Source: Nitrososphaerota archaeon
GTDB lineage: Archaea > Thermoproteota > EX4484-205 > JAAOZP01
Reading direction: 5' to 3'
Length of the DNA stretch: 64,000 bases
NCBI GenBank assembly: GCA_011605725.1
Contig: JAAOZP010000017.1
Span: 64,001-128,000 of the forward strand
Below the pieces are notes generated by a model. The model did not search any database. It had not been told where the DNA came from and saw nothing but the letters and a program-made list of their open reading frames with translations. Numbering within the stretch: the stretch's first letter is position 1; each line of letters starts with the position of its first letter. Both the position numbers and the translations under genes were made by a program. This document shows positions 1 through 64,000 of this stretch, piece by piece.

Positions 1-13
1 GCTTGATACAGCC

Positions 14-1498
14 ATGAGCGTGTTGTCAGATCCAGAACTACTGAAGAGATCTTTTTCAGCAATCTTCTCCTCTGTAATCTTGGCCAGCATAGTCTCGGTT
101 CTGGATGTGGTAACCGGGTTGCCCCTGGCCTGGGTTATTGCCAGGAAGAAATACCGATGGTTAAGCATCGTAGACTCTCTCGTGGACTTTCCTCTTATAG
201 TCCCCACGGTAATACTTGGTTATTCGACGCTCCTCCTCTGGTGCGAGGAAACACCTTTCTCCATCATCGGTTTTAACGGTATTTCACCAGGTTTCATAAC
301 TGTTTTACTCCTTCATTTCGCCTTCTCCTACCCTGTGGTTGTAAGGATTCTCGTCGGCAAGCTTCTTGACATAGAAGCTACGTACGAGGTTGCCGCCAGA
401 ACTCTTGGCGCATGCTCCTTCACCACGGCGAGGACAATAACGATACCCATGCTTAAATCCGGAATAATCGCTTCATTAATCCTGTCTTTCGCAAGATCGC
501 TCTCTGAAACCGGGGCGACCATAATGGTTGCAGGAAGTTTTGAAAACGGCCCAGTGTTCATAAAGAAATCAATAGATGCGGGACTAGTTCCCCCCATGGT
601 TTTCGTAAGCCTCGTCCTAATAGTTTTCTCAATACTGATACTAGCGGGTTTGAGACTGTTCGGCTTCAAGTTGAAAATACCCTTTAGGAAGTCTTACAGA
701 ATCGAGGCAGCTTTAAGCGTGGAGCGCGTCACCCGCCTTAGAGACGCGTCTGCAATAATCATCTTCCTGTTTCTCGTCTTCTTACCCGCTTGCTTCATGG
801 TCCTATCCAGAATGCATTTAATGCTTTCCAGCAGCTTGCTGGGAGAAATTTTCACCCTCCAAGGAGCATGGTTCACATACTGGGTGAGCGTGCTGAACTC
901 TTACGTAATAGGCTTCTTGACAACTTTAATCAACATTGTGTTCACCCTGCCGATGGCGACGATAATCGTCAGGAGAAAACTTGGAGGCTTGGTTTCAAGA
1001 ACTCTGGAGGCTTTAAGCACAACGTCCATAATAATGCCCTCAGTCGCCCTAGGGGTTTCACTGAGCCTCTTCTGGGGAACCACAGGGGTATCGGATTTCA
1101 TTCTTGTTCTCCTAGCACACCTGTGTATCACCTACCCCTACATGGTTTCAACAATGGTTTCAGTTCTAGAAGATATTCCGGTGGAGCTTGAGGAAGCTGG
1201 AAGAACTCTTGGGGGCACGCCTTTCAAAGTCTTTAGGTCAATCGTGCTTCCGGTAGCGAAGTACTCCTTCCTCTCCGGGGTAATTCTCACCTTCACGAGA
1301 AGCGTGAACGAAACCGGCGCTACCTTAGCGGTTTCAAAAACGTTTAAAACAGTGTCAGTATTGCTGGTTGAATGGGTTAAGGCGCCAGGGATGAAGGTTG
1401 AAGCCGGCGCCGGCACTATGGTGCTCATGCTTCTCTCAATAATCCTCCTCGTAATCTTCAGATACATCTACACGAAGGGGGGTGGCGGGGTTGCCTAA
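14..1498 (+). CDS. ABC importer permease with two fused TM domains (FbpB/ModB/CysTW-like); probably 5'-truncated by the window edge
   Basis: Two EAA loops (YEVAARTLGA, LEEAGRTLGG), hydrophobic throughout; frame is open upstream to position 2. Confidence 0.85.
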   Translation: MSVLSDPELLKRSFSAIFSSVILASIVSVLDVVTGLPLAWVIARKKYRWLSIVDSLVDFPLIVPTVILGYSTLLLWCEETPFSIIGFNGISPGFITVLLLHFAFSYPVVVRILVGKLLDIEATYEVAARTLGACSFTTARTITIPMLKSGIIASLILSFARSLSETGATIMVAGSFENGPVFIKKSIDAGLVPPMVFVSLVLIVFSILILAGLRLFGFKLKIPFRKSYRIEAALSVERVTRLRDASAIIIFLFLVFLPACFMVLSRMHLMLSSSLLGEIFTLQGAWFTYWVSVLNSYVIGFLTTLINIVFTLPMATIIVRRKLGGLVSRTLEALSTTSIIMPSVALGVSLSLFWGTTGVSDFILVLLAHLCITYPYMVSTMVSVLEDIPVELEEAGRTLGGTPFKVFRSIVLPVAKYSFLSGVILTFTRSVNETGATLAVSKTFKTVSVLLVEWVKAPGMKVEAGAGTMVLMLLSIILLVIFRYIYTKGGGGVA

Positions 1499-2585
1499 AG
1501 TCGTGTTGGAAAAAGTTTCTAAAAAGTTTGGAAGAATCACCGCTTTAAATGAGATAAATCTGATGCTTGAGGATGGAGAATACAGTTGTATCCTGGGCCC
1601 CACCGGAAGCGGTAAGACCACTCTTCTCAAGATCATAGCAGGACTTGTAGAACCGGATTCCGGCGATGTTTACATAGATGGTAGGCGGGTTACTGGAACA
1701 CCGGCTGAAACAAGAAACGCTGTCTACATGCATCAAAACTACGCCCTCTTCCCCCACTTAACAGTCAGCCAGAACATAATCTTCGGCCTAACGGCAAGGG
1801 GTTTCAGTGAAGAGGATGCCAGGAGAAAGGTTTCCGAGGTTCTTGAAATAGTTAGGCTCAGAGAATGGGCAGACGCCTATCCGAGAGAACTCAGTGGAGG
1901 GATGCAGCAGAGAGCCGCCTTAGCAAGGTGCTTAGCAACCGGGGCACGGCTCCTACTTCTGGATGAGCCTCTGGGCGCGCTTGACGCCAGGCTTAGGCTG
2001 GAGGTTAGAAGAGAGCTGAGCAGAATAGCTGAGGAGCTTAACCTCACAGTGGTTCACGTTACCCACGACCAATCGGAAGCCCTGTCTCTCGCAGACAGGT
2101 TAATCCTCATGAGGAATGGGAAAATCGTCCAGGCGGGTCCTCCCGAGGAAGTCTACTTTAAGCCCAACAGTATTTTTTCAGCGTATTTCGTAGGGGAAAG
2201 CATTTTCCTTGAAGGCATTATTAGGAGTGTTAATGGGCGAAACGTCACGCTGGAGCTTAAAAACGGCATGGCTATCGAAGCATTGTCCGATGACAGTTTC
2301 AACATGGGAGAGCTGGCTGTAGCTGCCGTAAGATGTGAAGACATTGAGGTGGGTGGAGGACCGTTAACAGGAAGCCTTAAAGAAGTCAACTTTCTCGGCA
2401 GCTTCGCAAAGCTGGTTTTCGAGCTGCCAAGAGGGTTGAAAATAATCGTGAACATACCGTTGTCAAGATTCATAAAGGAGGAGTTCAGGATTGGAGCAAG
2501 TTTCCAGCTGTCAATACCTAGGGAAAAAGTCCACCTGTTTAAGCCGCCTTCCAAGGGTTTGGCTGGAGAGATTGAGGCTGTCTGA
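1482..2585 (+). CDS. ABC importer ATP-binding subunit (PotA/CysA/MalK-like, C-terminal TOBE)
   Basis: Walker A GPTGSGKT, signature LSGGMQQR, Walker B LLLDEP, VTHD. Confidence 0.92.
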   Translation: MAGLPKVVLEKVSKKFGRITALNEINLMLEDGEYSCILGPTGSGKTTLLKIIAGLVEPDSGDVYIDGRRVTGTPAETRNAVYMHQNYALFPHLTVSQNIIFGLTARGFSEEDARRKVSEVLEIVRLREWADAYPRELSGGMQQRAALARCLATGARLLLLDEPLGALDARLRLEVRRELSRIAEELNLTVVHVTHDQSEALSLADRLILMRNGKIVQAGPPEEVYFKPNSIFSAYFVGESIFLEGIIRSVNGRNVTLELKNGMAIEALSDDSFNMGELAVAAVRCEDIEVGGGPLTGSLKEVNFLGSFAKLVFELPRGLKIIVNIPLSRFIKEEFRIGASFQLSIPREKVHLFKPPSKGLAGEIEAV

Positions 2586-2587
2586 AA

Positions 2588-3664
2588 ATGCCCAGCGTTA
2601 AAGTTGAGAGTGTCACGAAAAGATTCGGAGGATTTACCGCCCTAGAGAAAGTGAGTATAAACATTGAGGATAGGGAGTATGTCTCCATAATAGGTCCTTC
2701 AGGATGTGGCAAAACAACTTTACTGAGAATAATTGCAGGCATAATACGTGATTACGAGGGCCATGTTTACGTTGATGGGAGGCTTTTCGACAGTGAGCCT
2801 CTGGAGAAGAGGGGAATAGGATACGTGTTCCAAAACATTGCTTTATTTCCAAACATGAATGTTGGTGGAAACGTTTCTTACAGTCCCAGGGCTAAGGGGT
2901 TGGATAAGAGCGTTGTGAGAACAACCACCATAGAGATGCTTGAGCTTATGAAACTGACGGAACGCTACTACGATTACCCGAGGTCTTTAAGCGGGGGAAT
3001 GCAGCAGAAGACAGCTTTAGCTAGGGCATTAGCATCAAACGCTAGGCTCCTGCTACTGGACGAGCCGCTCTCGCTCTTAGACTTGAAAGTTAGGACTGAG
3101 CTAAGATACGAGCTTAGAAGAATAGTTAAAGATCTTGGATTAACAGCGATCCATGTAACTCACGACCAGGAGGAGGCCATGGCTATCTCAGATAGGATAA
3201 TAGTTATGAGGAGGGCTCGCGTCGTTGAAGACGGCACCCCGTTAGACCTTTACCTTCATCCCAAGAGGATCTTCACAGCCTACTTCCTTGGCGAATCCAA
3301 TATTTTCGAAGGAAACGTTGCTGAGGCTGATGAAGACACGGTTTCGATCGATGTTGGAAGCCTTTTGATCAAGGCTAGGAATACGGGGTTCCAGACTGGG
3401 GAGAGGGTCGTAGCGATGTTGAGGCCTGAGCTGGTTGAGCTTGGGGGAGATATTAACGCAAGGGTTTTGAAGAAAACGATAGAGGGATTGTTCAGCCGGA
3501 TTATCCTAGATGTTAACGGAATCAAGATAATTATTAAGCAACCATACTCGATTGTTTCAGGGATAGGTGAAGGCTCTTATGTAAAGATAAGGCTTCCTGA
3601 GAAGCATATTCTAGTTTATAAGTATCCAGGGAGAGACTTATATAGCGAGCTCTCGCTCTATTAG
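2588..3664 (+). CDS. Second ABC importer ATP-binding subunit (paralogue of the upstream gene)
   Basis: GPSGCGKT, LSGGMQQK, LLLDEP, VTHDQEEA. Confidence 0.92.
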   Translation: MPSVKVESVTKRFGGFTALEKVSINIEDREYVSIIGPSGCGKTTLLRIIAGIIRDYEGHVYVDGRLFDSEPLEKRGIGYVFQNIALFPNMNVGGNVSYSPRAKGLDKSVVRTTTIEMLELMKLTERYYDYPRSLSGGMQQKTALARALASNARLLLLDEPLSLLDLKVRTELRYELRRIVKDLGLTAIHVTHDQEEAMAISDRIIVMRRARVVEDGTPLDLYLHPKRIFTAYFLGESNIFEGNVAEADEDTVSIDVGSLLIKARNTGFQTGERVVAMLRPELVELGGDINARVLKKTIEGLFSRIILDVNGIKIIIKQPYSIVSGIGEGSYVKIRLPEKHILVYKYPGRDLYSELSLY

Positions 3665-3665
3665 G

Positions 3666-4358
3666 TTGAAAATGCCGTACAGAGACATGGAAGAATGGCT
3701 TAAGGATAGGAGGAAGGCCAGGGTTCTGGATCTTCTGGCTTCCCACGCAGACAAAGTTTTTCAAGTAGTCGATGAGCTTCTGAAGATTACTAAGGCCTCC
3801 ATGAATGCTTTAGACTCAGAGGTAAAAACCGTATTTGCTAGACAGGACCAAATGGAAAGAGAAGCCGATTTCCTTAGGAGAAAGGTGATGGATGAGATTG
3901 CTAGAAGCGAGCTTCCACCGGATATGAAAAAATATTTCATGGAGCTTTCGAAGGAAGTCGACATGGTTGCGGACTATGCTCATGGGGCGGGCAGGATACT
4001 TACTTTCCTGCCTTTAAGCAGCTTGAAACACGGTATAAAGGATAAGATAGAGCAGATGTGCGTGAAGACTCGAGGATGCGCCTTAAACCTTAGAGACGCG
4101 TTGGCAGCGTTATCATCTATGGATTATGATAAAGCAGTTTACTTAAGCGATGAAGTTGAAAAAGGCGAGGAGGAGGTGGATATGCTTTTCACGGAAGCCA
4201 GAGGGATACTGTTAAACGAAGAATACTCTAATATGGATCCAAGGATACTGTTATTTCTTTCAAATTTTTTAAAGGAGATAGAGGATACGTGCGACAGATG
4301 CGAAGACTCCATAGACCACTTAAGAGTCCTTCTCGTAGGCCTAACTAAACCAATATGA
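3666..4358 (+). CDS. DUF47 / PhoU-related phosphate-transport regulator
   Basis: Two helical repeats with EREAD..RR and EEEVD motifs, D..AD and ED..D..ED pattern. Confidence 0.8.
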   Translation: MKMPYRDMEEWLKDRRKARVLDLLASHADKVFQVVDELLKITKASMNALDSEVKTVFARQDQMEREADFLRRKVMDEIARSELPPDMKKYFMELSKEVDMVADYAHGAGRILTFLPLSSLKHGIKDKIEQMCVKTRGCALNLRDALAALSSMDYDKAVYLSDEVEKGEEEVDMLFTEARGILLNEEYSNMDPRILLFLSNFLKEIEDTCDRCEDSIDHLRVLLVGLTKPI

Positions 4359-4361
4359 ACG

Positions 4362-5939
4362 TTAGGCACCGATTTTCTTCACAACCCCGAGGCCTCTGGT
4401 TCTCCCCTCTCTGAAAATAAATGTGTCTCCAACCCTTATGTATTCAGGCCTCTTTATGAATTCAAACTCAACGATATCCGTGTCCCCAGTCCTTAGAGCT
4501 GGTTTCCTCATCCTGACTATTCTCGCAGCCTGCTTAACAGTCCTAGTCTGTATAACAGGCTCGTAGCCTAGCATTATGGTAGTCGGATGGTGCAGTATTC
4601 TAATTTCAGCAGTGAACCGTCTCACGGCATAGGCTTTAGCTCCAACATCAAGCAGAACCATTCCGGTCCTAATCTCATCATAGTCAACATTGGTTATTGC
4701 TAACGCGGCTATTTGGCCGGCAATAGCCTTTTCAACATGAACCCTGTTTACGTGAATAGACTTAACCCTTACTGTTCTAAAAGAACCGTCTTCGAAAGGC
4801 CCGAGTAGAAGCATCTCATCCCTCTTAACAATCCCCTGCTCGACAAGGCCGCCTACAACAAGGCCAACACCCTCTACATAAAACTTCTCATCGATAAAGC
4901 AGAGGGTTTCCATGTTGGACTTTTCAGCCCAGTCTGTTTTAGGTGGGAGAGCATTTAAAAAGGCTTTCAACTCAGCTAAACCTCTTCCAGTGATGTTTGA
5001 AACTAAAAATATCGGACAAACCCTAAGATGCGGCATCACTCTTGACGCAAGAGAAGCATCGCCACCGCTTTTAATCAGGAACGGTATCTTGTTAACGCCG
5101 GGAAGCTTTAGAATTGTTTCAATATCGTTAAGAGTTCTTGAGAGAACTTCCGGCGGGGTAATATCTATCTTAGTCACAACTATGAAGACAGGTATTTTCA
5201 GGGCAACGGATAACCCAAGGTGTTCCCTAAAAGTCCCTATTGGGCCAGCATTGCTTCCTACAACTATACAGACGTAATCAGGAAGATTACCGAGAATACC
5301 TCTTATAGTTGTTTTTAAATATTTTTCATGACCTGCTAAATCTATGAGAGAAATGATCTTTGAACCGTTCAGAAAAATTTTAGATTCATCGTAAGAACTC
5401 ATGGAATCGTTTATCGAACAACCTTTAGAGTCGAAACCTAGAAGGTGGATTGAAACCGAAGAGGATCTTCTAAACTTAATCTCATGAAGATATCTTGCAA
5501 CCATGCTCATTGCTGCACCATTACCATCATCGAGTCTACCAGATATTAACACTCCTTTTAACGTAGACTTCCCGGAGTCCACGTTTCCCAAGAGGGCTAC
5601 TGAGACCTGAACAGGTGGAAAATCCGTAGTTCTTCGCACGAGTACTTCAAACACTTTACCCCTTCTGCCTTTTTCAACCCTGGTAATCATACAGGAGGCG
5701 CCTATCGTTTTAGCTATAGTATCTAATGCCTTCAAAGACTCTTCTGCTTCTTCATCCGTAAGACCGACGGCTTCACCCTCATCACTTACCCCTATCTCGT
5801 AGAAAGCCTCGCCCCTGCCTTCGTTAAGCCTGTAATTCAACTGGGTGGCGAGCTGCTGAAGCCTCTTTTCATCACTCGGGTTCAGCAGAAGCTTATACTC
5901 TACGTTCCCCTCCTCTTTTTCTTTCTCCAAACTTTCCAC
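4362..5939 (-). CDS. Archaeal GTPBP1-family translational GTPase
   Basis: N-terminal EEGNVEYK domain, G1 GNVDSGKST, G3 DLAGHEKY, G4 TKID, EF-Tu-like domains II/III ending FREGRTRGLG. Confidence 0.92.
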   Translation of the reverse strand: MESLEKEKEEGNVEYKLLLNPSDEKRLQQLATQLNYRLNEGRGEAFYEIGVSDEGEAVGLTDEEAEESLKALDTIAKTIGASCMITRVEKGRRGKVFEVLVRRTTDFPPVQVSVALLGNVDSGKSTLKGVLISGRLDDGNGAAMSMVARYLHEIKFRRSSSVSIHLLGFDSKGCSINDSMSSYDESKIFLNGSKIISLIDLAGHEKYLKTTIRGILGNLPDYVCIVVGSNAGPIGTFREHLGLSVALKIPVFIVVTKIDITPPEVLSRTLNDIETILKLPGVNKIPFLIKSGGDASLASRVMPHLRVCPIFLVSNITGRGLAELKAFLNALPPKTDWAEKSNMETLCFIDEKFYVEGVGLVVGGLVEQGIVKRDEMLLLGPFEDGSFRTVRVKSIHVNRVHVEKAIAGQIAALAITNVDYDEIRTGMVLLDVGAKAYAVRRFTAEIRILHHPTTIMLGYEPVIQTRTVKQAARIVRMRKPALRTGDTDIVEFEFIKRPEYIRVGDTFIFREGRTRGLGVVKKIGA

Positions 5940-6262
5940 TAGATTATTTAGGAAGTTAATTAACTTTATCGGTTGTTGCTTCCGGACATAAAAATAAGAG
6001 CATACGTTGATAGACAGGAACGGGGCTTTTTAATTTAACACGGTTATAATATTGCCGAATACCGTTGGAAAAACTTATGAACAGTTTAAGTAGAAAGGGC
6101 GGTGAAACGTGAGGAGAAGAGGGTCGAGGGATGTAAAAACAGATGACCTCAACTTACCCATCTGACTTCCTAGATTTTTAGCAAGTAGGATGAAAACATT
6201 TATTTTAAAAACGACAACAGGATGTTTAAAAAGATGGTTAAAGTCTGGGGAGGTTTAGAATA

Positions 6263-9200
6263 ATGATTGCGATCTATACCGGACTATGTCCAAGCTGTGG
6301 TGGAGATATTAGTTCAACCAGGCTTGAGAGAGGACTTCCATGCGAAAAATGTTTGCCGAATGAAAGTGTTGAAATCAGTAAAATAGCTTCAGGAAAACTT
6401 AGGGAAATACTGGAAGTCAGGAGGCTTGAGGAGGAGTGGACAAACTTCTTTAAAAAGTTTCTAGGATCCTCACCCTGGAGCCTCCAAGCCTCCTGGGCGA
6501 GAAAAGTTTTTCTTAAAAGATCTTTTGCACTCATAGCGCCTACGGGAGTGGGCAAAACATCTTTCGGAATAAGTATCGCTGCTTTTCTGGCTGAAAAAGG
6601 AAAGAGATCCTACATAATAGTTCCTACGAAAATCCTAGTCGAACAAGTAAAGGAAAAATTGGAGAAAACCGTGGACAGAAATTGGATTATAGCTTTTGGC
6701 GAAATGAACGAGAAAGAGAAGGAGAAAGCTAAGGAAAGGATCCGTAATGGGGACTTCCGAATAATAGTATCGACATCAATGTTCCTATACAAGAACTATG
6801 ATATCATACCTAGACCATTAGATTTTGTCTTCATCGACGATGTGGATTCTTTTCTTAAAACAGCAAAAAACATAGACAAATCATTATACTTAATTAATTT
6901 TGAAAAAGAGGATATTGAAAAGACAATGGAGCTTATAAAAGCGAGAAAACTTCAAGGTGAAGAAGACACTAAGACTTTTTACGAGGAAATTAAAAAGATT
7001 TCTATGAAGGCAAGAGGAGTGATAGTCGTTTCTTCAGCAACTTCAAATCCTCGTAGCAGCAGAATAAGGCTGTATAAGGAACTACTTGGATTTGAAGTGG
7101 GCAAACCTTCCTTCTACATCAGGAATGTGGTTGACGCCTTCTCGTATTCTAAAGAAGAATACGACTTAGTAGACTGGATTAAAAAACTGGGTAAGGGAGG
7201 ACTAGTTTTCGTTTCCTCCGATAAAGGTAAAGAATACGTTAATCACATCGTCCACCTTTTATCGGAAAAAGGTATTAAAGCTCTTTCATACGAAGAACTC
7301 GGAGAAGAAAACATTAGGAAATATGAGAAAGGCGAAATAGATGTTTTAGTCGGCATTGCAAGCTATAAGAATCCGTTGGCACGAGGCATAGATCTACCTC
7401 ATGTAGTTAAATACGCGTTATTCTTCGGCGTTCCAAAGATCGTTATAAGCCTTAAAATCGAGGAAAACGCGATGCATCTTCTTTGGCTTGTTGCTTCAAT
7501 CAGAAGCATTGCATCTAAACATGACTATCTGAAAAAGTTTCTACCGAGAATAGACAGTTGGTTGAGATTTTTGAAACGCTCAACGTCCTTTCTTTCTGAA
7601 GAAGACAGGATTGTCAGTGAAAAAATGAAACTCTATTTAGAACGTATTCGAAGCGAGATAATGGAGTTTTTAGAAGACAGGGAGGTTTCAGAAATCATTG
7701 AGAGGTCAAAGGAGTTATCATTAAGAAGGACGATAGATGGGTTTATACTTACAATTTCAGATGCCACTGCTTATCTCCAAGCGAGTGGAAGGACTTCAAG
7801 ACTGTATGCTCAAGGCTTAACCAAAGGTTTTTCGCTTATACTAATTGATGACGAAAAATCTTTTCATCATCTTCAGAAGAAAGCGAGATGGTTCGATGAG
7901 GAGATAAACTTTGTAGATGTGAACAGTATCAAGTTAGAAAAACTGTTAAAGGAGATTGAAGAAGAAAGGGAAGTAGTGAGGAGAATACTTGAGGACAAGG
8001 CAGGAGGGGAAACACGAGATATTTTGAAACCTGTACTCATTGTCGTAGAGTCGCCGAATAAAGCCAAGACCATAGCAAGTTTCTTCGGTAAACCAATAGC
8101 TAGAGTGCTAAACGGACATAAAGTCTATGAAACCGCCACGGGAGACAACTATCTACTTATAACGGCTTCGCTCGGTCATGTTTTCGACTTGGTTAAAAAT
8201 AAGCATTTCCATGGTGTTCTTATCGATGGCAATAATATAGTACCAGAGTATGAGATTATAGAAGGCAAAGAGAAAATTGTGGAAAGCCTTGTAGAAATAG
8301 GGATGGAGATTGACAGGATTCTAATAGCTACTGACCCAGATACAGAGGGGGAGAAAATTTCGCATGATTTGATGCTTCTTCTGAAACCCTTTGTTAAAGA
8401 CGTGGAACGGATAGAGTTTCACGAGGTTACTAGAAAAGCGATAGTGAAGGCCATAAAAGAACCGAGAAAATTCAATTTGAACATGGTTCAGGCGCAGATC
8501 GTTAGAAGAATTGCAGACAGATGGGTTGGGTTCGAATTATCACAATATTTACAGAAGGTTTTCAATAAGAACTGGCTTTCTGCCGGAAGAGTTCAAACAC
8601 CTGTGTTGGGATGGATAATAGAAAGAGATAACCTTAGCAAGGAGAAAATATTCATAGTATTGGTAACGCTAAAGAAGGATAATAAGATGCTTAGACTGGA
8701 GTTTCCGTTTGAAAATAAAAATGAGGCGGAGAGCTTTTTCGATAGGCTTGAAGAATTAGAATTTAAGGTCGTTGAGGAAAAAGAAGAAACAAGGCTTCCT
8801 CCTCCACCTTATAGAACAGACACCATGCTTAGAGATGCCGGTGATAAACTGAAGTTTAGCCCAACTGAAACCATGCGGCTAGCACAGGATCTTTTCGAAA
8901 TGGGTTACATAACCTACCATAGGACAGACTCAGTAAGGGTTTCTGAAACAGGAATTAGCCTGGCGAAAAAGTATGTAGAAGAAAATTTTTCACCTTCCTA
9001 CTTTCATCCAAGAACATGGAGTAAGGAGGGGGCTCACGAATGCATTAGACCAACTAAGCCTATTGATGTTGAAGATGTTAAGACCATGATGCTTGCAGGC
9101 CAGATAAGAGGCTTAAACAGAGACCATGTTATGCTTTACGATTTGATTTTCAAAAGATTCATAGCAAGTCAGTTAAAGGAATGTAAAGTTAGAGTAGTAA

Positions 9201-9706
9201 GGCTTAGGGTTAAGGCATTTAACATTGAAAAAGACGTTGAGATCGTTAAAGATATTGTGGAAGAAGGCTTTAACCTTTCACTCCCATTAGAGACTCAACC
9301 TTCATTCGAAGGTAGAATACCGGTTTCAACCTGCAAAAAACTCCTACAGAGACCTAAAGCTTACCCGCATACATGGGCAAGCATAGTCCAGGAGATGAAG
9401 GAGAAAGGAATAGGTAGACCTTCAACATACGCTACGATAATTCAAACTTTGTTGGAAAGAGGGTATGTAGTAGAGAGGAAAAGCTTTCTCATACCTACAA
9501 GCCTGGGGAAAACAGTTTATAACTTTCTTAAGAAACATGAAAACATTGTTGAGTTTGTTTCAGAAGGGTTCACAAGAATTTTAGAGGAGAAGATGGATGA
9601 AATCGAGCAAGGAAAAGAGGATTGGCAGAAATTACTGTTCGAACTATATCAAAAGATAGGAGGAGCAATGGAGAGGCTGAAAGGAGTAGAAAAAAATGCT
9701 GCTTAA
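6263..9706 (+). CDS. rgy: Reverse gyrase
   Basis: N-terminal CPSC/CEKC Zn finger, SF2 helicase motifs APTGVGKT, DDVD, QASGRTSR; topoisomerase IA VESPNKA, TDPDTEGE, SAGRVQTP, ITYHRTD. Confidence 0.97.
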   Translation: MIAIYTGLCPSCGGDISSTRLERGLPCEKCLPNESVEISKIASGKLREILEVRRLEEEWTNFFKKFLGSSPWSLQASWARKVFLKRSFALIAPTGVGKTSFGISIAAFLAEKGKRSYIIVPTKILVEQVKEKLEKTVDRNWIIAFGEMNEKEKEKAKERIRNGDFRIIVSTSMFLYKNYDIIPRPLDFVFIDDVDSFLKTAKNIDKSLYLINFEKEDIEKTMELIKARKLQGEEDTKTFYEEIKKISMKARGVIVVSSATSNPRSSRIRLYKELLGFEVGKPSFYIRNVVDAFSYSKEEYDLVDWIKKLGKGGLVFVSSDKGKEYVNHIVHLLSEKGIKALSYEELGEENIRKYEKGEIDVLVGIASYKNPLARGIDLPHVVKYALFFGVPKIVISLKIEENAMHLLWLVASIRSIASKHDYLKKFLPRIDSWLRFLKRSTSFLSEEDRIVSEKMKLYLERIRSEIMEFLEDREVSEIIERSKELSLRRTIDGFILTISDATAYLQASGRTSRLYAQGLTKGFSLILIDDEKSFHHLQKKARWFDEEINFVDVNSIKLEKLLKEIEEEREVVRRILEDKAGGETRDILKPVLIVVESPNKAKTIASFFGKPIARVLNGHKVYETATGDNYLLITASLGHVFDLVKNKHFHGVLIDGNNIVPEYEIIEGKEKIVESLVEIGMEIDRILIATDPDTEGEKISHDLMLLLKPFVKDVERIEFHEVTRKAIVKAIKEPRKFNLNMVQAQIVRRIADRWVGFELSQYLQKVFNKNWLSAGRVQTPVLGWIIERDNLSKEKIFIVLVTLKKDNKMLRLEFPFENKNEAESFFDRLEELEFKVVEEKEETRLPPPPYRTDTMLRDAGDKLKFSPTETMRLAQDLFEMGYITYHRTDSVRVSETGISLAKKYVEENFSPSYFHPRTWSKEGAHECIRPTKPIDVEDVKTMMLAGQIRGLNRDHVMLYDLIFKRFIASQLKECKVRVVRLRVKAFNIEKDVEIVKDIVEEGFNLSLPLETQPSFEGRIPVSTCKKLLQRPKAYPHTWASIVQEMKEKGIGRPSTYATIIQTLLERGYVVERKSFLIPTSLGKTVYNFLKKHENIVEFVSEGFTRILEEKMDEIEQGKEDWQKLLFELYQKIGGAMERLKGVEKNAA

Positions 9707-9734
9707 GCATTATCATCTTATTCTGCAAAACTAA

Positions 9735-11357
9735 TCATCCTTCGACGCAGGCATCTATAAAACCCTTAAAAAGTGGTGCAGGTTTAAGAGGCCTCGACTT
9801 AAACTCGGGATGAGCCTGCGTCGCCACAAAAAAGGGGTGATTAACGAGCTCGATGAACTCTACAAGCCTACCGTCCGGAGAGACTCCGGAGAAAACCATT
9901 CCATGCTTCTGAAGAACCTCATGATACTTAGGATTCACCTCATACCGATGCCTATGTCTCTCGTAAACCAGTGAAGCCCCCCCGTAAAGTTTAGAGACCA
10001 ATGTACCTGGCTTCAAGACAGCAGGGTATGCACCTAGCCGCATAGAAGCCCCGTATCTGGATTCTTTCAATATTTCCTTCTGTTCCGGAAGAATATCGAT
10101 AACAGGGTGAGGCGTACCCGGGTCAAACTCGGTTGAATTAGCTTTCTCCAGTCCGATGACGTTTCTCGCATACTCTACGACTGCGAGTTGAAGCCCTAGG
10201 CAGAGACCTAGAAAGGGCATTTTCTTAACCCTAACATATTTTATCGCAGCTATTTTACCTTCGATGCCCTTAGTGCCGAAGCCGCCAGGAACAATCACCC
10301 CATTAAGCTCGTCAAGAATAGAGAGTTTATCAGAATCTTTTTCGAAATCCGTTGAATCCATAAACTTGAAAACCGGTTTCAGAAAATTGGCTGCGCACGC
10401 ATGTTTAACTGCCTCTATTACAGAAATATAGGCGTCCGGAAGCCTGTATTCACCGATCTCGAAATATTTCCCAACTATCCCTATCGTTACTTTCCGCGAG
10501 GCATTGTTCAAAGCATCAACGAAATGCTTCCAGTCGTCAAGCTTAGGTTCTCTCAGCCCAATGCCAAACTTTTCCAAAATCTTTTTCCCAAGATTCTGCT
10601 GTTCAAATATTAATGGAAGCTCATAAACGTTCTCTAAGTCCGGGTTTGAGATAATATGATCCTTCGGCACGTTGCAGAATACTGATATCTTCTCCTTCCT
10701 AACGTCATCTATGAAGCCTTCAGCCCTACAGATTATAAAGTCTGGCTGTATTCCAAGTTCACCTAGCTTTTCAACTGATTGTTGAACAGGCTTAGTCTTC
10801 ATCTCGCCAAGATGCTTAGGAATCGGAAGATAAGCTACATGTACGAATATCACCTTGTCTCCATCACCCTTCATCATTCTCGCAGCCATATAGTAGATTT
10901 CGCTCTGATACTCGCCAACGGTTCCACCTATCTCGACGATGGTGAAGTCGGCTTCAGCCTCTTCAGCCGCAACTCTAATTCTCCGTTTTATTTCATCAGT
11001 TATATGCGGAATAACCTCAACAGTCTTGCCCAAGTATTCACCCCTTCTTTCCCTCTCGATAACCGCCCCGTATATTTGGCCGGTTGTAATATTGTTTTTC
11101 CTAGGAATGTTTATGTCCAAGAATCTCTCATAGTGTCCAAGATCCTGATCTATCTCCCCAGCATCCTCAGTAACCCAGACCTCACCGTGCTCAGTCGGCC
11201 TAAGGGTGCCGGCGTCATAGTTTAGATAGGGATCTATCTTTACAGCCGTTACCCGGAAGCCTCTGGCTTGAAGAATCTTTCCTATCGAAGCTGCAGTAAT
11301 GCCCTTTCCTATCCCGCTGATAACACCCCCAGTTACAAATATGTAGTTTGTACGCAT
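9735..11357 (-). CDS. pyrG: CTP synthase
   Basis: YIFVTGGVISGIGKG, KIDPYLN, GATase GLCLG, RHRHRYE, HPEF; start placed at the ATG of MRTNY. Confidence 0.97.
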   Translation of the reverse strand: MRTNYIFVTGGVISGIGKGITAASIGKILQARGFRVTAVKIDPYLNYDAGTLRPTEHGEVWVTEDAGEIDQDLGHYERFLDINIPRKNNITTGQIYGAVIERERRGEYLGKTVEVIPHITDEIKRRIRVAAEEAEADFTIVEIGGTVGEYQSEIYYMAARMMKGDGDKVIFVHVAYLPIPKHLGEMKTKPVQQSVEKLGELGIQPDFIICRAEGFIDDVRKEKISVFCNVPKDHIISNPDLENVYELPLIFEQQNLGKKILEKFGIGLREPKLDDWKHFVDALNNASRKVTIGIVGKYFEIGEYRLPDAYISVIEAVKHACAANFLKPVFKFMDSTDFEKDSDKLSILDELNGVIVPGGFGTKGIEGKIAAIKYVRVKKMPFLGLCLGLQLAVVEYARNVIGLEKANSTEFDPGTPHPVIDILPEQKEILKESRYGASMRLGAYPAVLKPGTLVSKLYGGASLVYERHRHRYEVNPKYHEVLQKHGMVFSGVSPDGRLVEFIELVNHPFFVATQAHPEFKSRPLKPAPLFKGFIDACVEG

Positions 11358-11514
11358 GGCGGAAATCACGGCAACCCTGTAATAAGCCTTTCGCCAGTAA
11401 CTGTGGAAAATTGCCCCTAATCACTCCTTTTCCACTACCATTATTTAGCAACTGCGCTAGAGGAGCTGGAATAGTAGTGCGCGCTACCGGGTTGGAGAAA
11501 GAGACGAGGGATTC

Positions 11515-12891
11515 TTAACCCGGAGAAGCCTCATACCTGCCCTGCAGACCCCGAACAACCCATGGCGTCTCAGACCTGTGGAAGTACACTCCATAGTATG
11601 AAGAGAGCATTGCAGCTTTATCCCTCCTATCATCTATCAAATTCCTAGTCTCTCCGGGATCATCGACCAGGTTGTATAGTTCATCCGGTTGCCCCTCAGG
11701 TCTCTTTATATAGCTCCACTCCCTATCCCTTATGCACCTGTCTACAGCTTCATGGTAGCCTGCAATAATGTGGCTCCTATGCTCCTCCCTCCCGTTCCTA
11801 ATCACATCTAGAAAGCTTCGCCCCTGCATGCATCTAGACTCAGATTCTAATCCAAGGGCTTCCAGAGCAGTTGGTAAAACATCCGGCAACTGTATGAGAG
11901 CATATACATCCTTATGTTCACAGCCCGGTAAATATGCGATGAACGGAACCTTCAGCAGCTCGCTATACATTCTATCCGGACCCTTAAGAAATTTCCCATG
12001 GTCAGCAAGCGGATGCCCGTGATCGGCAGTTACAATCATGATTGAGTCATCGTAGAATCCAAGCTCCTCTAGGGCTTCAAGCAGAATTCCGAAGCAATGG
12101 TCTACGAAAGATGCTTCGCCAGCATATAAGCCCCTAATGTAGTCTATTTGCTCCTCAGTAGCCCAGCTCCTAGCGTATCCGCCCATAGGCAGTATTAGTC
12201 TAGGACCATTATACGAGGGGTCTGTGTAAGTATCGAATCGTGGAGGCGGATCCCATGGCTCATGCGGGTCGAAACAGTCAATCCAGAGGAATACATTTCT
12301 ATGCGCACGGTTCTCCTTAAGCCACTTAGCAGCTTCACTAAACACCCTAGCTGGGAAATAATCTTCCTCGGATTTGAAGTCATCCGTGTTCGCCAGATAT
12401 CTTGCGATAAGCCTTCTCCAATTCTCAGGATAATTCTCGTTAAAAAATTTCTCAACCTTCCTCTTTGGAGGAGAGGATACATGGGCGTCATACTCCTGCC
12501 CCCTTATCCACCTGAAGCAGTGGAAGCTCCTGTGATAGTTCATGTCAGGCCTAAACAAGTGGTATGTGTCAGATATTAGCCCGCAAACAAAGCCACGTTT
12601 AGACAATATGTCGGCTGCAGTAATATCCTTCGGATATGGTAGAAGAGGCTGCCAAGGCCTATATGGCAGAGAGAACATCCCAGTTAATATCTCGTATCTA
12701 ACGGGGATTGTAGGTAAACCGGATGGATACGCATTATGGAAAACAATGCTTCTCCTTGCAAAAGAGTCCAGATTAGGAGTTTTACACGCAGGCACATTCT
12801 TAAAGATCCCCTTACCCCCATTGTAATAGCTAACATGATCCTGCCTGAAACTGTCCAGGATAATCAGTATGAAGTTCCTAACAGTACTCAT
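11515..12891 (-). CDS. Sulfatase / alkaline-phosphatase superfamily hydrolase with Thr at the nucleophile position
   Basis: ILDSFRQD, PTIPVR..LTG in place of (C/S)xPxR, DPHEPW, TADHG, ELYNL..DPGE. Confidence 0.85.
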   Translation of the reverse strand: MSTVRNFILIILDSFRQDHVSYYNGGKGIFKNVPACKTPNLDSFARRSIVFHNAYPSGLPTIPVRYEILTGMFSLPYRPWQPLLPYPKDITAADILSKRGFVCGLISDTYHLFRPDMNYHRSFHCFRWIRGQEYDAHVSSPPKRKVEKFFNENYPENWRRLIARYLANTDDFKSEEDYFPARVFSEAAKWLKENRAHRNVFLWIDCFDPHEPWDPPPRFDTYTDPSYNGPRLILPMGGYARSWATEEQIDYIRGLYAGEASFVDHCFGILLEALEELGFYDDSIMIVTADHGHPLADHGKFLKGPDRMYSELLKVPFIAYLPGCEHKDVYALIQLPDVLPTALEALGLESESRCMQGRSFLDVIRNGREEHRSHIIAGYHEAVDRCIRDREWSYIKRPEGQPDELYNLVDDPGETRNLIDDRRDKAAMLSSYYGVYFHRSETPWVVRGLQGRYEASPG

Positions 12892-13145
12892 CTTCCTATC
12901 CGCCTCTAACCAGGATTTTAAGATGTAACGACGTATAAAAGCATATGTTCAAAAAAAGCCCTTATGCTATTAGGTAATTTTTAAAACATTTTCAGAGAAT
13001 GTTAAGTCAGCTCGTTTTGGAGATTCCACGGATTGAAGCAGATATAGATGAGGTTTACAAGATTGTTAAGGAGAATTTGACTTGTTAATGTCTTCAGAAA
13101 AGCCTGTATGAAAAAGCATAAGAGTATCAAAAAGTTTTTTAAGAC

Positions 13146-14183
13146 TTGAATAATCGTGCACACGTCTTGAGGTTCATAAGATGTAGGGAAATAGCTCCAC
13201 GCCTTAAGGGGAGGGTTGCGATAATCGGTGCTGGACCAGCTGGTTTGACCGCGGCAGGCTCCTTGATCTGCGAGGGGGTTGAAGTTGATGTTTACGACAT
13301 GCTGCCGGAAGCAGGGGGTCTATTATTATTCGGCATTCCCGAGTTCAGAATTCCTAAGAAAGGGGTTAGGGAGGGCGTGAAAGAGCTTCAGGAAAAAGGG
13401 GTTAGTTTCCACCTTCGCAAGAAGATTCATGATTCAGACGACTTTGACATCGATTTTAGCGAGATAGTTGGGAAGTATGATGCTACTCTGATAGCTACTG
13501 GAGCATGGGAGCCGCGTAGGCTGAACGTGGAGGGGGAGGAGCTGAATGGCATTTTCCACGCGGCACCCTACATTGTGAAATACTATTTGACGAAGTACGG
13601 CTACTCCACTCCTTCAAGCCTTCCGAGCCTAGGAAGCTCCGTCGCAGTAATCGGAGCTGGTTTAACAGCAGTAGACTCAGCTCTCCTAGCTCTTGAAACA
13701 GGTGTTAAAGAGGTTATGCTAGTGTATAGGAGAACAAGGAGAGAGGCGCCAGCTGGCGAGAAAGAGCTTAAAATGCTTGAGGAAAAAGGTGTTAAAATAG
13801 TTGAGCTTAAGGCTCCCGTCGGGTTCAAGGGTGAAGACGGAAAGGTTAGGCAAATGATCACCATAGACATTAAACTGGGCCCACCCGACAGGAGTGGGAG
13901 ACCCTCGCCAATACCCGTCCCTGGGTCTGAAAAAGTGTTTGAAGTTGATTCAGTAATAGTTGCGACAGGAGGGGTTTCGACACCACCTTTCAAGAAACAT
14001 ACGGACAAGATACGTGTGAGTGAAGACGGCAGGATAATCGTTGACGATAAGAGGAGAACGACTTTGAAAGGGGTTTTCGCGGCGGGGGACGTTGAATCCG
14101 GACCCTCTCTGATAGGGCCAGCTTTAAAATCCGGTTTAATCGCAGCAGAATCAATAAAGGAGTATCTGACAAAACGAGTGTAA
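13146..14183 (+). CDS. FAD/NAD(P)H oxidoreductase, GltD/SudA-like, lacking the N-terminal Fe-S domain
   Basis: IIGAGPAG, GGLLLFGIPEFR, VIGAGLTAVD, YRR, VFAAGD. Confidence 0.85.
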   Translation: MNNRAHVLRFIRCREIAPRLKGRVAIIGAGPAGLTAAGSLICEGVEVDVYDMLPEAGGLLLFGIPEFRIPKKGVREGVKELQEKGVSFHLRKKIHDSDDFDIDFSEIVGKYDATLIATGAWEPRRLNVEGEELNGIFHAAPYIVKYYLTKYGYSTPSSLPSLGSSVAVIGAGLTAVDSALLALETGVKEVMLVYRRTRREAPAGEKELKMLEEKGVKIVELKAPVGFKGEDGKVRQMITIDIKLGPPDRSGRPSPIPVPGSEKVFEVDSVIVATGGVSTPPFKKHTDKIRVSEDGRIIVDDKRRTTLKGVFAAGDVESGPSLIGPALKSGLIAAESIKEYLTKRV

Positions 14184-14241
14184 TGTTTCACCAGCAAATG
14201 CTACCAGGTTCCTATGGTTTAAGATTTTTAATGAAACGCGT

Positions 14242-15303
14242 TTAAAAATCCCATTCAACAGGCACTTCCCTGTCTTCAATCGCAGACCGGTGGATTGCTT
14301 CAAGTATGGCCTGAACTCTTAACCCCTCGATTGCTGGAGAAAACAGGGGCCTGCCTTCTTTAACCGACTCTATGAACTTTCGAATCCTCATCTTGTATAT
14401 GTCTACGTTAGGCATCTGGTCCTGTGGCCTAACAGTCACCCTAACACCTTGAATCTCCCTGTATACTTCGAAAGGATCCAGCTGGGCTCCGCCGTTTGTC
14501 CCAAGTAATTCAACGCTAAACCTGTCTCTATCTATGAATGAAGCCCAGTTCGTCTCAAGAAGCATTGTGAAATCATTCTTAAACTTAACCATGCCGAAAG
14601 CGTTGTCTTCAACCTCAAACTCCGTCGGGTTCCATGTTCCACCCCAGCAGCCTCGCCGGGCCATTTCAGGATTATTCCCAAACTTTGTGTAAAAAACTCC
14701 GAACGCTGATTTAGGCTTAGGAAAGTTCATAATGTACATCGCGAAGTCGACAGCGTAACAACCTATGTCGAGCAACGGGCCTGCGCCTGCAAGCGTCTTA
14801 CTAAAGAAAGTTTTTCTCGGAGGTATCCCCCATCTTCTCAAAGCAAGTGCCCTGCAATAGTAGATTTCACCAAGCTCGCCAGCGTTAACCATGTTCCTCA
14901 GCATGTTTAAGTCGGGCCTGAACCTAGTTTGGAAGCCGACGATAAGAATCCTACCTGTCTTCCTAGAGGCCTCATACATTTCCAACGCGTCCCTAAGGTT
15001 GCCAGCCATAGGTTTCTCCGTCAAAACATGCGCACCAGCCTTCAACGCTGCGACTGTAGGATCCTTGTGGAACATGTTCGGAGTGCAAACGCTCACTGCG
15101 TCAAGCTCCTCCTTTTCAAACATACTGTTGAAATCCGTATAATACCTTGGTATTTTAAAATCCTCAGCTAAGCTTCTCGCAGCAGCAGCATCAATATCAG
15201 CACACGCAGCAATCTCAACATCATTCATCTCCTTGTAGTGTGGAACATGAGTTCCCCTTGCTATTCCGCCGCAACCAACTATCCCAACTCTGATCCTGCC
15301 CAT
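14242..15303 (-). CDS. Gfo/Idh/MocA family oxidoreductase
   Basis: VGIVGCGGIA, CTPN..H, EKP, GPLLDIGCY. Confidence 0.9.
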   Translation of the reverse strand: MGRIRVGIVGCGGIARGTHVPHYKEMNDVEIAACADIDAAAARSLAEDFKIPRYYTDFNSMFEKEELDAVSVCTPNMFHKDPTVAALKAGAHVLTEKPMAGNLRDALEMYEASRKTGRILIVGFQTRFRPDLNMLRNMVNAGELGEIYYCRALALRRWGIPPRKTFFSKTLAGAGPLLDIGCYAVDFAMYIMNFPKPKSAFGVFYTKFGNNPEMARRGCWGGTWNPTEFEVEDNAFGMVKFKNDFTMLLETNWASFIDRDRFSVELLGTNGGAQLDPFEVYREIQGVRVTVRPQDQMPNVDIYKMRIRKFIESVKEGRPLFSPAIEGLRVQAILEAIHRSAIEDREVPVEWDF

Positions 15304-15622
15304 TTCAACCTGGCGGGGAAAGAGGTTTTTAATAAGGATTTAGTTGAACCATCTTTTTACGGCAGGCAGATTCTAACGTCTCTCCGCATTATGGAGAAGG
15401 TTTCGGGTTCACATGTTTAAAGCCTGTTCTATCGGTTTAAACAAGTTTAAAAATAATCCCTTCATAAGCATTTCTGCAACATTTGCTCTCATTATAATAT
15501 TCATGCTGGAGCTCAGTCGGCGGTTGCAAGAATGATGGAAAGGCTTCCCCAGCATATGGTTATTTTTCATGTAGGCGAAGAAACCGATAAAATGTGAATA
15601 TTCTCATGCAAATCAGTTCTTT

Positions 15623-15635
15623 AAACTTTTTAATA
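15623..15635 (+). promoter_or_regulatory. BRE/TATA-like element upstream of the candidate sRNA
   Basis: AAACTTTTTAATA lies about 25 nt upstream of the box C at 15656. Confidence 0.5.
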
Positions 15636-15651
15636 CAGCATTTTAATGGAT

Positions 15652-15712
15652 CATATCGATGAGGAATGGAGGTGATCTCTGAATAGTGATGAGAAACTCC
15701 ATTCTGACTCGA
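15652..15712 (+). ncRNA. Candidate box C/D small RNA
   Basis: Box C TCGATGA 15656-62, D' CTGA 15679-82, C' GTGATGA 15686-92, D CTGA 15704-07, in canonical order and spacing; intergenic with an upstream TATA. Confidence 0.65.
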
Positions 15713-15714
15713 GT

Positions 15715-16530
15715 TTAAGACGGGTTTCTGAAGGACCGAATTATTTCTTCTCCAAGGCTTCTTGAACACGCGGCTACAACCGGGCTTTTCGAGACGGGCA
15801 GCAGTTTAACATTGAGATCCTCCGCTTCCGCGTTCAACACAACTCCTCCAGCCTCCTTCACTATTAAGAACGCTGCTGCAAAGTCAAGGCTCCTTAGAAA
15901 ACCCCTTAGGTCAACGAAGGCGTCTGCTGCTCCCGATGCGACTAAACATAGTTCAATCGCGTCAGACCCTAATGATCTAACGTGCCTAGCCTTCTCAATT
16001 ATGCTTGACATCCTGCTAACGTAGCCCGGCAGTCTCCCCCGAATGTTCAAGTCAACAGATATCAGAGCCTCCTCGATTCTTCCCACATTTGAAACCCTTA
16101 GTCTATGTCCGTTTAAGAACGCTCCTCGATTCTTCTCAGCATAGTAAAGGTCACCGGTTAAAAGATTGATAACACCGGAGCACACTGTGTCGCTAAGATC
16201 TTCCCCTTCTGCAACCCCTATTGAACAGCTGTAGCACGGGTATCCTCTCGAAGCGTTAACACTCCCGTCAACAGGGTCGACGATTATTAGGGGAGGCCCC
16301 CCGCTTCCAATCTCCACCACCCCTGATTCTTCACTAACTAACGTGGCATCTTTGAAGAAAATTCTTGTTGCCTCGAGAATCATTTCTTCAGCAACCTTAT
16401 CCACCATGAAGGTCTGGTCGCCGTAAGGGTTTATCGCGACTCTCTCACGGATCGAACGCTCATCCATCTCCTTAATCTTTTCAAAACATTTTCTCAACGT
16501 CGTCCTAACGTACTTAAAATACTCGTCCAT
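15715..16530 (-). CDS. Inositol monophosphatase / FBPase class IV (SuhB-like)
   Basis: SEESG, DPVDGSVN, RSLGS, LDFAAA..IVKEAGG. Confidence 0.9.
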   Translation of the reverse strand: MDEYFKYVRTTLRKCFEKIKEMDERSIRERVAINPYGDQTFMVDKVAEEMILEATRIFFKDATLVSEESGVVEIGSGGPPLIIVDPVDGSVNASRGYPCYSCSIGVAEGEDLSDTVCSGVINLLTGDLYYAEKNRGAFLNGHRLRVSNVGRIEEALISVDLNIRGRLPGYVSRMSSIIEKARHVRSLGSDAIELCLVASGAADAFVDLRGFLRSLDFAAAFLIVKEAGGVVLNAEAEDLNVKLLPVSKSPVVAACSRSLGEEIIRSFRNPS

Positions 16531-16830
16531 CTCGACATTCCCACGGTTTCTCAGCCCTTATAGACTTTATGGCTTCACACACCAGCTACAGGCATGTTAA
16601 GCCGACTTCCTCATAGGCACATGGCACGTGGACACACGATGTGGAATTATTTTTGCGGACTTAACCTATTCTACTGCGCTTGAGAAAACACTATGCAGAA
16701 GCTTCTAAACATTTTGAAAACCCGTTGGATACCCATATTATTTAAAGGCTTTAAGAACAGCTAACATGCCGTTTCCACTAAGCTTACCCGTTTCGATTAG
16801 TAGAGTTTAATAGCCTGTGGTTTTCCCCTA

Positions 16831-18075
16831 ATGCTTCTGATGGCTGGCAGTGGAAAAACCGGGAAACTGAGGCTTATGTACGGAAGGGCTTTTGCCAGCT
16901 CTTTAAGCAACAGCATGATCTCCCCCTTCATCTATGTTTATGCCGCCCGAATCGGAGCGTCTCCCGGAGAAATAGGTTGGATGCACTCTTTCAACAACCT
17001 TTTCGTCAACAGCCTTCAAGTACCCTGGGGAAGGCTAAGCGACATGCTTGGAAGAAGAGTTAGCATCATAGTTGTCACAAGCATTTTAGCATCACTCATC
17101 TGGATACCCATGGCTTTAACGTCCGAACCCAAAATATTCCTGCTCCTAGTTGCACTATACTTCTTACTGAGCTCCGCCGCAATTCCTGCTTGGAACGCTC
17201 TTTTAAGAGAGACGACTCAACCCTCTTCAAGAAGCATTGTGGTTTCAAACATGAACATCGCCTCGCTTCTCGGGAGCCTGATTGCAACATCACTCTCAGG
17301 ATGGCTTATAGACTATTCCGGAGGAAGTCTCCTAACACCCTCAGTGATAGCGGTTTCTGTAAGCTTGGCCGGGTCTCTAATTCTTCTAAGAATAAGGGAG
17401 GATAGAAATCGTAAAACCAGCCTTAGAAGCATCATGACGGCATTCAGAGTGTCGGACATACCTAGTTTGATAAACGAGAACAGCGATTTCAAGCTTTTCC
17501 TTAAAATATCAGCGCTACAGGGTTTCTTCATGTCTTACGCATGGCCTCTTTTCACCATCACCACCGCGACGATCCTCAACCTGAGCATGACTGAGGTTGG
17601 AGCAATCTCCGTAATTCAAACTATCGCTACGCTCACAGCTCAACCATTAATTGGTCGCTTAGCTACTTTAAAAGGCAAAAAACGCCTGATGGTGATGTAT
17701 TACGTTTCGCTCACCGCAGTACCGTTAGCATACTGCTTCGCCCAAAGCTTTCTTCACCTGGCTATTCTCAGTGTTTACCTGGGCATCATGTTGGCAGCAG
17801 GTAATGCAACAATACTCCCATATATTCTAGACATTATTCCTGAAGACCGTGTTGGCGAGTTAACCTCCATATACAACATGGTAACTGGAATATCTTATTT
17901 CACGGGCTCGGCTGTCGGAGGGAACGCGGATGAGCTCATGAGCCTCTATTTCGGGAGAAGGCTGAGCCTTCAAATAGGATACTTCGTTTCCGCCGCTGGA
18001 AGACTTGTTTCAGGATTTTTCTTTCTAAGGATTAACGAGAAGCCGTCGACTCATAGAGTTGAAAAAGCAGCTTAG
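16831..18075 (+). CDS. MFS transporter
   Basis: About 12 hydrophobic segments, motif A WGRLSDMLGRR. Confidence 0.88.
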   Translation: MLLMAGSGKTGKLRLMYGRAFASSLSNSMISPFIYVYAARIGASPGEIGWMHSFNNLFVNSLQVPWGRLSDMLGRRVSIIVVTSILASLIWIPMALTSEPKIFLLLVALYFLLSSAAIPAWNALLRETTQPSSRSIVVSNMNIASLLGSLIATSLSGWLIDYSGGSLLTPSVIAVSVSLAGSLILLRIREDRNRKTSLRSIMTAFRVSDIPSLINENSDFKLFLKISALQGFFMSYAWPLFTITTATILNLSMTEVGAISVIQTIATLTAQPLIGRLATLKGKKRLMVMYYVSLTAVPLAYCFAQSFLHLAILSVYLGIMLAAGNATILPYILDIIPEDRVGELTSIYNMVTGISYFTGSAVGGNADELMSLYFGRRLSLQIGYFVSAAGRLVSGFFFLRINEKPSTHRVEKAA

Positions 18076-18091
18076 CCGTCATGAGAGAATC

Positions 18092-19057
18092 CTAGAAGAA
18101 GTCTATGGATAATGTTTTAAGAACATTCTCTATCTCAGCAAGCTCCTGCTTGCTCAGCCTCCACCCTGCTGCGCCAGCGTTCTCCTCAGCCTGCCTAGGG
18201 TTTTTTGCACCAGGTATCGGTACGACACCACCCTCCCTCAGCAGCCAGTTCATAGCAACCTGAGCAATAGTCTTACCCCTCTCCCTAGCAATCTTCTCTA
18301 AGACTTTCAGTAGACGGCTTATCTCATTAAGGTTCTCATCTGTGAAAAGCTTGTTCCCCCTTCTAATGCTGTCTGAAGGCTTATTGCTTAAACCATACTT
18401 TCCAGTTAGTGCCCCCTGAGCCAGAGGACTGTACGCGATCACCGTTATGTTCTCCCTTCTGCAATAGGGCAGAACCTCCTCCTCAATCTCCCTCTGCAGC
18501 ATGTTGTACCTAACCTGGTTTGAAACAATGCTTGCTTCAGATAAGTGTCTCCTTGCCTCCTCCAGGTCTCTGACGGCGAAATTACTAACACCGATTGCTC
18601 TTATCTTACCCTCCTTGTAAAGCCTCTCCATGGCTTGCATAGTATGCTTAAGCGGAACTTGCTCCCATGGGTCTGGCCAGTGAACCTGGTAAAGGTCTAT
18701 CTCCCTAACTCCAAGCCTTCTTAAACTGTGTTCAGCAGCCTTTAAAACATCGTTATACCTTAAATGCCCACCATGAACCTTTGTGGCGATGAGAAGGTTC
18801 TCCCTTCCAACCTCCCGTATTGCTCTGGCAACAACTTCCTCAGAATGACCTCCACCGTATGCTTCAGCAGTATCTATAAGGTTAACCCCGAGCTCGTGAG
18901 CTCTGACTATAGCCTTCACTATTTGTTCATCCTCAACATCAGCTCCCCATGCTTTCCCACTGGCCTGCCAAGCGCCGAAACCTATTACAGAGGCTTTTAA
19001 ACCGCTTCTACCTAGTTCAACATACTCCAATGGAAACACCGTTTTAAGCTGGTTCAC
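18092..19057 (-). CDS. Aldo/keto reductase
   Basis: IDTAEAYG, ATK, DLYQVHWP, IGVSNF, PIPGAK; the true start may lie a few codons downstream. Confidence 0.92.
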   Translation of the reverse strand: MNQLKTVFPLEYVELGRSGLKASVIGFGAWQASGKAWGADVEDEQIVKAIVRAHELGVNLIDTAEAYGGGHSEEVVARAIREVGRENLLIATKVHGGHLRYNDVLKAAEHSLRRLGVREIDLYQVHWPDPWEQVPLKHTMQAMERLYKEGKIRAIGVSNFAVRDLEEARRHLSEASIVSNQVRYNMLQREIEEEVLPYCRRENITVIAYSPLAQGALTGKYGLSNKPSDSIRRGNKLFTDENLNEISRLLKVLEKIARERGKTIAQVAMNWLLREGGVVPIPGAKNPRQAEENAGAAGWRLSKQELAEIENVLKTLSIDFF

Positions 19058-19180
19058 AATCTTACTTATTAAAACTTTTAACGAACAAGCCCTATAAACT
19101 GTTTGAACCTTTTCTAAACTTTTCTAAACCCATATTGTCTAACCGTTAAATACCTTAAATTTATATACCATGGACAAGGT

Positions 19181-20017
19181 ATGTGGAGCGGCAGAATGTC
19201 TGTGAAAGGTCTAAACTTGGGAAAAGAGTATGTAAAGCTTAATCCTAAAGAAGTTTTATGCGCAGAATATTGCCCCGACTCTAAGCTTATTGAGATTTCC
19301 GTGAAGATTAGAAATATTCCTGGAGCATTTACCACAGTCATCAAGACCCTGTACGAGAGAAAGATTCGGCTTTGCTCCGGTTTTCATACAGTAAGCAGGG
19401 AGGGCGATACTGCTCTAATAGGCGCATTCATAGATATTTCACACTCGGATGTTCAAGCAAAAGATATTGTTAGAGAGTTGGAGAGCCTGGATGAGGTGCT
19501 GGAAGTCAATGTCTCCGAAAAAGTTTTCAACAGTATGATAATTGATAGCCTACACTTTCCGCTGCTGGTTTCAGGTGAGAGAAGCTTCACGTTTAGGGTG
19601 GAAACTTTCGGAAGCATTGTGGAGAGCCTTTATGAGAAGTTTGGAACCGGGGCTGCTGTCGTGCTCTACCAGATGGGAGTGTCAGCGGGAGAAGACAAGG
19701 CAAGGAATGTTCTGAATAATTACCGTATGGATAAGCTGGATGTTTTAAGGTTGATACTGGCGGAGAGGACTGCTAAAGGCTGGTGTGTGGCTGAAGTGGA
19801 GGAGTTCAACGATAGAGGAGCGACACTGACAGTTAGAGAATTGTTCGAATGCTTGCCTTTCAAAGGTAGGAAGGAAGAGGCCTTCAGCCAATTCTTCAGA
19901 GGATACTTAGCCGGAATATTTGAAAACATTTTGAACACCAGCGTGAGCGTGACGGAGGTCGAGTGCATCGCCAAGGGCGATCCTGCCTGCAAATTCATTG
20001 TTCAAGCTAGGGGCTAG
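19181..20017 (+). CDS. ACT-like + V4R small-ligand sensing protein
   Basis: N-terminal NIPGA ACT-like region; C-terminal ELFEC, FFRGYLAG, EVECIAKGDPACKF (V4R). Confidence 0.8.
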   Translation: MWSGRMSVKGLNLGKEYVKLNPKEVLCAEYCPDSKLIEISVKIRNIPGAFTTVIKTLYERKIRLCSGFHTVSREGDTALIGAFIDISHSDVQAKDIVRELESLDEVLEVNVSEKVFNSMIIDSLHFPLLVSGERSFTFRVETFGSIVESLYEKFGTGAAVVLYQMGVSAGEDKARNVLNNYRMDKLDVLRLILAERTAKGWCVAEVEEFNDRGATLTVRELFECLPFKGRKEEAFSQFFRGYLAGIFENILNTSVSVTEVECIAKGDPACKFIVQARG

Positions 20018-20081
20018 GAAGAGTAGCTTAATAACCCTGGTTGATTCTAAAGTTTATATCTATATCCGGTGATTTTTACTC

Positions 20082-21638
20082 ATGTTTCCAGAGAATTTTC
20101 TCTGGGGGGTTTCAGAGGCAGGTTTCCAGTTTGAAATGGGCGACCCTCCCGGAAAAAATATTGACCCGAATACGGACTGGTTTAAATGGGTGCATGACAC
20201 GGTGAATGTGAGCAGGAGGATTGTTAGCGGTGATCTTCCAGAGAACGGTGTAAACTACTGGGAGCTTTACGACTCAGATCATGACCTGGCTGAGGAGCTG
20301 GGCATGAATGCTTACAGGCTGGGAGTAGAATGGAGCAGGATATTCCCGAGGGATACTGCAGGAGCCAGGGTTGACGTGGAGATTAAGGATGGGAGGATAG
20401 TTAGAATAGATTTCGACGAGAAGGTTCTTGAGAAGCTTGAGGCCCTGGCCAATATGGATGCTTTAAACCATTACAAGAAAATTATTGAAAACCTTAGGGA
20501 TAAAGGGTTTAAGGTAATAGTGTGCCTGAACCACTTTACTCTTCCAATCTGGATTCACGACCCGATTGTTGCAAGGAACACTGGTCTGAGAAGCGGTGCG
20601 AGAGGCTGGTATGATCAGAAAACTATTGTCGAGTTCTCGAAATACGCCGGGTTCCTAGCCTGGAGGCTGGGCGACAAGGTTGACATTTGGGCTACTTTCA
20701 ACGAGCCTAATATTGTTGCTGAAACAGGGTATTTCCTGACTACGAATGGTTTTCCTCCTGGCGTTAGAATGAATGCTTTAAACGCGTTGAAAACTTTTAA
20801 ACGCGTCTTGATGAATATGATTGTCGCACACGCGAGGGCTTTCGAAGCCATAAAGAAGTTTGACACTCAACGGGCTGATCCCGATAGCTCGCTTCCCGCG
20901 TCAGTAGGCGTTATTCAACACGTCATCCCGGTTATGCCTTTAAACCCCTTGAGAGAAGCTGATTCACATGCTTCACGTTTCATTAGAAATGTTCACAACA
21001 ATCTGTTCGTGGAAGCAGTCTCATCAGGATGGGTTGACAAGAATCTCAACATGGTTAGGGATGGCGACGAGGTTGAAAAAGACCTTAATGGGAAGCTTGA
21101 CTGGCTTGGAGTAAACTACTACACGCGAATGGTTGTTAAGGGAAGGACTTCTCTTCTAGCTAAGTTGCTCATGGGCATCCGGGGTATTCCGGAGATTATG
21201 GAGGGCTACGGCTTAACGTGTAGGGCTAGAGATGTTTCCCGCGACGGCAGACCCACGTCAGACTTCGGCTGGGAGCTTTATCCTGAGGGCCTTGTGGAGA
21301 CACTCCTCGAAATGTCTAGGTACGGCAGACCCATGTTCATTACTGAAAACGGCGTCGCCGATTCTGAAGACAGGCTTAGACCCAGGTATATCGTTGAACA
21401 CTTACGGGTTCTAGAGGAAATCGTCAGTGGGAAACGCGTTGACGTCAGAGGATATTTCCACTGGGCTTTAACGGACAATTACGAGTGGGCGCAGGGGTTC
21501 AGCATGAAGTTTGGACTCTACAGCGTAAACCTGAACACTAAGAAGAGAATCCCGAGGAAAAACAGTGTCGAAACTCTTAGAAGAATCATTCAGAATAGGA
21601 CGGTTGGAGCATACGATAGTTTTTCCAGGCGGGTTTAG
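20082..21638 (+). CDS. GH1 beta-glycosidase (archaeal beta-galactosidase/glucosidase type)
   Basis: FPENFLWG..AGFQFEMG, acid/base TFNEP, nucleophile ITENG, DNYEW. Confidence 0.95.
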   Translation: MFPENFLWGVSEAGFQFEMGDPPGKNIDPNTDWFKWVHDTVNVSRRIVSGDLPENGVNYWELYDSDHDLAEELGMNAYRLGVEWSRIFPRDTAGARVDVEIKDGRIVRIDFDEKVLEKLEALANMDALNHYKKIIENLRDKGFKVIVCLNHFTLPIWIHDPIVARNTGLRSGARGWYDQKTIVEFSKYAGFLAWRLGDKVDIWATFNEPNIVAETGYFLTTNGFPPGVRMNALNALKTFKRVLMNMIVAHARAFEAIKKFDTQRADPDSSLPASVGVIQHVIPVMPLNPLREADSHASRFIRNVHNNLFVEAVSSGWVDKNLNMVRDGDEVEKDLNGKLDWLGVNYYTRMVVKGRTSLLAKLLMGIRGIPEIMEGYGLTCRARDVSRDGRPTSDFGWELYPEGLVETLLEMSRYGRPMFITENGVADSEDRLRPRYIVEHLRVLEEIVSGKRVDVRGYFHWALTDNYEWAQGFSMKFGLYSVNLNTKKRIPRKNSVETLRRIIQNRTVGAYDSFSRRV

Positions 21639-21641
21639 AAA

Positions 21642-22022
21642 ATGAGCCGTAGGAAACCTATTTACGTTGTTCAAAAGCATGCGGCTACCCACCTTCATTA
21701 CGACCTAAGGCTTGAAATGGATGGTGTTCTTAAAAGCTGGGCCATACCCAAGGAGCCGGAGGACAAGCCTGGTGTGAAAAGGCTAGCGATACAGGTTGAG
21801 GATCATCCTCTAGAGTACTCAGAGTTTGAAGGAGTTATACCTGAAGGCCAGTATGGCGCGGGCAGGGTTGAGAAGTGGGATTACGGGGACTATGAGCTTG
21901 TTAAAAAGACGGATAGAAGCATAGAGGTTGAAATACATGGGAATCGTTTAAACGGACGCTTCATCCTGACGAAGTTTGACAGAGCCGGGGAAAACGCTTG
22001 GCTCTTCTTCAAGAAGAAATGA
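21642..22022 (+). CDS. Stand-alone LigD 3'-phosphoesterase (PE) domain
   Basis: VVQKHAATHLHYDLRLE, SWAIPK, RLAIQVEDHP..Y, FEG.IPEGQYGAG. Confidence 0.92.
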   Translation: MSRRKPIYVVQKHAATHLHYDLRLEMDGVLKSWAIPKEPEDKPGVKRLAIQVEDHPLEYSEFEGVIPEGQYGAGRVEKWDYGDYELVKKTDRSIEVEIHGNRLNGRFILTKFDRAGENAWLFFKKK

Positions 22023-22189
22023 CATTCCTCGCCTTGGCCAGGAGGCTCCCAGTAGGCTCATCCCGCCTGGTTCAGGACTGTTTCAAACCAGCCCGTCATA
22101 CGCGTGCAGCACATAGCCTGCTTAGCCATTGCTTCCCCTTGCCAATTTTTATAAGCTTATGCGCTATGAAAAAACAGTGGCTTTAGGAA

Positions 22190-23200
22190 ATGGGAGTAAG
22201 GATAATTGGAGAAAGCCTGAGGAACATTCCCTGGCAGGATAAGCCTGGGGACTACGAGGGAGTGGTCTGGAGGTATGATAAGAACCCTCTGACCAGGCGG
22301 AACCCTACTAGGAGCACCGCCAGAGTATTCAACAGTGCTGTAGCACCTTTCAGAGGAAGATTCGTAGGGGTTTTCAGGGCAGACCATAAGGATGGTAAGG
22401 CTAGGCTCCACGTCGGCTGGAGCGACGACGGTATTTCTTGGGATATCGAGGACGAAGTGATCACGTGGAAGGATACTGATGGAAAAGTATACCAGCCTAA
22501 CTATGCCTACGACCCGAGGGTTGTTAAAATAGAGGACACGTATTACTTAACGTGGTGTACAGATTTCTACGGCCCGTCTATTGGAGTAGGCTTAACGAAG
22601 GATTTCAGGGAGTTCACTAGGCTTGAGAACGCTTTCCTCCCGTTCAACAGGAACGGCGTCCTCTTCCCCAGGAAAATAAACGGTAAGTATGTGATGCTTT
22701 CAAGGCCGAGCGACGCTGGCCACACTCCTTTCGGAGACATTTTCCTGAGCGAGAGCCCGGATATGATTCATTGGGGGAGGCATAGGAGGGTTATGGGCAG
22801 GGGAGGCTCAGGATGGTGGCAGGGCCTTAAAATAGGCGCCGGCCCAATACCTATTGAGACAACAGAGGGGTGGCTTCTCTTCTACCACGGCGTGGTTCTA
22901 ACTTGCAACGGCTACGTCTATAGTTGTGGCGCAGCAATACTCGACATAAACACTCCGTCAAGAGTTCTCTACAGGTGTAGAAACTATCTTTTAACTCCTG
23001 AGAAGGAGTATGAGACAGTGGGTTTTGTTCCAAACGTGGTTTTTCCCTGCGCAGCCCTAACTGACTCGGACACAGGGAGAATAGCGATCTACTATGGTTC
23101 TGCAGACACCTATGTTTCGCTGGCGTTCGCGAAGGTTGACGAGGTAGTGGAGTACGTTAAGGAAAACGCGGAGCCGTTTCACGAGGGAGAGGGAAGATAA
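22190..23200 (+). CDS. GH130 beta-mannoside phosphorylase (manno-oligosaccharide phosphorylase type)
   Basis: RVFNSAV, YAYDPRV, PFNRNGVLFP, SRPSD.GHTPFG, VPNVVFP, YYGSAD. Confidence 0.92.
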   Translation: MGVRIIGESLRNIPWQDKPGDYEGVVWRYDKNPLTRRNPTRSTARVFNSAVAPFRGRFVGVFRADHKDGKARLHVGWSDDGISWDIEDEVITWKDTDGKVYQPNYAYDPRVVKIEDTYYLTWCTDFYGPSIGVGLTKDFREFTRLENAFLPFNRNGVLFPRKINGKYVMLSRPSDAGHTPFGDIFLSESPDMIHWGRHRRVMGRGGSGWWQGLKIGAGPIPIETTEGWLLFYHGVVLTCNGYVYSCGAAILDINTPSRVLYRCRNYLLTPEKEYETVGFVPNVVFPCAALTDSDTGRIAIYYGSADTYVSLAFAKVDEVVEYVKENAEPFHEGEGR

Positions 23201-23311
23201 GTGCGCACGTATGAGGACTCCTAGGGTATGCTATTCTACATGCTGGATCAATGAAGGTTTATGGCAAGTTCGGGAAAACTTTATATCTAGGTATGTGATA
23301 TACTTAAGTAG

Positions 23312-23716
23312 GTGATATCAATGTGTGGCGGAAGAAGACTGCCTGCTGGATCATGCTGCCATGGTGAAGGAGGGTGCCACGGCGAAGGAGGACATATTTA
23401 TCTTAAAGAAACCCCTGTTAAAGGGCTTTTACACTTATCAATCCTGAACTTGGTTAAGAATGGACCTATTTACGGTGCTGAAATACATAGGGCTTTAAAA
23501 GAAAAGTATAACATTGAGGCTCCAAAAGCCATAATCTATGGTCTATTGAGGAGAATGGAGCACGCTGGCTTCCTAGTTTCCTCATGGGACGTTGAAGGAG
23601 GTGGGCCGGCGAGAAGGAAATACAAGATTACTGATGAGGGGCTGGACTATCTTAAAGACTCCTTGGAAAACCTTAGGAGGGTTAAAAGCCTCGTCGACCT
23701 TTTAATAGCCGAGTGA
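23312..23716 (+). CDS. PadR-family regulator with a Cys/His-rich N-terminal extension
   Basis: GP.YG.EI, IYGLLRRME..G, GPARRKYKITDEG; N-terminal CCHGEGGCHGEGGH. Confidence 0.88.
   Translation: MISMCGGRRLPAGSCCHGEGGCHGEGGHIYLKETPVKGLLHLSILNLVKNGPIYGAEIHRALKEKYNIEAPKAIIYGLLRRMEHAGFLVSSWDVEGGGPARRKYKITDEGLDYLKDSLENLRRVKSLVDLLIAE
23357..23392 (+). repeat. 18-bp tandem duplication encoding (CHGEGG)x2
   Basis: tgccatggtgaaggaggg / tgccacggcgaaggagga; the three differences are all synonymous. Confidence 0.85.
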
Positions 23717-23747
23717 AAGAATAGGCAGACCAAAGAGGAGTAGGCGT

Positions 23748-24665
23748 ATGAGTACTATAGAGGCCGTAGATTTACATAAAAGGTTTGGAAGCATCCCGGC
23801 TGTTAACGGCGTTAGCTTCAAAGTGAAAGAGGGTGAAATATTCGGTTTCCTGGGACCCAACGGCGCCGGGAAGACAACGACCATCCGAATCTTGACGGGC
23901 ATATTGAAACCTGATAGTGGTGAGGCTAGGATAATGGGCTATGATGTTCATAAGGATCCTGTTAAAGCCAGAATGCTTACTGGAGTGGTTCCCGAGGAGG
24001 CTAATCCATACCCAGACCTGTCGGCTTGGGATAATCTTATGCTTGTCGGATACCTATACGGCTTATCTAAACACGCGGCCGGTGAAAGGGCTGCTAGACT
24101 GCTTAAGCTTCTCGACCTTTATGAGGTTAGAGGGAGGAAGGCTAGGAGTCTTTCTAAAGGGATGAGGCAGAAGCTTCTTGTAGCCATGGCTCTGATCGGC
24201 GAGCCTAAAGTACTCTTCTTAGACGAGCCTACGTCGGGGCTCGACGTTTTAAGCGCCAGGAAGATACGCAGCCTAATCCTTGACCTGAAAAATAATGGTG
24301 TTACGATTCTTTTGACAACGCATAACGTGGAGGAGGCTGGTGAACTTTGCGACAGGATTTCTATAATAAACGGTGGGCAGATAGTTGAGACAGGAAGCCC
24401 CGATGACTTGATGATTAAATCCGGCTTATACACATACATATCCGTGAAATTCGACAGGCCGGTTGATCCAGAGGACGCGGCACAATTCTTTAAAGATTGG
24501 GAGCACAGGGTTCAAGGCTCAAGGATTCTCTTGATTTGCAAAGAATCGGCAGAGCCCGTAGTCAGGGTTGTTGAATACGCTAAGGCGAGAAGCCTCAGCA
24601 TAATCGACATCCATACGTCTCCACCAAACCTAGAGGACGTATTCGTGAAAATTATTGGGGGTTAA
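23748..24665 (+). CDS. ABC-2 exporter ATP-binding subunit (DrrA-like)
   Basis: GPNGAGKT, LSKGMRQK, FLDEPTSGLD, TTH. Confidence 0.92.
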   Translation: MSTIEAVDLHKRFGSIPAVNGVSFKVKEGEIFGFLGPNGAGKTTTIRILTGILKPDSGEARIMGYDVHKDPVKARMLTGVVPEEANPYPDLSAWDNLMLVGYLYGLSKHAAGERAARLLKLLDLYEVRGRKARSLSKGMRQKLLVAMALIGEPKVLFLDEPTSGLDVLSARKIRSLILDLKNNGVTILLTTHNVEEAGELCDRISIINGGQIVETGSPDDLMIKSGLYTYISVKFDRPVDPEDAAQFFKDWEHRVQGSRILLICKESAEPVVRVVEYAKARSLSIIDIHTSPPNLEDVFVKIIGG

Positions 24666-24667
24666 GG

Positions 24668-25432
24668 ATGATGAACACGGAATCCTTCAGCCATTTATGG
24701 AGAAGCACATGGGCAATATGCCGTAAGGACATTAAGCTTTACTATGCTAAGGGGCCTATAGTTGTAACCGGCGTGCTTTTCCCCCTGTTCCTATGGGGCG
24801 CCTTCTACATCGGTAGGGGGCTGGAGCCTAGAGAGGGGTTGGCTTCTTTAATAACGCTTACGATTTTCTTCACGTCCTCCTCAGTCACGCCGATAATAGC
24901 GCCTTGGGAAACCAGGCAGAGGACCCTGGAAATGCTTCTATCCAGGCCGGTGAAAGTCACTACAATACTTATTGGCGATATCTTAGCCTCCACAATATTC
25001 GGATTGATTTTCACTCTTCCAATCGTTCTTTACAGCATAGTTCTCGGAGCAGCGTTAAGCAATGTTTTAACGGCTATAGTAATAATTACAGTTACCGTCA
25101 TAGGATTCTCAGCTCTAGGCGTGCTTTTCTCAGCCCTACCCACAGATACGCCTGCAGACGTGGTCCTGTTGTCAAGCGCCGTTAAGCTACCGTTAGTATT
25201 CGTCAGCGGGGTACTTGTGCCGCTTACACAGCTTCCAACATGGGCCTTATCAATAGCTGCAGCCTCACCATTAACATATCCCACAGATCTTTTAAGGCGG
25301 CTTTATACAGGCGATGCCTTTTTCCCGGAATCGGTGGATATCGTGATGTTGATGATCTTTACAATCATGTTTACAGTCGGAGCTCTGAAGCTTCATGAAA
25401 AAACATTGTCTGCAAGACTGCAGCGGAGATAA
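24668..25432 (+). CDS. ABC-2 exporter permease
   Basis: Six TM segments, FVSGVLVP..LP.W, SPLTY. Confidence 0.88.
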   Translation: MMNTESFSHLWRSTWAICRKDIKLYYAKGPIVVTGVLFPLFLWGAFYIGRGLEPREGLASLITLTIFFTSSSVTPIIAPWETRQRTLEMLLSRPVKVTTILIGDILASTIFGLIFTLPIVLYSIVLGAALSNVLTAIVIITVTVIGFSALGVLFSALPTDTPADVVLLSSAVKLPLVFVSGVLVPLTQLPTWALSIAAASPLTYPTDLLRRLYTGDAFFPESVDIVMLMIFTIMFTVGALKLHEKTLSARLQRR

Positions 25433-25525
25433 GGATATTGGGATCACTACGTCTTAGAATGACGGGGTCTCGAATGATTTTAAAAACAATATAGCCTTAA
25501 TTTTGATGAATAAGCTCAGTAGGGT

Positions 25526-25978
25526 TTACCTGATAATTAACACAGACCCCTTGAACCGGTTCACAACCCTGCTTGCAACGCCTCCAAGAATACGACCCGA
25601 TTTCCCAAGCCCCTCGCCCCCTATGACTACAAGATCATAGTTTCCTTTCTCAGCCTCCTCGATTATGATTGAAGCCGGGTCGCCGACTCTGCTTAAAAGC
25701 CTCACTTTAACACCCATCTCTTCAGCCATTATTCTAGCCTTCTCCAGTATCTCATCTCTCTCCCTGATCAGGCTCATCCTGGTTGAATCAGGGAGCACGA
25801 CGAGTTTAGAAGACTGCTCTACGCTCGGCTCAATCAAGGTTTTCGAAGGTGCTTCTGAAACATGCAGTATTGAAACCTCGACCTCGGGATACTGAAGCTT
25901 AATCTTCAAAACCGTCTCAACAGCCTTATCCGAAGCAGGAGAACCGTCTGTTGCAACAAGAATCCTCCTAAACATCAC
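25526..25978 (-). CDS. Universal stress protein (UspA family)
   Basis: RILVATDGS, GDPA..I, DLVVIG..G...LGGVA.RV. Confidence 0.9.
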   Translation of the reverse strand: MMFRRILVATDGSPASDKAVETVLKIKLQYPEVEVSILHVSEAPSKTLIEPSVEQSSKLVVLPDSTRMSLIRERDEILEKARIMAEEMGVKVRLLSRVGDPASIIIEEAEKGNYDLVVIGGEGLGKSGRILGGVASRVVNRFKGSVLIIR

Positions 25979-26083
25979 TCAGATTAGAAAAAACATGTGT
26001 TAATAAACCTTCATTTCAAATGAGCGCGCTCCAAGCTACAAGTCTATGGCTGCGGGAGTAGGCAAGGATTCCCTGTCGAGGCT

Positions 26084-26956
26084 TTAATACTGGCCTAGGG
26101 CACCTTCCCTTCTAGTCGAGTCGTAAGCCTTTTTGAAGAACCATAGTGAAAAAGGCAGTACCACTACTATGAAAAGCACGAGCTTTAAAGTGTTCTCCAT
26201 TATCATGGGGCTGTCGAACCCCTCACCATTCATCAAGCACCTCCTTAACCCGTCAAGAGAGTAGGTTAGTGGGAACGCGTTTCCAACCCATTTAAGCCAG
26301 TCGGGCAGCAAACCCAGAGGGTAGAGGACTCCGGAGAAAAGCTGGGTTAGCCACGAGAAGGCCCAGACTATTGGGTCACCCTGCTTAAGCTTGAGTATCA
26401 TTGCAGCCCCGAGCACTCCGATAACCATGTGGCTTGCAACCAGCAGGATGGTTAAAACGAGTGCAGCGGTAATCGACCCAGGGGTTAAGAGTAGTCTTAT
26501 TCCCAGGAGCACTCCCATGCCGAGTGAGGCAAGCAGGAAGTAGGAGCCTATTATGAATCTGAAGGCAGACTCTCCTAGGAGAAAAACCCTGAAGCTCGTG
26601 TTTGAGGAAAGGAGTGTCTCCATAGTTCCGTTCCACTGCTCCTCCCTTATCGCGTCTGAAAGGCTTGAAACAGAGGCGAAAACATAATGTTGTAAGGATA
26701 TTCCTATGACTGAGAAGGTTAGATAGTCTGCAGCATATCCTGCATCAATCAACGCTTGCGGAGTGACGATCATAGATACGAAGTAGTATGTTGCCACGAA
26801 AGTCAGGGAGCTTAGAACGTCCAGCGTTATCCAGAGCTTATACGTCCACCAGATTTTAAAATCCCGAATAATGAAGGCAACGGCTTTTTCAACAGCACCA
26901 ACTCTTCCTCGCGGAATGTTTTCTGCCATGTATTTAACAATATCCTCAACCCTCAA
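26084..26956 (-). CDS. ABC-2 exporter permease
   Basis: IREEQWNGTME, FSGVLYP..LLP.W, PLTYSLDG.R. Confidence 0.88.
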   Translation of the reverse strand: MRVEDIVKYMAENIPRGRVGAVEKAVAFIIRDFKIWWTYKLWITLDVLSSLTFVATYYFVSMIVTPQALIDAGYAADYLTFSVIGISLQHYVFASVSSLSDAIREEQWNGTMETLLSSNTSFRVFLLGESAFRFIIGSYFLLASLGMGVLLGIRLLLTPGSITAALVLTILLVASHMVIGVLGAAMILKLKQGDPIVWAFSWLTQLFSGVLYPLGLLPDWLKWVGNAFPLTYSLDGLRRCLMNGEGFDSPMIMENTLKLVLFIVVVLPFSLWFFKKAYDSTRREGALGQY

Positions 26957-26966
26957 ACTCAGCCAC

Positions 26967-27845
26967 CTAGTAGGATGAAGTGGTTCCCTCCCTCCTTATC
27001 CTATTATAACCCCAAGCCAGCGTTTTCAAACCCAGTGGGACGAGCATAATGCTGAAGACCCCCAGAACCACTATGTCGGTTAAAACTTTCAAATCAAGGA
27101 TTGAGGCGCCGAGTATTAGCACCCTCCTCATACCGTCTAGGGCATAGGTATATGGGAAGAGCATTGATAGAAGCTGTACGGCTGGGAAGCGTTTAAGCAG
27201 TTCCAAAGGATATAGGACTCCGGCGAGAAACTCGTTGACTGCTGCAAGTATGAATACTAGCGGGTCGCCCCTCTTGTAAACCATTATTATTCCCGCAGCC
27301 ACTAATCCTAAGGCTTGGTTTGAAACAAGCATCAACACGAATAGGGTTATGAACAAGAATAGTGACTGAGGGGTGAACGAGAGTTTTGCACCAAGCCCAT
27401 AAACCCCGACGGTGAACACCCCCACCAGGTAGATTAGGCTAACTAAGTATCCGCGTGCCGTGAGACCTATGAAGAATATGAACATGTTTATCGGGGTTAC
27501 TGCAATAGTTTCAAGAGTACCTCCTCTTATTTCATGCTGGATCGAGTGGCTCAGCCTCGTTAAGCATGCCCAAAGATAGTTTGAGGTGGCTACTCCAACC
27601 AGGGAGAAGGCGAGATAGCTGGTCCCCCAGCCGCTCTGCGAAAGCCGGGTCGGGTCGACCTGCATGCCTACGAAGTAGTACATGACGACTGAGGCGAATG
27701 TGCTTAAAAGATCCATTATGAGCCAAGACTTATAGGCCAACATCATTTTAAGCTGGGACCAAACAACTGCAGAGAGTTGTCTTAAACTAGATTTAGTCCG
27801 CTTCTCCTCAACCATGAAGAGCTTTAGAACCTCAAGTCTATTCAT
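26967..27845 (-). CDS. ABC-2 exporter permease (paralogue)
   Basis: IQHEIRGGTLE, LAGVLYP, PYTYALDG.R. Confidence 0.88.
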   Translation of the reverse strand: MNRLEVLKLFMVEEKRTKSSLRQLSAVVWSQLKMMLAYKSWLIMDLLSTFASVVMYYFVGMQVDPTRLSQSGWGTSYLAFSLVGVATSNYLWACLTRLSHSIQHEIRGGTLETIAVTPINMFIFFIGLTARGYLVSLIYLVGVFTVGVYGLGAKLSFTPQSLFLFITLFVLMLVSNQALGLVAAGIIMVYKRGDPLVFILAAVNEFLAGVLYPLELLKRFPAVQLLSMLFPYTYALDGMRRVLILGASILDLKVLTDIVVLGVFSIMLVPLGLKTLAWGYNRIRREGTTSSY

Positions 27846-28819
27846 TTCTCCTCATCAGTCAAGCTTAGAAAGACTTCTTCAAGATTTGGGAGAGCGACCT
27901 GAACTCCTATCGTTCTCAACCCGTTTAAGCTGAATACTTTAGGGATTTCTGATAACGCTTGCTCCTCATCTCTAACCTCAGCCCTGATAACGGTATGATC
28001 CTCCTCTGACTCAACGCTTATAATCCTCTTAACAACCCTTAACCCCTCTAAAATCCTAACCGCCTCTTCAGCAGAGCCTCGGAACCTAACTTCAACACCC
28101 ATGTATTTCCTAGTTATTTCGCTAAGCCGGAGTGGAGTGTCAACCGCGATGACTCTACCTTTATTCATCACAGCTATTCTGTCGCAAAGCCTTTCAGCTT
28201 CAAATATGTTGTGAGTTGTGAAGACAATCGTCTTATGAAGCTCCCTGCAGAGAGCCTGCAGTAGCCTGCGGGTCTCTATTGCCCCTGTAGCGTCAAGCCC
28301 AACAGTCGGCTCATCCATAAGCAGTATTGGCGCGTTGGAAAGCAGTGTTCTCGCCAGCATGACTCTCATTTTCATGCCTGTGGAGAAATCCTTAACAAGC
28401 CTGTCAGCATCCTTGTCTAATTCGAAGAACTCGAGCAGGGCGTCTATCCTTCTTCTGGCTACGTCTTTAGGAATGTTCTGCAGATAGGCGTAGAACTTTA
28501 AGTTGTCTCTTGCTGAAAGCCTCCAGTAGAGAGCCCTCCCACCTGTTTCCCCGTGTAACCATCCTATACATTCCCTAACCTTTTCAGCATCCTTAACGAC
28601 GTCAAAACCAGCCACTCTCGCAGTACCCTCGTCGGGAATAACCAGTGTGCAAAGAATTTTTATCAAAGTCGTTTTACCGGCACCGTTTGGCCCTAAGAGA
28701 CCGAAAAACTCACCCTCCCTGATTGAAAGGCTTACATGGTCAACTGCTACGATTCTCTCTTTCCCGCCGTCTCCCTTGAAATACTTAGTTAGGTTCTCAG
28801 TCTCAACCGCTGTGTTCAT
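27842..28819 (-). CDS. ABC-2 exporter ATP-binding subunit
   Basis: GPNGAGKT, FSTGMKMR, LMDEPTVGLD, TTH. Confidence 0.92.
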   Translation of the reverse strand: MNTAVETENLTKYFKGDGGKERIVAVDHVSLSIREGEFFGLLGPNGAGKTTLIKILCTLVIPDEGTARVAGFDVVKDAEKVRECIGWLHGETGGRALYWRLSARDNLKFYAYLQNIPKDVARRRIDALLEFFELDKDADRLVKDFSTGMKMRVMLARTLLSNAPILLMDEPTVGLDATGAIETRRLLQALCRELHKTIVFTTHNIFEAERLCDRIAVMNKGRVIAVDTPLRLSEITRKYMGVEVRFRGSAEEAVRILEGLRVVKRIISVESEEDHTVIRAEVRDEEQALSEIPKVFSLNGLRTIGVQVALPNLEEVFLSLTDEEK

Positions 28820-29220
28820 GGGCTAACAGCTCTTCACCGTTTTTTGCTTAAACCACTTATTATTCTCTTAAAAACTTTTGGATTAAATTCTTCGGAGCAA
28901 CTAATTTGCCGTTAGAATCCCGTGGCAGGATGTGGGAGTATGATCGTGAATCCCGGATTAAGTGTGAGGCTGGATTAAAAAGGCTGTTGCTGCACATATC
29001 GTAGTTCAATTTAAACAGTTTTAACTTTTTTAATCATAAATCACTTTTTCTCCTATCGACCCGCATTCAACAGTCACGCGTATGTAGCAATTAAAACAGA
29101 CAAGGGTTGAACGGATTTTTATAAGAAACCAATTAAAAATATTCTAAACCCCACATGTCTTTCGAAAAAATTTAACGCATAAACCTTGTTTTCAACTGGA
29201 ACAAATATAAAGAAGAGGGA

Positions 29221-29262
29221 TAAACCGTGATGAACTGTTTTGAACCATTCTGAACTATATAA
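29221..29262 (+). promoter_or_regulatory. Helically phased T(G/A)AAC direct repeats abutting a TATA box
   Basis: TAAAC 29221, TGAAC 29231, 29241, 29251 (exact 10-nt period), followed by TATATAA. Confidence 0.45.
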
Positions 29263-29280
29263 GAACGTGTATGTAAAGAA

Positions 29281-29943
29281 GTGAAAGAAAGAATAATTGC
29301 AAAATTTATAAGAGAGGCCTACGATTACCTAAGCACCATGGCGGAAAGAGATCAGGAAGCTGAAGATGAGAAAACCGACTTCGATAAAATAATAGCACGT
29401 TACAGGATGGCTGTTTCAAAACGGGATGTAAAGGATACGGAGGAGAAGAAACCTACATCAGTAGTTGAAAAGAACATTCCTATGGAAATGCCAGTTAAGA
29501 AAGAAGAACCGATGATAACTGTTTCAAGACCTATTCAGAAAGACATCGTTACGGGCGAAGACACTGAGAAAATTTTCGAATGGGTTAAAGTTGTGGAAAG
29601 CGCTGTACAAAACTGCATCTCGCAATCCAAAGGATTGATTAGTTCAATAAGCGTATTGCTTCCCGACGGTATCACGTGCCTAAGCTTTGGCTCACGCATC
29701 GACATAGATGAAGACATTCTAGCCGCCTTCATAGGTGAGCAGTTTGAACTGTTCGAAAGCTACGGTAGCGTTCTGAAGATAGGTGAGGTAGAGGAGATAG
29801 AGTATACTGGGAAGAATAGTGTTGTCCTAATGAGATCAGGTGGTGGTCTAAGGCTGATGGCTCTGTTGAATGATAAACGTTACGTGAGACTGGCCAAGAT
29901 ATATTTGGAGAGAATGTTGAAAAGCATTCCGAGGCTTGAATGA
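29281..29943 (+). CDS. Protein with a C-terminal roadblock/LC7-like domain and a charged N-terminal extension
   Basis: SVLLPDGI...DEDILAA...LKIGEVEEI pattern typical of roadblock/MglB; low-complexity linker. Confidence 0.65.
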   Translation: MKERIIAKFIREAYDYLSTMAERDQEAEDEKTDFDKIIARYRMAVSKRDVKDTEEKKPTSVVEKNIPMEMPVKKEEPMITVSRPIQKDIVTGEDTEKIFEWVKVVESAVQNCISQSKGLISSISVLLPDGITCLSFGSRIDIDEDILAAFIGEQFELFESYGSVLKIGEVEEIEYTGKNSVVLMRSGGGLRLMALLNDKRYVRLAKIYLERMLKSIPRLE

Positions 29944-29952
29944 GAAACAGGT

Positions 29953-31152
29953 TTAGAACCCCGCTATTTCGTTAAAAGCCTTGCTCATTATTCTTAACCC
30001 ATTCCTTATGTTTTCAACAGAGTTGGCATAGCTTATCCTAACGTAGCCTTCCCCGAAAGACCCCATTGCTGACCCATGTAGCACTGCAACCCCATATTTT
30101 TCAAGCAGAATAGAAGCCAGTTTCAAACTGTTAATATTAGCCCTATTGATTATTTCCTTAACGTTGATAAATCCGTAGAAGGCTCCTCTAGGCCTAACCA
30201 TGTGGACACCATTCATTTTAGAGACTTCTTCAATAACAATCTCCCTCCTGGCAGCATATTGTTCAACCATCCGTTTGACAGCGCTAGAACCGTTTCTCAA
30301 GGCCTCTATCCCTCCTACCTGGATGAAGGAGGAAGGGCATGCCGTAATCAGGTTTAAGACGAGTTGAAGAGGCTCCGTCAAATGCTTCGGCGTAATCACG
30401 TAACCAAGCCTCCACCCCGTCATAGCATAGTATTTTGAGAAGCCGTCGACCACTATAGTGTTCTCCAGGTTTTCGTCAAACTGGATTGGAGAATAATGCT
30501 TCAAACCATCGTATATTATGTACCTGTACACCTCGTCGCTAACGACGTATGCACCAGCATCCTTAGCTATCTCAACAATACCTTTAACGTCATCCTTGCT
30601 TAAAACCGCTCCAGTAGGGTTTTCTGGAGAATTTATGATTATCGCCTTAGTCCTATCTGAAACAAGCTGGTTAACTTCCTCAGGAGTCATTCTAAACTCG
30701 TCCTCCTCCCTGAGCCTGACAGGCACAGGTTTCCCTCCGAAGAATCTCACCCCGCTCTCGTAAGCCGGGTAACCCGGGTTCGGATAAAGCACTTCATCCC
30801 CCTCCTCCACTATTGAAGCTAATGCTGCGAAAATAGCTTCCTTAGAGCCCAGTGTTACTGAAACGTTTTCAAAACATACTTCAACACCTAAATCATTAGC
30901 AGTCTTATCAGCAATTGCCTTCCTCAGCTCCAGCATGCCAGGAGTAGGAGTGTAATGTGTATTCCCATCTTTCAACGCCCTGATCGCAGCCTCCCTTATG
31001 TTAGCCGGCGTGACGAAATCAGGCTCGCCAATCTCTAGATGAATTATTCTTCTACCCTGTGTTTCAAGCATCTTTGCATTACCCAGCACTATGAAGGAGC
31101 TTTCGCCCTGTATGTTTAGGGCTCTTCGAGCAGCATTGAGTCTAGGTTTCAA
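29953..31152 (-). CDS. PLP-dependent class I/II (aspartate-type) aminotransferase
   Basis: IGEPDF, NSPENPTG, SDEVY, FSKYYAMTGWRLG; start moved to TTG 31152, which follows a GGAGG SD. Confidence 0.92.
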   Translation of the reverse strand: MKPRLNAARRALNIQGESSFIVLGNAKMLETQGRRIIHLEIGEPDFVTPANIREAAIRALKDGNTHYTPTPGMLELRKAIADKTANDLGVEVCFENVSVTLGSKEAIFAALASIVEEGDEVLYPNPGYPAYESGVRFFGGKPVPVRLREEDEFRMTPEEVNQLVSDRTKAIIINSPENPTGAVLSKDDVKGIVEIAKDAGAYVVSDEVYRYIIYDGLKHYSPIQFDENLENTIVVDGFSKYYAMTGWRLGYVITPKHLTEPLQLVLNLITACPSSFIQVGGIEALRNGSSAVKRMVEQYAARREIVIEEVSKMNGVHMVRPRGAFYGFINVKEIINRANINSLKLASILLEKYGVAVLHGSAMGSFGEGYVRISYANSVENIRNGLRIMSKAFNEIAGF

Positions 31153-31355
31153 TTTAACGCCGTCCTCCCAAGGAGGTGCTATTTCAACTTTTTCAAGCCT
31201 GATGAGGAAAAATATACGGTAAGGATACACGTAGCTGCTTTAGCTTCGCGCGCTACGGCAGAAAGGTTCGGATTTCCGGTTTTTAAGAGTCCTACAGGCC
31301 TTAGGATGGTTCCGATAAAAGCTTATTCGCCTCCCAGCTAAACTTATGTTTGGAA

Positions 31356-31664
31356 ATGGTGGTCGTATTAGAATTCAGCATAGTTCCGGTTGGAGAGGGG
31401 ACAAGCCTTTCAAAAATCCTTGCCCACGCAATAAGGGAGCTTGAAAAAATGGGGGTTAAGTACGAGTTAAGCCCTATGTGCACAGTTTTCGAAGCACAGA
31501 GTCTCGAGGAGGCTTTGAAAATAGTGAGGATTGCGCATGAGGCTGTTTTTAAACAAGGTGTTAAACGGGCCGTTACAATCATAAAAATAGATGATAGGCG
31601 GGATGTGGAGAGAAGCATGAAGGATAAAATTGACTCTTTGAAGAAGGCTGTTGAAGGCGTTTAA
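31356..31664 (+). CDS. MTH1187/YkoF-like thiamine-binding protein
   Basis: EFSIVPVGEGTSLS, L.PM.T, IKIDDRRD. Confidence 0.88.
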   Translation: MVVVLEFSIVPVGEGTSLSKILAHAIRELEKMGVKYELSPMCTVFEAQSLEEALKIVRIAHEAVFKQGVKRAVTIIKIDDRRDVERSMKDKIDSLKKAVEGV

Positions 31665-31713
31665 TACTTTCAACGGGAAAGCTTTTTATTTTAAACCGCT
31701 TAAAAGCAGGAGT

Positions 31714-32685
31714 ATGCTTAGCATGCTGAAGGTGTCAGGATCGAAGCCGATAAACGAGACCTACGATGTTATAATCATAGGCTCGGGACCTGCTGGTTTA
31801 ACCGCAGCAATATACACTGGCAGAGCGAGGCTGAAGACACTCGTCATAGCAGGCTCTTCTTGGGGAGGACAGTTAATGCTAACATCTCAGGTTGAGAACT
31901 ACCCGGGTTTTCCGGAGGGTATACTTGGACCAGACCTTATGAACAACATGTTGAAGCAGGCTGAACGATTTGGAGCTGAAATAGTTTTTGAAGACGCGGA
32001 AAGCGTGGATTTCTCCGGAAAGCCTTTAAAAGTGGTGGCTGGCGGAGTAGCTTACGAGAGTCATGCAGTAATAATCGCGACTGGAGCCTCTCCGAAGGAG
32101 CTTGGTGTAGAGGGGGAAGAAAGATTAAAGGGGAAAGGAGTTTCAAACTGTGCTGTCTGCGACGGTGCTTTCTTTAAAGATAAGACTGTTGTAGTCGTTG
32201 GTGGCGGCGACTCCGCGATGGAGGAGGCAATCTTCCTGACTAAGTTTGCGAAGAAAGTTAAGGTTATTCATAGGAGAAGCGAGCTTAGAGCGTCAAAGAT
32301 ACTGCAGGAAAGAGCATTTAGCAATCCAAAGATAGAATTCGTATGGAACAGCGTGGTGGAGGAGATTCTTGGAAAGGAGCATGTTGAAGGAGTAAGAGTG
32401 AAAAGGGTTGACACTGGAGAGGTGTTTGAAATTAAGTGTGACGGTGTTTTCGTGTCGATAGGGTATAGGCCCAACACTGAACTTTTTAAAGGATGGGTAG
32501 AGATGGATGAGAAAGGATATGTAGTTGCTAAAGATTTTACAGAGACCAGTGTCGAAGGAGTTTTCGTGGCCGGTGAAGCCAAGGACCACCGTTACCGCCA
32601 GGCTATTACTGCAGCAGGTGAAGGATGCCAAGCGGCACTGGATGCAATAAAATACGTTGAAGATATTAAAAACCGTTCTAAATAG
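31714..32685 (+). CDS. trxB: Thioredoxin-disulfide reductase
   Basis: IIGSGPAG, GGQL..T..VENYPGF, CAVCDG, GGGDSA.EEA, HRR, RQAITAAG; start uncertain (31714 or 31723). Confidence 0.93.
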   Translation: MLSMLKVSGSKPINETYDVIIIGSGPAGLTAAIYTGRARLKTLVIAGSSWGGQLMLTSQVENYPGFPEGILGPDLMNNMLKQAERFGAEIVFEDAESVDFSGKPLKVVAGGVAYESHAVIIATGASPKELGVEGEERLKGKGVSNCAVCDGAFFKDKTVVVVGGGDSAMEEAIFLTKFAKKVKVIHRRSELRASKILQERAFSNPKIEFVWNSVVEEILGKEHVEGVRVKRVDTGEVFEIKCDGVFVSIGYRPNTELFKGWVEMDEKGYVVAKDFTETSVEGVFVAGEAKDHRYRQAITAAGEGCQAALDAIKYVEDIKNRSK

Positions 32686-32808
32686 GGAGCGATGGGGCGC
32701 GCTAAAAACACCCTGTTTCTCTTAAAGCGTTAGAAAAGCTGGGAGTCACCTTAGCCCTGTCTAAGAGGGAGGGAAAAGTTTAAACTTAAACGCTAACAAT
32801 ACTCTATC

Positions 32809-33825
32809 GTGAAGGAGGCTGTTCTCTGGCATAAAGAAGGAGATAGATTAAGATGCGACTTATGTGGCAGACGTTGCCTAATAGCAGACGGGGCTTTAGG
32901 CGTATGCCTCGTAAGGAAGAATATTGACGGGAAGCTTTACAGCCTGAACTATGGCAGGCTTGTAGCTCTACACGTTGACCCGATTGAGAAGAAGCCGTTG
33001 TTCCATTTTCAGCCTGGAAGCTTCACTTTCTCAATAGCCAGCGCCGGGTGTAACTTTGCATGCAGGTTTTGCGATAACTATGATATAAGCCAGGTTTATC
33101 GTGACAGGAAGCTGGAGCAGGTTCTTGGCGAGGAATATACTCCGGAGGATGTTGTTAACCAGGCTTTGTCAGAAGGCTGCAGGATAATAAGCTATACTTA
33201 CACTGAGCCAACAATATTCTTCGAGTTCGCCTACGATACTGCCAGGCTTGCTCACGAGAAGGGTATTAAGAATACTTTCGTCACTAACGGTTACATGACG
33301 CCTGAAGCCGTTAAAATGATTGCACCATACTTGGATGCCGCTACCGTGGATTTCAAGTGCTCAGGAGACCCTGACTGCTACAAGAAGATAATAGGCGTAC
33401 CAGATGTAGCGCCAATATATGAGTGTCTGATCGAGATGAAGAAGCAGAATATTTTCATCGAAATCACAAACCTAGTTATTCCAGGATTTGACGATGAAAT
33501 GTCTAGTTTTAAGAATCTAGTCAAACGGATTAGAGACAATCTTGGTGACGAAATCCCCATACATATACTCAGGTTCTTCCCGGCGTACAGGTTCTCAGAC
33601 ATTCCAGAAACACCACTAGAAAGTCTTAGAAAAACATATGAAATCGCTAGGAAAGAAGGAATGAAATTTGTTTATCTAGGGAATGTTCCGGGTCAGGGTG
33701 AGAATACTTACTGTCCGAGCTGCGGAGAGCTTTTGATCGAAAGATTCGGATTGATGATGAGCCGTAACAGGCTTAAAGGAGACAAATGTCCTAAATGCGG
33801 GACAAAAATACCTGTCGTCATATAA
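32809..33825 (+). CDS. amrS: AmmeMemoRadiSam-type radical SAM enzyme
   Basis: N-terminal Cys motif, DPIEKKPLFHF, CNFACRFC, YTYTEP, C-terminal CPSC/CPKC. Confidence 0.9.
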   Translation: MKEAVLWHKEGDRLRCDLCGRRCLIADGALGVCLVRKNIDGKLYSLNYGRLVALHVDPIEKKPLFHFQPGSFTFSIASAGCNFACRFCDNYDISQVYRDRKLEQVLGEEYTPEDVVNQALSEGCRIISYTYTEPTIFFEFAYDTARLAHEKGIKNTFVTNGYMTPEAVKMIAPYLDAATVDFKCSGDPDCYKKIIGVPDVAPIYECLIEMKKQNIFIEITNLVIPGFDDEMSSFKNLVKRIRDNLGDEIPIHILRFFPAYRFSDIPETPLESLRKTYEIARKEGMKFVYLGNVPGQGENTYCPSCGELLIERFGLMMSRNRLKGDKCPKCGTKIPVVI

Positions 33826-33826
33826 T

Positions 33827-34477
33827 CTAGCTACTCGTAAATATGCCTCTTGATTCCAGGAGTTGTTTCACCCTCTTCTTTCTCGACAATTCCTCCCTTT
33901 CTATTTCCTCCAGCTTTGACATTATCTTCTTCCTCTGGAGAGAAAGACCCGGGATTAAAACATGATCCAATGCTTTAGACCTTATTTCTATCTTTTTAAG
34001 TTCCTTGGTTAAAAACCTCTGGCGAACAGAAAGGTTAACATAATGTATTAGAGTGGTTTTGAAAAACTCATGCATCAACTCTGAGACCTGGTCGAGACTC
34101 TCGCTCGTCTCGAAAGGAGAGTATCCTCTGTCCTCTATCTTCGGAAGGCTTTTAGAATAAGAGATCTTGGGCATTAAGACCCCCTTTAAATTGTCCCATG
34201 TAAGACCTACATCGTCCAGCCTAGTTGTGGCCGCTGCAGCCCTTTTTACAATGTCTTCACCAAGCTCTTCTTCAACCTTATCTAGAAGCCCGTATATTCT
34301 AGGTAATTCTGTGTTAATTTTTATCGCAATCCCTTTGAGCTCGTCTCTGTTTTTAAGAAGCTCTTGATTAAGCAGTTGATATCTTTGTTTCAGAATCCTC
34401 GAGCTTCTAAGAGCTACGTTGAGTAGCTTATTCAGCTTAATCAGTTCGTACCTCGTAGGTTTAAAGACTAGGCTCAT
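33827..34477 (-). CDS. atpD: A/V-type ATP synthase subunit D (divergent)
   Basis: KPTR.EL.KL, L..E.....R..AL.HVLIP, LEE.EREE. Confidence 0.85.
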
Positions 34478-35799
34478 TTTAGAACAGAAAGCACGTCTAA
34501 CCCGAGATTTAAGGTTTCATCTATGCTTCTCTCTTCGTAGGCTCCTTGATTGATAAACTTTCTTTCAAAAACCTCAGAGAATTTAACATACCTCCTCTCT
34601 TCAGCCGTTAGAGCATCTTCGCCGAGTATCGTTGAAAGCTCCTTATTTCTTAAGCCTTCAGCATACGCTGATAGAAGGCGCGTGTAAATCTCAAAATGGT
34701 CTTTCCTCGTATACCCTTCACCAACACCATCCTTCATTAACCTAGATAATGATGCTAGAACGTTCATAGGCGGATAAATCCCGGAAAGATGTAGACTTCT
34801 GTCTAGAACTATCTGACCCTCAGTTATGTATCCGGTTAAATCCGGTATAGGGTGAGTAATATCGTCGTCCGGCATACTTAATATCGGCATCTGCGTTAAG
34901 GAGCCGTTTTTCCCAGAAACTATTCCCGCCCTCTCATAAATGCTTGCTAAGTCAGTATACATATAACCAGGATACCCTCTTCTGCCAGGTATCTCTCCCC
35001 TAGCTAGGCTAGCTTCCCTTAATGCTTCACAATAGTTACTCATATCGCTCATTACAACTAGGACATGATACTCTTTTTCGAAGGCAAGATACTCCGCTAT
35101 GGTTAATGCGACCCTAGGAGCAATGATTCTTTCAATAGTTGAATCGCTTTGAAGATTCAATATGAACACTGTCCTATCCAACACATGTGCTCTCTCCAAC
35201 TCCACGCGGAAGAAATCTGCTTCCTCATAAGAAGCCCCAAGCGTCAGGAAAACAACCGCGAAGGATTCCTGTTTTTTCAGAAGCTTAGCCTGTCTAACTA
35301 TTTGGGAAACAATCGTGTTATGTGGTAGGCCATAGGCGCTGAAAACCGGCAGTTTCTGACCTCTTATCAGGGATGATAAACCATCTATGGCTGAGATCCC
35401 GGTTTGAATAAAATCCCTAGGGGGTGAACGCGTCACAGGGTTTATCGGGTAACCGTTTACATCAAACTTTTCGCCAAAAATATCCGGCCCACCGTCGATT
35501 GCGTTGCCCATACTGTTCAAAACTCTTCCGAAAACCTCTTCACTCACAGGGATTCTCAAAGTGTCTCCTGTAAATCTGACGTAGGATCTGCCTATTGAAA
35601 TTCCAGCTGTGCCCTGCATAACCTGAATAACAGCAGCCCTCCCTTCCACTCCTATCACCTGGCCGAGTCTAGTTTCACCATCGACATCTATTTCCACGAT
35701 CTCGTTCAGCTTCACGCCATGAACATTATCAACTATTATCAAAGGCCCATTTATTGCTACGATGCTCCTGTATTTTACTGGTTTAGCCATACTGAGCAT
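34474..35799 (-). CDS. atpB: A/V-type ATP synthase subunit B
   Basis: [46 protein letters not shown]. Confidence 0.97.
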
Positions 35800-37558
35800 T
35801 CACCGGTCTCTGCAGCTCTGAGAATTTTCCAATAATCCTTTCTTTAATCTGTGTCGCCGCATCAATCAACTTATCCAGAGGCAGACGCTTAAGCTCCAGT
35901 ATTTCCCTGTTTATATTTGGGTCAAGAGCCCTTTCTAAAGGAATGTTGTTTGAAACAGCTTCAAACAAATGTTCCCTGTAATAATCGATTACCTCGGCAA
36001 TCATAATGGTCTTTCTAGGATCCGAGTAAGCATCTTTTTCGTCGAGGGCGCTTTGCTTCAGAAAAGCCTCTCTAGTTAGTGTTGAGACCTCTATAACTGC
36101 TCTTTCACGATCACTTAGAGCACTAATCCCCATTAACCTTACTATTTGCATCAACTCGTCCTCCTCTCTTAAAATGCTTAACATATTTTCCCTGAGGATC
36201 TTCCATTTTTCGCTCACGTTCAACTCCCACCAGAAGGCGACGTTCTCCAGGTAAAGAGAGTAGCTTTGCAGCCAGTTTATAGCTGGGAAATGGCGTCTGT
36301 AAGCCAATTCTGAATCCAGAGCCCAGAATACTTTTACTGTTTGAAGAGTCTTCTGGGTAACAGGCTCGCTGAAGTCCCCGCCTGGTGGAGAAACCGCGCC
36401 CATTATCGTTAATGATCCTACCCTGCCGTTTAAAGTGGTGACCTTACCCGCTCTACTGTAGAAGCTTTGGAGACGTGAAGTAAGGTATGCGGGGAAACCT
36501 TCTTCCCCTGGAAGCTCTTCCATTCTTGAACTTAACTCTCTAAGGGCCTCAGCCCACCTGGACGTGGAGTCGGTGATTAAAACAACATTATAACCCATAT
36601 CCCTAAAATACTCGGCAAAAGTTATCCCTAGGAATATGCTTGACTCTCTGGCTGCAACAGGCATATTGCTAGTGTTGGCTATTATTATCGACCTCTCCAT
36701 TAACGGTCTACCGCTTCTCATATCAATCAGGCTCTTGTATTTCTCTAAAAGATCTGCCATTTCGTTACCTCTTTCCCCACAGCCGACATAAATCACCACA
36801 TCAGCGTCAACTTGCTTTGAAACCTGCTGTAGAGTCATCGTCTTACCTGAGCCGAATGGCCCGGGGATTGCTGCAGTACCTCCTTTAGCTATAGGAAACA
36901 TGAAATCTATGATCCTTACTCCAGTTATAAGCGGCTCATCAGGATCCAGTTTCTCCCTAAACGGCCTAGGAACTTTAACGGGCCATTCATGCGCCATCTT
37001 AACATCTAATACTTTTCCCTGAGAATCCTTAACCTCGGCTATCTTGTCAAGGATCGTGTAGTCTCCCTCGTTAGCCAAGTAAACCAGGTTCCCTCTAACA
37101 TTCGGGGGAACGAGAATCATATGCGTTAGTGATTTTGTCTCCTCAACCTTTCCAATCACCTCCCCTCCAAACACCTGGTTCGGAGGATTATCCACAGGTA
37201 TGAAACGCCATTTCTTCTCATGGTCAAGTCTTCTCGTACGCACACCCGCCTTAACGAATGAATCTGCCTGCTTAACAATTTCTTCAAGAGGCCTTTGCAG
37301 CCCATCGTATACTTGAGTCAACAAACCTGGACCAAGCTCGGCGGAAAGTAAACGACCTAGCGCTACAACCTTCTCCCCGTATCCGAGGCCACTAGTATCC
37401 TCATACACCTGTATGAAAACCCTGTTTACGCTAATTCTATTCACCTCACCTATTAAACCCTTTTCACCTATTAAGACAACTTCCCCCATGATAGGCGATG
37501 GAATGTCTTCAGCAATGACTACAAACCCCGAGACTTTTATAACCTTTCCTTCTCTCGT
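35783..37558 (-). CDS. atpA: A/V-type ATP synthase subunit A (catalytic), probable ACG start at 37558
   Basis: [42 protein letters not shown]; the conserved N-terminal [12 protein letters not shown] lies upstream of the first ATG (37489). Confidence 0.95.
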
Positions 37559-37565
37559 TGTGTTT

Positions 37566-37775
37566 TCACCTCCTCCTGGGGATCCTAATTAGAATCGGTA
37601 GATCCTTATCATAATCGTAAGGATAGTATTCGTCCGCCACCAGGAAGACGCAAACATCTTTGCTTTCCTTAACTATTCTTAAAACATCCTCCCTGCTTGC
37701 TACTACCTTTCCCCTTATTCCCGCTAACGAGAAAGCAACCACTGTTCTCTCATCACCTAAAACTTCTATTTTCAT
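37566..37775 (-). CDS. atpF: A/V-type ATP synthase subunit F (short, 69 aa)
   Basis: MKIEVLGDERTVVAFSLAGI, P.LI.IP; lies between C and A. Confidence 0.85.
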   Translation of the reverse strand: MKIEVLGDERTVVAFSLAGIRGKVVASREDVLRIVKESKDVCVFLVADEYYPYDYDKDLPILIRIPRRR

Positions 37776-37777
37776 TC

Positions 37778-38524
37778 TCAAACTACACCTCTTTTTCCAA
37801 TCATACATTCATGCGATACTATAAAGTCCATGAGTCCCGCGAACCCAGAATCATAGTTTTTACAAACACTACGATAGTAGTTTTGCAAGCTAATCCTATC
37901 TCTAACCCCATACAGTTCAAACATTCTTTCAGCCAGCTTCTGCTCGTTCATAAGGTCTTTAACAGACAGTAGCCCACATGGTATGAAGAATCTTTCAAAA
38001 TCCGAAACCCTCTTCAGGAGTCTTAGATTTAACAGATCCACCTTGACTGCTACGAGCATTTTAGCAAGCTCGTCGTCTGGCTTTTTGGGAAGAATGTTGC
38101 TAAACCATGAAAAGTAGAATTTATCAATGTTAGAGGCGAAATCGCTGTAACTAACAAGGTTTTCAAAATCCTCTCTCCTCATACCGTCGAAAGTATCTGA
38201 TAGAAGGCCCAGTAGTCCCGTTATGTCTCCATTGCTCACTATATCTAGCAATCTCTCTTTTCTAATCCTTATAAATGGTCTTGAGAATTCGTATCGAACA
38301 CCCCCAAGTATTTGTGCAATAGCATCCTTTATGTTTTCAAAATCATTTCTCAAAATCCACCATTCTACAAAGGGTCTCGCATCCTCCGGGAGGAAATCGA
38401 TCAGATTCAACAATCCAGAGTAAAGTATAGAAAGCCTCTCCCTTTCTCCTTCAGCTGAACGTAATCGAGTATCTAAAAAGGTTAACCTGGTTTCCACGTA
38501 GGAGTAATTACCAGTCTCCAGCAT
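37778..38524 (-). CDS. atpC: A/V-type ATP synthase subunit C/d (short, divergent)
   Basis: Y.YV.TR, DFENIK, IDKFYF, VDLLNL, FIP.G motifs; operon position. Confidence 0.7.
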   Translation of the reverse strand: MLETGNYSYVETRLTFLDTRLRSAEGERERLSILYSGLLNLIDFLPEDARPFVEWWILRNDFENIKDAIAQILGGVRYEFSRPFIRIRKERLLDIVSNGDITGLLGLLSDTFDGMRREDFENLVSYSDFASNIDKFYFSWFSNILPKKPDDELAKMLVAVKVDLLNLRLLKRVSDFERFFIPCGLLSVKDLMNEQKLAERMFELYGVRDRISLQNYYRSVCKNYDSGFAGLMDFIVSHECMIGKRGVV

Positions 38525-39146
38525 TCAGATCACCAAAAATAAGATTATAAAGTTCTTCTCTTATTGTTTTATACTGAAGTTTAATTCTATTCTCAATTGT
38601 TTCATCAACTTCTTGAAGGCTGTCTCCAGAAACTATTACTACCCCACCTACGGTTGTTAAATCCGGAATTATCTTAAACCTTTTTCCATCGTAAGGCTTG
38701 ATGAGATGTTTAACTATCTTCTCGTCTCTTTTGTCGATATGAAGAATTATTTCTTCTCCGCTAACCATATCGAGAGCATTGGCTATGGCTTTCGATAGAA
38801 AAGCCTTATAACGCTCCTCTTGCTCCCTTATCTTTTGAAGAGCAGAAATAGCGGCGGAGATTATAGAGTCGATTAAGCTCCACACATGGTCATAAACTCT
38901 TTTCCTATACTCCATTTTTATTTTTATAAGTTCCTGCTCCTTAAACCTTTCTAAATCCTCTACTCCTTGCTTGATTAATTTTCTTTTTTTCTCTTCAGCA
39001 TTTTTCCTAGCGCGGGCAATAATTTCTTCAGCATTCCTCCTCGCTTCGCTAAGCATTTTTTCTCTAACTTCTTCAGCCTGTTCCAGTATTCTTCTCGAAA
39101 TATTTTCAGAAGCCTTTAAAGTCGTCAGAATACTTGAGTCGTTCAT
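38508..39146 (-). CDS. atpE: A/V-type ATP synthase subunit E
   Basis: Long N-terminal coiled coil, GGVVI.S.D....D.TIE.R. Confidence 0.85.
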   Translation of the reverse strand: MNDSSILTTLKASENISRRILEQAEEVREKMLSEARRNAEEIIARARKNAEEKKRKLIKQGVEDLERFKEQELIKIKMEYRKRVYDHVWSLIDSIISAAISALQKIREQEERYKAFLSKAIANALDMVSGEEIILHIDKRDEKIVKHLIKPYDGKRFKIIPDLTTVGGVVIVSGDSLQEVDETIENRIKLQYKTIREELYNLIFGDLNAGDW

Positions 39147-39481
39147 GCCTCCAGCACCCTTTTTATAACCAGTTCAACACTCTCGTTTCTCTTATCGTTA
39201 ATGATTTTTTCAAATCTTTTTAAAAAACTTTGAAGTTTCTCTTCACAAGATTTTCTATAGTTCTCGATTTCACTCTCAACCTTCTTCTCATATCTCTTAA
39301 CCTCTTCCTCCGCCTCTCTGTCGGCTTCAACTTCTATTTTAACAGCTTCTTCCTCAGCCTCCAGTATTATTTTATCAGCCTCCTTCTTAGCATGTTCAAT
39401 AATGCTCTTAGCCTTCTCCTCGATTTTCATCAGGTTCTCCAATTCTCTGTAAAAATCTTCCTCCCGAATAAAAGTTGTCAA
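39143..39481 (-). CDS. A/V-type ATP synthase subunit H/G (peripheral stalk)
   Basis: 112-aa charged coiled coil (A..II..A..EA..I) ending V.LVI..V; inside the operon. Confidence 0.72.
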   Translation of the reverse strand: MTTFIREEDFYRELENLMKIEEKAKSIIEHAKKEADKIILEAEEEAVKIEVEADREAEEEVKRYEKKVESEIENYRKSCEEKLQSFLKRFEKIINDKRNESVELVIKRVLEA

Positions 39482-39482
39482 A

Positions 39483-40181
39483 CTAAAGCATCCCCACTCC
39501 TCTTAGAAGCAGGATTGCGACAAGCAGACCGTATATTGCTATGCTTTCAATCAAGACGACAAAGACGATACTTTTACCGAACGAGTCTTCATCCTTTAGG
39601 AGAGAGGAAATCGCCTTTGCACCTGTTTTACCTAAATAATAGCCAGAGCCACCAGTTATGCATACGACTATTGAGGATACTAATGAGGTGTATGCAGAGA
39701 CGCTGTCAACCTGATGAGGCACTCCAGCCCCACTAAGTAAGCCAACCCCTCTTATTATCACTATCGAGACCAGAAGACCATATATCACTATGCTTTCAGG
39801 TAAAACAGTAAATATCAAAGATTTTCCGAAAAGTTCCTCCCTCTCGCGTATAGCGCCTATGGCGGCTGAACCAGCGATCCCTATGCCTAAGCCTGAGAAT
39901 AAGCCGGTTAAGCCGACTGATAAACCTGATCCGAGTAAGGATATTGAGGTGTTGAAGTCATTCACATTGCTTCCATTCATTATTAGAAAGAGAGCTACTA
40001 GTAGGCCATAAATAACAGGTGTCTCAGCAAGAACAGTGAAAACCAAGGCTAACCCGAATCTCTCAGGCTTCTCCGCAATCATTCTTGAGCTTACTGAAGC
40101 AGTCATAGCAATACCGAGTATAGACCCTACTCCTGAAAAGCCGATAGCGGACAGCACGGAGATCAGCGTGAGTACATCCAT
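39483..40181 (-). CDS. atpK: A/V-type ATP synthase proteolipid K/c, triplicated (three hairpins, six TM helices)
   Basis: Three repeats ending LAETPVIYGLL, LPESIVIYGLL, LIESIAIYGLL. Confidence 0.92.
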   Translation of the reverse strand: MDVLTLISVLSAIGFSGVGSILGIAMTASVSSRMIAEKPERFGLALVFTVLAETPVIYGLLVALFLIMNGSNVNDFNTSISLLGSGLSVGLTGLFSGLGIGIAGSAAIGAIREREELFGKSLIFTVLPESIVIYGLLVSIVIIRGVGLLSGAGVPHQVDSVSAYTSLVSSIVVCITGGSGYYLGKTGAKAISSLLKDEDSFGKSIVFVVLIESIAIYGLLVAILLLRGVGML

Positions 40182-40206
40182 TTCACATAGCCTTCTATGT
40201 TTTTAA

Positions 40207-42048
40207 CTATGGGAATGACAATGGTTTAAAAACATTTCCCGTGGGCTCGAAAAACTTACTGAAAAACTCGACGAAATGAAGCCTTAAAGAATGGGCAAAC
40301 GCGATGAAACTCTCTATGAAAACTATGAAAAAGTGGGTTATTAACAGTATTATGCCGCCTGCCAGTAGGCCAAAGACCCCTCCTGAGAATAGTAATGGAG
40401 AAGCGAGAAGCGTGAATGCTCTCGATATTCCAGCATGAGATATGTTTATAGCGACTATCCTAGCGTATGAGACTACGTTGCTCACTAGCCTAGTAACCTC
40501 CATCAGATTTCTTGGATTAACTATCGTCAAGAGAATTAGGCCTGAGGCAGCGAATATTGAGCCGGAGTAAAGGTAGAAATCTCCATTCAAGTATTGTAAA
40601 TAGTACAGTAGGATTATGATTGAGCCGTGAAGTATCATGAGCCAAGCTAGTTTTTCTCCGAATGCGTTTTTCAACCTTTTCATTATAAGCTCGTTTACAA
40701 AGCCTATTGCAAGGCCTAACGTGAGCTGAATGACTCCGAGCAATATTGCTATTTGAAGGAAATACATCGGGTCTTCAAACCCGTTAAACCATATGACAGG
40801 TATTTTTATCGCATCACCCATGAATTCTCCTGTGAGAAATCCGAAGACTATTGAGGAAATGCTTATCGTAACCAGTATTTCGCTCAGCATCTTACCGTTA
40901 TGGCTTCTACTACCCAATCCCCGGTAGAGCAATAGCGAGAAGGTTAGAAGCAATATACCGTCGAAGACATCTGCAAACATTAATCCAAAGAATATCGCGT
41001 AAGTCAATGATAAAAACGGGGTTGGATCTATCTGCCTATAACCAGGTGCTCCGAACATTAGCATTATTGTTTCGAAGCTCCGGATAATCGGAGGGTTTTC
41101 AAAAGCGACCGGAGGATCATCCCATTTTTCAGGATCCTCGACTGAAAGCTCATAATTATATCCTTTTTTAAGCGTGGAAATAAGCTTCTCTAAATCTTTT
41201 TCTTTAACCCACCCTTCTAGATACGTGGAGGATCCTTTTCTGACGATTTTTTCTTTAGCCTCCAGTATTTCAATTCTTTTTAAAAGAACTTTTCTAAGTA
41301 AGAATATCTGTTGCTTCAGCGAGTTTACATCGACGATTTCCTCGATATCTTCAACCTCCTCGGTTTCAATCCCCTCCTTTTCCTCGGAAAGACTTGCAAC
41401 ACCGTAGCTGCTTAAAGCCCCCTCTAGGATTGAAAGGTTTTGAACAAGAGTAACGATCTTTACTTTGAAAACACCTTTTAAGACTCCGGATTCATTTAGT
41501 GAGACTAGACACTCCTTTCTAACAGACTCCGGTATTATTTCGATAAACCTATCTATGCTGCTCCTATTAATCCAGCCTTCCCATATGATCAGGTAGTCTG
41601 TCCTCCTGGTTCTTCTCAGCACGATAATGTTATTCTTCAATAGGGATGATATTCTTAGAGAAAGCTGTTTCTTTGTAGAAAGCTTCATCATTCTAAGTTT
41701 CTCTAATTTGTTAAGCTTATCCTCAGCATTGTTTAAAATACTTTGAGCATCAGCATAGATTTCATCCTCTTCCTCATCAGAAAATCCGATGCTGACGCCT
41801 CTTCCAACCAACTGGGCTATAATTCCTTCTTTAGGAAGCTTGTTCAATATAGTGTCACATCTTCTAACAAGGTTCAACAAGCCATTCTTCTCCACACTTA
41901 TATTAACATCTTTGTTAAATCCTGAGAGATTCTTTTCCACAGTCTTCACCTGTAATATCGCGAGCTTGCCTACTTCCCTTAGAAATCTATCTTCCTGCTC
42001 AGCGGGAAGCAGCAGTTTCACTTTCTTCATCCTAGCGGGCCTAAACAT
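40207..42048 (-). CDS. atpI: A/V-type ATP synthase subunit I/a
   Basis: MFRP..M.K, EGWV, DPTP....IFFGLMFAD, essential Arg in VSYARI, LRLHFVEFFSKF. Confidence 0.93.
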   Translation of the reverse strand: MFRPARMKKVKLLLPAEQEDRFLREVGKLAILQVKTVEKNLSGFNKDVNISVEKNGLLNLVRRCDTILNKLPKEGIIAQLVGRGVSIGFSDEEEDEIYADAQSILNNAEDKLNKLEKLRMMKLSTKKQLSLRISSLLKNNIIVLRRTRRTDYLIIWEGWINRSSIDRFIEIIPESVRKECLVSLNESGVLKGVFKVKIVTLVQNLSILEGALSSYGVASLSEEKEGIETEEVEDIEEIVDVNSLKQQIFLLRKVLLKRIEILEAKEKIVRKGSSTYLEGWVKEKDLEKLISTLKKGYNYELSVEDPEKWDDPPVAFENPPIIRSFETIMLMFGAPGYRQIDPTPFLSLTYAIFFGLMFADVFDGILLLTFSLLLYRGLGSRSHNGKMLSEILVTISISSIVFGFLTGEFMGDAIKIPVIWFNGFEDPMYFLQIAILLGVIQLTLGLAIGFVNELIMKRLKNAFGEKLAWLMILHGSIIILLYYLQYLNGDFYLYSGSIFAASGLILLTIVNPRNLMEVTRLVSNVVSYARIVAINISHAGISRAFTLLASPLLFSGGVFGLLAGGIILLITHFFIVFIESFIAFAHSLRLHFVEFFSKFFEPTGNVFKPLSFP

Positions 42049-42163
42049 CCCGAGAGAATACGGGGACGAGTATTTAGGATTTTACGATGCTTCTTAAGGC
42101 TCTCCTTAAAAAAGGGACAACGATAACTATTAAATACCTTTCTAAGGGTTTCCTACTCTAGCC

Positions 42164-42958
42164 TTGGGGACAGTATGCGTCATCGGAGCCGGGAAAATGG
42201 GCAGCATGATAGTTAGAAGCATTGTTAAAACTGGTGATTATAGGGTGGTTGCGACCGACGTCGACCCCAGTAGACGGATGCTTGTTAAATCATACGGGGC
42301 GGAGGTTTTCGAAAGCAATAGGGATGCTGTGAAGAGTTCCAACGTAATTATTCTTGCTGTCAAGCCAAAGGATGTGCCGGTTGTGGTGACTGATATTAAG
42401 GACCTGATAAGCGGGAAACTCGTAATATCGATTGCTGCAGCAGTACCTTTAAACCGTATGGAGAGTATTGCTCCAGACGCCAGGTTCATCAGAGTAATGC
42501 CGAACATACTTATTGAAGCCGGCGAAGCGTTCATCGCGATATGCCCCGGCTCAAGAGCAACAGAAGAGGATTTTGAAACAGCTGTAAGAATCTTCGGGAG
42601 GATGGGTGAGGTGGCTAAGATTGATGAGAATCTGATGGATGTGTTAACAGGTTTCTCGGGAAGCGGCCCGGCCTATGTATTCACCATTATGGATGCTTTT
42701 GCCGACGCCGGCGTGAAGATCGGCCTGCCGAAGGAGCTCGCTCTAAGAATCGCTGCAAGAATGATGCTTGGCTCCGCTAAAATGGTGTTAGAAGGGAAGG
42801 GTAGGCCGATGGAGCTTAGAGACATGGTTGCCACTCCCGGGGGTACAACAATAATGGGGATTTACGAGCTGGAGAAAGGAGGCTTAAGGGCATTAATAAT
42901 GAATGCTGTAGAAGCAGCTGTTAAGAGAGCCAGGGAATTGTCAGAATCATTCTCCTGA
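42164..42958 (+). CDS. proC: Pyrroline-5-carboxylate reductase
   Basis: IGAGKMG, LAVKP, RVMPN, SGSGPAY, V.TPGGTT. Confidence 0.95.
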   Translation: MGTVCVIGAGKMGSMIVRSIVKTGDYRVVATDVDPSRRMLVKSYGAEVFESNRDAVKSSNVIILAVKPKDVPVVVTDIKDLISGKLVISIAAAVPLNRMESIAPDARFIRVMPNILIEAGEAFIAICPGSRATEEDFETAVRIFGRMGEVAKIDENLMDVLTGFSGSGPAYVFTIMDAFADAGVKIGLPKELALRIAARMMLGSAKMVLEGKGRPMELRDMVATPGGTTIMGIYELEKGGLRALIMNAVEAAVKRARELSESFS

Positions 42959-43050
42959 ACCGATTGCAAAGCTTGGAGGAACCGTTTGCAAGTTTTTCGG
43001 AAAAATCCTTATATAAGTCCTTTCATCCGCAAGGTCTCAACCAACAAGAC

Positions 43051-44886
43051 ATGAGTGTCGAGAAGCCGTTGCTAGACTATGTTAATTCGCTTAAGCCTAG
43101 GAAGAGTTTTACGGAATCGGTTACAGCCTTCAAAAGGCTGATTAAATACCATAAGAAGTATCTTTCACTAATAGCCATTATTGTTGCTCTATCCTTCATA
43201 AGAGCCTACCTGTTCACCCTTGAACCCCTCTACACATCTCTAATAATAGACGATGTTGTTGTAAGCGGGAAGCACGAGCTGCTTACTGACTACATCATGG
43301 CGATACTGCTTGTCGGAATAGGTTTTGCGATTGTCAATTTTCTCATTAGCTATTTGAACGGTTTAACAGCACTGTATATTGTTCGAGACTTAAGGTTCGA
43401 ATATTATGCTTCTCTCCAAGCTAAATCTTTCAGCTTCTATGACACTGTCTCGGTCGGCGACCTTGTTTCAAGAGCCACGATGGATTTGCAGCCTGTTGAA
43501 GCCTTCCTTAGAACATGGGTTAGCACGGTTTTCAACGCGCTTTTCTCAATAATAGTGTTCTTCTCAGTTATGTACTCGATCAGCCCCTCGATGACCCTTA
43601 TCTCCCTAATACCTCTGCCCCTAATATTCTATTTTACAACCCGCCTATGGGTGGATACGATGCCGCTCTTCAGAATGATGCAGCTGATACTTGGCAGGCT
43701 TAGCTCCTACATTCAGCAGAACATCCTGGGCATGAAGACCATAAGGATATTTCGGAGGGAGAAGGATATGGTTGAAGGCTTCAAGAAAGCTGAACAGGTG
43801 TTTGTTAAAACTGCGATAACTGCCGGAAGAATCCAGTCTATCTATATGCCTCTTCCCGCAGCGATATTAACTCTTTCAATCGCGATAGTTTACGTTTACG
43901 CGACATACTCGATTTTCAACGCTGGAGCGGCGCTGACCGTTGGAAGCATAATTCTCTTTGCAAGATACATAACGCGTCTAAGCTTCCCGTTAAGGGATTT
44001 AAGCATGCTGCTCGGAAACTGGATCAACGCTTCAGCCGGGCTTGAGAGAGTCTTCGAAATAATGGATGCTCCAAAAGGTGTGGAGGACCTGCCTGATGCT
44101 GAAGAAATAACCATAAGAGAAGGCATTGTTGAGTTCAGGAACGTTACTTTCCAGTATGCCAATGGCAAGCCTGTTTTAAAAAACGTTAGTTTCAAGGTTA
44201 ACCCTGGGGAGAAGATCGCGATCCTAGGAGCCACGGGCTCAGGTAAATCAACCTTAGTCTACCTTATCCCAAGGTTTTACGACCCTGTTTCAGGAAGCAT
44301 ACTTATAGACGGTGTGAACATTAGAAGGTTTAAGCTGTCATCTTTAAGAAGACAGATAGGCATTGTTCCTCAGGATGTCTTCCTTTTCTCTGGAACCATT
44401 AGGGAAAACATTGCGTTCGGCAAGCCTGACGCCTCGATGGAGGAGATCGTGAAGGCTGCGGAGCTGGCGAAGATACGTGACTTCATAGAATCACTGCCAG
44501 ATGGCTACGATACTTTCGTCGGCGAAAGAGGGGTTACGCTTTCAGGAGGCCAGAGGCAGAGGATAACTATCGCGAGAGCAATACTTACGAACCCTAGGAT
44601 ACTGATAATGGACGATTCACTCTCATTCGTAGATTCTAAGACCGAGCAGGAAATACAGTCTGCGATCAACGAAGTTATGAAGGGCAGGACAACATTCATA
44701 ATTGCGCAGAGGCTTTCAACAATAAGGAATGCTGATAGAATAATGATTCTGGATGATGGAGAAATCGTCGAGTTTGGGACGCATGAAGAGCTTATGGCCA
44801 AAGACGGTGCCTACAGAAGGATTTACGAAACCCAGTTTCTTAGTAAAGGTTTGGAAATCGTTTCTGCGGAGGTGGGCAAGGAGTAA
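43051..44886 (+). CDS. Heterodimeric type IV ABC exporter, subunit with degenerate Walker B and H-switch (TM287-like)
   Basis: TMD + NBD; GATGSGKS, LSGGQRQR, MDDSLS, IAQR; start set at ATG 43051 downstream of a TATA at about 43009. Confidence 0.92.
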   Translation: MSVEKPLLDYVNSLKPRKSFTESVTAFKRLIKYHKKYLSLIAIIVALSFIRAYLFTLEPLYTSLIIDDVVVSGKHELLTDYIMAILLVGIGFAIVNFLISYLNGLTALYIVRDLRFEYYASLQAKSFSFYDTVSVGDLVSRATMDLQPVEAFLRTWVSTVFNALFSIIVFFSVMYSISPSMTLISLIPLPLIFYFTTRLWVDTMPLFRMMQLILGRLSSYIQQNILGMKTIRIFRREKDMVEGFKKAEQVFVKTAITAGRIQSIYMPLPAAILTLSIAIVYVYATYSIFNAGAALTVGSIILFARYITRLSFPLRDLSMLLGNWINASAGLERVFEIMDAPKGVEDLPDAEEITIREGIVEFRNVTFQYANGKPVLKNVSFKVNPGEKIAILGATGSGKSTLVYLIPRFYDPVSGSILIDGVNIRRFKLSSLRRQIGIVPQDVFLFSGTIRENIAFGKPDASMEEIVKAAELAKIRDFIESLPDGYDTFVGERGVTLSGGQRQRITIARAILTNPRILIMDDSLSFVDSKTEQEIQSAINEVMKGRTTFIIAQRLSTIRNADRIMILDDGEIVEFGTHEELMAKDGAYRRIYETQFLSKGLEIVSAEVGKE

Positions 44887-45947
44887 TGGCTGGACCTTGG
44901 CGCACATTCTCCTCAACACAGGAGGAGGAGAAAAAGAGAACTGTCCCAGACAGGATTCTTATTAAAAGGCTTTACCATTATATTAAACCCTTCAGGAGAA
45001 ACCTCGCTATCGCAATACTGGCTATAGTTTGCACCTCAATAACCGGGTTAGCATCTCCATACATGCATAAGATTGCGATCGACCAGATCATACAGACAGG
45101 GAATCTTTCAAACTTTCTCTGGTGGATACCGCTTTTCATCCTGGTTGTTCTATGCAATTTCTTCTTCCAATACGTTCAGATATTCCAGATGAGAATAATA
45201 GGTGAAAACGTTGTAGCAGCAATAAGGGATGATATCATGGAGAAGCTTCAATTCATCTCTTTAAGATACTTCTCCGAGGGGGAGATCGGTAGGATAATCT
45301 CCAGACCCATAAACGATGCGAACAACCTTAGAATATTTTTACGAATGGGTTTCACAAGCATACTTCTAGACACATCCTCAATACTGGGCACATTCATAAT
45401 CATGTTCATGCTGGATTTCGAACTTACAGTCATAGCTCTCGCCTTCATCCCAATAGCCATAATCATTGTTTGGCAGCTTGGAAGATACTCTAGGAGAGTC
45501 TACAGGAAAACCCTCTCGACGCTAGCGGGATTAACAGGCAGAATGCAGGAGGACCTGTCCGGAATAAAAATAATCCAAGCCTTCGTGCAGGAGGAAAGGA
45601 CCATGAGAAGGTTCGAGGAAACACAGGAGGAGAACGTTAAGGCAACTAAGAACGCGTTGAAAGTCTCCTCCGCCTACCAGCCTGTCGTAATAATGTTGAG
45701 AATACTTGGAACACTGGCTATCCTATGGTTCGGAACCCTTTTTATTGAGAGCGGCGCGATAACCATAGGCACGCTAGTAGCCTTCATAGAGTATCAGTTT
45801 TCATATTTCATGCCGCTCGTAGACCTGATAAACGTTGCAGACCAGTATAACTCTGCAATGGCTGCTGTCGAAAGACTATTCGATCTTATTGATGCTAAGG
45901 TTGAAGTTACAGAACCCCCGCCTGAAATAGCTGTTGAGCTGAAATGA
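44886..45947 (+). CDS. Heterodimeric ABC exporter second subunit, TMD part (split or frameshifted)
   Basis: Six TM segments, G.IISR..ND, AA.ER.F; stops in the TMD-NBD linker. Confidence 0.8.
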   Translation: MAGPWRTFSSTQEEEKKRTVPDRILIKRLYHYIKPFRRNLAIAILAIVCTSITGLASPYMHKIAIDQIIQTGNLSNFLWWIPLFILVVLCNFFFQYVQIFQMRIIGENVVAAIRDDIMEKLQFISLRYFSEGEIGRIISRPINDANNLRIFLRMGFTSILLDTSSILGTFIIMFMLDFELTVIALAFIPIAIIIVWQLGRYSRRVYRKTLSTLAGLTGRMQEDLSGIKIIQAFVQEERTMRRFEETQEENVKATKNALKVSSAYQPVVIMLRILGTLAILWFGTLFIESGAITIGTLVAFIEYQFSYFMPLVDLINVADQYNSAMAAVERLFDLIDAKVEVTEPPPEIAVELK

Positions 45948-46687
45948 TAAGAGAAGTAAGGTTTGAAAACGTAACGTTCGGTTACGACCCGAAGCTCCCT
46001 GTCTTGAAAAACATCAGTTTCACACTTACGCGGGAAAAGAAGCTGGCTATAGTAGGACCCACGGGAGCAGGCAAGTCGACAATAATCAACCTGCTTGCGA
46101 GGTTTTACGATCCTAATGATGGAAGGATTCTTGTGAACGGCCATGATTTAAGGAGGATTCCAATCTCATCCTGGAGGGCTAGGCTGAGCATAGTTCTTCA
46201 AGACTCGTTCCTTTTCCCTATGAGCGTTAAGGAGAACATAAGGTTTGGAAAACCGGATGCTTCCGATGAAGAGGTAGTAGCCGCAGCCAAGGCTGTTGGA
46301 GCGCACGAGTTCATAGTTAAGCTTCCCAACGGGTATGATTACATGATTCAAGAAGGATCGTCAAACATCTCTATCGGTCAAAGACAGATGATAAGCTTTG
46401 CTAGAACCCTGCTGGTTAACCCGGAACTACTTGTTCTGGATGAGGCCACATCATCTGTAGACCCTTACACTGAGCTTATAATACAGAGGGCGTTAAGCAA
46501 ACTTCTAAGGGGGAGAATGGCGATCATAATAGCACACAGGCTTTCGACAATACGGCTTTGTGACGAAATAATAGTGATTAATGACGGTGTTATTGTTGAA
46601 AAAGGCACGCATGAGGAACTCATGCAGAAAGGCGGGTTATACAGCTCTTTCTACAGGCTTCAATACATAGAGGAGAAAGGTGTTTAA
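45944..46687 (+). CDS. Heterodimeric ABC exporter second subunit, NBD part (split or frameshifted)
   Basis: GPTGAGKS, degenerate signature ISIGQRQ, LDEATS, IAHRL; ATGA overlap with the TMD ORF. Confidence 0.82.
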   Translation: MIREVRFENVTFGYDPKLPVLKNISFTLTREKKLAIVGPTGAGKSTIINLLARFYDPNDGRILVNGHDLRRIPISSWRARLSIVLQDSFLFPMSVKENIRFGKPDASDEEVVAAAKAVGAHEFIVKLPNGYDYMIQEGSSNISIGQRQMISFARTLLVNPELLVLDEATSSVDPYTELIIQRALSKLLRGRMAIIIAHRLSTIRLCDEIIVINDGVIVEKGTHEELMQKGGLYSSFYRLQYIEEKGV

Positions 46688-46748
46688 CCATTCAGCGTCT
46701 GAAAAGTTTTAAAAAGGCATTTTAAAACCGTTTTAGCGGGGAGGCAGC

Positions 46749-48116
46749 TTGGCTGGAGTTAGGGAGGTTTCCGAATCTCTGCGGGAATGGGAGAGGATTG
46801 CGGCACACTCACACATAACCGGATTAGGCTTAGACGGGTTAAAGGCTAAGCCTGTCGGAGGCGGTATGGTTGGCCAGATTGAAGCAAGGGAAGCGGCAGG
46901 GCTTGTAGTAAGGCTGATAAAAAGCGGCAAGTTTGCGGGCAGAGCAGTCCTGCTTGCAGGTCCGCCTGGAACAGGAAAGACGGCGATAGCGACAGCAATA
47001 GCTAGAGAACTAGGTAGAGACGTCCCATTTGTTCCTCTAGCTGCAAGCGAAATATTCTCCACAGATATTAAGAAGACTGAGTTTCTAATGCAAACTCTTA
47101 GAAAGGCGATCGGCGCGAGAATACATGAAGTCAGAAAGATTTACGAGGGAGAGGTTAAGGAGATCTCGATAGAAAAAGCACCGCACCCGTACAATCCCTA
47201 TCAGCAGGTGCCTGCAGGAGCCACTATAAAAATCGCCACCACGGATGAGAGTAAAAGGCTTACTATGGATCAGAGCTTTGCAATCCAGTTGATACAGCAG
47301 GGCATAGAGACGGGCGATATTGTCCAAATAGACCCTGAGGGAGGGAGAATTGTTAAGCTAGGCAGGAGCAGGAGGAGTGTAGAGGAGAAGAAGGTTGATC
47401 TTTCCACTGTTCAAGTCATGGATGTCCCTAATGGAAACGTGCTTAAGGAGAAGGAGTTCGTCTACCCTGTTACGCTGCATGCTCTCGACATGGCTGCAAC
47501 TCGACGAGGCGGAGACATTTTCAGCATATTCTTTGGAGGCAGGGAGTCCAAGGAGATAGAGCCTGAAACCCGGAGGGAGGTTGACGAATACATAAAGACT
47601 CTTGTTCAGGAGGGCAGGTGTGAATTGTTACCCGGAGTGGTTTTCATAGACGAGTGCAGTATGCTTGACATAGAGACCTTCGCATTTCTAAACAGGGCAC
47701 TGGAACAGGACCTAGCCCCTATAATAATATTTGCAACAAACAGAGGATTCTCCACGGTGAGAGGTACAGACATTAGGGCTCCCCATGGGATGCCCCTAGA
47801 CCTTCTCGACAGGCTTCTGATAATCAACACAAAACCATACAGTAGAGACGAGATAAGGAAGATTCTTGAGATAAGGTCGGAGGCTGAGAAAATCCCGATA
47901 AGTAACGAGGCGCTTGAATATCTTACCGACATAGGTGTTAAAACAAGCCTAAGGTATGCTGTTCAGCTGATGGCTCCAGCATTTGAACTGGCTAGGGAGA
48001 GAAAGGCCAACAGGATAGAAAAGGATCATGTAAGCTATGTGGAGAAGCTGTTCGTCGACGTGAAGAAATCGGTTGAATATTTGAGGGAGTATGAAAAACA
48101 GTTTCTAGACCTGTGA
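46749..48116 (+). CDS. TIP49 / RuvB-like AAA+ ATPase (archaeal RuvBL1/2 homologue)
   Basis: RIAAHSHI.GLGL, GPPGTGKT, FIDEC, FATNRG, PHGMPLDLLDR, SLRYAVQL. Confidence 0.95.
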   Translation: MAGVREVSESLREWERIAAHSHITGLGLDGLKAKPVGGGMVGQIEAREAAGLVVRLIKSGKFAGRAVLLAGPPGTGKTAIATAIARELGRDVPFVPLAASEIFSTDIKKTEFLMQTLRKAIGARIHEVRKIYEGEVKEISIEKAPHPYNPYQQVPAGATIKIATTDESKRLTMDQSFAIQLIQQGIETGDIVQIDPEGGRIVKLGRSRRSVEEKKVDLSTVQVMDVPNGNVLKEKEFVYPVTLHALDMAATRRGGDIFSIFFGGRESKEIEPETRREVDEYIKTLVQEGRCELLPGVVFIDECSMLDIETFAFLNRALEQDLAPIIIFATNRGFSTVRGTDIRAPHGMPLDLLDRLLIINTKPYSRDEIRKILEIRSEAEKIPISNEALEYLTDIGVKTSLRYAVQLMAPAFELARERKANRIEKDHVSYVEKLFVDVKKSVEYLREYEKQFLDL

Positions 48117-48140
48117 CATTAACGTTTTAGACCTGTCTCC

Positions 48141-48617
48141 ATGTCTCTCACCTGGATAGTGAATGAGACGGTTGCGGCTTCATCCATTGCGACGAGCCCG
48201 GAGGACGTCGACCACTGGTTAGAATCTGGTGTGAAGGCGGTTGTCATACTGGCTGAGTCTCACGAGATAGCCAGATATTGGGGTGATTCGAATAATTATT
48301 TCAAGTTTCTAAACGATAAGGGGTTTGAAATCCTACATAGCCCGATCAAGGATTTTCACGCTCCAACTTTAAGCCAGCTCGAGGAGCTGGTTGAATGGAT
48401 AGAGGCTAAAGTTAAGTCGGGAAAGCGTGTCCTAGTACATTGTCACGCAGGCATAGGCAGGACAGGGATGATTATAGCTGCATATCTTATCAAGAATGGC
48501 AGTACTATTGAGCAGGCGGTGAGGAAAGTTAAGAGTAGGATTCCTCTTGCCCTAGAGGTCGATGCCCAACTGTCGTTAGTATACGAGTATTACGAGAGGA
48601 GAAGAACAGCATGTTAA
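48141..48617 (+). CDS. Dual-specificity / tyrosine protein phosphatase
   Basis: PI.DF.AP loop and CX5R motif VHCHAGIGRT. Confidence 0.9.
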   Translation: MSLTWIVNETVAASSIATSPEDVDHWLESGVKAVVILAESHEIARYWGDSNNYFKFLNDKGFEILHSPIKDFHAPTLSQLEELVEWIEAKVKSGKRVLVHCHAGIGRTGMIIAAYLIKNGSTIEQAVRKVKSRIPLALEVDAQLSLVYEYYERRRTAC

Positions 48618-48626
48618 TAGCTCAGG

Positions 48627-49898
48627 CTACTTTTCTTCAGTAAACTCTTTGATGAGTTCTTGAGCCCTGTCGAACCGTATCCTTTTCTCCCTAACCATTT
48701 GCTCCGCGACCTTATCTATCAGATCCCCTGTTGCCCCGGCTTGAATAGCGATGTTGCGCGCGTGAAGCCGCATATGACCCGCCTGAATCCCTTCGAGGGC
48801 TAAGGCTCTTAATGCTGCAAGGTTCTGAGCAAGCCCTACGGCACCCATTACCCTAGCCAGCTCCGTAGCGGTCTTAACACCCAGAATTTTAACGGCGATC
48901 CGGGCTACAGGATGAGTTTTAGTCGCACCGCCCACTAAGCCTACTGCCATAGGCATTTCCAGCGTACCAGCAAGGTCACCGTTCTCATCCTTCTCCCAGA
49001 TGCTTAAAGGCATATACCTGCCTGTTCTAGCCGCGTAAGCGTGTGCACCAGCTTCTATAGCCCTGTGATCCTGCCCAGTGGCCAAGGCAACTGCACACAC
49101 ACCGTTCATTATACCCTTATTGTGGGTTGCAGCTCTGTAAGGGTCGCTTGCTGCAAAGGCCCATGCTTTCACTATTGCGTCAACAGCATCCTCCCCGCCG
49201 ACTTCCTCCTTAGCAACTGTCGTCCTAGCCCTTACAAGCCTTTTATCAGCAAGGTTCGATATTATCCTTAAGTATACTTTCCCCCCGGTGATCCTCTCTA
49301 TCAAGGGTGCTACAGCCTCGCACATCGTGTTAACAGCGTTAGCGCCCATCGCGTCCCTCACATCTACAAGAAGATGGGTTATCACCATTGGGCCCACAGG
49401 ACTATCCACTACTCTAACTTCAACATCCTTGGCGCCTCCCCCAAACTTCACGAGGACAGGATCCTGCTCGTTCGCTAGCTTCAATATCTCATCTCTATGT
49501 TCAAGAATCTTCATTCTAGCAGTGTAAGGATTCGACACCTCAGTCAGTTGCACCTGTCCTATCATGATAGGATCCGTCGCATCCGTGAATATTCCTCCTC
49601 TAGCCCTAGTCATTTTAGCAGCATTGCTGGCCGCTGCGACAACCGAGGTTTCCTCAATAACCATGGGGACAATATACTCTTTTCCATCTATAAGGAAGTT
49701 GAGCGCAACCGAGAAAGGGTAGGCCATTGTCCCAATCACGTTTTCAACCATTTTATCAGCAATATCTAGGCTCAAATTACCATCCTTAGAGAGAAGCCTA
49801 GCCTCGTCCTCCGTCAATCCGGAGAACTCAACTATCCTGCTCAGCCTTTCTGCTAAGCTTAAATTGTAGAAACCAGGGATCCTGGATGTTCTAGCCAT
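48627..49898 (-). CDS. mvaA: HMG-CoA reductase, class II (MvaA type)
   Basis: ENVIG, EETSVVAAAS, DAMGAN, RAATHNKGIMNG, GIQAGHM.LH. Confidence 0.93.
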   Translation of the reverse strand: MARTSRIPGFYNLSLAERLSRIVEFSGLTEDEARLLSKDGNLSLDIADKMVENVIGTMAYPFSVALNFLIDGKEYIVPMVIEETSVVAAASNAAKMTRARGGIFTDATDPIMIGQVQLTEVSNPYTARMKILEHRDEILKLANEQDPVLVKFGGGAKDVEVRVVDSPVGPMVITHLLVDVRDAMGANAVNTMCEAVAPLIERITGGKVYLRIISNLADKRLVRARTTVAKEEVGGEDAVDAIVKAWAFAASDPYRAATHNKGIMNGVCAVALATGQDHRAIEAGAHAYAARTGRYMPLSIWEKDENGDLAGTLEMPMAVGLVGGATKTHPVARIAVKILGVKTATELARVMGAVGLAQNLAALRALALEGIQAGHMRLHARNIAIQAGATGDLIDKVAEQMVREKRIRFDRAQELIKEFTEEK

Positions 49899-50014
49899 TG
49901 ATTTCTGCCGCTTTAGGAATTTTAAAAACGTTTTCCAGACATTAGCAAGGCTTCGACTTACGCCTTAAAATACTATAAACACTTAAAAGACAACGCCATG
50001 GCTACTTACTCAAC

Positions 50015-50329
50015 TTGGAAAGCAGAAGCTTCAGAAAGTTTTTAGAGGAAAAGTCAGCAAAAATCAAGGTTGAAAGGCAGGGGCAGAGAATCTCATGGGA
50101 TGAGGAAGTTAAGAAAGACAAACATTCCTTCACAGGATTCCTTGAATTTGCCTATTCAAACAGGGCTTCTGGAGACTATATATATCTAGATAGGAGTACT
50201 GCTTTCGACATCGTTGACAGGATTAACTGGATGGAAACAAGGATTAAGCGCCTTACTATCAGGCTTAAAATACTACTCCTGCTTCTAATCGCTTCTCTGC
50301 TAGCTGCCGTATGGGGATGGTTAACATGA
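50015..50329 (+). CDS. Hypothetical protein with a C-terminal membrane anchor
   Basis: Coiled segment then ILLLLLIASLLAAVWGW; stop overlaps the MoxR start (ATGA). Confidence 0.65.
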   Translation: MESRSFRKFLEEKSAKIKVERQGQRISWDEEVKKDKHSFTGFLEFAYSNRASGDYIYLDRSTAFDIVDRINWMETRIKRLTIRLKILLLLLIASLLAAVWGWLT

Positions 50330-51531
50330 GCAGTAAAAGGCCACTCGTAGAAAAGCTTAGAGAAGAATTGTCCAGAAGGTTTATTGGCAATGATGAAGCA
50401 TTGTCAGCATTACTGTTAAACCTGCTTCACCGGAAGTCGACAACGCTGATAAGGGCTCCAAGGGGAACAGGTAAGTCAACACTAATGCTGCTCATCCTAA
50501 AAGGACTCTTCGGGGATGATTTTGTCGTTATCTCCGGAGCCTCTGAGGTGAAGAGGGGGGAGGTTGTCGGAAGGCTCCATATTCCTTCGCTTGAGAAGCG
50601 AGGCGTTGAGAAAGTCTTGTGGGCTAAGTTCGTACAGGCTCAGGGAAAGGGGATAGATGAGGTGAACAGGCTTAACCCTTACACTACTGCGAACGTATAT
50701 CATTTAATGCAGTTTGGAGAAGTATGGGCATATGGGCAAAAGTACACGGTTGAAGACTATACTCTTTTAGCTACTGAGAACCCTAGTGACGCAACTACTT
50801 TCGTACAGCCCCCGCCGTTCTACGACAGATTCGACATCACGATCTACCTTAATTCTCTCACCGTAAGCCAGAAATTTGCACTTCAAGAGTTGAACAACAA
50901 TTACGGCCACGACCTTGTAAGATCCATGCCACAAGTCATCGGGACAGAGGATCTGATGGAGATAAGGAGAGAAGTTGAGGAAACAGATGTTGAACCCGAA
51001 TTGATAGGTTTCATAAACACGCTCATTAGAGATTTTCAAGTGTGTGTCAGGGGGAAGGAACACAGCAACGTTCCGTTACCAGTCCTATGTGAGGGCTGCC
51101 ATTTCACCAGGTTTGTATGCAGCAGGGTGAAAGAACCGCCGAGCGAGAGGGCAACGCTCATCCTTCTTCAACTAGCTAAAGCCAAGAAATGGCTTGAGGG
51201 AAAGGTTGAAGAGAACGATATTGTTGAGATGGCTAAATGGGTCCTGATTCACAGGATGAGTTTCCTTAATCCTGAAAAGCCGTTGAAGGAAATCGGTGAG
51301 CTACTTGAAAGAGAAAAAGAAAGGATGTTTGAACGCGAGTCGAGGAAACAATGGTTTATACTGAACGAGCTTTACAGTAATTTCAGTCCAGGCCTATACA
51401 GGACTGCTAAAGAAATAGCTGCGGAAGACAATGTGTTTGCAGAAGAATTATTCTTCTTAGAGGAGAAATGGGTTAAAGAAGGAAAGATCAGCCGAGAGGA
51501 AACGTTGAAGGTAGGTCTCGGGATAGAGTAG
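50326..51531 (+). CDS. MoxR-like AAA+ ATPase with a four-Cys insertion
   Basis: FIGNDE, Walker A APRGTGKS, DEVNR, ATENP, DRF, S.R; Cx14CxxCx6C. Confidence 0.85.
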   Translation: MSSKRPLVEKLREELSRRFIGNDEALSALLLNLLHRKSTTLIRAPRGTGKSTLMLLILKGLFGDDFVVISGASEVKRGEVVGRLHIPSLEKRGVEKVLWAKFVQAQGKGIDEVNRLNPYTTANVYHLMQFGEVWAYGQKYTVEDYTLLATENPSDATTFVQPPPFYDRFDITIYLNSLTVSQKFALQELNNNYGHDLVRSMPQVIGTEDLMEIRREVEETDVEPELIGFINTLIRDFQVCVRGKEHSNVPLPVLCEGCHFTRFVCSRVKEPPSERATLILLQLAKAKKWLEGKVEENDIVEMAKWVLIHRMSFLNPEKPLKEIGELLEREKERMFERESRKQWFILNELYSNFSPGLYRTAKEIAAEDNVFAEELFFLEEKWVKEGKISREETLKVGLGIE

Positions 51532-51535
51532 CAAA

Positions 51536-53245
51536 ATGGATGAAGAGGAAGTTAAAAGAATTTTCGCTCAGGTTAGGAGTGAACTTTACTTTCCGCCATG
51601 CGAATTAGAGATAAAGGATGATGGTGGAAATGATACTCCATTCTTCGTGGCAAATTCGAAAGTAAACATTTCGCTGAATGCAGTTCCGAAAAAGGTTGAT
51701 TACGGAAAATACCTCAGATCAGTTATAAGACATGAGATCGCCCACTTACACTACTGTCCTTACGACATTAGGACAGCCTATGAGCTTATTAGGGAAGCGT
51801 ATAAAGCATGTAAGGATTGGAACACTGCTTACTTCTCGCTCCTGCTATTTTCCGACTTAAACGTTGACTGCTTCTATCTTTTAAACAGGTTTGGCGAAAT
51901 ACCGTACCACGTCGACCAGTTCCTCGATTCGAATCAACGAGGAATCGGCAGGTATATTCAGGCAGCTTATAGACATGTCTTGAGAAAAAGCGGGCGAGAG
52001 TACGACTATAATGTTGAAAACGTATCCAGGCAAATCAGCATAGTGATGAGGTCTGAAAGAAACTGGTTCAACAAGGTGAGCCTGATAGCACTAATACTTT
52101 CCCTGAACAAGGTTAGGTTTGAAATACCTAGGCGCCTCGCCGGCCCAAGCATGAACATCCCTTTGAGGGAAGACCTTAGCAAGAACACTGTTGAGAAAAT
52201 CAGCGAGGTCCTTGGCGGGATAAAAAGTAGTGAGGAGGCCAGAAGGTTTTACGAATACTGGGTCAAATCAAGATTGAAAAACTCAGAGCTTGAAAAGGCT
52301 AAGAAAATATTTGAGAAAAAAGGGGTGAGAGAAGGCGAGAGAAAAAGCGGGAAGGGGAAAACTGAAAAAATAAGCCGTTCTAAACCCGAGGGTGGAAAAG
52401 AACCAAAGTTACCTACGAGCCTAAGCAAGCCATACTCAGGGTTAACTAGCAAAATGGTTGAAGAGCTTTTCTGGAAAGTATTCTGGTATAGGGCTAGGGC
52501 TATGAGAACGATGCTGATATATCTCGAGGAGGGAAGGAGGCCTGAGCCGAACCTGGCAATATCCAGTTACCCTATGGATTGGAATATTGAGGACGAGGTT
52601 GAAGACCTTGACCTAGAATCCAGCTTAGACGAGGGGAGGCTTCGAGTTGAAATAAATACAGTGAAATGGAGGAGCGAGATTAAGGGCAAGGGAAGCAACC
52701 TAACAATAAGCAATGTCCCTTCGAGCCTAGTTGTTTTAGACGCAAGCAGAAGTATGCAGGATGTGTTCGACAATGCTGCAACCTCAGCGTTTATAAACCT
52801 GCTTTCCGTAGAGAGGATAGGGGGTAAAACCGCCTCAATCACTTTTTCAACAGAATTCTACTCGGTTGACTGGAATGGTTCAACGCTTGAAAAGGAAGTA
52901 GCATTATCTCTTTACCTCGGAGGCATGACGATACTTCCTCTGAACGAGATCATGAGGCTCATCTCTGAAAGCGAGAACAGGGTTTTGATCAACATCATAA
53001 CAGACTGCGGCTGGCAGAACATTGAGGAGGCTCTTCCAATTCTAGAGCAAATAGTTAGAGAAGGCCATGGAGTTAAAATATTTTACCTGCATGGTGGGAA
53101 ATACCCGGAGAACGTGAAGATGGTGAGCAGGGTTGGTGGAATAAGGATTATTCCAGTAAAGGATCCTGAGACTGACTTGCAATATTTGGTTACTAAAGAA
53201 ACAAGCCAGGACTACGGGGGTTCTGTACTGGTTTTCAAAGCCTAG
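51536..53245 (+). CDS. HEXXH metallopeptidase-like + vWA domain protein (MoxR partner)
   Basis: RHEIAH with downstream D..VD, charged linker, MIDAS DASRS ... GGMT ... ITD. Confidence 0.78.
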   Translation: MDEEEVKRIFAQVRSELYFPPCELEIKDDGGNDTPFFVANSKVNISLNAVPKKVDYGKYLRSVIRHEIAHLHYCPYDIRTAYELIREAYKACKDWNTAYFSLLLFSDLNVDCFYLLNRFGEIPYHVDQFLDSNQRGIGRYIQAAYRHVLRKSGREYDYNVENVSRQISIVMRSERNWFNKVSLIALILSLNKVRFEIPRRLAGPSMNIPLREDLSKNTVEKISEVLGGIKSSEEARRFYEYWVKSRLKNSELEKAKKIFEKKGVREGERKSGKGKTEKISRSKPEGGKEPKLPTSLSKPYSGLTSKMVEELFWKVFWYRARAMRTMLIYLEEGRRPEPNLAISSYPMDWNIEDEVEDLDLESSLDEGRLRVEINTVKWRSEIKGKGSNLTISNVPSSLVVLDASRSMQDVFDNAATSAFINLLSVERIGGKTASITFSTEFYSVDWNGSTLEKEVALSLYLGGMTILPLNEIMRLISESENRVLINIITDCGWQNIEEALPILEQIVREGHGVKIFYLHGGKYPENVKMVSRVGGIRIIPVKDPETDLQYLVTKETSQDYGGSVLVFKA

Positions 53246-53359
53246 TTTAAAACCTTTACTTAAACTGCAAGCAACACTCGCATTATTCAGGGTGTTCGTA
53301 TTTCTGGACACCTTATTCACACCAATACGGTTAAAAACAGCTTTTTAGAATGGCAGACC

Positions 53360-54199
53360 GTGGTTGAAATGGAGGCGTTCAACAGTAAATGGGTGCTAAT
53401 ACTCGGTTTAATTGCTGTTGTAACCACGGGTGTGAATCTTGCTCTATTGGCGAGAACATACCCCGTCCTCACCGGTCAATCGACCAGCCTCGAGGAATAC
53501 CGTTTTACGATTTCAGATAGCTCTGTTAAAAACTCCGGTATTCCTTCCCTGAACTATGGGCAGGCTGAGCAACAGGTGAAGACGATAAGCGTTACAGGCA
53601 CCGGTGTTGTTAAGGCTAAGCCCGACAGGGTGGTTATAAGCCTGAGCGTGGTCACGCAGGCGGATACTGCGGAGAAAGCAGTTTCAGAGAACACGGATAA
53701 AATGGACCGCGTTATAAAGGCTGTTAGAGCCATGGGAATTCTTGAGAACCAGACAGAAACATCAGCGTACAGCTTGAATCCCGTTTTTGAGTATCCTAGG
53801 GAGGGCTCGCCCCGGATAGTCGGCTACACGTGTAGCAACACGATCAGGGTTACGGTTAAGGATTTGAACAAGGTGGGAGGGGTAATTGATGCTGCGGTTT
53901 CGGCTGGTGCGAACCAGGTTTCATCCCTCCAATTCACGATCTCCGAGGAAGCGATGCGTCAACTCGGGCTGAACGCTCTAAGCCTTGCTGTGAAAGACGC
54001 CGCCTTAAAAGCCAGTACGATAGCTACTGCTGCCGGAGTAACGCTGATAGGCCCAGTTTCAATAAGCCTCTCCGGATACTCACCTTACGTTAGAAGCTAC
54101 GCTTTCGAATCCATTTCCGGAAGCTTCCAGACGCCAATACTTTCACCGGAGGAGGTCAGCATAACGGTTACTGTTTCAGCCGTTTATGAGTTCAAATAA
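53360..54199 (+). CDS. SIMPL / DUF541 (BP26-like) membrane-anchored protein
   Basis: N-terminal TM, TISVTGTG.V...PD, IDAAV.AGAN, A..DA..KA..IA.AAG. Confidence 0.9.
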   Translation: MVEMEAFNSKWVLILGLIAVVTTGVNLALLARTYPVLTGQSTSLEEYRFTISDSSVKNSGIPSLNYGQAEQQVKTISVTGTGVVKAKPDRVVISLSVVTQADTAEKAVSENTDKMDRVIKAVRAMGILENQTETSAYSLNPVFEYPREGSPRIVGYTCSNTIRVTVKDLNKVGGVIDAAVSAGANQVSSLQFTISEEAMRQLGLNALSLAVKDAALKASTIATAAGVTLIGPVSISLSGYSPYVRSYAFESISGSFQTPILSPEEVSITVTVSAVYEFK

Positions 54200-54241
54200 A
54201 AAGTTTAAGACCTTTTCAACACTTAATCAGCGTGCTGCTCG

Positions 54242-54706
54242 TTGAGCGAGGAGGAACTTGAGTATAAGCTGCGTGGAAAAACGCTTCAAGTCTATCTTTA
54301 CCTGATAAGGTCCGGCACAGATGAGAGCCATGGTGTTAGGGAGATTCAGAGGGCGCTTGGCTTCAAGAGTCCAAGCATAGCCTCATATCATCTTGAGAAG
54401 CTAAGGGAGCTCGGCCTCCTTGCAAAGGATGAGAATGGCGATTACCGTGTTGCTAAGGAAGTCAACGTAGGACTTTTGAAGCTCTATATTAAGATAGGTG
54501 AGCTCAGGCTACCGAGGTTCCTACTCTACGCGTGCCTCATAACCAGCATGGTGGTGACATACCTGCTGGCTTACCCTCAAACATTGAGCCCACATAATCT
54601 TTTTGCACTGCTGATAAGCATCTCCTCACTCGTAATACTATGGGGTGAAACCTTTCTGATTATAAGGGAAACAAGGTTTAAAAACAGGCGTCCCGAGAAA
54701 CGTTAA
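54242..54706 (+). CDS. Winged-HTH protein with two C-terminal TM helices (membrane-tethered regulator)
   Basis: GVREIQRALGFKSPS.A.YHL.KL...G, then two hydrophobic segments. Confidence 0.8.
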   Translation: MSEEELEYKLRGKTLQVYLYLIRSGTDESHGVREIQRALGFKSPSIASYHLEKLRELGLLAKDENGDYRVAKEVNVGLLKLYIKIGELRLPRFLLYACLITSMVVTYLLAYPQTLSPHNLFALLISISSLVILWGETFLIIRETRFKNRRPEKR

Positions 54707-54879
54707 AGCTAGCATCAATATTAAAACTGCCTTAAGATGTTTTAAGAACCTTCGCTTCAACGCATCTTTAACAACTCCAGTAAACCATAGTGACAAGGCT
54801 TGATAACCCTATTGAGAAAAAGCCTGGATAAGGGTTGGCCTGAGAAAAGCTAAAAGCACCTCGTGTGTTTGAAAAAGAC

Positions 54880-55692
54880 ATGTGCAGGCTGCTGGGAGCA
54901 ATTTTCGCCGAAACCGGCAGTATCCAGCATCATTTTTTAAACTCGGAATGCTCGCTCTTTACTCAAGCGGTTAAAGGAAGGCAGTCGGACGGCTGGGGGA
55001 TAGGTTTCTACTCGCAGGGAAACAATCCAGTAATCTTCAAAAGCGATAAGCCTGTTTACGAAGACAAGGAGGAGTTTGAAAAGGCTGTTAAATCCACCAT
55101 GGGCAGAATAATCATCGCACACGTGAGAAAAGCCAGTAACCCTATGGGGTTAGCAAGGGAAATGCTCATATCACTCGAAAACTCTCAGCCTTTCAGTTAT
55201 TCTAACTATGTTTTAGCGCATAATGGCACGATTAACATACCTGACGAAGTTTCAAAGAGGCTGGGCCCCTACGCAAAACTGATAAAAGGGCGAAACGATA
55301 GTGAGGTATACTTTTATCTGCTGCTAAGTCTTATTGAGAAAGAGGGGGATGTGACCAATGCTTTCAAAAAAGTTGAGCACACGTTGATGAAAATCTTCCT
55401 GGAAGAGAAAGTTAGCAGGTTTGAAACCCCGTTCACCAGTTTGAATACAATATTCTCAGACGGAAACAGGCTCTACGCCTTCACAAGATACCTCTACAAC
55501 CCTGGCCCATCAATGTGCTACGGAGACGCACCAATATACGAGATGTGTTTTAAAATCAGTAGTGACCACATAGTAGTCGCGTCAGAGAAAACAGAGAGAG
55601 GCGACTGGGTTCCCTTGAAAAACAATAGTCTGCTCGTATGCTGGGTTGAAGGAGGAGAATTGAAACATAAAGTGCTTGATCTCAATGTTTAA
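54880..55692 (+). CDS. Class II (Ntn) glutamine amidotransferase, YafJ/EgtC-like
   Basis: N-terminal MCRLL, DGWG, AHVRKA, AHNGTI, DSE; start moved to expose Cys2. Confidence 0.9.
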   Translation: MCRLLGAIFAETGSIQHHFLNSECSLFTQAVKGRQSDGWGIGFYSQGNNPVIFKSDKPVYEDKEEFEKAVKSTMGRIIIAHVRKASNPMGLAREMLISLENSQPFSYSNYVLAHNGTINIPDEVSKRLGPYAKLIKGRNDSEVYFYLLLSLIEKEGDVTNAFKKVEHTLMKIFLEEKVSRFETPFTSLNTIFSDGNRLYAFTRYLYNPGPSMCYGDAPIYEMCFKISSDHIVVASEKTERGDWVPLKNNSLLVCWVEGGELKHKVLDLNV

Positions 55693-55750
55693 AAAGAGTA
55701 TACACGGGAGCATGCGCCTTAACACGCATTGTTAGTTGAAAGATAGTGCG

Positions 55751-56851
55751 CTAAAAAAGAAAAGGCTTAGGAACAATCTTTCTCAGAAGCCTTAAAACCT
55801 CTCCACGCTTCCCTGCAAAAACATCTATATCGGAATCAGCGTAAGATATGAAGTAATCCTTGACTCTAACAGCCGGCTTAAAGTGGAGCTCAATCTCTCC
55901 GAAACAAAGATCTGAACCGGAATTGTAGGATTGAACACACCCTTTCGGACCATCTGGATCAGCCTTCGCAACGTCGAGACACTCCTCCTGGCTAACCGGG
56001 GCCATCATGGTACTCATAGATAAGAGGAAAACCTCATTCTTCCCGTGCTCCACATAATAAAGTATTCTTGAGCAGCCTGGTTGAGCAATATCTTCCGGAG
56101 CTATGCCCAGCTTATAGATAGCGGCTCCGTCTATTTTGAACGAAACATGGTCGCTGGAGACCTTTAACCTGTCTCCCGGTATTTTCCCGAAGTAGTGAAT
56201 AGGCTTAGCACCCCTGCGCGTAGGAATAATTACTGTGCCACTCCTACTCTCCCCGGGACGCACCTGTGTTAAAGACCAAAGGTTTATCCCGTTTTTCACC
56301 TGCCCCTTGGCCACCATAGCGTCCCTGACCCTAATCCAAACATGCTCTAAACCCCTTCTAACACGCGTGCCGTTAATGGAAAACCGTCTTGAAAAAGATA
56401 AGCGGATCCTAGTCTGACTCGCAAAATCCTCCAGCTCCGCCTCCCCCTCGAGGTCGACACTCTTCCCACTGGAGCTAACTATGGACCAGCTCCCAGGGTC
56501 GAGTGAAGACTGACATAGCCACTCTTCAAAGCTGTCAGGCTTTCTATAGTAGAACCTTCTCTCTGGAGAAACCCAAAGCCTATTTCCTCCGATATTCCAG
56601 TCTCTCCTACTGATTAAGTCGCTCAGGTTCTTCGCAACCCAGAACGGGTTCTGTCTTTCTCCGATGAAGACACCAAGTATCCTCGCACCGTACTCAGTCA
56701 CTAGTACCGACCCAGCTTCACTCTCCAGGGTCAACGTCTTGACGGAGCCCTCCAGAGCCTTAAGCAGCCCCTTCCTACGGTGAATTTCCAGCAACCCGAT
56801 GAGAAGATTCACAGGTAGAAAATAAGTTTTTTGCAACGGGAGATGAACCAT
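55751..56851 (-). CDS. Conserved hypothetical protein (DUF6786-like; possible mutarotase-like beta-sandwich)
   Basis: YGARILG, WNIGGNRLWVSPE, VQSYN.G..FGEIE; start uncertain. Confidence 0.6.
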   Translation of the reverse strand: MVHLPLQKTYFLPVNLLIGLLEIHRRKGLLKALEGSVKTLTLESEAGSVLVTEYGARILGVFIGERQNPFWVAKNLSDLISRRDWNIGGNRLWVSPERRFYYRKPDSFEEWLCQSSLDPGSWSIVSSSGKSVDLEGEAELEDFASQTRIRLSFSRRFSINGTRVRRGLEHVWIRVRDAMVAKGQVKNGINLWSLTQVRPGESRSGTVIIPTRRGAKPIHYFGKIPGDRLKVSSDHVSFKIDGAAIYKLGIAPEDIAQPGCSRILYYVEHGKNEVFLLSMSTMMAPVSQEECLDVAKADPDGPKGCVQSYNSGSDLCFGEIELHFKPAVRVKDYFISYADSDIDVFAGKRGEVLRLLRKIVPKPFLF

Positions 56852-56941
56852 ACTTTAAAAGCGGCCTGTCTAACTTTTAGAACACTTTCCTAAGCCTGTT
56901 CCAAACAATAGTGATAAATACTGCTTTAAGGAGAGAGCATC

Positions 56942-57784
56942 GTGAGCATGAAGACATTTGTTTACCTACTGGCTCTAACAGCATTAATTCTTGCAGGAGC
57001 AGTAGGCACGGTGATGCTCAGGCTTCAAAAAGTACAGGAAAAAATCATGGAGCTAACTGTATCCGGCGGTTTCTGGGCAAGGATGGAGAAATTCGAGTTT
57101 TACGAGAACGGCAGCATTATTTATCGCGATCTTACTAGAAACATTGAGAATTCCACGTCAATACCTCATTCAACACTGATGGAGTTGATAGGAAGGATGA
57201 AACTCCTTCTTGAAGCGTATCCAGAAGGCTTGAAACTGGAACCCATGGGAGGAGCAGACTACTTCACATATAACCTGAGCATCTACAGTAACGGTAGGAC
57301 GACGACCTATTATTGGACAGATGTTAGTGAAGAACAGCCTGAGGAACTCTCTTACCTAGCTAGTCTACTGCATGGAATGAACAGTTTTGCAGCAGGCTAC
57401 TGGAAAATAGTTTTTTACCTTAAAACTGAAAAGCTGGCTTTTAACAAGGGTGAAACGTTAAAGATGTTTGCAGTAGCCATTAACCCCAGCCGGAGCGATT
57501 TTCAATACGCTTCTCCAACGCCCTGCTACCCGGATTTCAGGATTCAGCTACGAACCCCAAGCGGCGAGACTGTTGAACTCTTCCCGGTTGGTTATGATCC
57601 TAAAAAACGCTGTATTCAAGTTGTTCAAAACCGTACTTTAAAACCAGGCGACACGATTCAGTTAGAGTACAACTATACTTTCAGCGAGGAGGGCACTTAC
57701 GTTGTTGAAGCCTATTTTCCATATGCGGAATGGAGTGCAACAAGATACGTAAGCATGCTCATGATCACGGTGCACAGATTTTAA
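56942..57784 (+). CDS. Exported or membrane-anchored protein; emfourin-like domain plus BsuPI/Ig-like domain
   Basis: N-terminal TM; SGGF and GADYFTY.L.I...PEEL; C-terminal beta-rich domain with PC..C.QV...TL.PG, EGTY.V. Confidence 0.55.
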   Translation: MSMKTFVYLLALTALILAGAVGTVMLRLQKVQEKIMELTVSGGFWARMEKFEFYENGSIIYRDLTRNIENSTSIPHSTLMELIGRMKLLLEAYPEGLKLEPMGGADYFTYNLSIYSNGRTTTYYWTDVSEEQPEELSYLASLLHGMNSFAAGYWKIVFYLKTEKLAFNKGETLKMFAVAINPSRSDFQYASPTPCYPDFRIQLRTPSGETVELFPVGYDPKKRCIQVVQNRTLKPGDTIQLEYNYTFSEEGTYVVEAYFPYAEWSATRYVSMLMITVHRF

Positions 57785-58096
57785 TCCTCCAAGCTAATCT
57801 CCAATTCGGTTTAACGGGACACGACAGGGTTGCGCCGAGTATAGGAAGAGAAACCAGCGGTAAGCATAATGAGAATACTTGTTCATCATGGTGCTGCGAT
57901 GAATTAAACTGTTTAACACGCTCTTTAATCAGAGACCCTGCAACCAGTTTCTATAGGATCCTCTGGTCTACTATGGGTCTTGAAGCTTTCTGGAGAAGAA
58001 CGATACAGGTAGCGCCTGAAGAGGATTGCCAGTAAGCCTACGGGATTTAGATAAACGCTTGCACCGACAGGCTGGTGGTTTTAAAAATCTCAGGAA

Positions 58097-58576
58097 CTAC
58101 TTCTTAGCCAAGCAGGAGGCCAGTTTTGCTAGTCTCCGACCCATCCTTCTGCAGAGCTCCAGATCCTCTTCATCAGGTTTCCCAACGCAGGCCGCTCCGT
58201 AATGCTTATTCTCAGGGTCTCCCTGGATAATCATGCCGTGGACAAGTAGGGCTTGCAGTATTGACATGAGGGTTGTTTCAGCTCCTGTCGCGCTTCCCCC
58301 TGAGGATGTAAACGCGCCTCCAACCTTTCCCTCAAGCTTCCCATGTATCTTTACGGTTTCATCCAGCAGCCTCTTAACAGGAGCAGCCATCAACCCGTAA
58401 TACGTTGGAGACCCTATTATTATTACATCTGATTCGACCAGGTCTTTCAAAGAGGTGTTTTCAACTCGCTTAAGCTTAACGTTAACCCCCTTAATCTCCT
58501 TGGCTCCCTCTGCTATTGCTCTCGCCATTCTTTCCGTGTTCTTAGTTTTAGAATAGTATGTTACCAACACTCTCAT
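58097..58576 (-). CDS. Flavodoxin-fold NAD(P)H oxidoreductase (WrbA-like)
   Basis: YYSKTKNTE.MA, GSPTYYG, L.GKVGGAF.S; start at the ATG of MRVLV. Confidence 0.88.
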   Translation of the reverse strand: MRVLVTYYSKTKNTERMARAIAEGAKEIKGVNVKLKRVENTSLKDLVESDVIIIGSPTYYGLMAAPVKRLLDETVKIHGKLEGKVGGAFTSSGGSATGAETTLMSILQALLVHGMIIQGDPENKHYGAACVGKPDEEDLELCRRMGRRLAKLASCLAKK

Positions 58577-58691
58577 TTCAACCAACCATTTAAGTATTGA
58601 ACCTGAAGATAAAAACTTTGCAGCGAACAACCCTACCTGTAACAGGTTAAGCTGGACGGGTGTCAGGATTAAACACTAGGGTTAAAACTGT

Positions 58692-60692
58692 TTATGTTTT
58701 AACTTGTGCTCTAGAGGAACCGTCTTCCTGAACACTCACCTCTATAATGTTTGAAGCCTCCTCCTCACAAATATCGTAGTGTGTTACGAGTATCATTTGA
58801 GAGAGCTGTTTGGAGGCTTCCCCTATGTAGCTTGCAACCTGGGGCAGGTTTTCCGAATCAATGCCGTAAGTAGGCTCATCAAGTATAAGAAGCGAATTCA
58901 AGCCTAGAGCATCAAGGAGCGCTAGGCGTATGGCTAGAGCAAGAATAGTTTGATGCCCTCCCCCAACTCTAGTTGCCGGAATAGGGTCGGTTAATCCTTT
59001 CGGATGCACTAAAACAGAATAATCCTCCGGGTTTATGATTATGGCGTCGTAAACATGCTGATCCGTCATAGCCCTATAGTATTCTAATGCTCGGAACTCT
59101 ATACGTTTTATCAGTTCCCTCCTCCTGGTTTCAACAGCCTGGTCGAAGAGTTGGGAAAGCCTGTGTGCGAGACCAGCCTTCTCAACCCTTCTTTTAAGCT
59201 CGTTCAGCAGCCTCCTATAGTCCTCTAATTTCTTACTGGTATCTGCTCTAATACTCTTCTTCTTCTCTAAAATCTTCTTCTTCTCAGCAAGCTCACTCCT
59301 CCTCCTGGCTAACTCCTCTGGCTGGAGGGGGAGCTGTTGGGCTAGCTTCAGCTTCAGTTCAGGATCCTCGTGGGTGAAAGGCAGTTCAAGGACTGTCAGT
59401 TTCTCCTTTATCATAGTCAAGGTTTCACTCCTTATTTTAACGAGGCTTTCAGCAGAATCCAAATATTCTTTTAGACGGTTTTTCAGGGCCCTCATCCTTG
59501 AGGACTCTACTTCAGCAGTGTTTATTTTTTCAACGAGTTTTTGAAGCTCAACGTTTTTCATCTCATAAGCCTTCCTCGCGTCAGCCTCTTCGAGACTGGC
59601 CTTGGCTAAAGAGTTGCGATCCTCTTCTAGAATCCTCTGGATTACTGCGGGTTGCAAGTCTTGTCCGCAAGTTGGGCATTTAGAAGCCCCGCTTCCAGCG
59701 AGAGACTCTCGCTCCCTTACTTGCTTCGCAAGGCTTTCAACACGGCTTTTCACGCTTAACCATTTCTCCATGGAGGCTTCAAGCTCCTTCTTCAAACTGT
59801 TTCTCGCTGCTTTCAGCGTTTCCAACTCCTTGTCGCATAGACTTGTTTTCTCCTCCAACTCCTTAATCGAAGAGACGCCTGCATTCTCAAGAAGCTCCTG
59901 GCTCTTTGAATAAATCTTCTTCAGCTCTTCCTCAACCTCCTCCCTCTTCCTAATGCAGTCGAGAAGCTCGGTTAACTCTGTTGATTCAGCCTTTTTCAAA
60001 AGGTTTTCAAGATCCTGAACCTCCTTATTCAAACGACCAATGTCTTCATCCATCTGTCTTAGGCTGGAATCAAGCTCCAATACTCGCTCCTCAAGATTCT
60101 GAAGCTCGGTTGCAACATCCTTCCCGTTAAACCTCTCGAGCTCTCTCCATGCTCCATCCAACTGTTCACGCAGCTCTCTCAAAAGAGTTATCCCCAGTAC
60201 TGAATCCATTTGTTCTTTCTGCGGCTCCAGTACCTCTGTTAACCTACCCTGCCTAATATACACCAGGTTGATAAACCTCCTTAAACTCATCCCGAGAAGT
60301 TCAGTAATCCTGCTCCTCAAGTCTTCCTCGCCCTCTAGAGACACGTTTCTACCGTTAACCCGGAGTAATCGTTCCCCTGTCCTGTAATCCCCGTTCCTGT
60401 CTAAACTGCCTCTCCTCTCAACCTCAACGATCTGGCCGTTAACCGGGCTTCTGAACCTTACGTAGACACTCATCTCGCCTGAACCCGGCAGCTTTGAAAC
60501 CAGTAGCTTCGGCCTAGCCTCCGGCACCTCGCCGAAAAGCGCGAACGTCAACGCGTTGAGCAAAGTAGTTTTACCCGTTGAATTCCTACCTTTTATGAGG
60601 TTAAGCCCGGCTGAGAAATCCAGTTGAACATTCCTGTAACGCTCCAGGTTTCGGAGTCTAAGCGTTTCGATTAAACCACTCATTTCAACCAC
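58692..60692 (-). CDS. rad50: Rad50/SbcC-family SMC-like ATPase (short, atypical signature)
   Basis: Walker A GRNSTGKT, Q-loop YIRQG, Zn hook CPTC, VGGGH signature, LILDEPT, VTH. Confidence 0.85.
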   Translation of the reverse strand: MVEMSGLIETLRLRNLERYRNVQLDFSAGLNLIKGRNSTGKTTLLNALTFALFGEVPEARPKLLVSKLPGSGEMSVYVRFRSPVNGQIVEVERRGSLDRNGDYRTGERLLRVNGRNVSLEGEEDLRSRITELLGMSLRRFINLVYIRQGRLTEVLEPQKEQMDSVLGITLLRELREQLDGAWRELERFNGKDVATELQNLEERVLELDSSLRQMDEDIGRLNKEVQDLENLLKKAESTELTELLDCIRKREEVEEELKKIYSKSQELLENAGVSSIKELEEKTSLCDKELETLKAARNSLKKELEASMEKWLSVKSRVESLAKQVRERESLAGSGASKCPTCGQDLQPAVIQRILEEDRNSLAKASLEEADARKAYEMKNVELQKLVEKINTAEVESSRMRALKNRLKEYLDSAESLVKIRSETLTMIKEKLTVLELPFTHEDPELKLKLAQQLPLQPEELARRRSELAEKKKILEKKKSIRADTSKKLEDYRRLLNELKRRVEKAGLAHRLSQLFDQAVETRRRELIKRIEFRALEYYRAMTDQHVYDAIIINPEDYSVLVHPKGLTDPIPATRVGGGHQTILALAIRLALLDALGLNSLLILDEPTYGIDSENLPQVASYIGEASKQLSQMILVTHYDICEEEASNIIEVSVQEDGSSRAQVKT

Positions 60693-61944
60693 CTGCTTTC
60701 TCTAAAATCTGAATCCAGCGTTTTACGAATCTGCTCCTATCGGAATCCGTGAGAAGCCCTGTTCTCTGGCTTGCCTTTTCATCGAGAGTTATACTTAGCT
60801 CCTCCACGATCTTCATCGCTTCATCCGACGCTTCCCCGAGCGATTTCAAAATCTCCATCGCATAGTCGATACCACTGCCAAGTCTAGTGAAGACGGCTTT
60901 CTGCCTAACATCTTCAACACGATTAACCAAGTCGACATGCAGCAACCTGGTTGAAACGGTTTTCTTCACAATCTCCCTACGGAGACACATATCTATGTTA
61001 TGCGGATCATTCTCAGCGTATCCGCTTAAAACTATACGAAGCACCCCATCAATACCCCTTGTCTGAAGATCTGACGAGTAGGCTTCCATCTCGCGAACAG
61101 ACTGCTCGATGAACCATTCGCAAGGTTTCACCGCGCCTTTTGAATCCACTTTGACGTTGCGTATTTCATGCAGAGGCTTTATCGGTATGAACCTTACTCG
61201 TTCCCCTTCTAACACATAGACGCCGAAGGGACCTTCGTCAGACAGGTCAACCGCCTCAGTTGCACCAGGCGTTAGAAAAAGCGTCCCGTTATTTTCCATC
61301 GGGTTAGCCCTCTCATGATAGTGCCCGGCTAAAACAATATCGACCCCAAGCTCGTCGAAATCCCTTACAGTAAGACAGTTATGCGGCGGGACTCCCGGAG
61401 GAATCTCGTGATACCCCTGAATAAAATTGTGGATTACGAGAATCTTAATCCCTCCCCCTTTCTCAAACCCTCTCTGGATCATGTTCCTGATATTCTTAAA
61501 AACACGCGATATATACGGATGGTAAGGTAACCCTATCAACCGGATGCCGTTGAAAAAATAGGATTCCTCCTCCCCTCTTATCGCAGCCTCACCAACTACC
61601 TTAAGATATTTTGCTAGAGGATGCTTAACGAAATCTAGAGCATTATTGTCTATAGTACCATCATGGTTCCCCCTAACTAGGAAAATGGAAACTTCTCCAC
61701 CGTGTTCTCCGTGAAGGGAGTTAACTAGGCGCTGCAACTCTTCCTTAACGAAAACACTGTCCTCAGACACCATGCTCCGCTTCTCAAAAAGGTCTCCTGC
61801 ATGAACCACGCATTCTACCTCCTCCTCTATGAAAATATTAATGGCCTGAGTAAAGGCGTGGCGATAAGCGTTCCTCCTGAGATCACCGACCTCCCTAGGT
61901 ATGTTCCTACCTATATGGGTGTCAGAGAAAACCCCTATCTTCAT
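60685..61944 (-). CDS. mre11: Mre11/SbcD-family nuclease
   Basis: DTHIG, GDLFE, GNHD, H, GHYH phosphoesterase motifs. Confidence 0.88.
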   Translation of the reverse strand: MKIGVFSDTHIGRNIPREVGDLRRNAYRHAFTQAINIFIEEEVECVVHAGDLFEKRSMVSEDSVFVKEELQRLVNSLHGEHGGEVSIFLVRGNHDGTIDNNALDFVKHPLAKYLKVVGEAAIRGEEESYFFNGIRLIGLPYHPYISRVFKNIRNMIQRGFEKGGGIKILVIHNFIQGYHEIPPGVPPHNCLTVRDFDELGVDIVLAGHYHERANPMENNGTLFLTPGATEAVDLSDEGPFGVYVLEGERVRFIPIKPLHEIRNVKVDSKGAVKPCEWFIEQSVREMEAYSSDLQTRGIDGVLRIVLSGYAENDPHNIDMCLRREIVKKTVSTRLLHVDLVNRVEDVRQKAVFTRLGSGIDYAMEILKSLGEASDEAMKIVEELSITLDEKASQRTGLLTDSDRSRFVKRWIQILEKAGG

Positions 61945-61950
61945 CTTATC

Positions 61951-63513
61951 TCACCACTTGCCTTTTTCCCTCTGCTTAAGCTGCTCGTTAATCCTCTCCA
62001 TGATACTGCTCAGCTCAGGCGTTACGCCATGGTGAACCGTTCTCCTGTCCAAGGTTTTCACGTGTGCTGGAAGAGGTACGAAAGGCCCGACAAGCAAAGC
62101 CTCCCCCTGGTTTAGACCAGGAAGGTCTTCCACAAGCCTATGGTGAAAGCTTTCACTGGCATTCTCTATGACGTTCTGATCCTGCTGGTTAGTTATTCTC
62201 ATCACCGCGTAATTCCCTATGTTGCTCAATATGTCCGGCTCTATGTTTCTTGGGCGCTGGCTTATCAGAATTATGAAGAGGCCGAACTTGGCGCCCTCCC
62301 TTACCGCTGTAGATATGGTCCTGACAGCATATCCTCCGCTCTTCTCAGAAGCTATGCGGTGGGCCTCCTCAATAAATAGGAAAACAGGGGTAAAACTCTT
62401 CTCTTCACTCTTGCTTGAAACCTGGTGTCTGAACAAGGTGTCTACGATTATACTGGCATACGCGTCTTGAACCCTTGAACGCAACCCGTTTAGACAGATG
62501 ATGCTCAGCGTCTTAGGGGCCAGCAGCTCTGAGACACTCATCCCGGTTGGCGGGAGCGAAACCTCCTCACCCAGGTCTTCAAGCCTAGCGAGAAGACTCT
62601 CATACCTAACTCTGTCCTCCCCCTTAAGCACCGGCTTACCATTACCATCGGTTTCTTCCAGCTTGCTCCTGATTAAGCCAGTTATATCCCCCAGTCCGAA
62701 GGGACGTCTCTCCGATTTCAGCCTTCTCAAAATGTTTCTCAAAACAATTTTCTGCCTCTCCCCCAGAGTGGTTCCGAGAAGCGCGATTATAGCCTCATAC
62801 GTCAGCTGCTCAGGACTCAGCTGGAGCTCCCTCTGCTCAGCGGTCACGCCACGTACTTTCGGAGCTCCTGGTGGGTAGTAGACAACAATGTTGAAGTCCC
62901 CATGCCTACCGCCGTTAACAAGCCTATCCATCATAACGTAGTCAGCATGAATATCTATGACGACCACTGGGAAAGGCGTGTTCAAAAGAATCTCCTCGAT
63001 CAGCCTGCCGGCAAAATAGGATTTCCCAGCTCTAGTGGCTGCGAAAACTCCTAAATGAAACTGAAGATCCTGAAGATGTATAGGAACCTTAACCATGGGC
63101 CTGTTGAGAAGCATCGCCACGTACAACGGTATCCTCTTCTCTACTCCTGAAAAGAATGCTTGAAGAAGCTCGTCGTCAGCCCTATAGACGGGCGCGTTAG
63201 GGTCTGGAGCAACCTTCGGCCTCATGATCCGCCCATCCTTAAGATACCCCACCACCTCTGTTGAAACCAGCCTGTAGGAATAGGGTGACACCTGCTGCTC
63301 AGCAGCCAGCCTCTCCGTCGCAAGAGGGTTTTTAGAAGCCAAGCCAACGATCTCTGCTAAAACCCTAACCTTCTCAAGCCTTCCGTCATCAAAATTATTC
63401 ACCTCTACATAGACATAGTCGTGGAGAGCAACCGGATTATCTATACCTGTTTTAAAAACGAACCGGTATGGTGTGGACTCCTCTACTACTCTTCCCAGCG
63501 GCTCCATCAGCAT
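61951..63513 (-). CDS. herA: HerA DNA translocase
   Basis: N-terminal HAS barrel, Walker A AATRAGKS, DIH.DY, IEEAH, REGAKFG, ISQRP, L..GEA. Confidence 0.9.
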   Translation of the reverse strand: MLMEPLGRVVEESTPYRFVFKTGIDNPVALHDYVYVEVNNFDDGRLEKVRVLAEIVGLASKNPLATERLAAEQQVSPYSYRLVSTEVVGYLKDGRIMRPKVAPDPNAPVYRADDELLQAFFSGVEKRIPLYVAMLLNRPMVKVPIHLQDLQFHLGVFAATRAGKSYFAGRLIEEILLNTPFPVVVIDIHADYVMMDRLVNGGRHGDFNIVVYYPPGAPKVRGVTAEQRELQLSPEQLTYEAIIALLGTTLGERQKIVLRNILRRLKSERRPFGLGDITGLIRSKLEETDGNGKPVLKGEDRVRYESLLARLEDLGEEVSLPPTGMSVSELLAPKTLSIICLNGLRSRVQDAYASIIVDTLFRHQVSSKSEEKSFTPVFLFIEEAHRIASEKSGGYAVRTISTAVREGAKFGLFIILISQRPRNIEPDILSNIGNYAVMRITNQQDQNVIENASESFHHRLVEDLPGLNQGEALLVGPFVPLPAHVKTLDRRTVHHGVTPELSSIMERINEQLKQREKGKW

Positions 63514-64000
63514 CCCCTCAATACAGCATCCCTAATGCTTCTCCTTCTAGGGCTTGCTTTAAAACCTCTTCTCCTCAGCTCTTCGACTACAACAGGCTCG
63601 TAAGCATACCTGTAGATGCTTCTACTAAGCCTAGCAATGGAGTCTACCTCAGCAAGCGGGTGTACAATATGAGGCTCATGCTGCAGCCTGTTTAACACGC
63701 CGAATATTTTTTTCGCTTTTTCAACACCTGAATCATCTATGAAAAAGTCTGCGGAAAGGCTTCCACCCGCGTCACTGTACCCGAGAATGTTTGAAGGGAT
63801 ATCTACCCTGTAAACTCTAGAGCTTAGACTAGGCCTCCAGAATGTTAACGCTACCGGAGGATTTGAGAAGTAGCTGTCAAGCGCTTCGAGAACCCCTTTC
63901 AACGCTTCATCACGTTTTAGACGCGACCTGAACCCTGAGTCCCACCAGCTTGTTGACCTAGTCTCCCCCGTTAGGAAAATAGTCTGCGGCGCAAGGAGAA
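63507..64000 (-). CDS. nurA: NurA-like nuclease, C-terminal part (runs off the window)
   Basis: Frame open to the window end; RVDIP and P..V.PL.E.D..A.L motifs; directly upstream of herA. Confidence 0.65.
   Translation of the reverse strand, partial: LLAPQTIFLTGETRSTSWWDSGFRSRLKRDEALKGVLEALDSYFSNPPVALTFWRPSLSSRVYRVDIPSNILGYSDAGGSLSADFFIDDSGVEKAKKIFGVLNRLQHEPHIVHPLAEVDSIARLSRSIYRYAYEPVVVEELRRRGFKASPRRRSIRDAVLRGC

Follow-up and report, generated by a model that had tools for sequence, protein, structure and literature searches.

An intergenic stretch of the window, the 64,000 nucleotides of an archaeal contig analyzed here, contains the gene for a box C/D small RNA (sRNA). The best explanation, which we regard as quite probable, is that this RNA is a methylation guide whose D' guide is directed at C1533 of 16S ribosomal RNA (rRNA), with a weak or decaying D guide and a stabilizing helix between the two guides. 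The gene spans approximately 15656 to 15710 on the plus strand in a 2.23-Mb genome whose genus is filed under Ca. Brockarchaeota or as unclassified Thermoproteota. In everything that can be tested it is an archaeal box C/D guide: boxes C, D', C', and D occur in that order, both guides are within 10-14 nt (Table 1), and it shares with archaeal box C/D sRNAs their layout, their guides of 11-13 nt and a location facing the 3' end of a convergent gene (PMC6009581). The same genome encodes fibrillarin, Nop5, and L7Ae-family proteins.

Table 1. Features of the sRNA locus, numbered from the first nucleotide of the window.
Feature	Position	Strand	Remark
TATA-like T-rich element, probable promoter	15627..15635	+	promoter function presumed
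Box C, ATGAGGA	15659..15665	+	placed by spacing in relatives and pair-type variation with box D
D' guide, 13 nt	15666..15678	+	15668-78 pair with 16S 1529-1539; G15674 is N+5 and faces C1533
Box D', CTGA	15679..15682	+	
Box C', GTGATGA	15686..15692	+	K-loop with D', extended by TCT/AGA pairs
D guide, 11 nt	15693..15703	+	cis pairing with 15665-71; candidate trans target 23S helix 39
Box D, CTGA	15704..15707	+	CCGA in 4 congeners
Inositol monophosphatase-family (IMPase) gene	15715..16530	-	convergent with the sRNA

A preliminary description of this DNA had located the TATA-like element, box D', the ATA loop between D' and C', box C', the D guide, and box D, all of which stand. Box C, which it had read as TCGATGA at 15656-62, is moved by 3 nt on grounds of spacing and covariation. 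A pattern scan of species representatives returned 50 matches, 36 archaeal and 14 bacterial, and an RTGA-type box C lies exactly 12-13 nt before D' in 33 of the 36 archaeal matches versus none of the 14 bacterial ones. In the ATGAGGA register, the K-turn pair beside the tandem G.A pairs is G.U in seven genomes, G-C in three (where box D is CCGA), and A-U in three (where box C is ATGAAGA). Pairing compatible with a K-turn and K-loop is conserved, and the G.A elements are invariant except in one congener. The new placement gives the D' guide its length of 13 nt.

The T-rich motif lies approximately 25 nt upstream of the sRNA, and homology with five congeners begins at 15623, so that the motif is included. 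The upstream macro-domain gene has been relocated here to C7:35293-35829, and the motif remained with the sRNA. In relatives the element overlaps the stop codon of that macro-domain gene, and therefore cotranscription of the sRNA is also possible there. Downstream, linkage to the IMPase gene is retained in 15 of 15 genus copies. The RNA folds as a hairpin composed of a K-turn, a 9-bp helix, a 4x2 internal loop, and a K-loop (z = -3.3 for 60 nt and -1.7 for 76 nt), the first two or three pairs of the helix being the K-turn's own. The TCT/AGA extension of the K-loop is paired in 100% of alignment cells, at positions that are mostly invariant. Terminal pairs in the K-turn register are present in about half of the congeners, among which the TCGA/TCGA terminal stem of this genome is not conserved.

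A strict four-box pattern has one match in the 2.2-Mb genome and none in 30 triplet-shuffled genomes. A loose pattern also finds one, which is not significant given that 0.7-1.2 are expected by chance, and therefore loosely defined boxes alone prove little. None of the Rfam sR families scores at its gathering threshold, the best being sR33 with 19.9 versus 37 bits; all 11 sub-threshold matches are C/D RNAs on the same strand as the sRNA. From archaeal box C/D sRNAs in general it differs in its long in-register guide-guide helix. By the patterns used, the host genome (G000) has two confident C/D RNAs. The second (contig C11, 56197, minus strand) carries two guides that each make 10 Watson-Crick pairs with its own 16S rRNA, near 1161 and 1006.

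The 3' end of the host 16S rRNA is GGAUCACCUCCUACG. As had been proposed from the window alone, this tail is the likely target of the sRNA: the D' guide pairs with it over 11 bp, of which 10 are Watson-Crick and one is G.U (E. coli numbering, verified against PMC5389701), and no better site exists for this guide among all available rRNA and tRNA of the genome. The N+5 nucleotide is Watson-Crick paired with C1533 (genome C9:85041), the C beside the anti-Shine-Dalgarno (anti-SD) sequence that had been predicted as the methylation site. For a random 13-mer, a perfect 10-bp rRNA match over N+5 has p = 0.012. The predicted 16S duplex amounts to -20.4 kcal/mol versus a cost of 16.7 kcal/mol for opening the hairpin at 37 C, and to -11.5 versus 7.5 kcal/mol at 65 C. 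Furthermore, the guide tracks its target, as three complete genomes with A1539 in 16S have U opposite in the guide. Elsewhere in the same rRNA, helix 45 (L001) has CGUACGGGAACGUGCGG instead of the usual CGUAGGGGAACCUGCGG, a paired change common to the order.

The expectation that the boxes would be conserved in relatives is borne out. The sRNA is single-copy beside the same gene in 14 of 16 congeners, with 12 intact copies and two degenerate ones (G003 and G016); nucleotides 15667-78 are invariant in 13 intact congeners, and the flanks drift. Outside the genus, the D' guide occurs in the same register in a patchy set of Thermoproteota, Asgard archaea, and one DPANN genome. The archaeal matches include Sulfolobales, Desulfurococcales, Thermofilaceae, Njordarchaeota, and Heimdallarchaeota; a subsequent scan also recovered Metallosphaera, Acidianus, and an Anstonellales genome. 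Of the 401 Thermoproteota genomes scanned, 46 are pattern-positive, compared with approximately 20 in a reversed control, and inspection found a C' context in about 35 of the 46. These collection scans miss some genomes, Ignicoccus hospitalis itself being absent from the matches, and the counts are therefore lower bounds. Most Thermoproteota families sampled gave no match to the C1533 guide pattern, which together with the degenerate copies in two congeners indicates that the guide is dispensable. The second (D) guides differ from lineage to lineage, and convergence is therefore conceivable.

Several members of the collection have unusual arrangements. L079 (G024 C29:1645 and 2603) has two copies of the sRNA together with its upstream sequence, 958 nt apart, which may be an assembly artefact. 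Sulfolobaceae-type copies (L108-L114, L196, L199, L203, and L205) consist of C, guide, D', and C', often without a downstream box D, and several directly follow another C/D RNA, as half-RNAs or tandem arrays. L024, L047, L056, and L066 combine the C1533 guide with another guide that matches 16S 908-918, near the central pseudoknot, perfectly over 10-11 bp.

Methylation at this position has been measured in another archaeon. Cm1533 was detected in I. hospitalis by RiboMeth-seq and ascribed to "a presently unknown sRNA" (Seistrup et al., PMC5389701). The I. hospitalis sRNA sR305 is expressed (430 in the count column of the table) and has its target entered as "NP" (Dennis et al. 2015, PMC4644070 supplement). 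We find that sR305 carries the same D' guide, 12 nt after box C and with N+5 on C1533, and that this guide is complementary over 11 nt to the printed I. hospitalis 16S tail. The guide is followed by a degenerate D' box, and as both D' and C' of sR305 are degenerate, its N+5 register rests on spacing. Four sR305 orthologues, one of them in I. pacificus, have kept the D' guide and diverged in the D guide. From these sequence comparisons we infer that sR305 is the missing Cm1533 guide of I. hospitalis, and that the sRNA described here does the same job. Unlike the latter, sR305 has degenerate D'/C' boxes, an unrelated and fast-drifting D guide, and no cis helix, and either common descent or convergence could account for the shared guide core. 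In the literature searched, which took in few subscription papers, none names sR305 or a guide for C1533. At the equivalent position, no Cm appears in the lists compiled from cryo-EM for S. solfataricus, P. abyssi, and T. kodakarensis, a comparison of methyl lists only.

For the D guide, the candidate site is in helix 39 of 23S rRNA (C9:86283-91), where N+5 would be a G at C9:86287, approximately E. coli 945. The same site is found in seven of the nine congeners whose rRNA was scanned, plus an eighth, as 9-11 bp with one to three G.U pairs; against shuffles it gives p values of 0.06-0.8 and is not significant in any single genome. Every intact D-guide variant in the genus fits this fixed site, the changes all being transitions, for which the baseline is 60%. 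No D-guide site of at least 8 bp was found in tRNAs, 16S, or the pre-rRNA leader, and domain V of the host 23S is unassembled. Helix 39 is a probable second target, as judged from pairing. A site in 23S domain V was rejected as it fits only G008, whose 23S differs there from its congeners. The peptidyl-transferase region of the G008 23S (L137) is unlike that of all congeners, and G010 has a second, foreign-looking rRNA operon (L136) that is probably contamination.

In the mechanism that we favor, L7Ae would bind the C/D K-turn and the C'/D' K-loop of the approximately 55-nt sRNA and recruit Nop5-fibrillarin. The D' guide would then pair with 16S nucleotides 1529-1539 during maturation of the small subunit and direct 2'-O-methylation to C1533, at the 5' edge of the anti-SD tail. 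The D guide would act as a weak or decaying second guide for the helix-39 G of 23S. It would in addition, within this order, pair with the first nucleotides of the D' guide and so extend the K-turn helix; the resulting guide-guide helix would probably stabilize the free RNA and be displaced by the 16S tail.

The guide-guide helix calls for closer consideration, as it had been proposed to make the RNA a self-masking guide. Nucleotides 15664-71 are indeed the reverse complement of 15697-704 and the intramolecular helix is real, with two of its pairs assigned to the C/D K-turn by the new placement of box C. Across the alignment 96.6% of helix cells are paired; the in-register helix measures 5-7 bp in every intact congener examined and reaches 8 bp, with two double-sided differences, in a second family from the same order. 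Among arbitrary rRNA-antisense guides, only 0.02-0.3% produce a 7-bp in-register run. In addition, the first guide position, which is outside the 16S duplex, shows an A-U/G-C switch that needs two events on the tree of the neighboring IMPase gene, and the second family combines a perfect cis helix with disrupted helix-39 pairing. These features favor a reading in which the D guide has been repurposed as a cis mask, giving a conformationally gated C/D RNP: because the D' guide contains a perfect Shine-Dalgarno (SD) sequence, the second guide would have been converted into a mask. We consider this rather unlikely. Its supposed aims, keeping an SD-bearing RNA off the mature 30S, limiting it to pre-16S, or gating it by temperature, are likewise doubtful.

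Several results stand against such a mask. Only two families, both of this order, have the in-register helix, and 37 other members of the sRNA family examined have zero to four in-register pairs; the other C/D RNA of the host genome, a control with n = 1, has three. The free energy of the helix is equaled by 12% of arbitrary rRNA-antisense guides. A U-to-C change at D-guide position -6, seen in four separate lineages, removes a pair in cis but strengthens the pairing with 23S, and no D-guide change in the genus conflicts with the fixed 23S site. At both 37 and 65 C the helix is predicted to be opened by the 16S tail, so that the mature 30S is unlikely to be excluded by energy alone. Finally, the independent events are few and are counted on a tree from a neighboring gene. 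In L006, L007, L009, and L118, representing three separate lineages, the helix-breaking U-to-C is accompanied by a box D of CCGA, which possibly compensates for the lost stability. Out-of-register masks in other members would favor masking, and here L044 (a Desulfurococcaceae MAG, approximately 7440-7530) is the strongest candidate among the members examined: its second guide nearly duplicates the 16S tail and base-pairs over the full length of the anti-SD guide (-14.6 kcal/mol), with no box D evident. Overall, the cis helix and the 23S pairing both seem to constrain the D guide. A structural role for the helix is plausible and a regulatory one is unproven, which leaves of the self-masking proposal the helix with its double-sided changes.

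Less probable still, and in our view improbable, is that the RNA acts without methylating, either as a chaperone or processing RNA for the 16S 3' end or as an anti-SD blocker that represses initiation. The guide does span the entire anti-SD, it belongs to the sole strictly canonical four-box RNA found in the genome, and a delaying role has been proposed for N. equitans sR13 (PMC5389701). However, the junction of 16S and spacer, predicted to read CACCUCCAUUCC, is actually CACCUCCUACG, and complementarity ends at C1539; as the pairing stops short of the spacer, the argument for pre-rRNA trimming through spacer pairing is removed. For either guide, no match of at least 8 bp to the leader or the processing stem was found (D-guide scan), and the predicted methyl is present in I. 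hospitalis. Moreover, the N+5 register is fixed across phyla, and a pure blocker would need no such register. U3 is a C/D RNA that acts near the ends of small-subunit rRNA. The same holds for SNORD13/U13 (PMC9670809). Both work through long antisense arms at the 5' end and direct no 2'-O-methylation, whereas the sRNA described here is without a long antisense arm or spacer pairing and keeps the N+5 register, which sets it apart from U3 and U13.

That the locus is instead an L7Ae-gated ribosome-binding site for a tiny open reading frame (15686-15718), as had also been suggested, is hardly credible, since, despite a strong SD 10-13 nt before GTG/ATG and the known autoregulation of L7Ae through a K-turn beside an SD (PMC5539422), the start codons are box C' itself, the frame ranges from 5 to more than 49 codons and is shifted in 5 of 13 congeners, giving two frames, and its longer versions run antisense into the IMPase gene.

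With the methylation guide as the preferred reading, the closest characterized case is N. equitans sR13, a C/D sRNA one of whose guides complements the anti-SD tail and whose methyl has been confirmed by MS and RiboMeth-seq (PMC4644070, PMC5389701). In sR13 the guide precedes box D, the target is A1534 (Am1534), and the partner guide is directed at A1408, whereas here the guide precedes D', the target is C1533, and the partner is different; the sRNA is therefore outside the sR13 family. What emerges is an uncatalogued group of guides for C1533, next to the anti-SD, that spans phyla; within it, sR305 is a concrete candidate for the guide that Seistrup et al. lacked for their measured methylation. 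If the cis helix is functional, it would represent a gated C/D RNP, none of which is described in the papers searched. The copies in cultured relatives from Ignicoccus, Metallosphaera, and Acidianus offer a way to test the role of Cm1533 in 30S maturation or initiation.

Follow-up and report, generated by a model that had tools for sequence, protein, structure and literature searches.

Related rotary ATPases

The canonical archaeal A1AO ATPases, as in Methanosarcina mazei, Pyrococcus/Thermococcus and Methanocaldococcus, have the gene order H-I-K-E-C-F-A-B-D. The locus we discuss here, from a hot-spring archaeon whose metagenome-assembled genomes (MAGs) carry the name Brockarchaeota, encodes the same nine subunits, with A and B 53-56% identical to the canonical proteins, the same A-specific insert and catalytic motifs, and a predicted F structure that matches Pyrococcus furiosus F (2qai) with Z 9.3. 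It differs in that H follows K instead of preceding I, and in the sizes of C, which is some 100 aa shorter, and of F, which is shorter by about 30 aa and has no C-terminal helix. In the case of Methanocaldococcus jannaschii the ring subunit K is triplicated and is said, from the work of Ruppert et al. in 1999, to have only two carboxylates, as against three here.

The best solved counterparts of C and F are in the Thermus thermophilus V/A-ATPase (6ly9, 8ywt, 1v9m, 3a5c). The match to Thermus C has Z 12.8-13.8 over 231-244 aligned residues with an identity of 15-16%, and that to Thermus F has Z 8.9. However C is longer in Thermus, at 323 aa, F runs to 104 aa and includes a C-terminal helix, and the ring subunit has one hairpin only.

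A further comparison is with operons of Bathyarchaeia, seen in MAG loci such as CP070773, CP070826 and JBDRQD010000038, which encode a triple-hairpin K with three Glu residues that is 45-50% identical to ours. In these I and K are detached from H, and one locus (L077) has exactly the order found here. They differ from our operon in having a C of 348-356 aa with a hydrophobic N-terminal segment and an F of 84-90 aa; most have I-K convergent with H-E-C-F-A-B-D, and their A is only 47-48% identical.

The operon and its gene order

The window, by which we mean the whole 64,000 nt stretch analysed, carries nine contiguous and tightly packed genes on the minus strand, from 42048 to 33827, in the order I-K-H-E-C-F-A-B-D and with overlaps or spacers of no more than 25 nt. 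We put at about 0.8 the probability that they encode the sole archaeal A-type (A1AO) rotary ATPase/ATP synthase of this organism, of a streamlined Brockarchaeota-like subtype. The full set of subunits (A, B, C, D, E, F, H, I and K) that the first-pass annotation had read from the DNA is confirmed, as each product is above the Pfam gathering score for its own family. Its placing of H between K and E is also correct, and the arrangement is rare: in a survey of about 100 A/V-ATPase loci H-I-K-E-C-F-A-B-D was found 27 times and I-K-H-E-C-F-A-B-D once, in the Bathyarchaeota locus L077. A metagenome scan with a further A protein (P0031) was dominated by a generic A-subunit pattern and gave only loci of 48-55% identity, which were reused as a background sample. 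The order seen here would have arisen by movement of an I-K unit to a position in front of H.

The first gene, atpI (40207..42048), encodes the stator/ion-channel subunit I (a) of 613 aa, with a Pfam V_ATPase_I match of 94 bits and NCBIfam subunit I models covering residues 1-610. It is followed by atpK (39483..40181), for a ring subunit of 232 aa with three fused hairpins, seen as three ATP-synt_C stretches (151 bits). Next are the peripheral-stalk genes, atpH (39143..39481, TTG start) for a G-like subunit H of 112 aa (Pfam V-ATPase_G_2, 30.8 bits with a cut-off of 28), and atpE (38508..39146) for subunit E of 212 aa (Pfam vATP-synt_E, 66.5 bits over the full profile). The H and E products are 23-39% Glu plus Lys.

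With regard to composition, the AT-richness remarked on earlier is real, though modest: the operon has a GC content of 0.420, compared with 0.457 for the remaining window and 0.464 for the genome, and the GC3 of all nine genes is below the genome ORF mean.

Catalytic head and shaft

The catalytic subunit A is encoded by atpA, which has 591 aa if read from an ACG start (35783..37558) or 568 aa if read from the first ATG (35783-37489), and has an NCBIfam match of 785 bits. The A-specific insert (PF16886, 90.7 bits) is present, as are the P-loop GPFGSGKT at residue 210 and GERGNE at 238 (568-aa numbering). The non-catalytic subunit B of 441 aa is encoded by atpB (34474..35799; NCBIfam subunit B, 660 bits), and the motifs of the head are intact, as had been noted for both A and B. 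The central-stalk subunit D of 216 aa, encoded by atpD (33827..34477), had been described as strongly diverged, which is an overstatement, as the Pfam ATP-synt_D match (96 bits, E 3e-27) spans the full length and the full profile.

The frame of A is open for 23 codons 5' of the first ATG (37489), up to the ACG at 37558-37556. These codons are conserved at the protein level, in relatives an ATG stands at the position of the ACG, and the NCBIfam subunit A alignment begins at profile position 25. The ACG is in place of ATG in three species, and in these it is preceded by a perfect GGAGGTGA. An apparent A-B fusion in G021 and G024, with an open frame of 1036 aa, was rejected, as a stop codon separates A and B, which are in the same frame.

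Subunits C and F

The two subunits that set this enzyme apart in size are the rotor socket subunit C (d) of 248 aa, encoded by atpC (37778..38524), and the central-stalk subunit F of 69 aa, encoded by atpF (37566..37775), which has its ATG beside the stop codon of C. Both fall below the range usual in our survey, in which the median is 346 aa for C (10th percentile 321) and 105 aa for F (minimum 84), so that the short lengths reported in the first-pass annotation stand. The Pfam matches are to vATP-synt_AC39 (50.8 bits, profile covered in part) and ATP-synt_F (27.5 bits) respectively.

A sequence profile of C gave no match among solved structures, and the protein is thus identified there by fold comparison only. 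Its AlphaFold model (pLDDT 79.6) has strong matches to subunit d/C chains alone (14 chains, Z 10.7-14.3, with the next match at Z 4.7), and the alignments cover the whole C chain, so that C is predicted to have the funnel-shaped, all-helical fold of this subunit. In hhalign the comparison with Bathyarchaeia C has a probability of 94%, with a gap of some 45 aa inside the alignment. The model and these alignments show a predicted C (d) that is compacted throughout its length, to about 70% of the normal size. Among 1.84 billion representative proteins the short C family is confined to two clusters at 50% identity and one fragment. Its profile picks up canonical C proteins with E values of 1e-6 to 1e-4 only, and a metagenome scan with P0133, from the deeper short-C cluster, found no relative.

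In the case of F the model (pLDDT 92.9) matches solved F subunits with Z 8.9-9.6, covering only residues 1 to about 80 of their 91-104, and the segment from about 80 to 104 has no counterpart in it. The predicted structure thus shows F to be cut down to its N-terminal alpha/beta domain, with the C-terminal helix missing as had been proposed from its length. The absence of this helix is a deviation inside the A-type family and gives no ground to exclude the operon from it. Many columns are invariant in the C and F families, and these are the smallest C (d) and F that could be found. A link between the small C and the triplicated K was considered and rejected, because Bathyarchaeia with the same kind of K keep a full-size C.

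Ring, stator and coupling ion

Each of the three hairpins of K has the second-helix Glu, in AETPVIYG (52), PESIVIYG (128) and IESIAIYG (211), and thus loss of the carboxylate in any K hairpin, as expected of a V-type-like pump in which a duplicated c/K has one carboxylate for every two hairpins, was not seen (three of three hairpins have it). Among 19 triple-hairpin K proteins the Glu is invariant in hairpins 2 and 3 and nearly so in hairpin 1. Subunit I has SYARI at residue 527 and SLRLHFVEF at 587, which we take to be the conserved stator arginines; these and the Glu residues of K are presumably the functional residues of their families. The triplication of K was absent from the first-pass description. 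One carboxylate per hairpin gives a high ion/ATP ratio, which is typical of synthases and not of dedicated pumps, and its presence in K counts against a hydrolytic-pump role.

Parts of the Na+ motif are found in K, namely E-T/S and the Tyr at +5. However the Na+ motif of Mulkidjanian 2008, as used by ProAD, requires Gln in the first helix of the hairpin (PMC11738941), and by manual alignment none of the K hairpins has it, the position being occupied by Ser, Ile or Tyr. Under the ProAD rule (PMC11738941) the K ring would be H+-specific, and because the helix-1 Gln is missing from all hairpins the coupling ion is probably H+.

All canonical parts of the machine are there, with an A3B3 head, a shaft of D and F, stalks of E and H, the stator I and the ring of K. 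Its rotor foot is minimised, being made up of the compacted C (d) and the N-terminal domain of F, and the covalent triple-hairpin ring subunit keeps its three ion-binding Glu residues.

Role of the enzyme

Complex-I/Mbh/Ech, Rnf and decarboxylase pumps were sought in the genome, which is 93% complete, and none was found (no PF00361, PF00146, PF00346, PF02508 or PF03977), although with this level of completeness an absent pump could sit in the unassembled part. There are two copies of the membrane pyrophosphatase (PF03030), which is also present in all 16 other genomes of the genus searched. G000, G007 and G016 each have a match above the cut-off for a P-type H+ pump (TIGR01647), as against 0 of the 12 genomes of the genus that have no operon of this type. 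Given two membrane pyrophosphatases and a P-type H+ pump, and with no respiratory or other primary ion pump found, we suggest that the enzyme would most likely hydrolyse ATP derived from fermentation and so energise the membrane or expel protons; synthesis of ATP would still be mechanically possible. We infer both direction of operation and coupling ion solely from motifs and gene content.

A role mainly as ATP synthase is a real possibility, if rather short of an even chance. The pyrophosphatases, or efflux of end products, would build a gradient of H+ or Na+ that the enzyme uses to make ATP, and carriers of the operon would gain in fermentation ATP. With Glu in all three K hairpins the ion/ATP ratio is undiminished, pyrophosphatases are universal in the genus, and ATP can be made at low driving force even with V-type c subunits (PMC9171764). 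In the proposal of De Anda et al. the ATPase links fermentation to the membrane potential (PMC8065059), which also fits a synthase. However no redox-driven or decarboxylation-driven pump was found, the co-occurring P-type H+ pump consumes ATP and fits proton export better than import, and most congeners dispense with the operon, all of which weigh against this role.

Distribution, site and repeated loss

The same gene order and lengths are found in six other genomes of two families (G006, G007, G016, G021, G022 and G024), with all nine frames intact in the seven. H is in the same position with 112-114 aa in the six relatives, the 129 aa of G006 being the longest ORF called there. Across the order, an operon of this type is found in seven of 26 genomes and another type in three, the remaining 16 having none, and as far as could be found the subtype is limited to Brockarchaeota-like archaea.

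The operon is flanked by a Radical-SAM gene (32809..33825, plus strand; Pfam Radical_SAM) and by proC (42164..42958, plus strand), for pyrroline-5-carboxylate reductase, assigned from Pfam P5CR_dimer and F420_oxidored and from synteny. It is at the same site in four congeners. In G002, G003, G004 and G010 the site is empty, with 84-153 bp between the Radical-SAM gene and proC. In a tree of the flanking genes carriers and non-carriers are interleaved, and the well-supported branches force at least three changes. The A/T-rich block near atpI is still present in G002, which has no operon, and this indicates deletion rather than insertion. The operon is thus shown to be a dispensable trait at one fixed site, which congeneric species have cleanly deleted on three or more occasions.

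Phylogeny and the question of transfer

In a tree of A plus B for 80 taxa the Brockarchaeota clade has a stem of 0.61, and its sister group comprises the Bathyarchaeia enzymes with triple-hairpin K (SH-aLRT 98); the two are also sisters in a tree of A only (SH-aLRT 87). With such a long stem this relationship could owe something to long-branch effects. A and B are both within the archaeal A-type radiation, with the B paralogues rooting outside, in a sample that had no named bacterial or eukaryotic V-type references. The distinct subtype with a remodelled rotor foot proposed in the first-pass annotation is supported by this stem, by the isolated short-C family and by the constancy of lengths and order in six genomes. 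That annotation had also named observations that would speak against it. The operon is indeed the only one and relatives do share its lengths and order, but it does not group with the described complexes.

Conservation of A and B in the genus is 78-87%, compared with 85-94% for flanking housekeeping genes, and A distances inside the genus nearly equal those between families. This fits either relaxed constraint or an old exchange of operon alleles. A plus B have evolved about 2.7 times faster than the flanks (0.33 as against 0.12 for the G000-G016 path), and at such divergences saturation of synonymous sites is likely.

The same annotation had suggested a second, specialised ion pump, horizontally acquired and working beside a canonical enzyme. 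This we consider improbable, and the "second" part of it is already largely refuted, as the 93%-complete genome has one A/B pair and one c/K gene only. The patchy distribution, GC and GC3 slightly below the rest of the genome, the high within-genus distances and the presence in two congeners of a different A subunit (50-54% identity) would all be in keeping with acquisition. However codon usage and adaptation are ordinary, operon GC follows that of flanks and host in the five other lineages checked, the operon quartet of the genus is consistent with the flank tree, the site is shared by four congeners, and the spacer block of G002 points to deletion rather than to insertion. These, and the grouping with ATPases of the related class Bathyarchaeia, weigh against recent horizontal acquisition. 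A little less probable still is decay of the operon, in which erosion under relaxed selection before loss would account for the small size of C and F, the start of A at a non-AUG codon and the rapid evolution. The repeated deletion, the rate of A and B and the replacement of ATG by ACG in three species are what decay would give, but nine intact frames with the same shortened lengths in two families are not, and nor are the retained catalytic, stator and ring motifs, the confident folds and invariant columns of C and F, or an ACG behind a perfect GGAGGTGA with a conserved upstream peptide. We therefore retain the sole, streamlined A-type enzyme as the preferred reading.

Significance

Rotary ATPases rank with the most conserved of biological machines, and natural variants are thus able to reveal which parts are expendable. 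The finding is no new kind of machine. It indicates that the C (d) socket can shed about 30% of its length and F its whole C-terminal helix with the operon remaining intact in two families, and this makes the enzyme a compact target for structural studies of coupling between shaft and ring.

The ProAD survey raises the question of how membranes are energised in free-living prokaryotes without rotary ATPases (PMC11738941), and this question is touched by the way in which close relatives, all with H+/Na+ pyrophosphatases, have repeatedly and cleanly lost their sole ATPase. We suggest, tentatively and as something we think rather doubtful, that these free-living congeners, nearly identical in synteny and with pyrophosphatases in all, may form a natural series of rotary-ATPase knock-outs, with a minimal rotor foot where the enzyme is retained and with membrane energisation independent of a rotary ATPase.

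The spacer between atpI and proC

The A/T-rich block, 22-40 nt upstream of atpI (42070..42088, minus strand), is a candidate TATA/BRE promoter; its sequence, GTATTTAGGATTTTACGAT, is conserved in both G006 and G016. No (GC)n palindrome scars were seen at the deletion joints of the empty sites. There is one TAGCGCGCGCTA in the atpI-proC spacer of G016.

Operon content and subunit identification

The operon is real, conserved and the sole rotary ATPase of its genome. Its nine minus-strand ORFs run from 42048 to 33827 and overlap or have spacers of at most 25 nt, and all nine Pfam assignments exceed the gathering thresholds. In order of transcription they are I (V_ATPase_I, 613 aa), K (ATP-synt_C in three stretches, 232 aa), H (V-ATPase_G_2, 112 aa), E (vATP-synt_E, 212 aa), C (partial match to vATP-synt_AC39, 248 aa), F (ATP-synt_F, 69 aa), A (ATP-synt_ab plus the A-specific insert, 568 aa from the first ATG), B (ATP-synt_ab family, 441 aa) and D (ATP-synt_D, full length, 216 aa). 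This ORF and Pfam check confirms the coordinates, gene order and lengths of the first-pass annotation, which did not mention that K is a triple hairpin. Subunits A and B score 785 and 660 bits with NCBIfam models; the accessory subunits fall far under the equivalog cut-offs and are therefore diverged. Functional motifs are in place: GPFGSGKT (P-loop) and GERGNE in subunit A, SYARI and SLRLHFVEF in subunit I, and a Glu in each of the three K hairpins (AETPVIYG, PESIVIYG and IESIAIYG).

The proposal of a second specialised ion pump is not borne out, as the full 2.23-Mb assembly, which is 93% complete, was searched and yielded a single A/B pair and a single K gene, those of the operon, and no further A/B or K genes.

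Two things make the operon of interest: C and F are minimal, and close relatives appear to have lost their sole ATPase cleanly and more than once. V/A-type ATPases are in most of the Brockarchaeota genomes of De Anda et al, with no more than this mentioned (PMC8065059), and we found no account in the literature of peculiarities of the Brockarchaeota ATPase.

The short C and F subunits

In a background survey of about 100 loci, with ORFs classified by jackhmmer, C has a median length of 346 aa (10th percentile 321) and F a median of 105 aa (minimum 84). From 1.84 billion representatives, a short-C profile retrieved just two clusters of such proteins, with lengths of 248 and 251 aa, plus a fragment; its E values for canonical C proteins of 343-363 aa are no better than 1e-6 to 1e-4, and against solved structures it gave no match by sequence. 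However the AlphaFold model of C (pLDDT 79.6) matches V/A-ATPase subunit d/C only (14 chains, including yeast 8eau_d and Thermus 6ly9_M and 1v9m, Z 10.7-14.3; the next fold has Z 4.7). The structural alignments run along the chain from end to end, and on this model C is a compacted subunit d/C, shortened throughout rather than missing one domain. When its profile is compared with that of C from the related Bathyarchaeia enzymes (94% probability), the Brockarchaeota protein lacks about 25 N-terminal residues, has an internal gap of about 45 residues and is shorter in its last third, which does not align.

In the case of F, the model (pLDDT 92.9) superposes on residues about 1-80 of the Enterococcus hirae, Pyrococcus furiosus and Thermus subunits (Z 8.9-9.6), whose C-terminal part has no counterpart in it. 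Smaller C and F subunits are a novelty of the Brockarchaeota clade itself.

All seven Bathyarchaeia C (d) subunits that adjoin a triple-hairpin K (L068:14645-15715, L069:14738-15802, L072:9869-10939, L073:5326-6393, L074:3504-4565, L076:11926-12972 and L078:14730-15794) have a hydrophobic segment, about 20 residues long, at their N-terminus; it is absent from canonical soluble C/d and from Brockarchaeota C and might tether the rotor socket to the membrane.

Gene order and ancestry

Archaeal c subunits are known with 1, 2, 3 or 13 hairpins (PMC9171764). Outside this clade the triple-hairpin K occurs in Bathyarchaeia (45-50% identity) and Micrarchaeota (about 35%), with the Glu positions identical. 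In the survey of about 100 loci the order HIKECFABD was counted 27 times and IKHECFABD once. Most Bathyarchaeia loci with a triple-hairpin K have I-K convergent with H-E-C-F-A-B-D, but one lineage (L077 and the incomplete locus L074) is colinear, I-K-H-E-C-F-A-B-D, though with a C of 353 aa and an F of 90 aa. In a tree of A with B as root the Brockarchaeota clade is sister to the Bathyarchaeia triple-hairpin-K enzymes (SH-aLRT 87). With A and B concatenated (80 taxa), a branch of SH-aLRT 98 separates these two groups from the remaining taxa, and the Brockarchaeota stem is long (0.61). The sister relation and the Bathyarchaeia layouts thus indicate that the Brockarchaeota order goes back to a Bathyarchaeia-like layout where I-K had already separated from H.

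Distribution, gain and loss

The same gene order is present in G006, G007 and G016 of the same genus and in G021, G022 and G024 of another family, with lengths nearly equal across the six relatives (C 245-249, F 69-72, K 231-232, E 212-214, D 210-219 and H 112-114 aa, or 129 aa in the longest H ORF called for G006). Among 26 species genomes of the order, this ATPase type is in 7, a different A subunit in 3 and neither in 16. The pieces of a different A-type ATPase in the congeners G015 (L050, C56:1-8194) and G009 (L049, C110) are on short contigs, with A 50-54% identical and H-E-I divergent from A, and may represent either an additional energy module or contamination from binning; that of G015 adjoins two Mrp/Mbh-type antiporter-like genes (PF00361). 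The carrier MAGs are named Candidatus Brockarchaeota or Thermoproteota in public records, some obviously mislabelled. Titles for L065, L066 and L074 look doubtful: Brockarchaeota-type operons are filed under 'Nitrososphaera sp.' and 'Thaumarchaeota archaeon', and an archaeal A-type operon is within a MAG titled 'Candidatus Desulfaltia sp.'.

The operon is flanked by a radical-SAM gene and proC in the genome under study (G000), as well as in G006, G007 and G016. The two flanking genes are 84-153 bp apart in G002, G003, G004 and G010, which lack the operon, and G002 retains the atpI-side spacer block to within about 6-8 nt of the start codon. In a tree built from five flanking proteins, carriers are mixed with non-carriers, as (G000, G002, G016), (G010, G006) and (G008, (G009, G007)), and its well-supported branches force at least 3 changes in operon presence. 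The operon quartet (G000, G016 versus G006, G007) is congruent with that of the flanks. The simplest history is that the ancestor of this section of the genus already had the operon, which was then precisely deleted several times. In G008 (L061:3196-3761) and G009 (L060:2798-3341) the site holds 544-566 bp that are related neither to the operon nor to each other's spacer ends, which suggests replacement and not simple deletion.

Horizontal acquisition, as proposed earlier, is not supported by codon usage or GC, neither of which hints at recent import: codon adaptation is unremarkable, and operon GC follows that of the flanks in all 5 other lineages checked. Parts of the operon were also described as AT-rich; in this genome the operon is somewhat so (GC 0.420 versus 0.457 for the rest of the window), due in part to H and E being rich in Glu and Lys. 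Conservation within the genus is lower for A and B (78-87%) than for their flanking genes (85-94%), and the A distance there almost equals that to the other family; relaxed constraint or old allele exchange could account for this.

The atpI-proC spacer of G016 (L045:12177-12316) holds TATAGCGCGCGCTACG, a TAGCGCGCGCTA palindrome, in place of ordinary sequence found in G000 and G002; no operon-less site has a palindrome of this kind.

Ion coupling and direction

Nothing in the sequences suggests other than a normal rotary mechanism, and as one carboxylate is kept per K hairpin the ion/ATP ratio is not lowered. Where the Na+ motif calls for a Gln in helix 1, all three hairpins lack it, and for such a case the ProAD rule (PMC11738941) predicts H+ as coupling ion.

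The direction could be gradient-driven ATP synthesis, the main rival, or ATP-driven proton export, and gene content favours the latter. No complex-I/Mbh/Mrp-like subunits, Ech/NuoH, NiFe group-4/Nuo 49-kDa subunit, Rnf or Na+-decarboxylase were found in the 93% complete genome. There are two membrane pyrophosphatases, with at least one in each of the 16 other genomes of the genus that were searched. A P-type H+-efflux ATPase (plasma-membrane type, TIGR01647) is above the curated cut-off in G000 (C20:59348-61519), G007 (C46:57538-59760) and G016 (C6:17097-19307), that is in 3 of 4 operon carriers and 0 of 12 non-carriers in the genus, a co-occurrence among related genomes that cannot be read as statistical evidence. 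Proton export by a putative ATP-hydrolysing enzyme would energise the membrane of a fermenter.

Start of subunit A

The conserved first 23 codons of subunit A (minus strand, start region 37556-37573) have no in-frame ATG, GTG or TTG. Opposite the ACG at 37558-37556, the alignment places the ATG (MREG...) of G016, of the other family and of several proteins from databases. The ACG is shared by G000, G006 and G007, in each case 5-7 nt after a perfect GGAGGTGA that overlaps the stop codon of F; Shine-Dalgarno sequences are weaker where subunit A starts with ATG.

Follow-up and report, generated by a model that had tools for sequence, protein, structure and literature searches.

By sequence, the open reading frame at positions 39483..40181 of the window (the whole 64,000-nucleotide stretch of archaeal DNA that was analysed) is confirmed as the gene for subunit K/c of an A/V-type ATPase, in which three hairpins are fused into one chain and the ion-carrying acid is kept in each of them. 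Taking the explanation as a whole, we consider it likely that this three-hairpin protein is the sole c subunit of its enzyme, that it forms a ring with 3n sites, that the coupling ion is most probably H+ and that ATP-driven extrusion is somewhat favoured. The design of K is conserved and occurs in several groups of uncultured archaea. It varies a theme already known from other fused rotor subunits and is no new machine.

Architecture of subunit K

The gene (atpK/ntpK, rotor-ring subunit K/c) lies on the minus strand and runs from ATG to stop, with the stop codon included in the coordinates given above; the protein has 232 aa. Three stretches of it match the Pfam family PF00137 (ATP-synt_C), far above chance since the E-value is 1.1e-44 and the score is 151 bits against a cut-off of 24. 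Hairpin 1 (residues 1-76, positions 39954..40181, minus strand) carries E53 (codon 40023-40025) in AETPVIYG, with I24 at the inner-helix site position. Hairpin 2 (residues 77-152, positions 39726..39953, minus strand) carries E129 (codon 39795-39797) in PESIVIYG, with I100 at the corresponding position. Hairpin 3 (residues 153-232, positions 39486..39725, minus strand) carries E212 (codon 39546-39548) in IESIAIYG, with L183 at that position and a conserved basic residue, K185. The motif E-[TS]-x-x-I-Y-G is thus present three times, as ETPVIYG at residue 53, ESIVIYG at 129 and ESIAIYG at 212. The three hairpins are 28-36% identical in pairwise comparison, and the Glu together with I-Y-G-L-L-V is among the invariant columns of their alignment. 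The sole Gln of the protein, Q157, is located in the loop that joins hairpins 2 and 3. A triplicated c subunit with this motif in each of three hairpins had been proposed in the first-pass annotation, and its coordinates proved to be exact.

An AlphaFold2 model of K, calculated from an alignment of 18 family members, has a mean pLDDT of 94.4 and a pTM of 0.90. It contains six long and confidently modelled helices, not fewer, at residues 3-37, 39-72, 76-113, 115-146, 160-196 (with a kink at 177) and 198-228, which pair into three hairpins. The helix count is based on the Pfam domains and on this model; Kyte-Doolittle hydropathy on its own picks out mostly outer helices, since the inner ones are rich in Gly, Ala and Ser. 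In a Foldseek search, the best matches of the model were chain A of PDB 2bl2 (NtpK of E. hirae) and V-type c subunits, with target TM-scores of 0.84-0.91, and these matches span only about 160 residues. No solved six-helix c subunit was found among the structural matches, and the assembly of the K ring is therefore argued by analogy.

Operon and genome context

K is part of an operon in the order I-K-H-E-C-F-A-B-D, with all genes on the minus strand. Directly upstream of K lies the gene for subunit I/a (40207..42048, PF01496), which provides the stator and the ion channel. In an alignment with NtpI of E. hirae and bovine subunit a, this protein retains both stator arginines, in VSYARIV and HSLRLHF. 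The part of the operon downstream of K (33827..39481) encodes an H/G-like subunit (39143-39481, PF16999), subunit E (38508-39146, PF01991), subunit C/d (37778-38524, PF01992), subunit F (37566-37808, PF01990), subunit A (atpA, 35783-37489 or longer, PF00006), subunit B (34474-35799, PF00006) and subunit D (33827-34477, PF01813). The atpA frame is open upstream of its first ATG (window positions 37490-37588), and this extension reads like the conserved N-terminus of subunit A (GKVIKVSG...). In the closest congeners, the open frames of subunit A have 593-601 aa.

The genome comprises 2.23 Mb in 20 contigs and is 93% complete. A PF00137 search of the whole genome returned K as the only c gene, its three matches being the three hairpins of K; a second c gene, which would allow a hybrid ring, was not found in this 93%-complete genome. 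By name, the nearest records are hot-spring MAGs of Candidatus Brockarchaeota, such as DRTY-6.bins.80, in which K is 91% and subunit A 83% identical and the operon order is shared. The host genome is a Brockarchaeota-like MAG. The identical operon order was observed in two Brockarchaeota loci, L016 and L018.

Ring stoichiometry and ions per ATP

By analogy, K would form a homo-oligomeric ring, and we infer that all three sites turn over. Several copies (n) would close into a ring of 3n hairpins with 3n sites. The mid-membrane Glu of each hairpin would take a single ion past the subunit I arginines, and a full turn would move 3n ions for 3 ATP, that is n ions per ATP. The single c gene in the 93%-complete genome is the reason to expect 3n hairpins in the ring, and 3n sites if all Glu work, so that the restriction to multiples of three sites that had been proposed from the sequence is well supported. 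The integer ion/ATP ratio that was proposed with it stands insofar as n ions per ATP would follow from the anatomy. It is not special in itself, since c9, c12 and c15 rings are known. Solved A/V rings have 12 to about 20 hairpins, which corresponds to 4 to 7 copies of a three-hairpin K. The number of rotor sites matters for physiology, as it sets the ions per ATP and thus decides whether ATP can be made from a weak gradient or ions can be pumped against a steep one.

Physiological direction

ATP-driven H+ extrusion appears somewhat more likely than net ATP synthesis, albeit with low certainty, and the enzyme would probably be reversible. Extrusion is favoured because searches of the 93%-complete genome did not find PF00361 or PF00146 (complex-I-type), Rnf or COX1 (haem-copper), because the operon is patchy within the genus and because the lineage is described as fermentative, with an ATPase that may build the membrane potential (Brockarchaeota; PMC8065059, De Anda et al.). 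The operon was found in 4 of 17 genomes of the same GTDB genus (G001-G016 and the window's own). A different A subunit, with 50-54% identity, is present in two genomes of the genus (G009 and G015), and five genus genomes that are at least 92% complete gave no PF00006 match above cut-off. With this patchy distribution, the rotary ATPase looks dispensable, or repeatedly lost or gained.

The best-surviving alternative is that the main role of the enzyme is ATP synthesis, with a gearing suited to low driving force, for instance with five to seven copies of K and 15-21 H+ per turn. We regard this as unlikely, if still deserving serious consideration. The gearing speaks for it and against a pump: K carries one site per hairpin, compared to one site per two hairpins in V-type c subunits (PMC9171764), and one site per hairpin is typical of synthases and not of dedicated pumps. 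Moreover, two membrane pyrophosphatase genes (PF03030) are encoded outside the window (G000:C7:254811-256796 and G000:C4:230390-232297) and could build a gradient. However, ATP synthesis at low driving force requires both a large n and a source for the gradient, and four copies would give an ordinary ratio of 4 H+/ATP. The missing complex-I-type, Rnf and haem-copper pumps and the fermentative description of the lineage (PMC8065059) also count against it, as does the absence of the ATPase from several near-complete congeners, which indicates that it does not serve the genus as core energy converter. The first-pass annotation had put forward synthesis at low driving force as a possibility; the lack of these pumps and the five congeners without A and B subunits argue against that suggestion, and extrusion remains the direction that we somewhat prefer.

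Coupling ion

The coupling ion at the K sites would most likely be H+, because the polar ligands of Na+ sites are replaced by I, L or P and the amide ligands are gone. In an alignment with NtpK (PDB 2bl2), the Na+ ligands L61 (backbone O), T64, Q65, Q110 and E139 correspond to L51, T54, P55, I100 and E129 of K, and the Gly at the lost carboxylate of NtpK hairpin 1 aligns with E53. In a profile alignment of 98 hairpins, the inner-helix position that is Gln in Na+ rings (Q32 in I. tartaricus, Q110 in NtpK) is I/I/L in the three hairpins of K (I24, I100 and L183), the carboxylate is E/E/E and the residue next to it is T/S/S. The Glu+2 position is P/I/I (P55, I131 and I214), so that the polar ligand supplied from the neighbouring outer helix by Q65 in NtpK, or by the ETQ motif of archaeal Na+-type proteins, is absent. 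A Tyr at Glu+4 is present in all three hairpins (Y58, Y134 and Y217). Each K site therefore retains a backbone carbonyl, one hydroxyl (Ser/Thr) and the Glu, and both amide ligands are missing. Among the features by which Na+-type sites are recognised, K has the Ser/Thr after the Glu and the Tyr, and it lacks the inner-helix Gln/Glu and a second polar ligand. Crenarchaeal c subunits without the Gln, such as those of Ignicoccus (IAETPAIY), Cenarchaeum (MVESIAIY) and Pyrobaculum (LAEAIAIY), have been classed as predicted H+ types (PMC2359735 supplement 1, Mulkidjanian et al.). The replacement of the Na+-type glutamines by I, L or P and the probable coupling to H+ had both been read from the sequence beforehand. 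The former is borne out by the profile alignment and by the pairing of E129 with NtpK E139 and of I100 with NtpK Q110; the latter agrees with the published criteria (PMC2359735) and is a well-supported prediction from motifs.

It seems improbable to us that the ring is nevertheless coupled to Na+, with water or the Ser, Thr and Tyr side chains completing the coordination in place of the missing Gln. Each hairpin does keep E-T or E-S together with the Tyr four residues on, and weak Na+ binding via the retained Ser/Thr and Tyr may occur. The scaffold also appears to be compatible with Na+: the triple c subunits of Bathyarchaeia (L022-L028 and L030-L032, e.g. L024:5911-6615) have Q/E/Q at the inner-helix position, ET/ET/ES and the Tyr, which is the full set of Q/E, E, S/T and Y. 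In Brockarchaeota, Micrarchaeota and three further groups, the inner-helix position is I, M or L. The complete Na+-type ligand set in all three hairpins of the Bathyarchaeial proteins suggests that the ion may have been switched on one scaffold. In K itself, however, two of the five NtpK Na+ ligands (Q65 and Q110) are P/I/I and I/I/L, and the published criteria predict H+ for such sequences (PMC2359735).

Conservation of the three glutamates

E53, E129 and E212 show no variation across 18 diverse members of the family (31-85% identity to K) or in any of the 22 genome-derived relatives; close homologues of K (75-92% identity, 230-232 aa) likewise all have the three Glu. Compared with three congeners, dN/dS is 0.04-0.07 in each hairpin separately, so that purifying selection is strong throughout the protein. 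Where sites have been lost in known fusions, another residue stands in place of the Glu: a Gln in Methanococcales, a Gly in NtpK and in V-type c subunits. Because the Glu residues are invariant, dN/dS is low in every hairpin and lost sites elsewhere show a replaced Glu, the conservation pattern fits three working sites better than a protein in which one or two have decayed.

It is less probable still than coupling to Na+ that not all three Glu carry ions, but just one or two, and that the others are structural or neutralised, for example by a basic residue in helix 5. The hairpins have diverged to 28-36% identity, each with its own conserved flavour, and in hairpin 3, 78 of 90 family members have a basic residue, K or R, near the level of the site. 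This residue, K185 (codon 39627-39629), is located in helix 5 two residues past the inner-helix site position; of the 90 sequences, 41 have K there and 37 have R. In principle it could affect one site. Helical periodicity, however, leads us to expect that the +2 position faces the ring lumen and not the site, and in NtpK the equivalent position is occupied by K112 beside a working site. Furthermore, the three Glu of K are invariant across the whole range of 31-85% identity, each in the same E-[ST]-x-x-I-Y-G setting, and no such swap as in the Q of Methanococcales or the G of NtpK and V-type c is seen. We therefore retain the reading with three working sites.

That the triple is an artefact of assembly or gene calling (such as the collapse or expansion of a tandem repeat), or is cleaved after translation into single hairpins, is highly improbable. 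An ORF of 230-232 aa with 75-92% identity recurs in over 20 assemblies made independently, and a repeat that had collapsed or expanded would not show hairpins as diverged as these (28-36%). The linkers are conserved as well as short, and each hairpin is the positional orthologue of the corresponding hairpin in other phyla.

Comparison with known c subunits

The triplicated proteolipid of Methanocaldococcus jannaschii was reportedly described by Ruppert et al. in 1999 (J Biol Chem). Like K, the AtpK proteins of M. jannaschii and M. maripaludis (NF004913 / PRK06271) have three hairpins and six helices in one chain of about 220-230 aa, and in Methanococcales AtpK is the sole c subunit of the A-type ATPase, with a gene that adjoins that of subunit I. 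K is collinear with the NF004913 profile (residues 7-229 on 10-218 of 220) but reaches only 143.4 bits, below the cut-off of 211. The two differ in their sites. In M. jannaschii and M. maripaludis the motifs are PQTQ / PETQ / PETF (PMC2359735 supplement), so that two of the three Glu are kept, as had been stated correctly for M. jannaschii in the first-pass annotation. Hairpin 1 of Methanococcales AtpK thus has a Gln (PQTQ) and the protein two sites per three hairpins, whereas E53 is present in K. Hairpins 2 and 3 of the methanogen protein carry the Na+ motif (inner-helix Gln, with ETQ or ETF), and the hairpins of K are without Gln ligands. In a tree of hairpins, K-type and Methanococcales-type sequences do not mix, in contrast to what a shared origin of the triplication would give.

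The duplicated c subunits of Methanothermobacter thermautotrophicus and Methanobrevibacter and the 13-hairpin c subunit of Methanopyrus kandleri resemble K in that every hairpin has a carboxylate (PMC2359735). With a carboxylate in every fused hairpin, fusion alters the allowed ring sizes and leaves the sites per hairpin unchanged. These proteins differ from K in having two or 13 hairpins, each with the full Na+ motif (Q...ETQ), and in belonging to methanogens. The single-hairpin c subunits of Thermoproteota, namely those of Ignicoccus hospitalis (IAETPAIYG), Cenarchaeum symbiosum (MVESIAIYG) and Pyrobaculum (LAEAIAIYG), have the same site chemistry as K: a Glu followed by Ser, Thr or Ala, a Tyr at +4 and a hydrophobic inner-helix residue. 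With one hairpin per chain, unlike K, their ring size is not tied to multiples of three.

Among solved proteins, NtpK of E. hirae (2bl2) and the eukaryotic V-type 16-kDa c subunit are the best matches of K in sequence and structure. They share the hairpin fold and the position of the Glu in the last outer helix. Unlike K, they have two hairpins and one Glu, with Gly at the other position, and NtpK binds Na+ via T64, Q65 and Q110. When the eukaryotic 16-kDa subunit was aligned to K, a Gly was found opposite E53 and a Glu opposite E129, in agreement with the earlier statement that duplicated c subunits of the eukaryotic type keep one of two carboxylates.

Distribution and origin of the triple

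A scan with one genome per species identified 22 loci with Glu-Glu-Glu triples. The hosts are Brockarchaeota, Bathyarchaeia (including the closed chromosomes CP070773 and CP070826), Micrarchaeota/Micrarchaeia and a few bins with other names. Six-helix proteolipids outside Methanococci, for which the first-pass annotation had suggested a survey, are thus present in Brockarchaeota, Bathyarchaeia, Micrarchaeota and others. Among the three-hairpin chains that were fetched, in a sample biased towards K, 88 were Glu-Glu-Glu and 4 Gln-Glu-Glu. The rarity that had been implied for K is not supported, on two grounds: these 88 proteins from several archaeal groups keep the Glu in every hairpin, and fusions that keep every site were already known, with 2 of 2 in Methanothermobacter and 13 of 13 in M. 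kandleri (PMC2359735). In the part of the full-text literature on fused proteolipids and on Brockarchaeota that was covered, we found no description of a three-hairpin, three-carboxylate c subunit of the H+ type.

In the hairpin tree, the first hairpins of all Glu-Glu-Glu triples fall into a single clade (SH-aLRT 98) and the third hairpins into another (SH-aLRT 96). Neither clade includes hairpins from any position (first, middle or last) in the Gln-type fusions, which have 3 to 5 hairpins and resemble the Methanococcales protein. Hairpins 2 and 3 of K show a weak grouping with c subunits of one or two hairpins from the same phylum; the tree is built on 76 columns only and resolves depth weakly. 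The simplest reading of these sequences would be one old triplication common to the Glu-Glu-Glu lineages and independent of that in Methanococcales. A recent transfer of the whole operon together with the triple c was also considered. It is unsupported, because subunit A is no closer to Bathyarchaeia and Micrarchaeota (36-48% identity) than to other Thermoproteota (50-57%).

Implications for rotary motors

The mechanism proposed for K is not new, and the value of the Glu-Glu-Glu family is comparative. Archaeal fused c subunits have been called an 'evolutionary playground' for gearing (PMC9171764). In the literature covered, the documented three-hairpin case has lost one site; the Glu-Glu-Glu family fills this gap with three hairpins, three sites and residues of the proton type. 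As this family shows, fusion without loss of sites is common in uncultured Thermoproteota and DPANN archaea. Whether this is an A-type ATPase family that is genetically fixed to 3n active sites, with a scaffold that has been switched between an H+ set (I/M/L) and a Na+-like set (Q/E/Q), seems to us evenly balanced. If true, the motor would be symmetry-matched and would use an integral number of ions for each ATP. The two sets would also be a naturally matched pair in which ion selectivity, and what symmetry mismatch contributes to rotary motors, could be studied. A 3n ring would then provide a hard-wired exception to the older view that the symmetry of the ring must be mismatched with the three catalytic sites.

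Other fused c subunits

A profile-free exhaustive search returned 1816 relatives, including chains of 8, 10, 11, 12 and 15 hairpins, many of which keep every carboxylate. Examples of such fused c subunits from metagenomes are P0121 (1139 aa, 15 hairpins), P0146 (968 aa, 11 hairpins), P0123 (784 aa, 10 hairpins) and P0124 (631 aa, 8 hairpins). Several of these four have a carboxylate in every hairpin together with proton-type residues (LAEALGIY 15 times in P0121; also L[VI]ESAAIY). As with the M. kandleri protein, a rotor may consist of one such chain, although not of the Na+ type. In other Thermoproteota (L011:1480-1956 in G040 and L012:1465-1932 in G017), c subunits of two hairpins were found that have proton-type residues and a Glu in each hairpin; one of the two hosts is from the order to which the window's genome belongs. 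These multi-hairpin chains and two-hairpin relatives indicate that c hairpins are commonly fused in uncultured microbes. In a further protein, P0075 (365 aa, from a JGI metagenome), a three-hairpin Gln-Glu-Glu c subunit is located behind PKD-type domains (PF00801 and PF18911).
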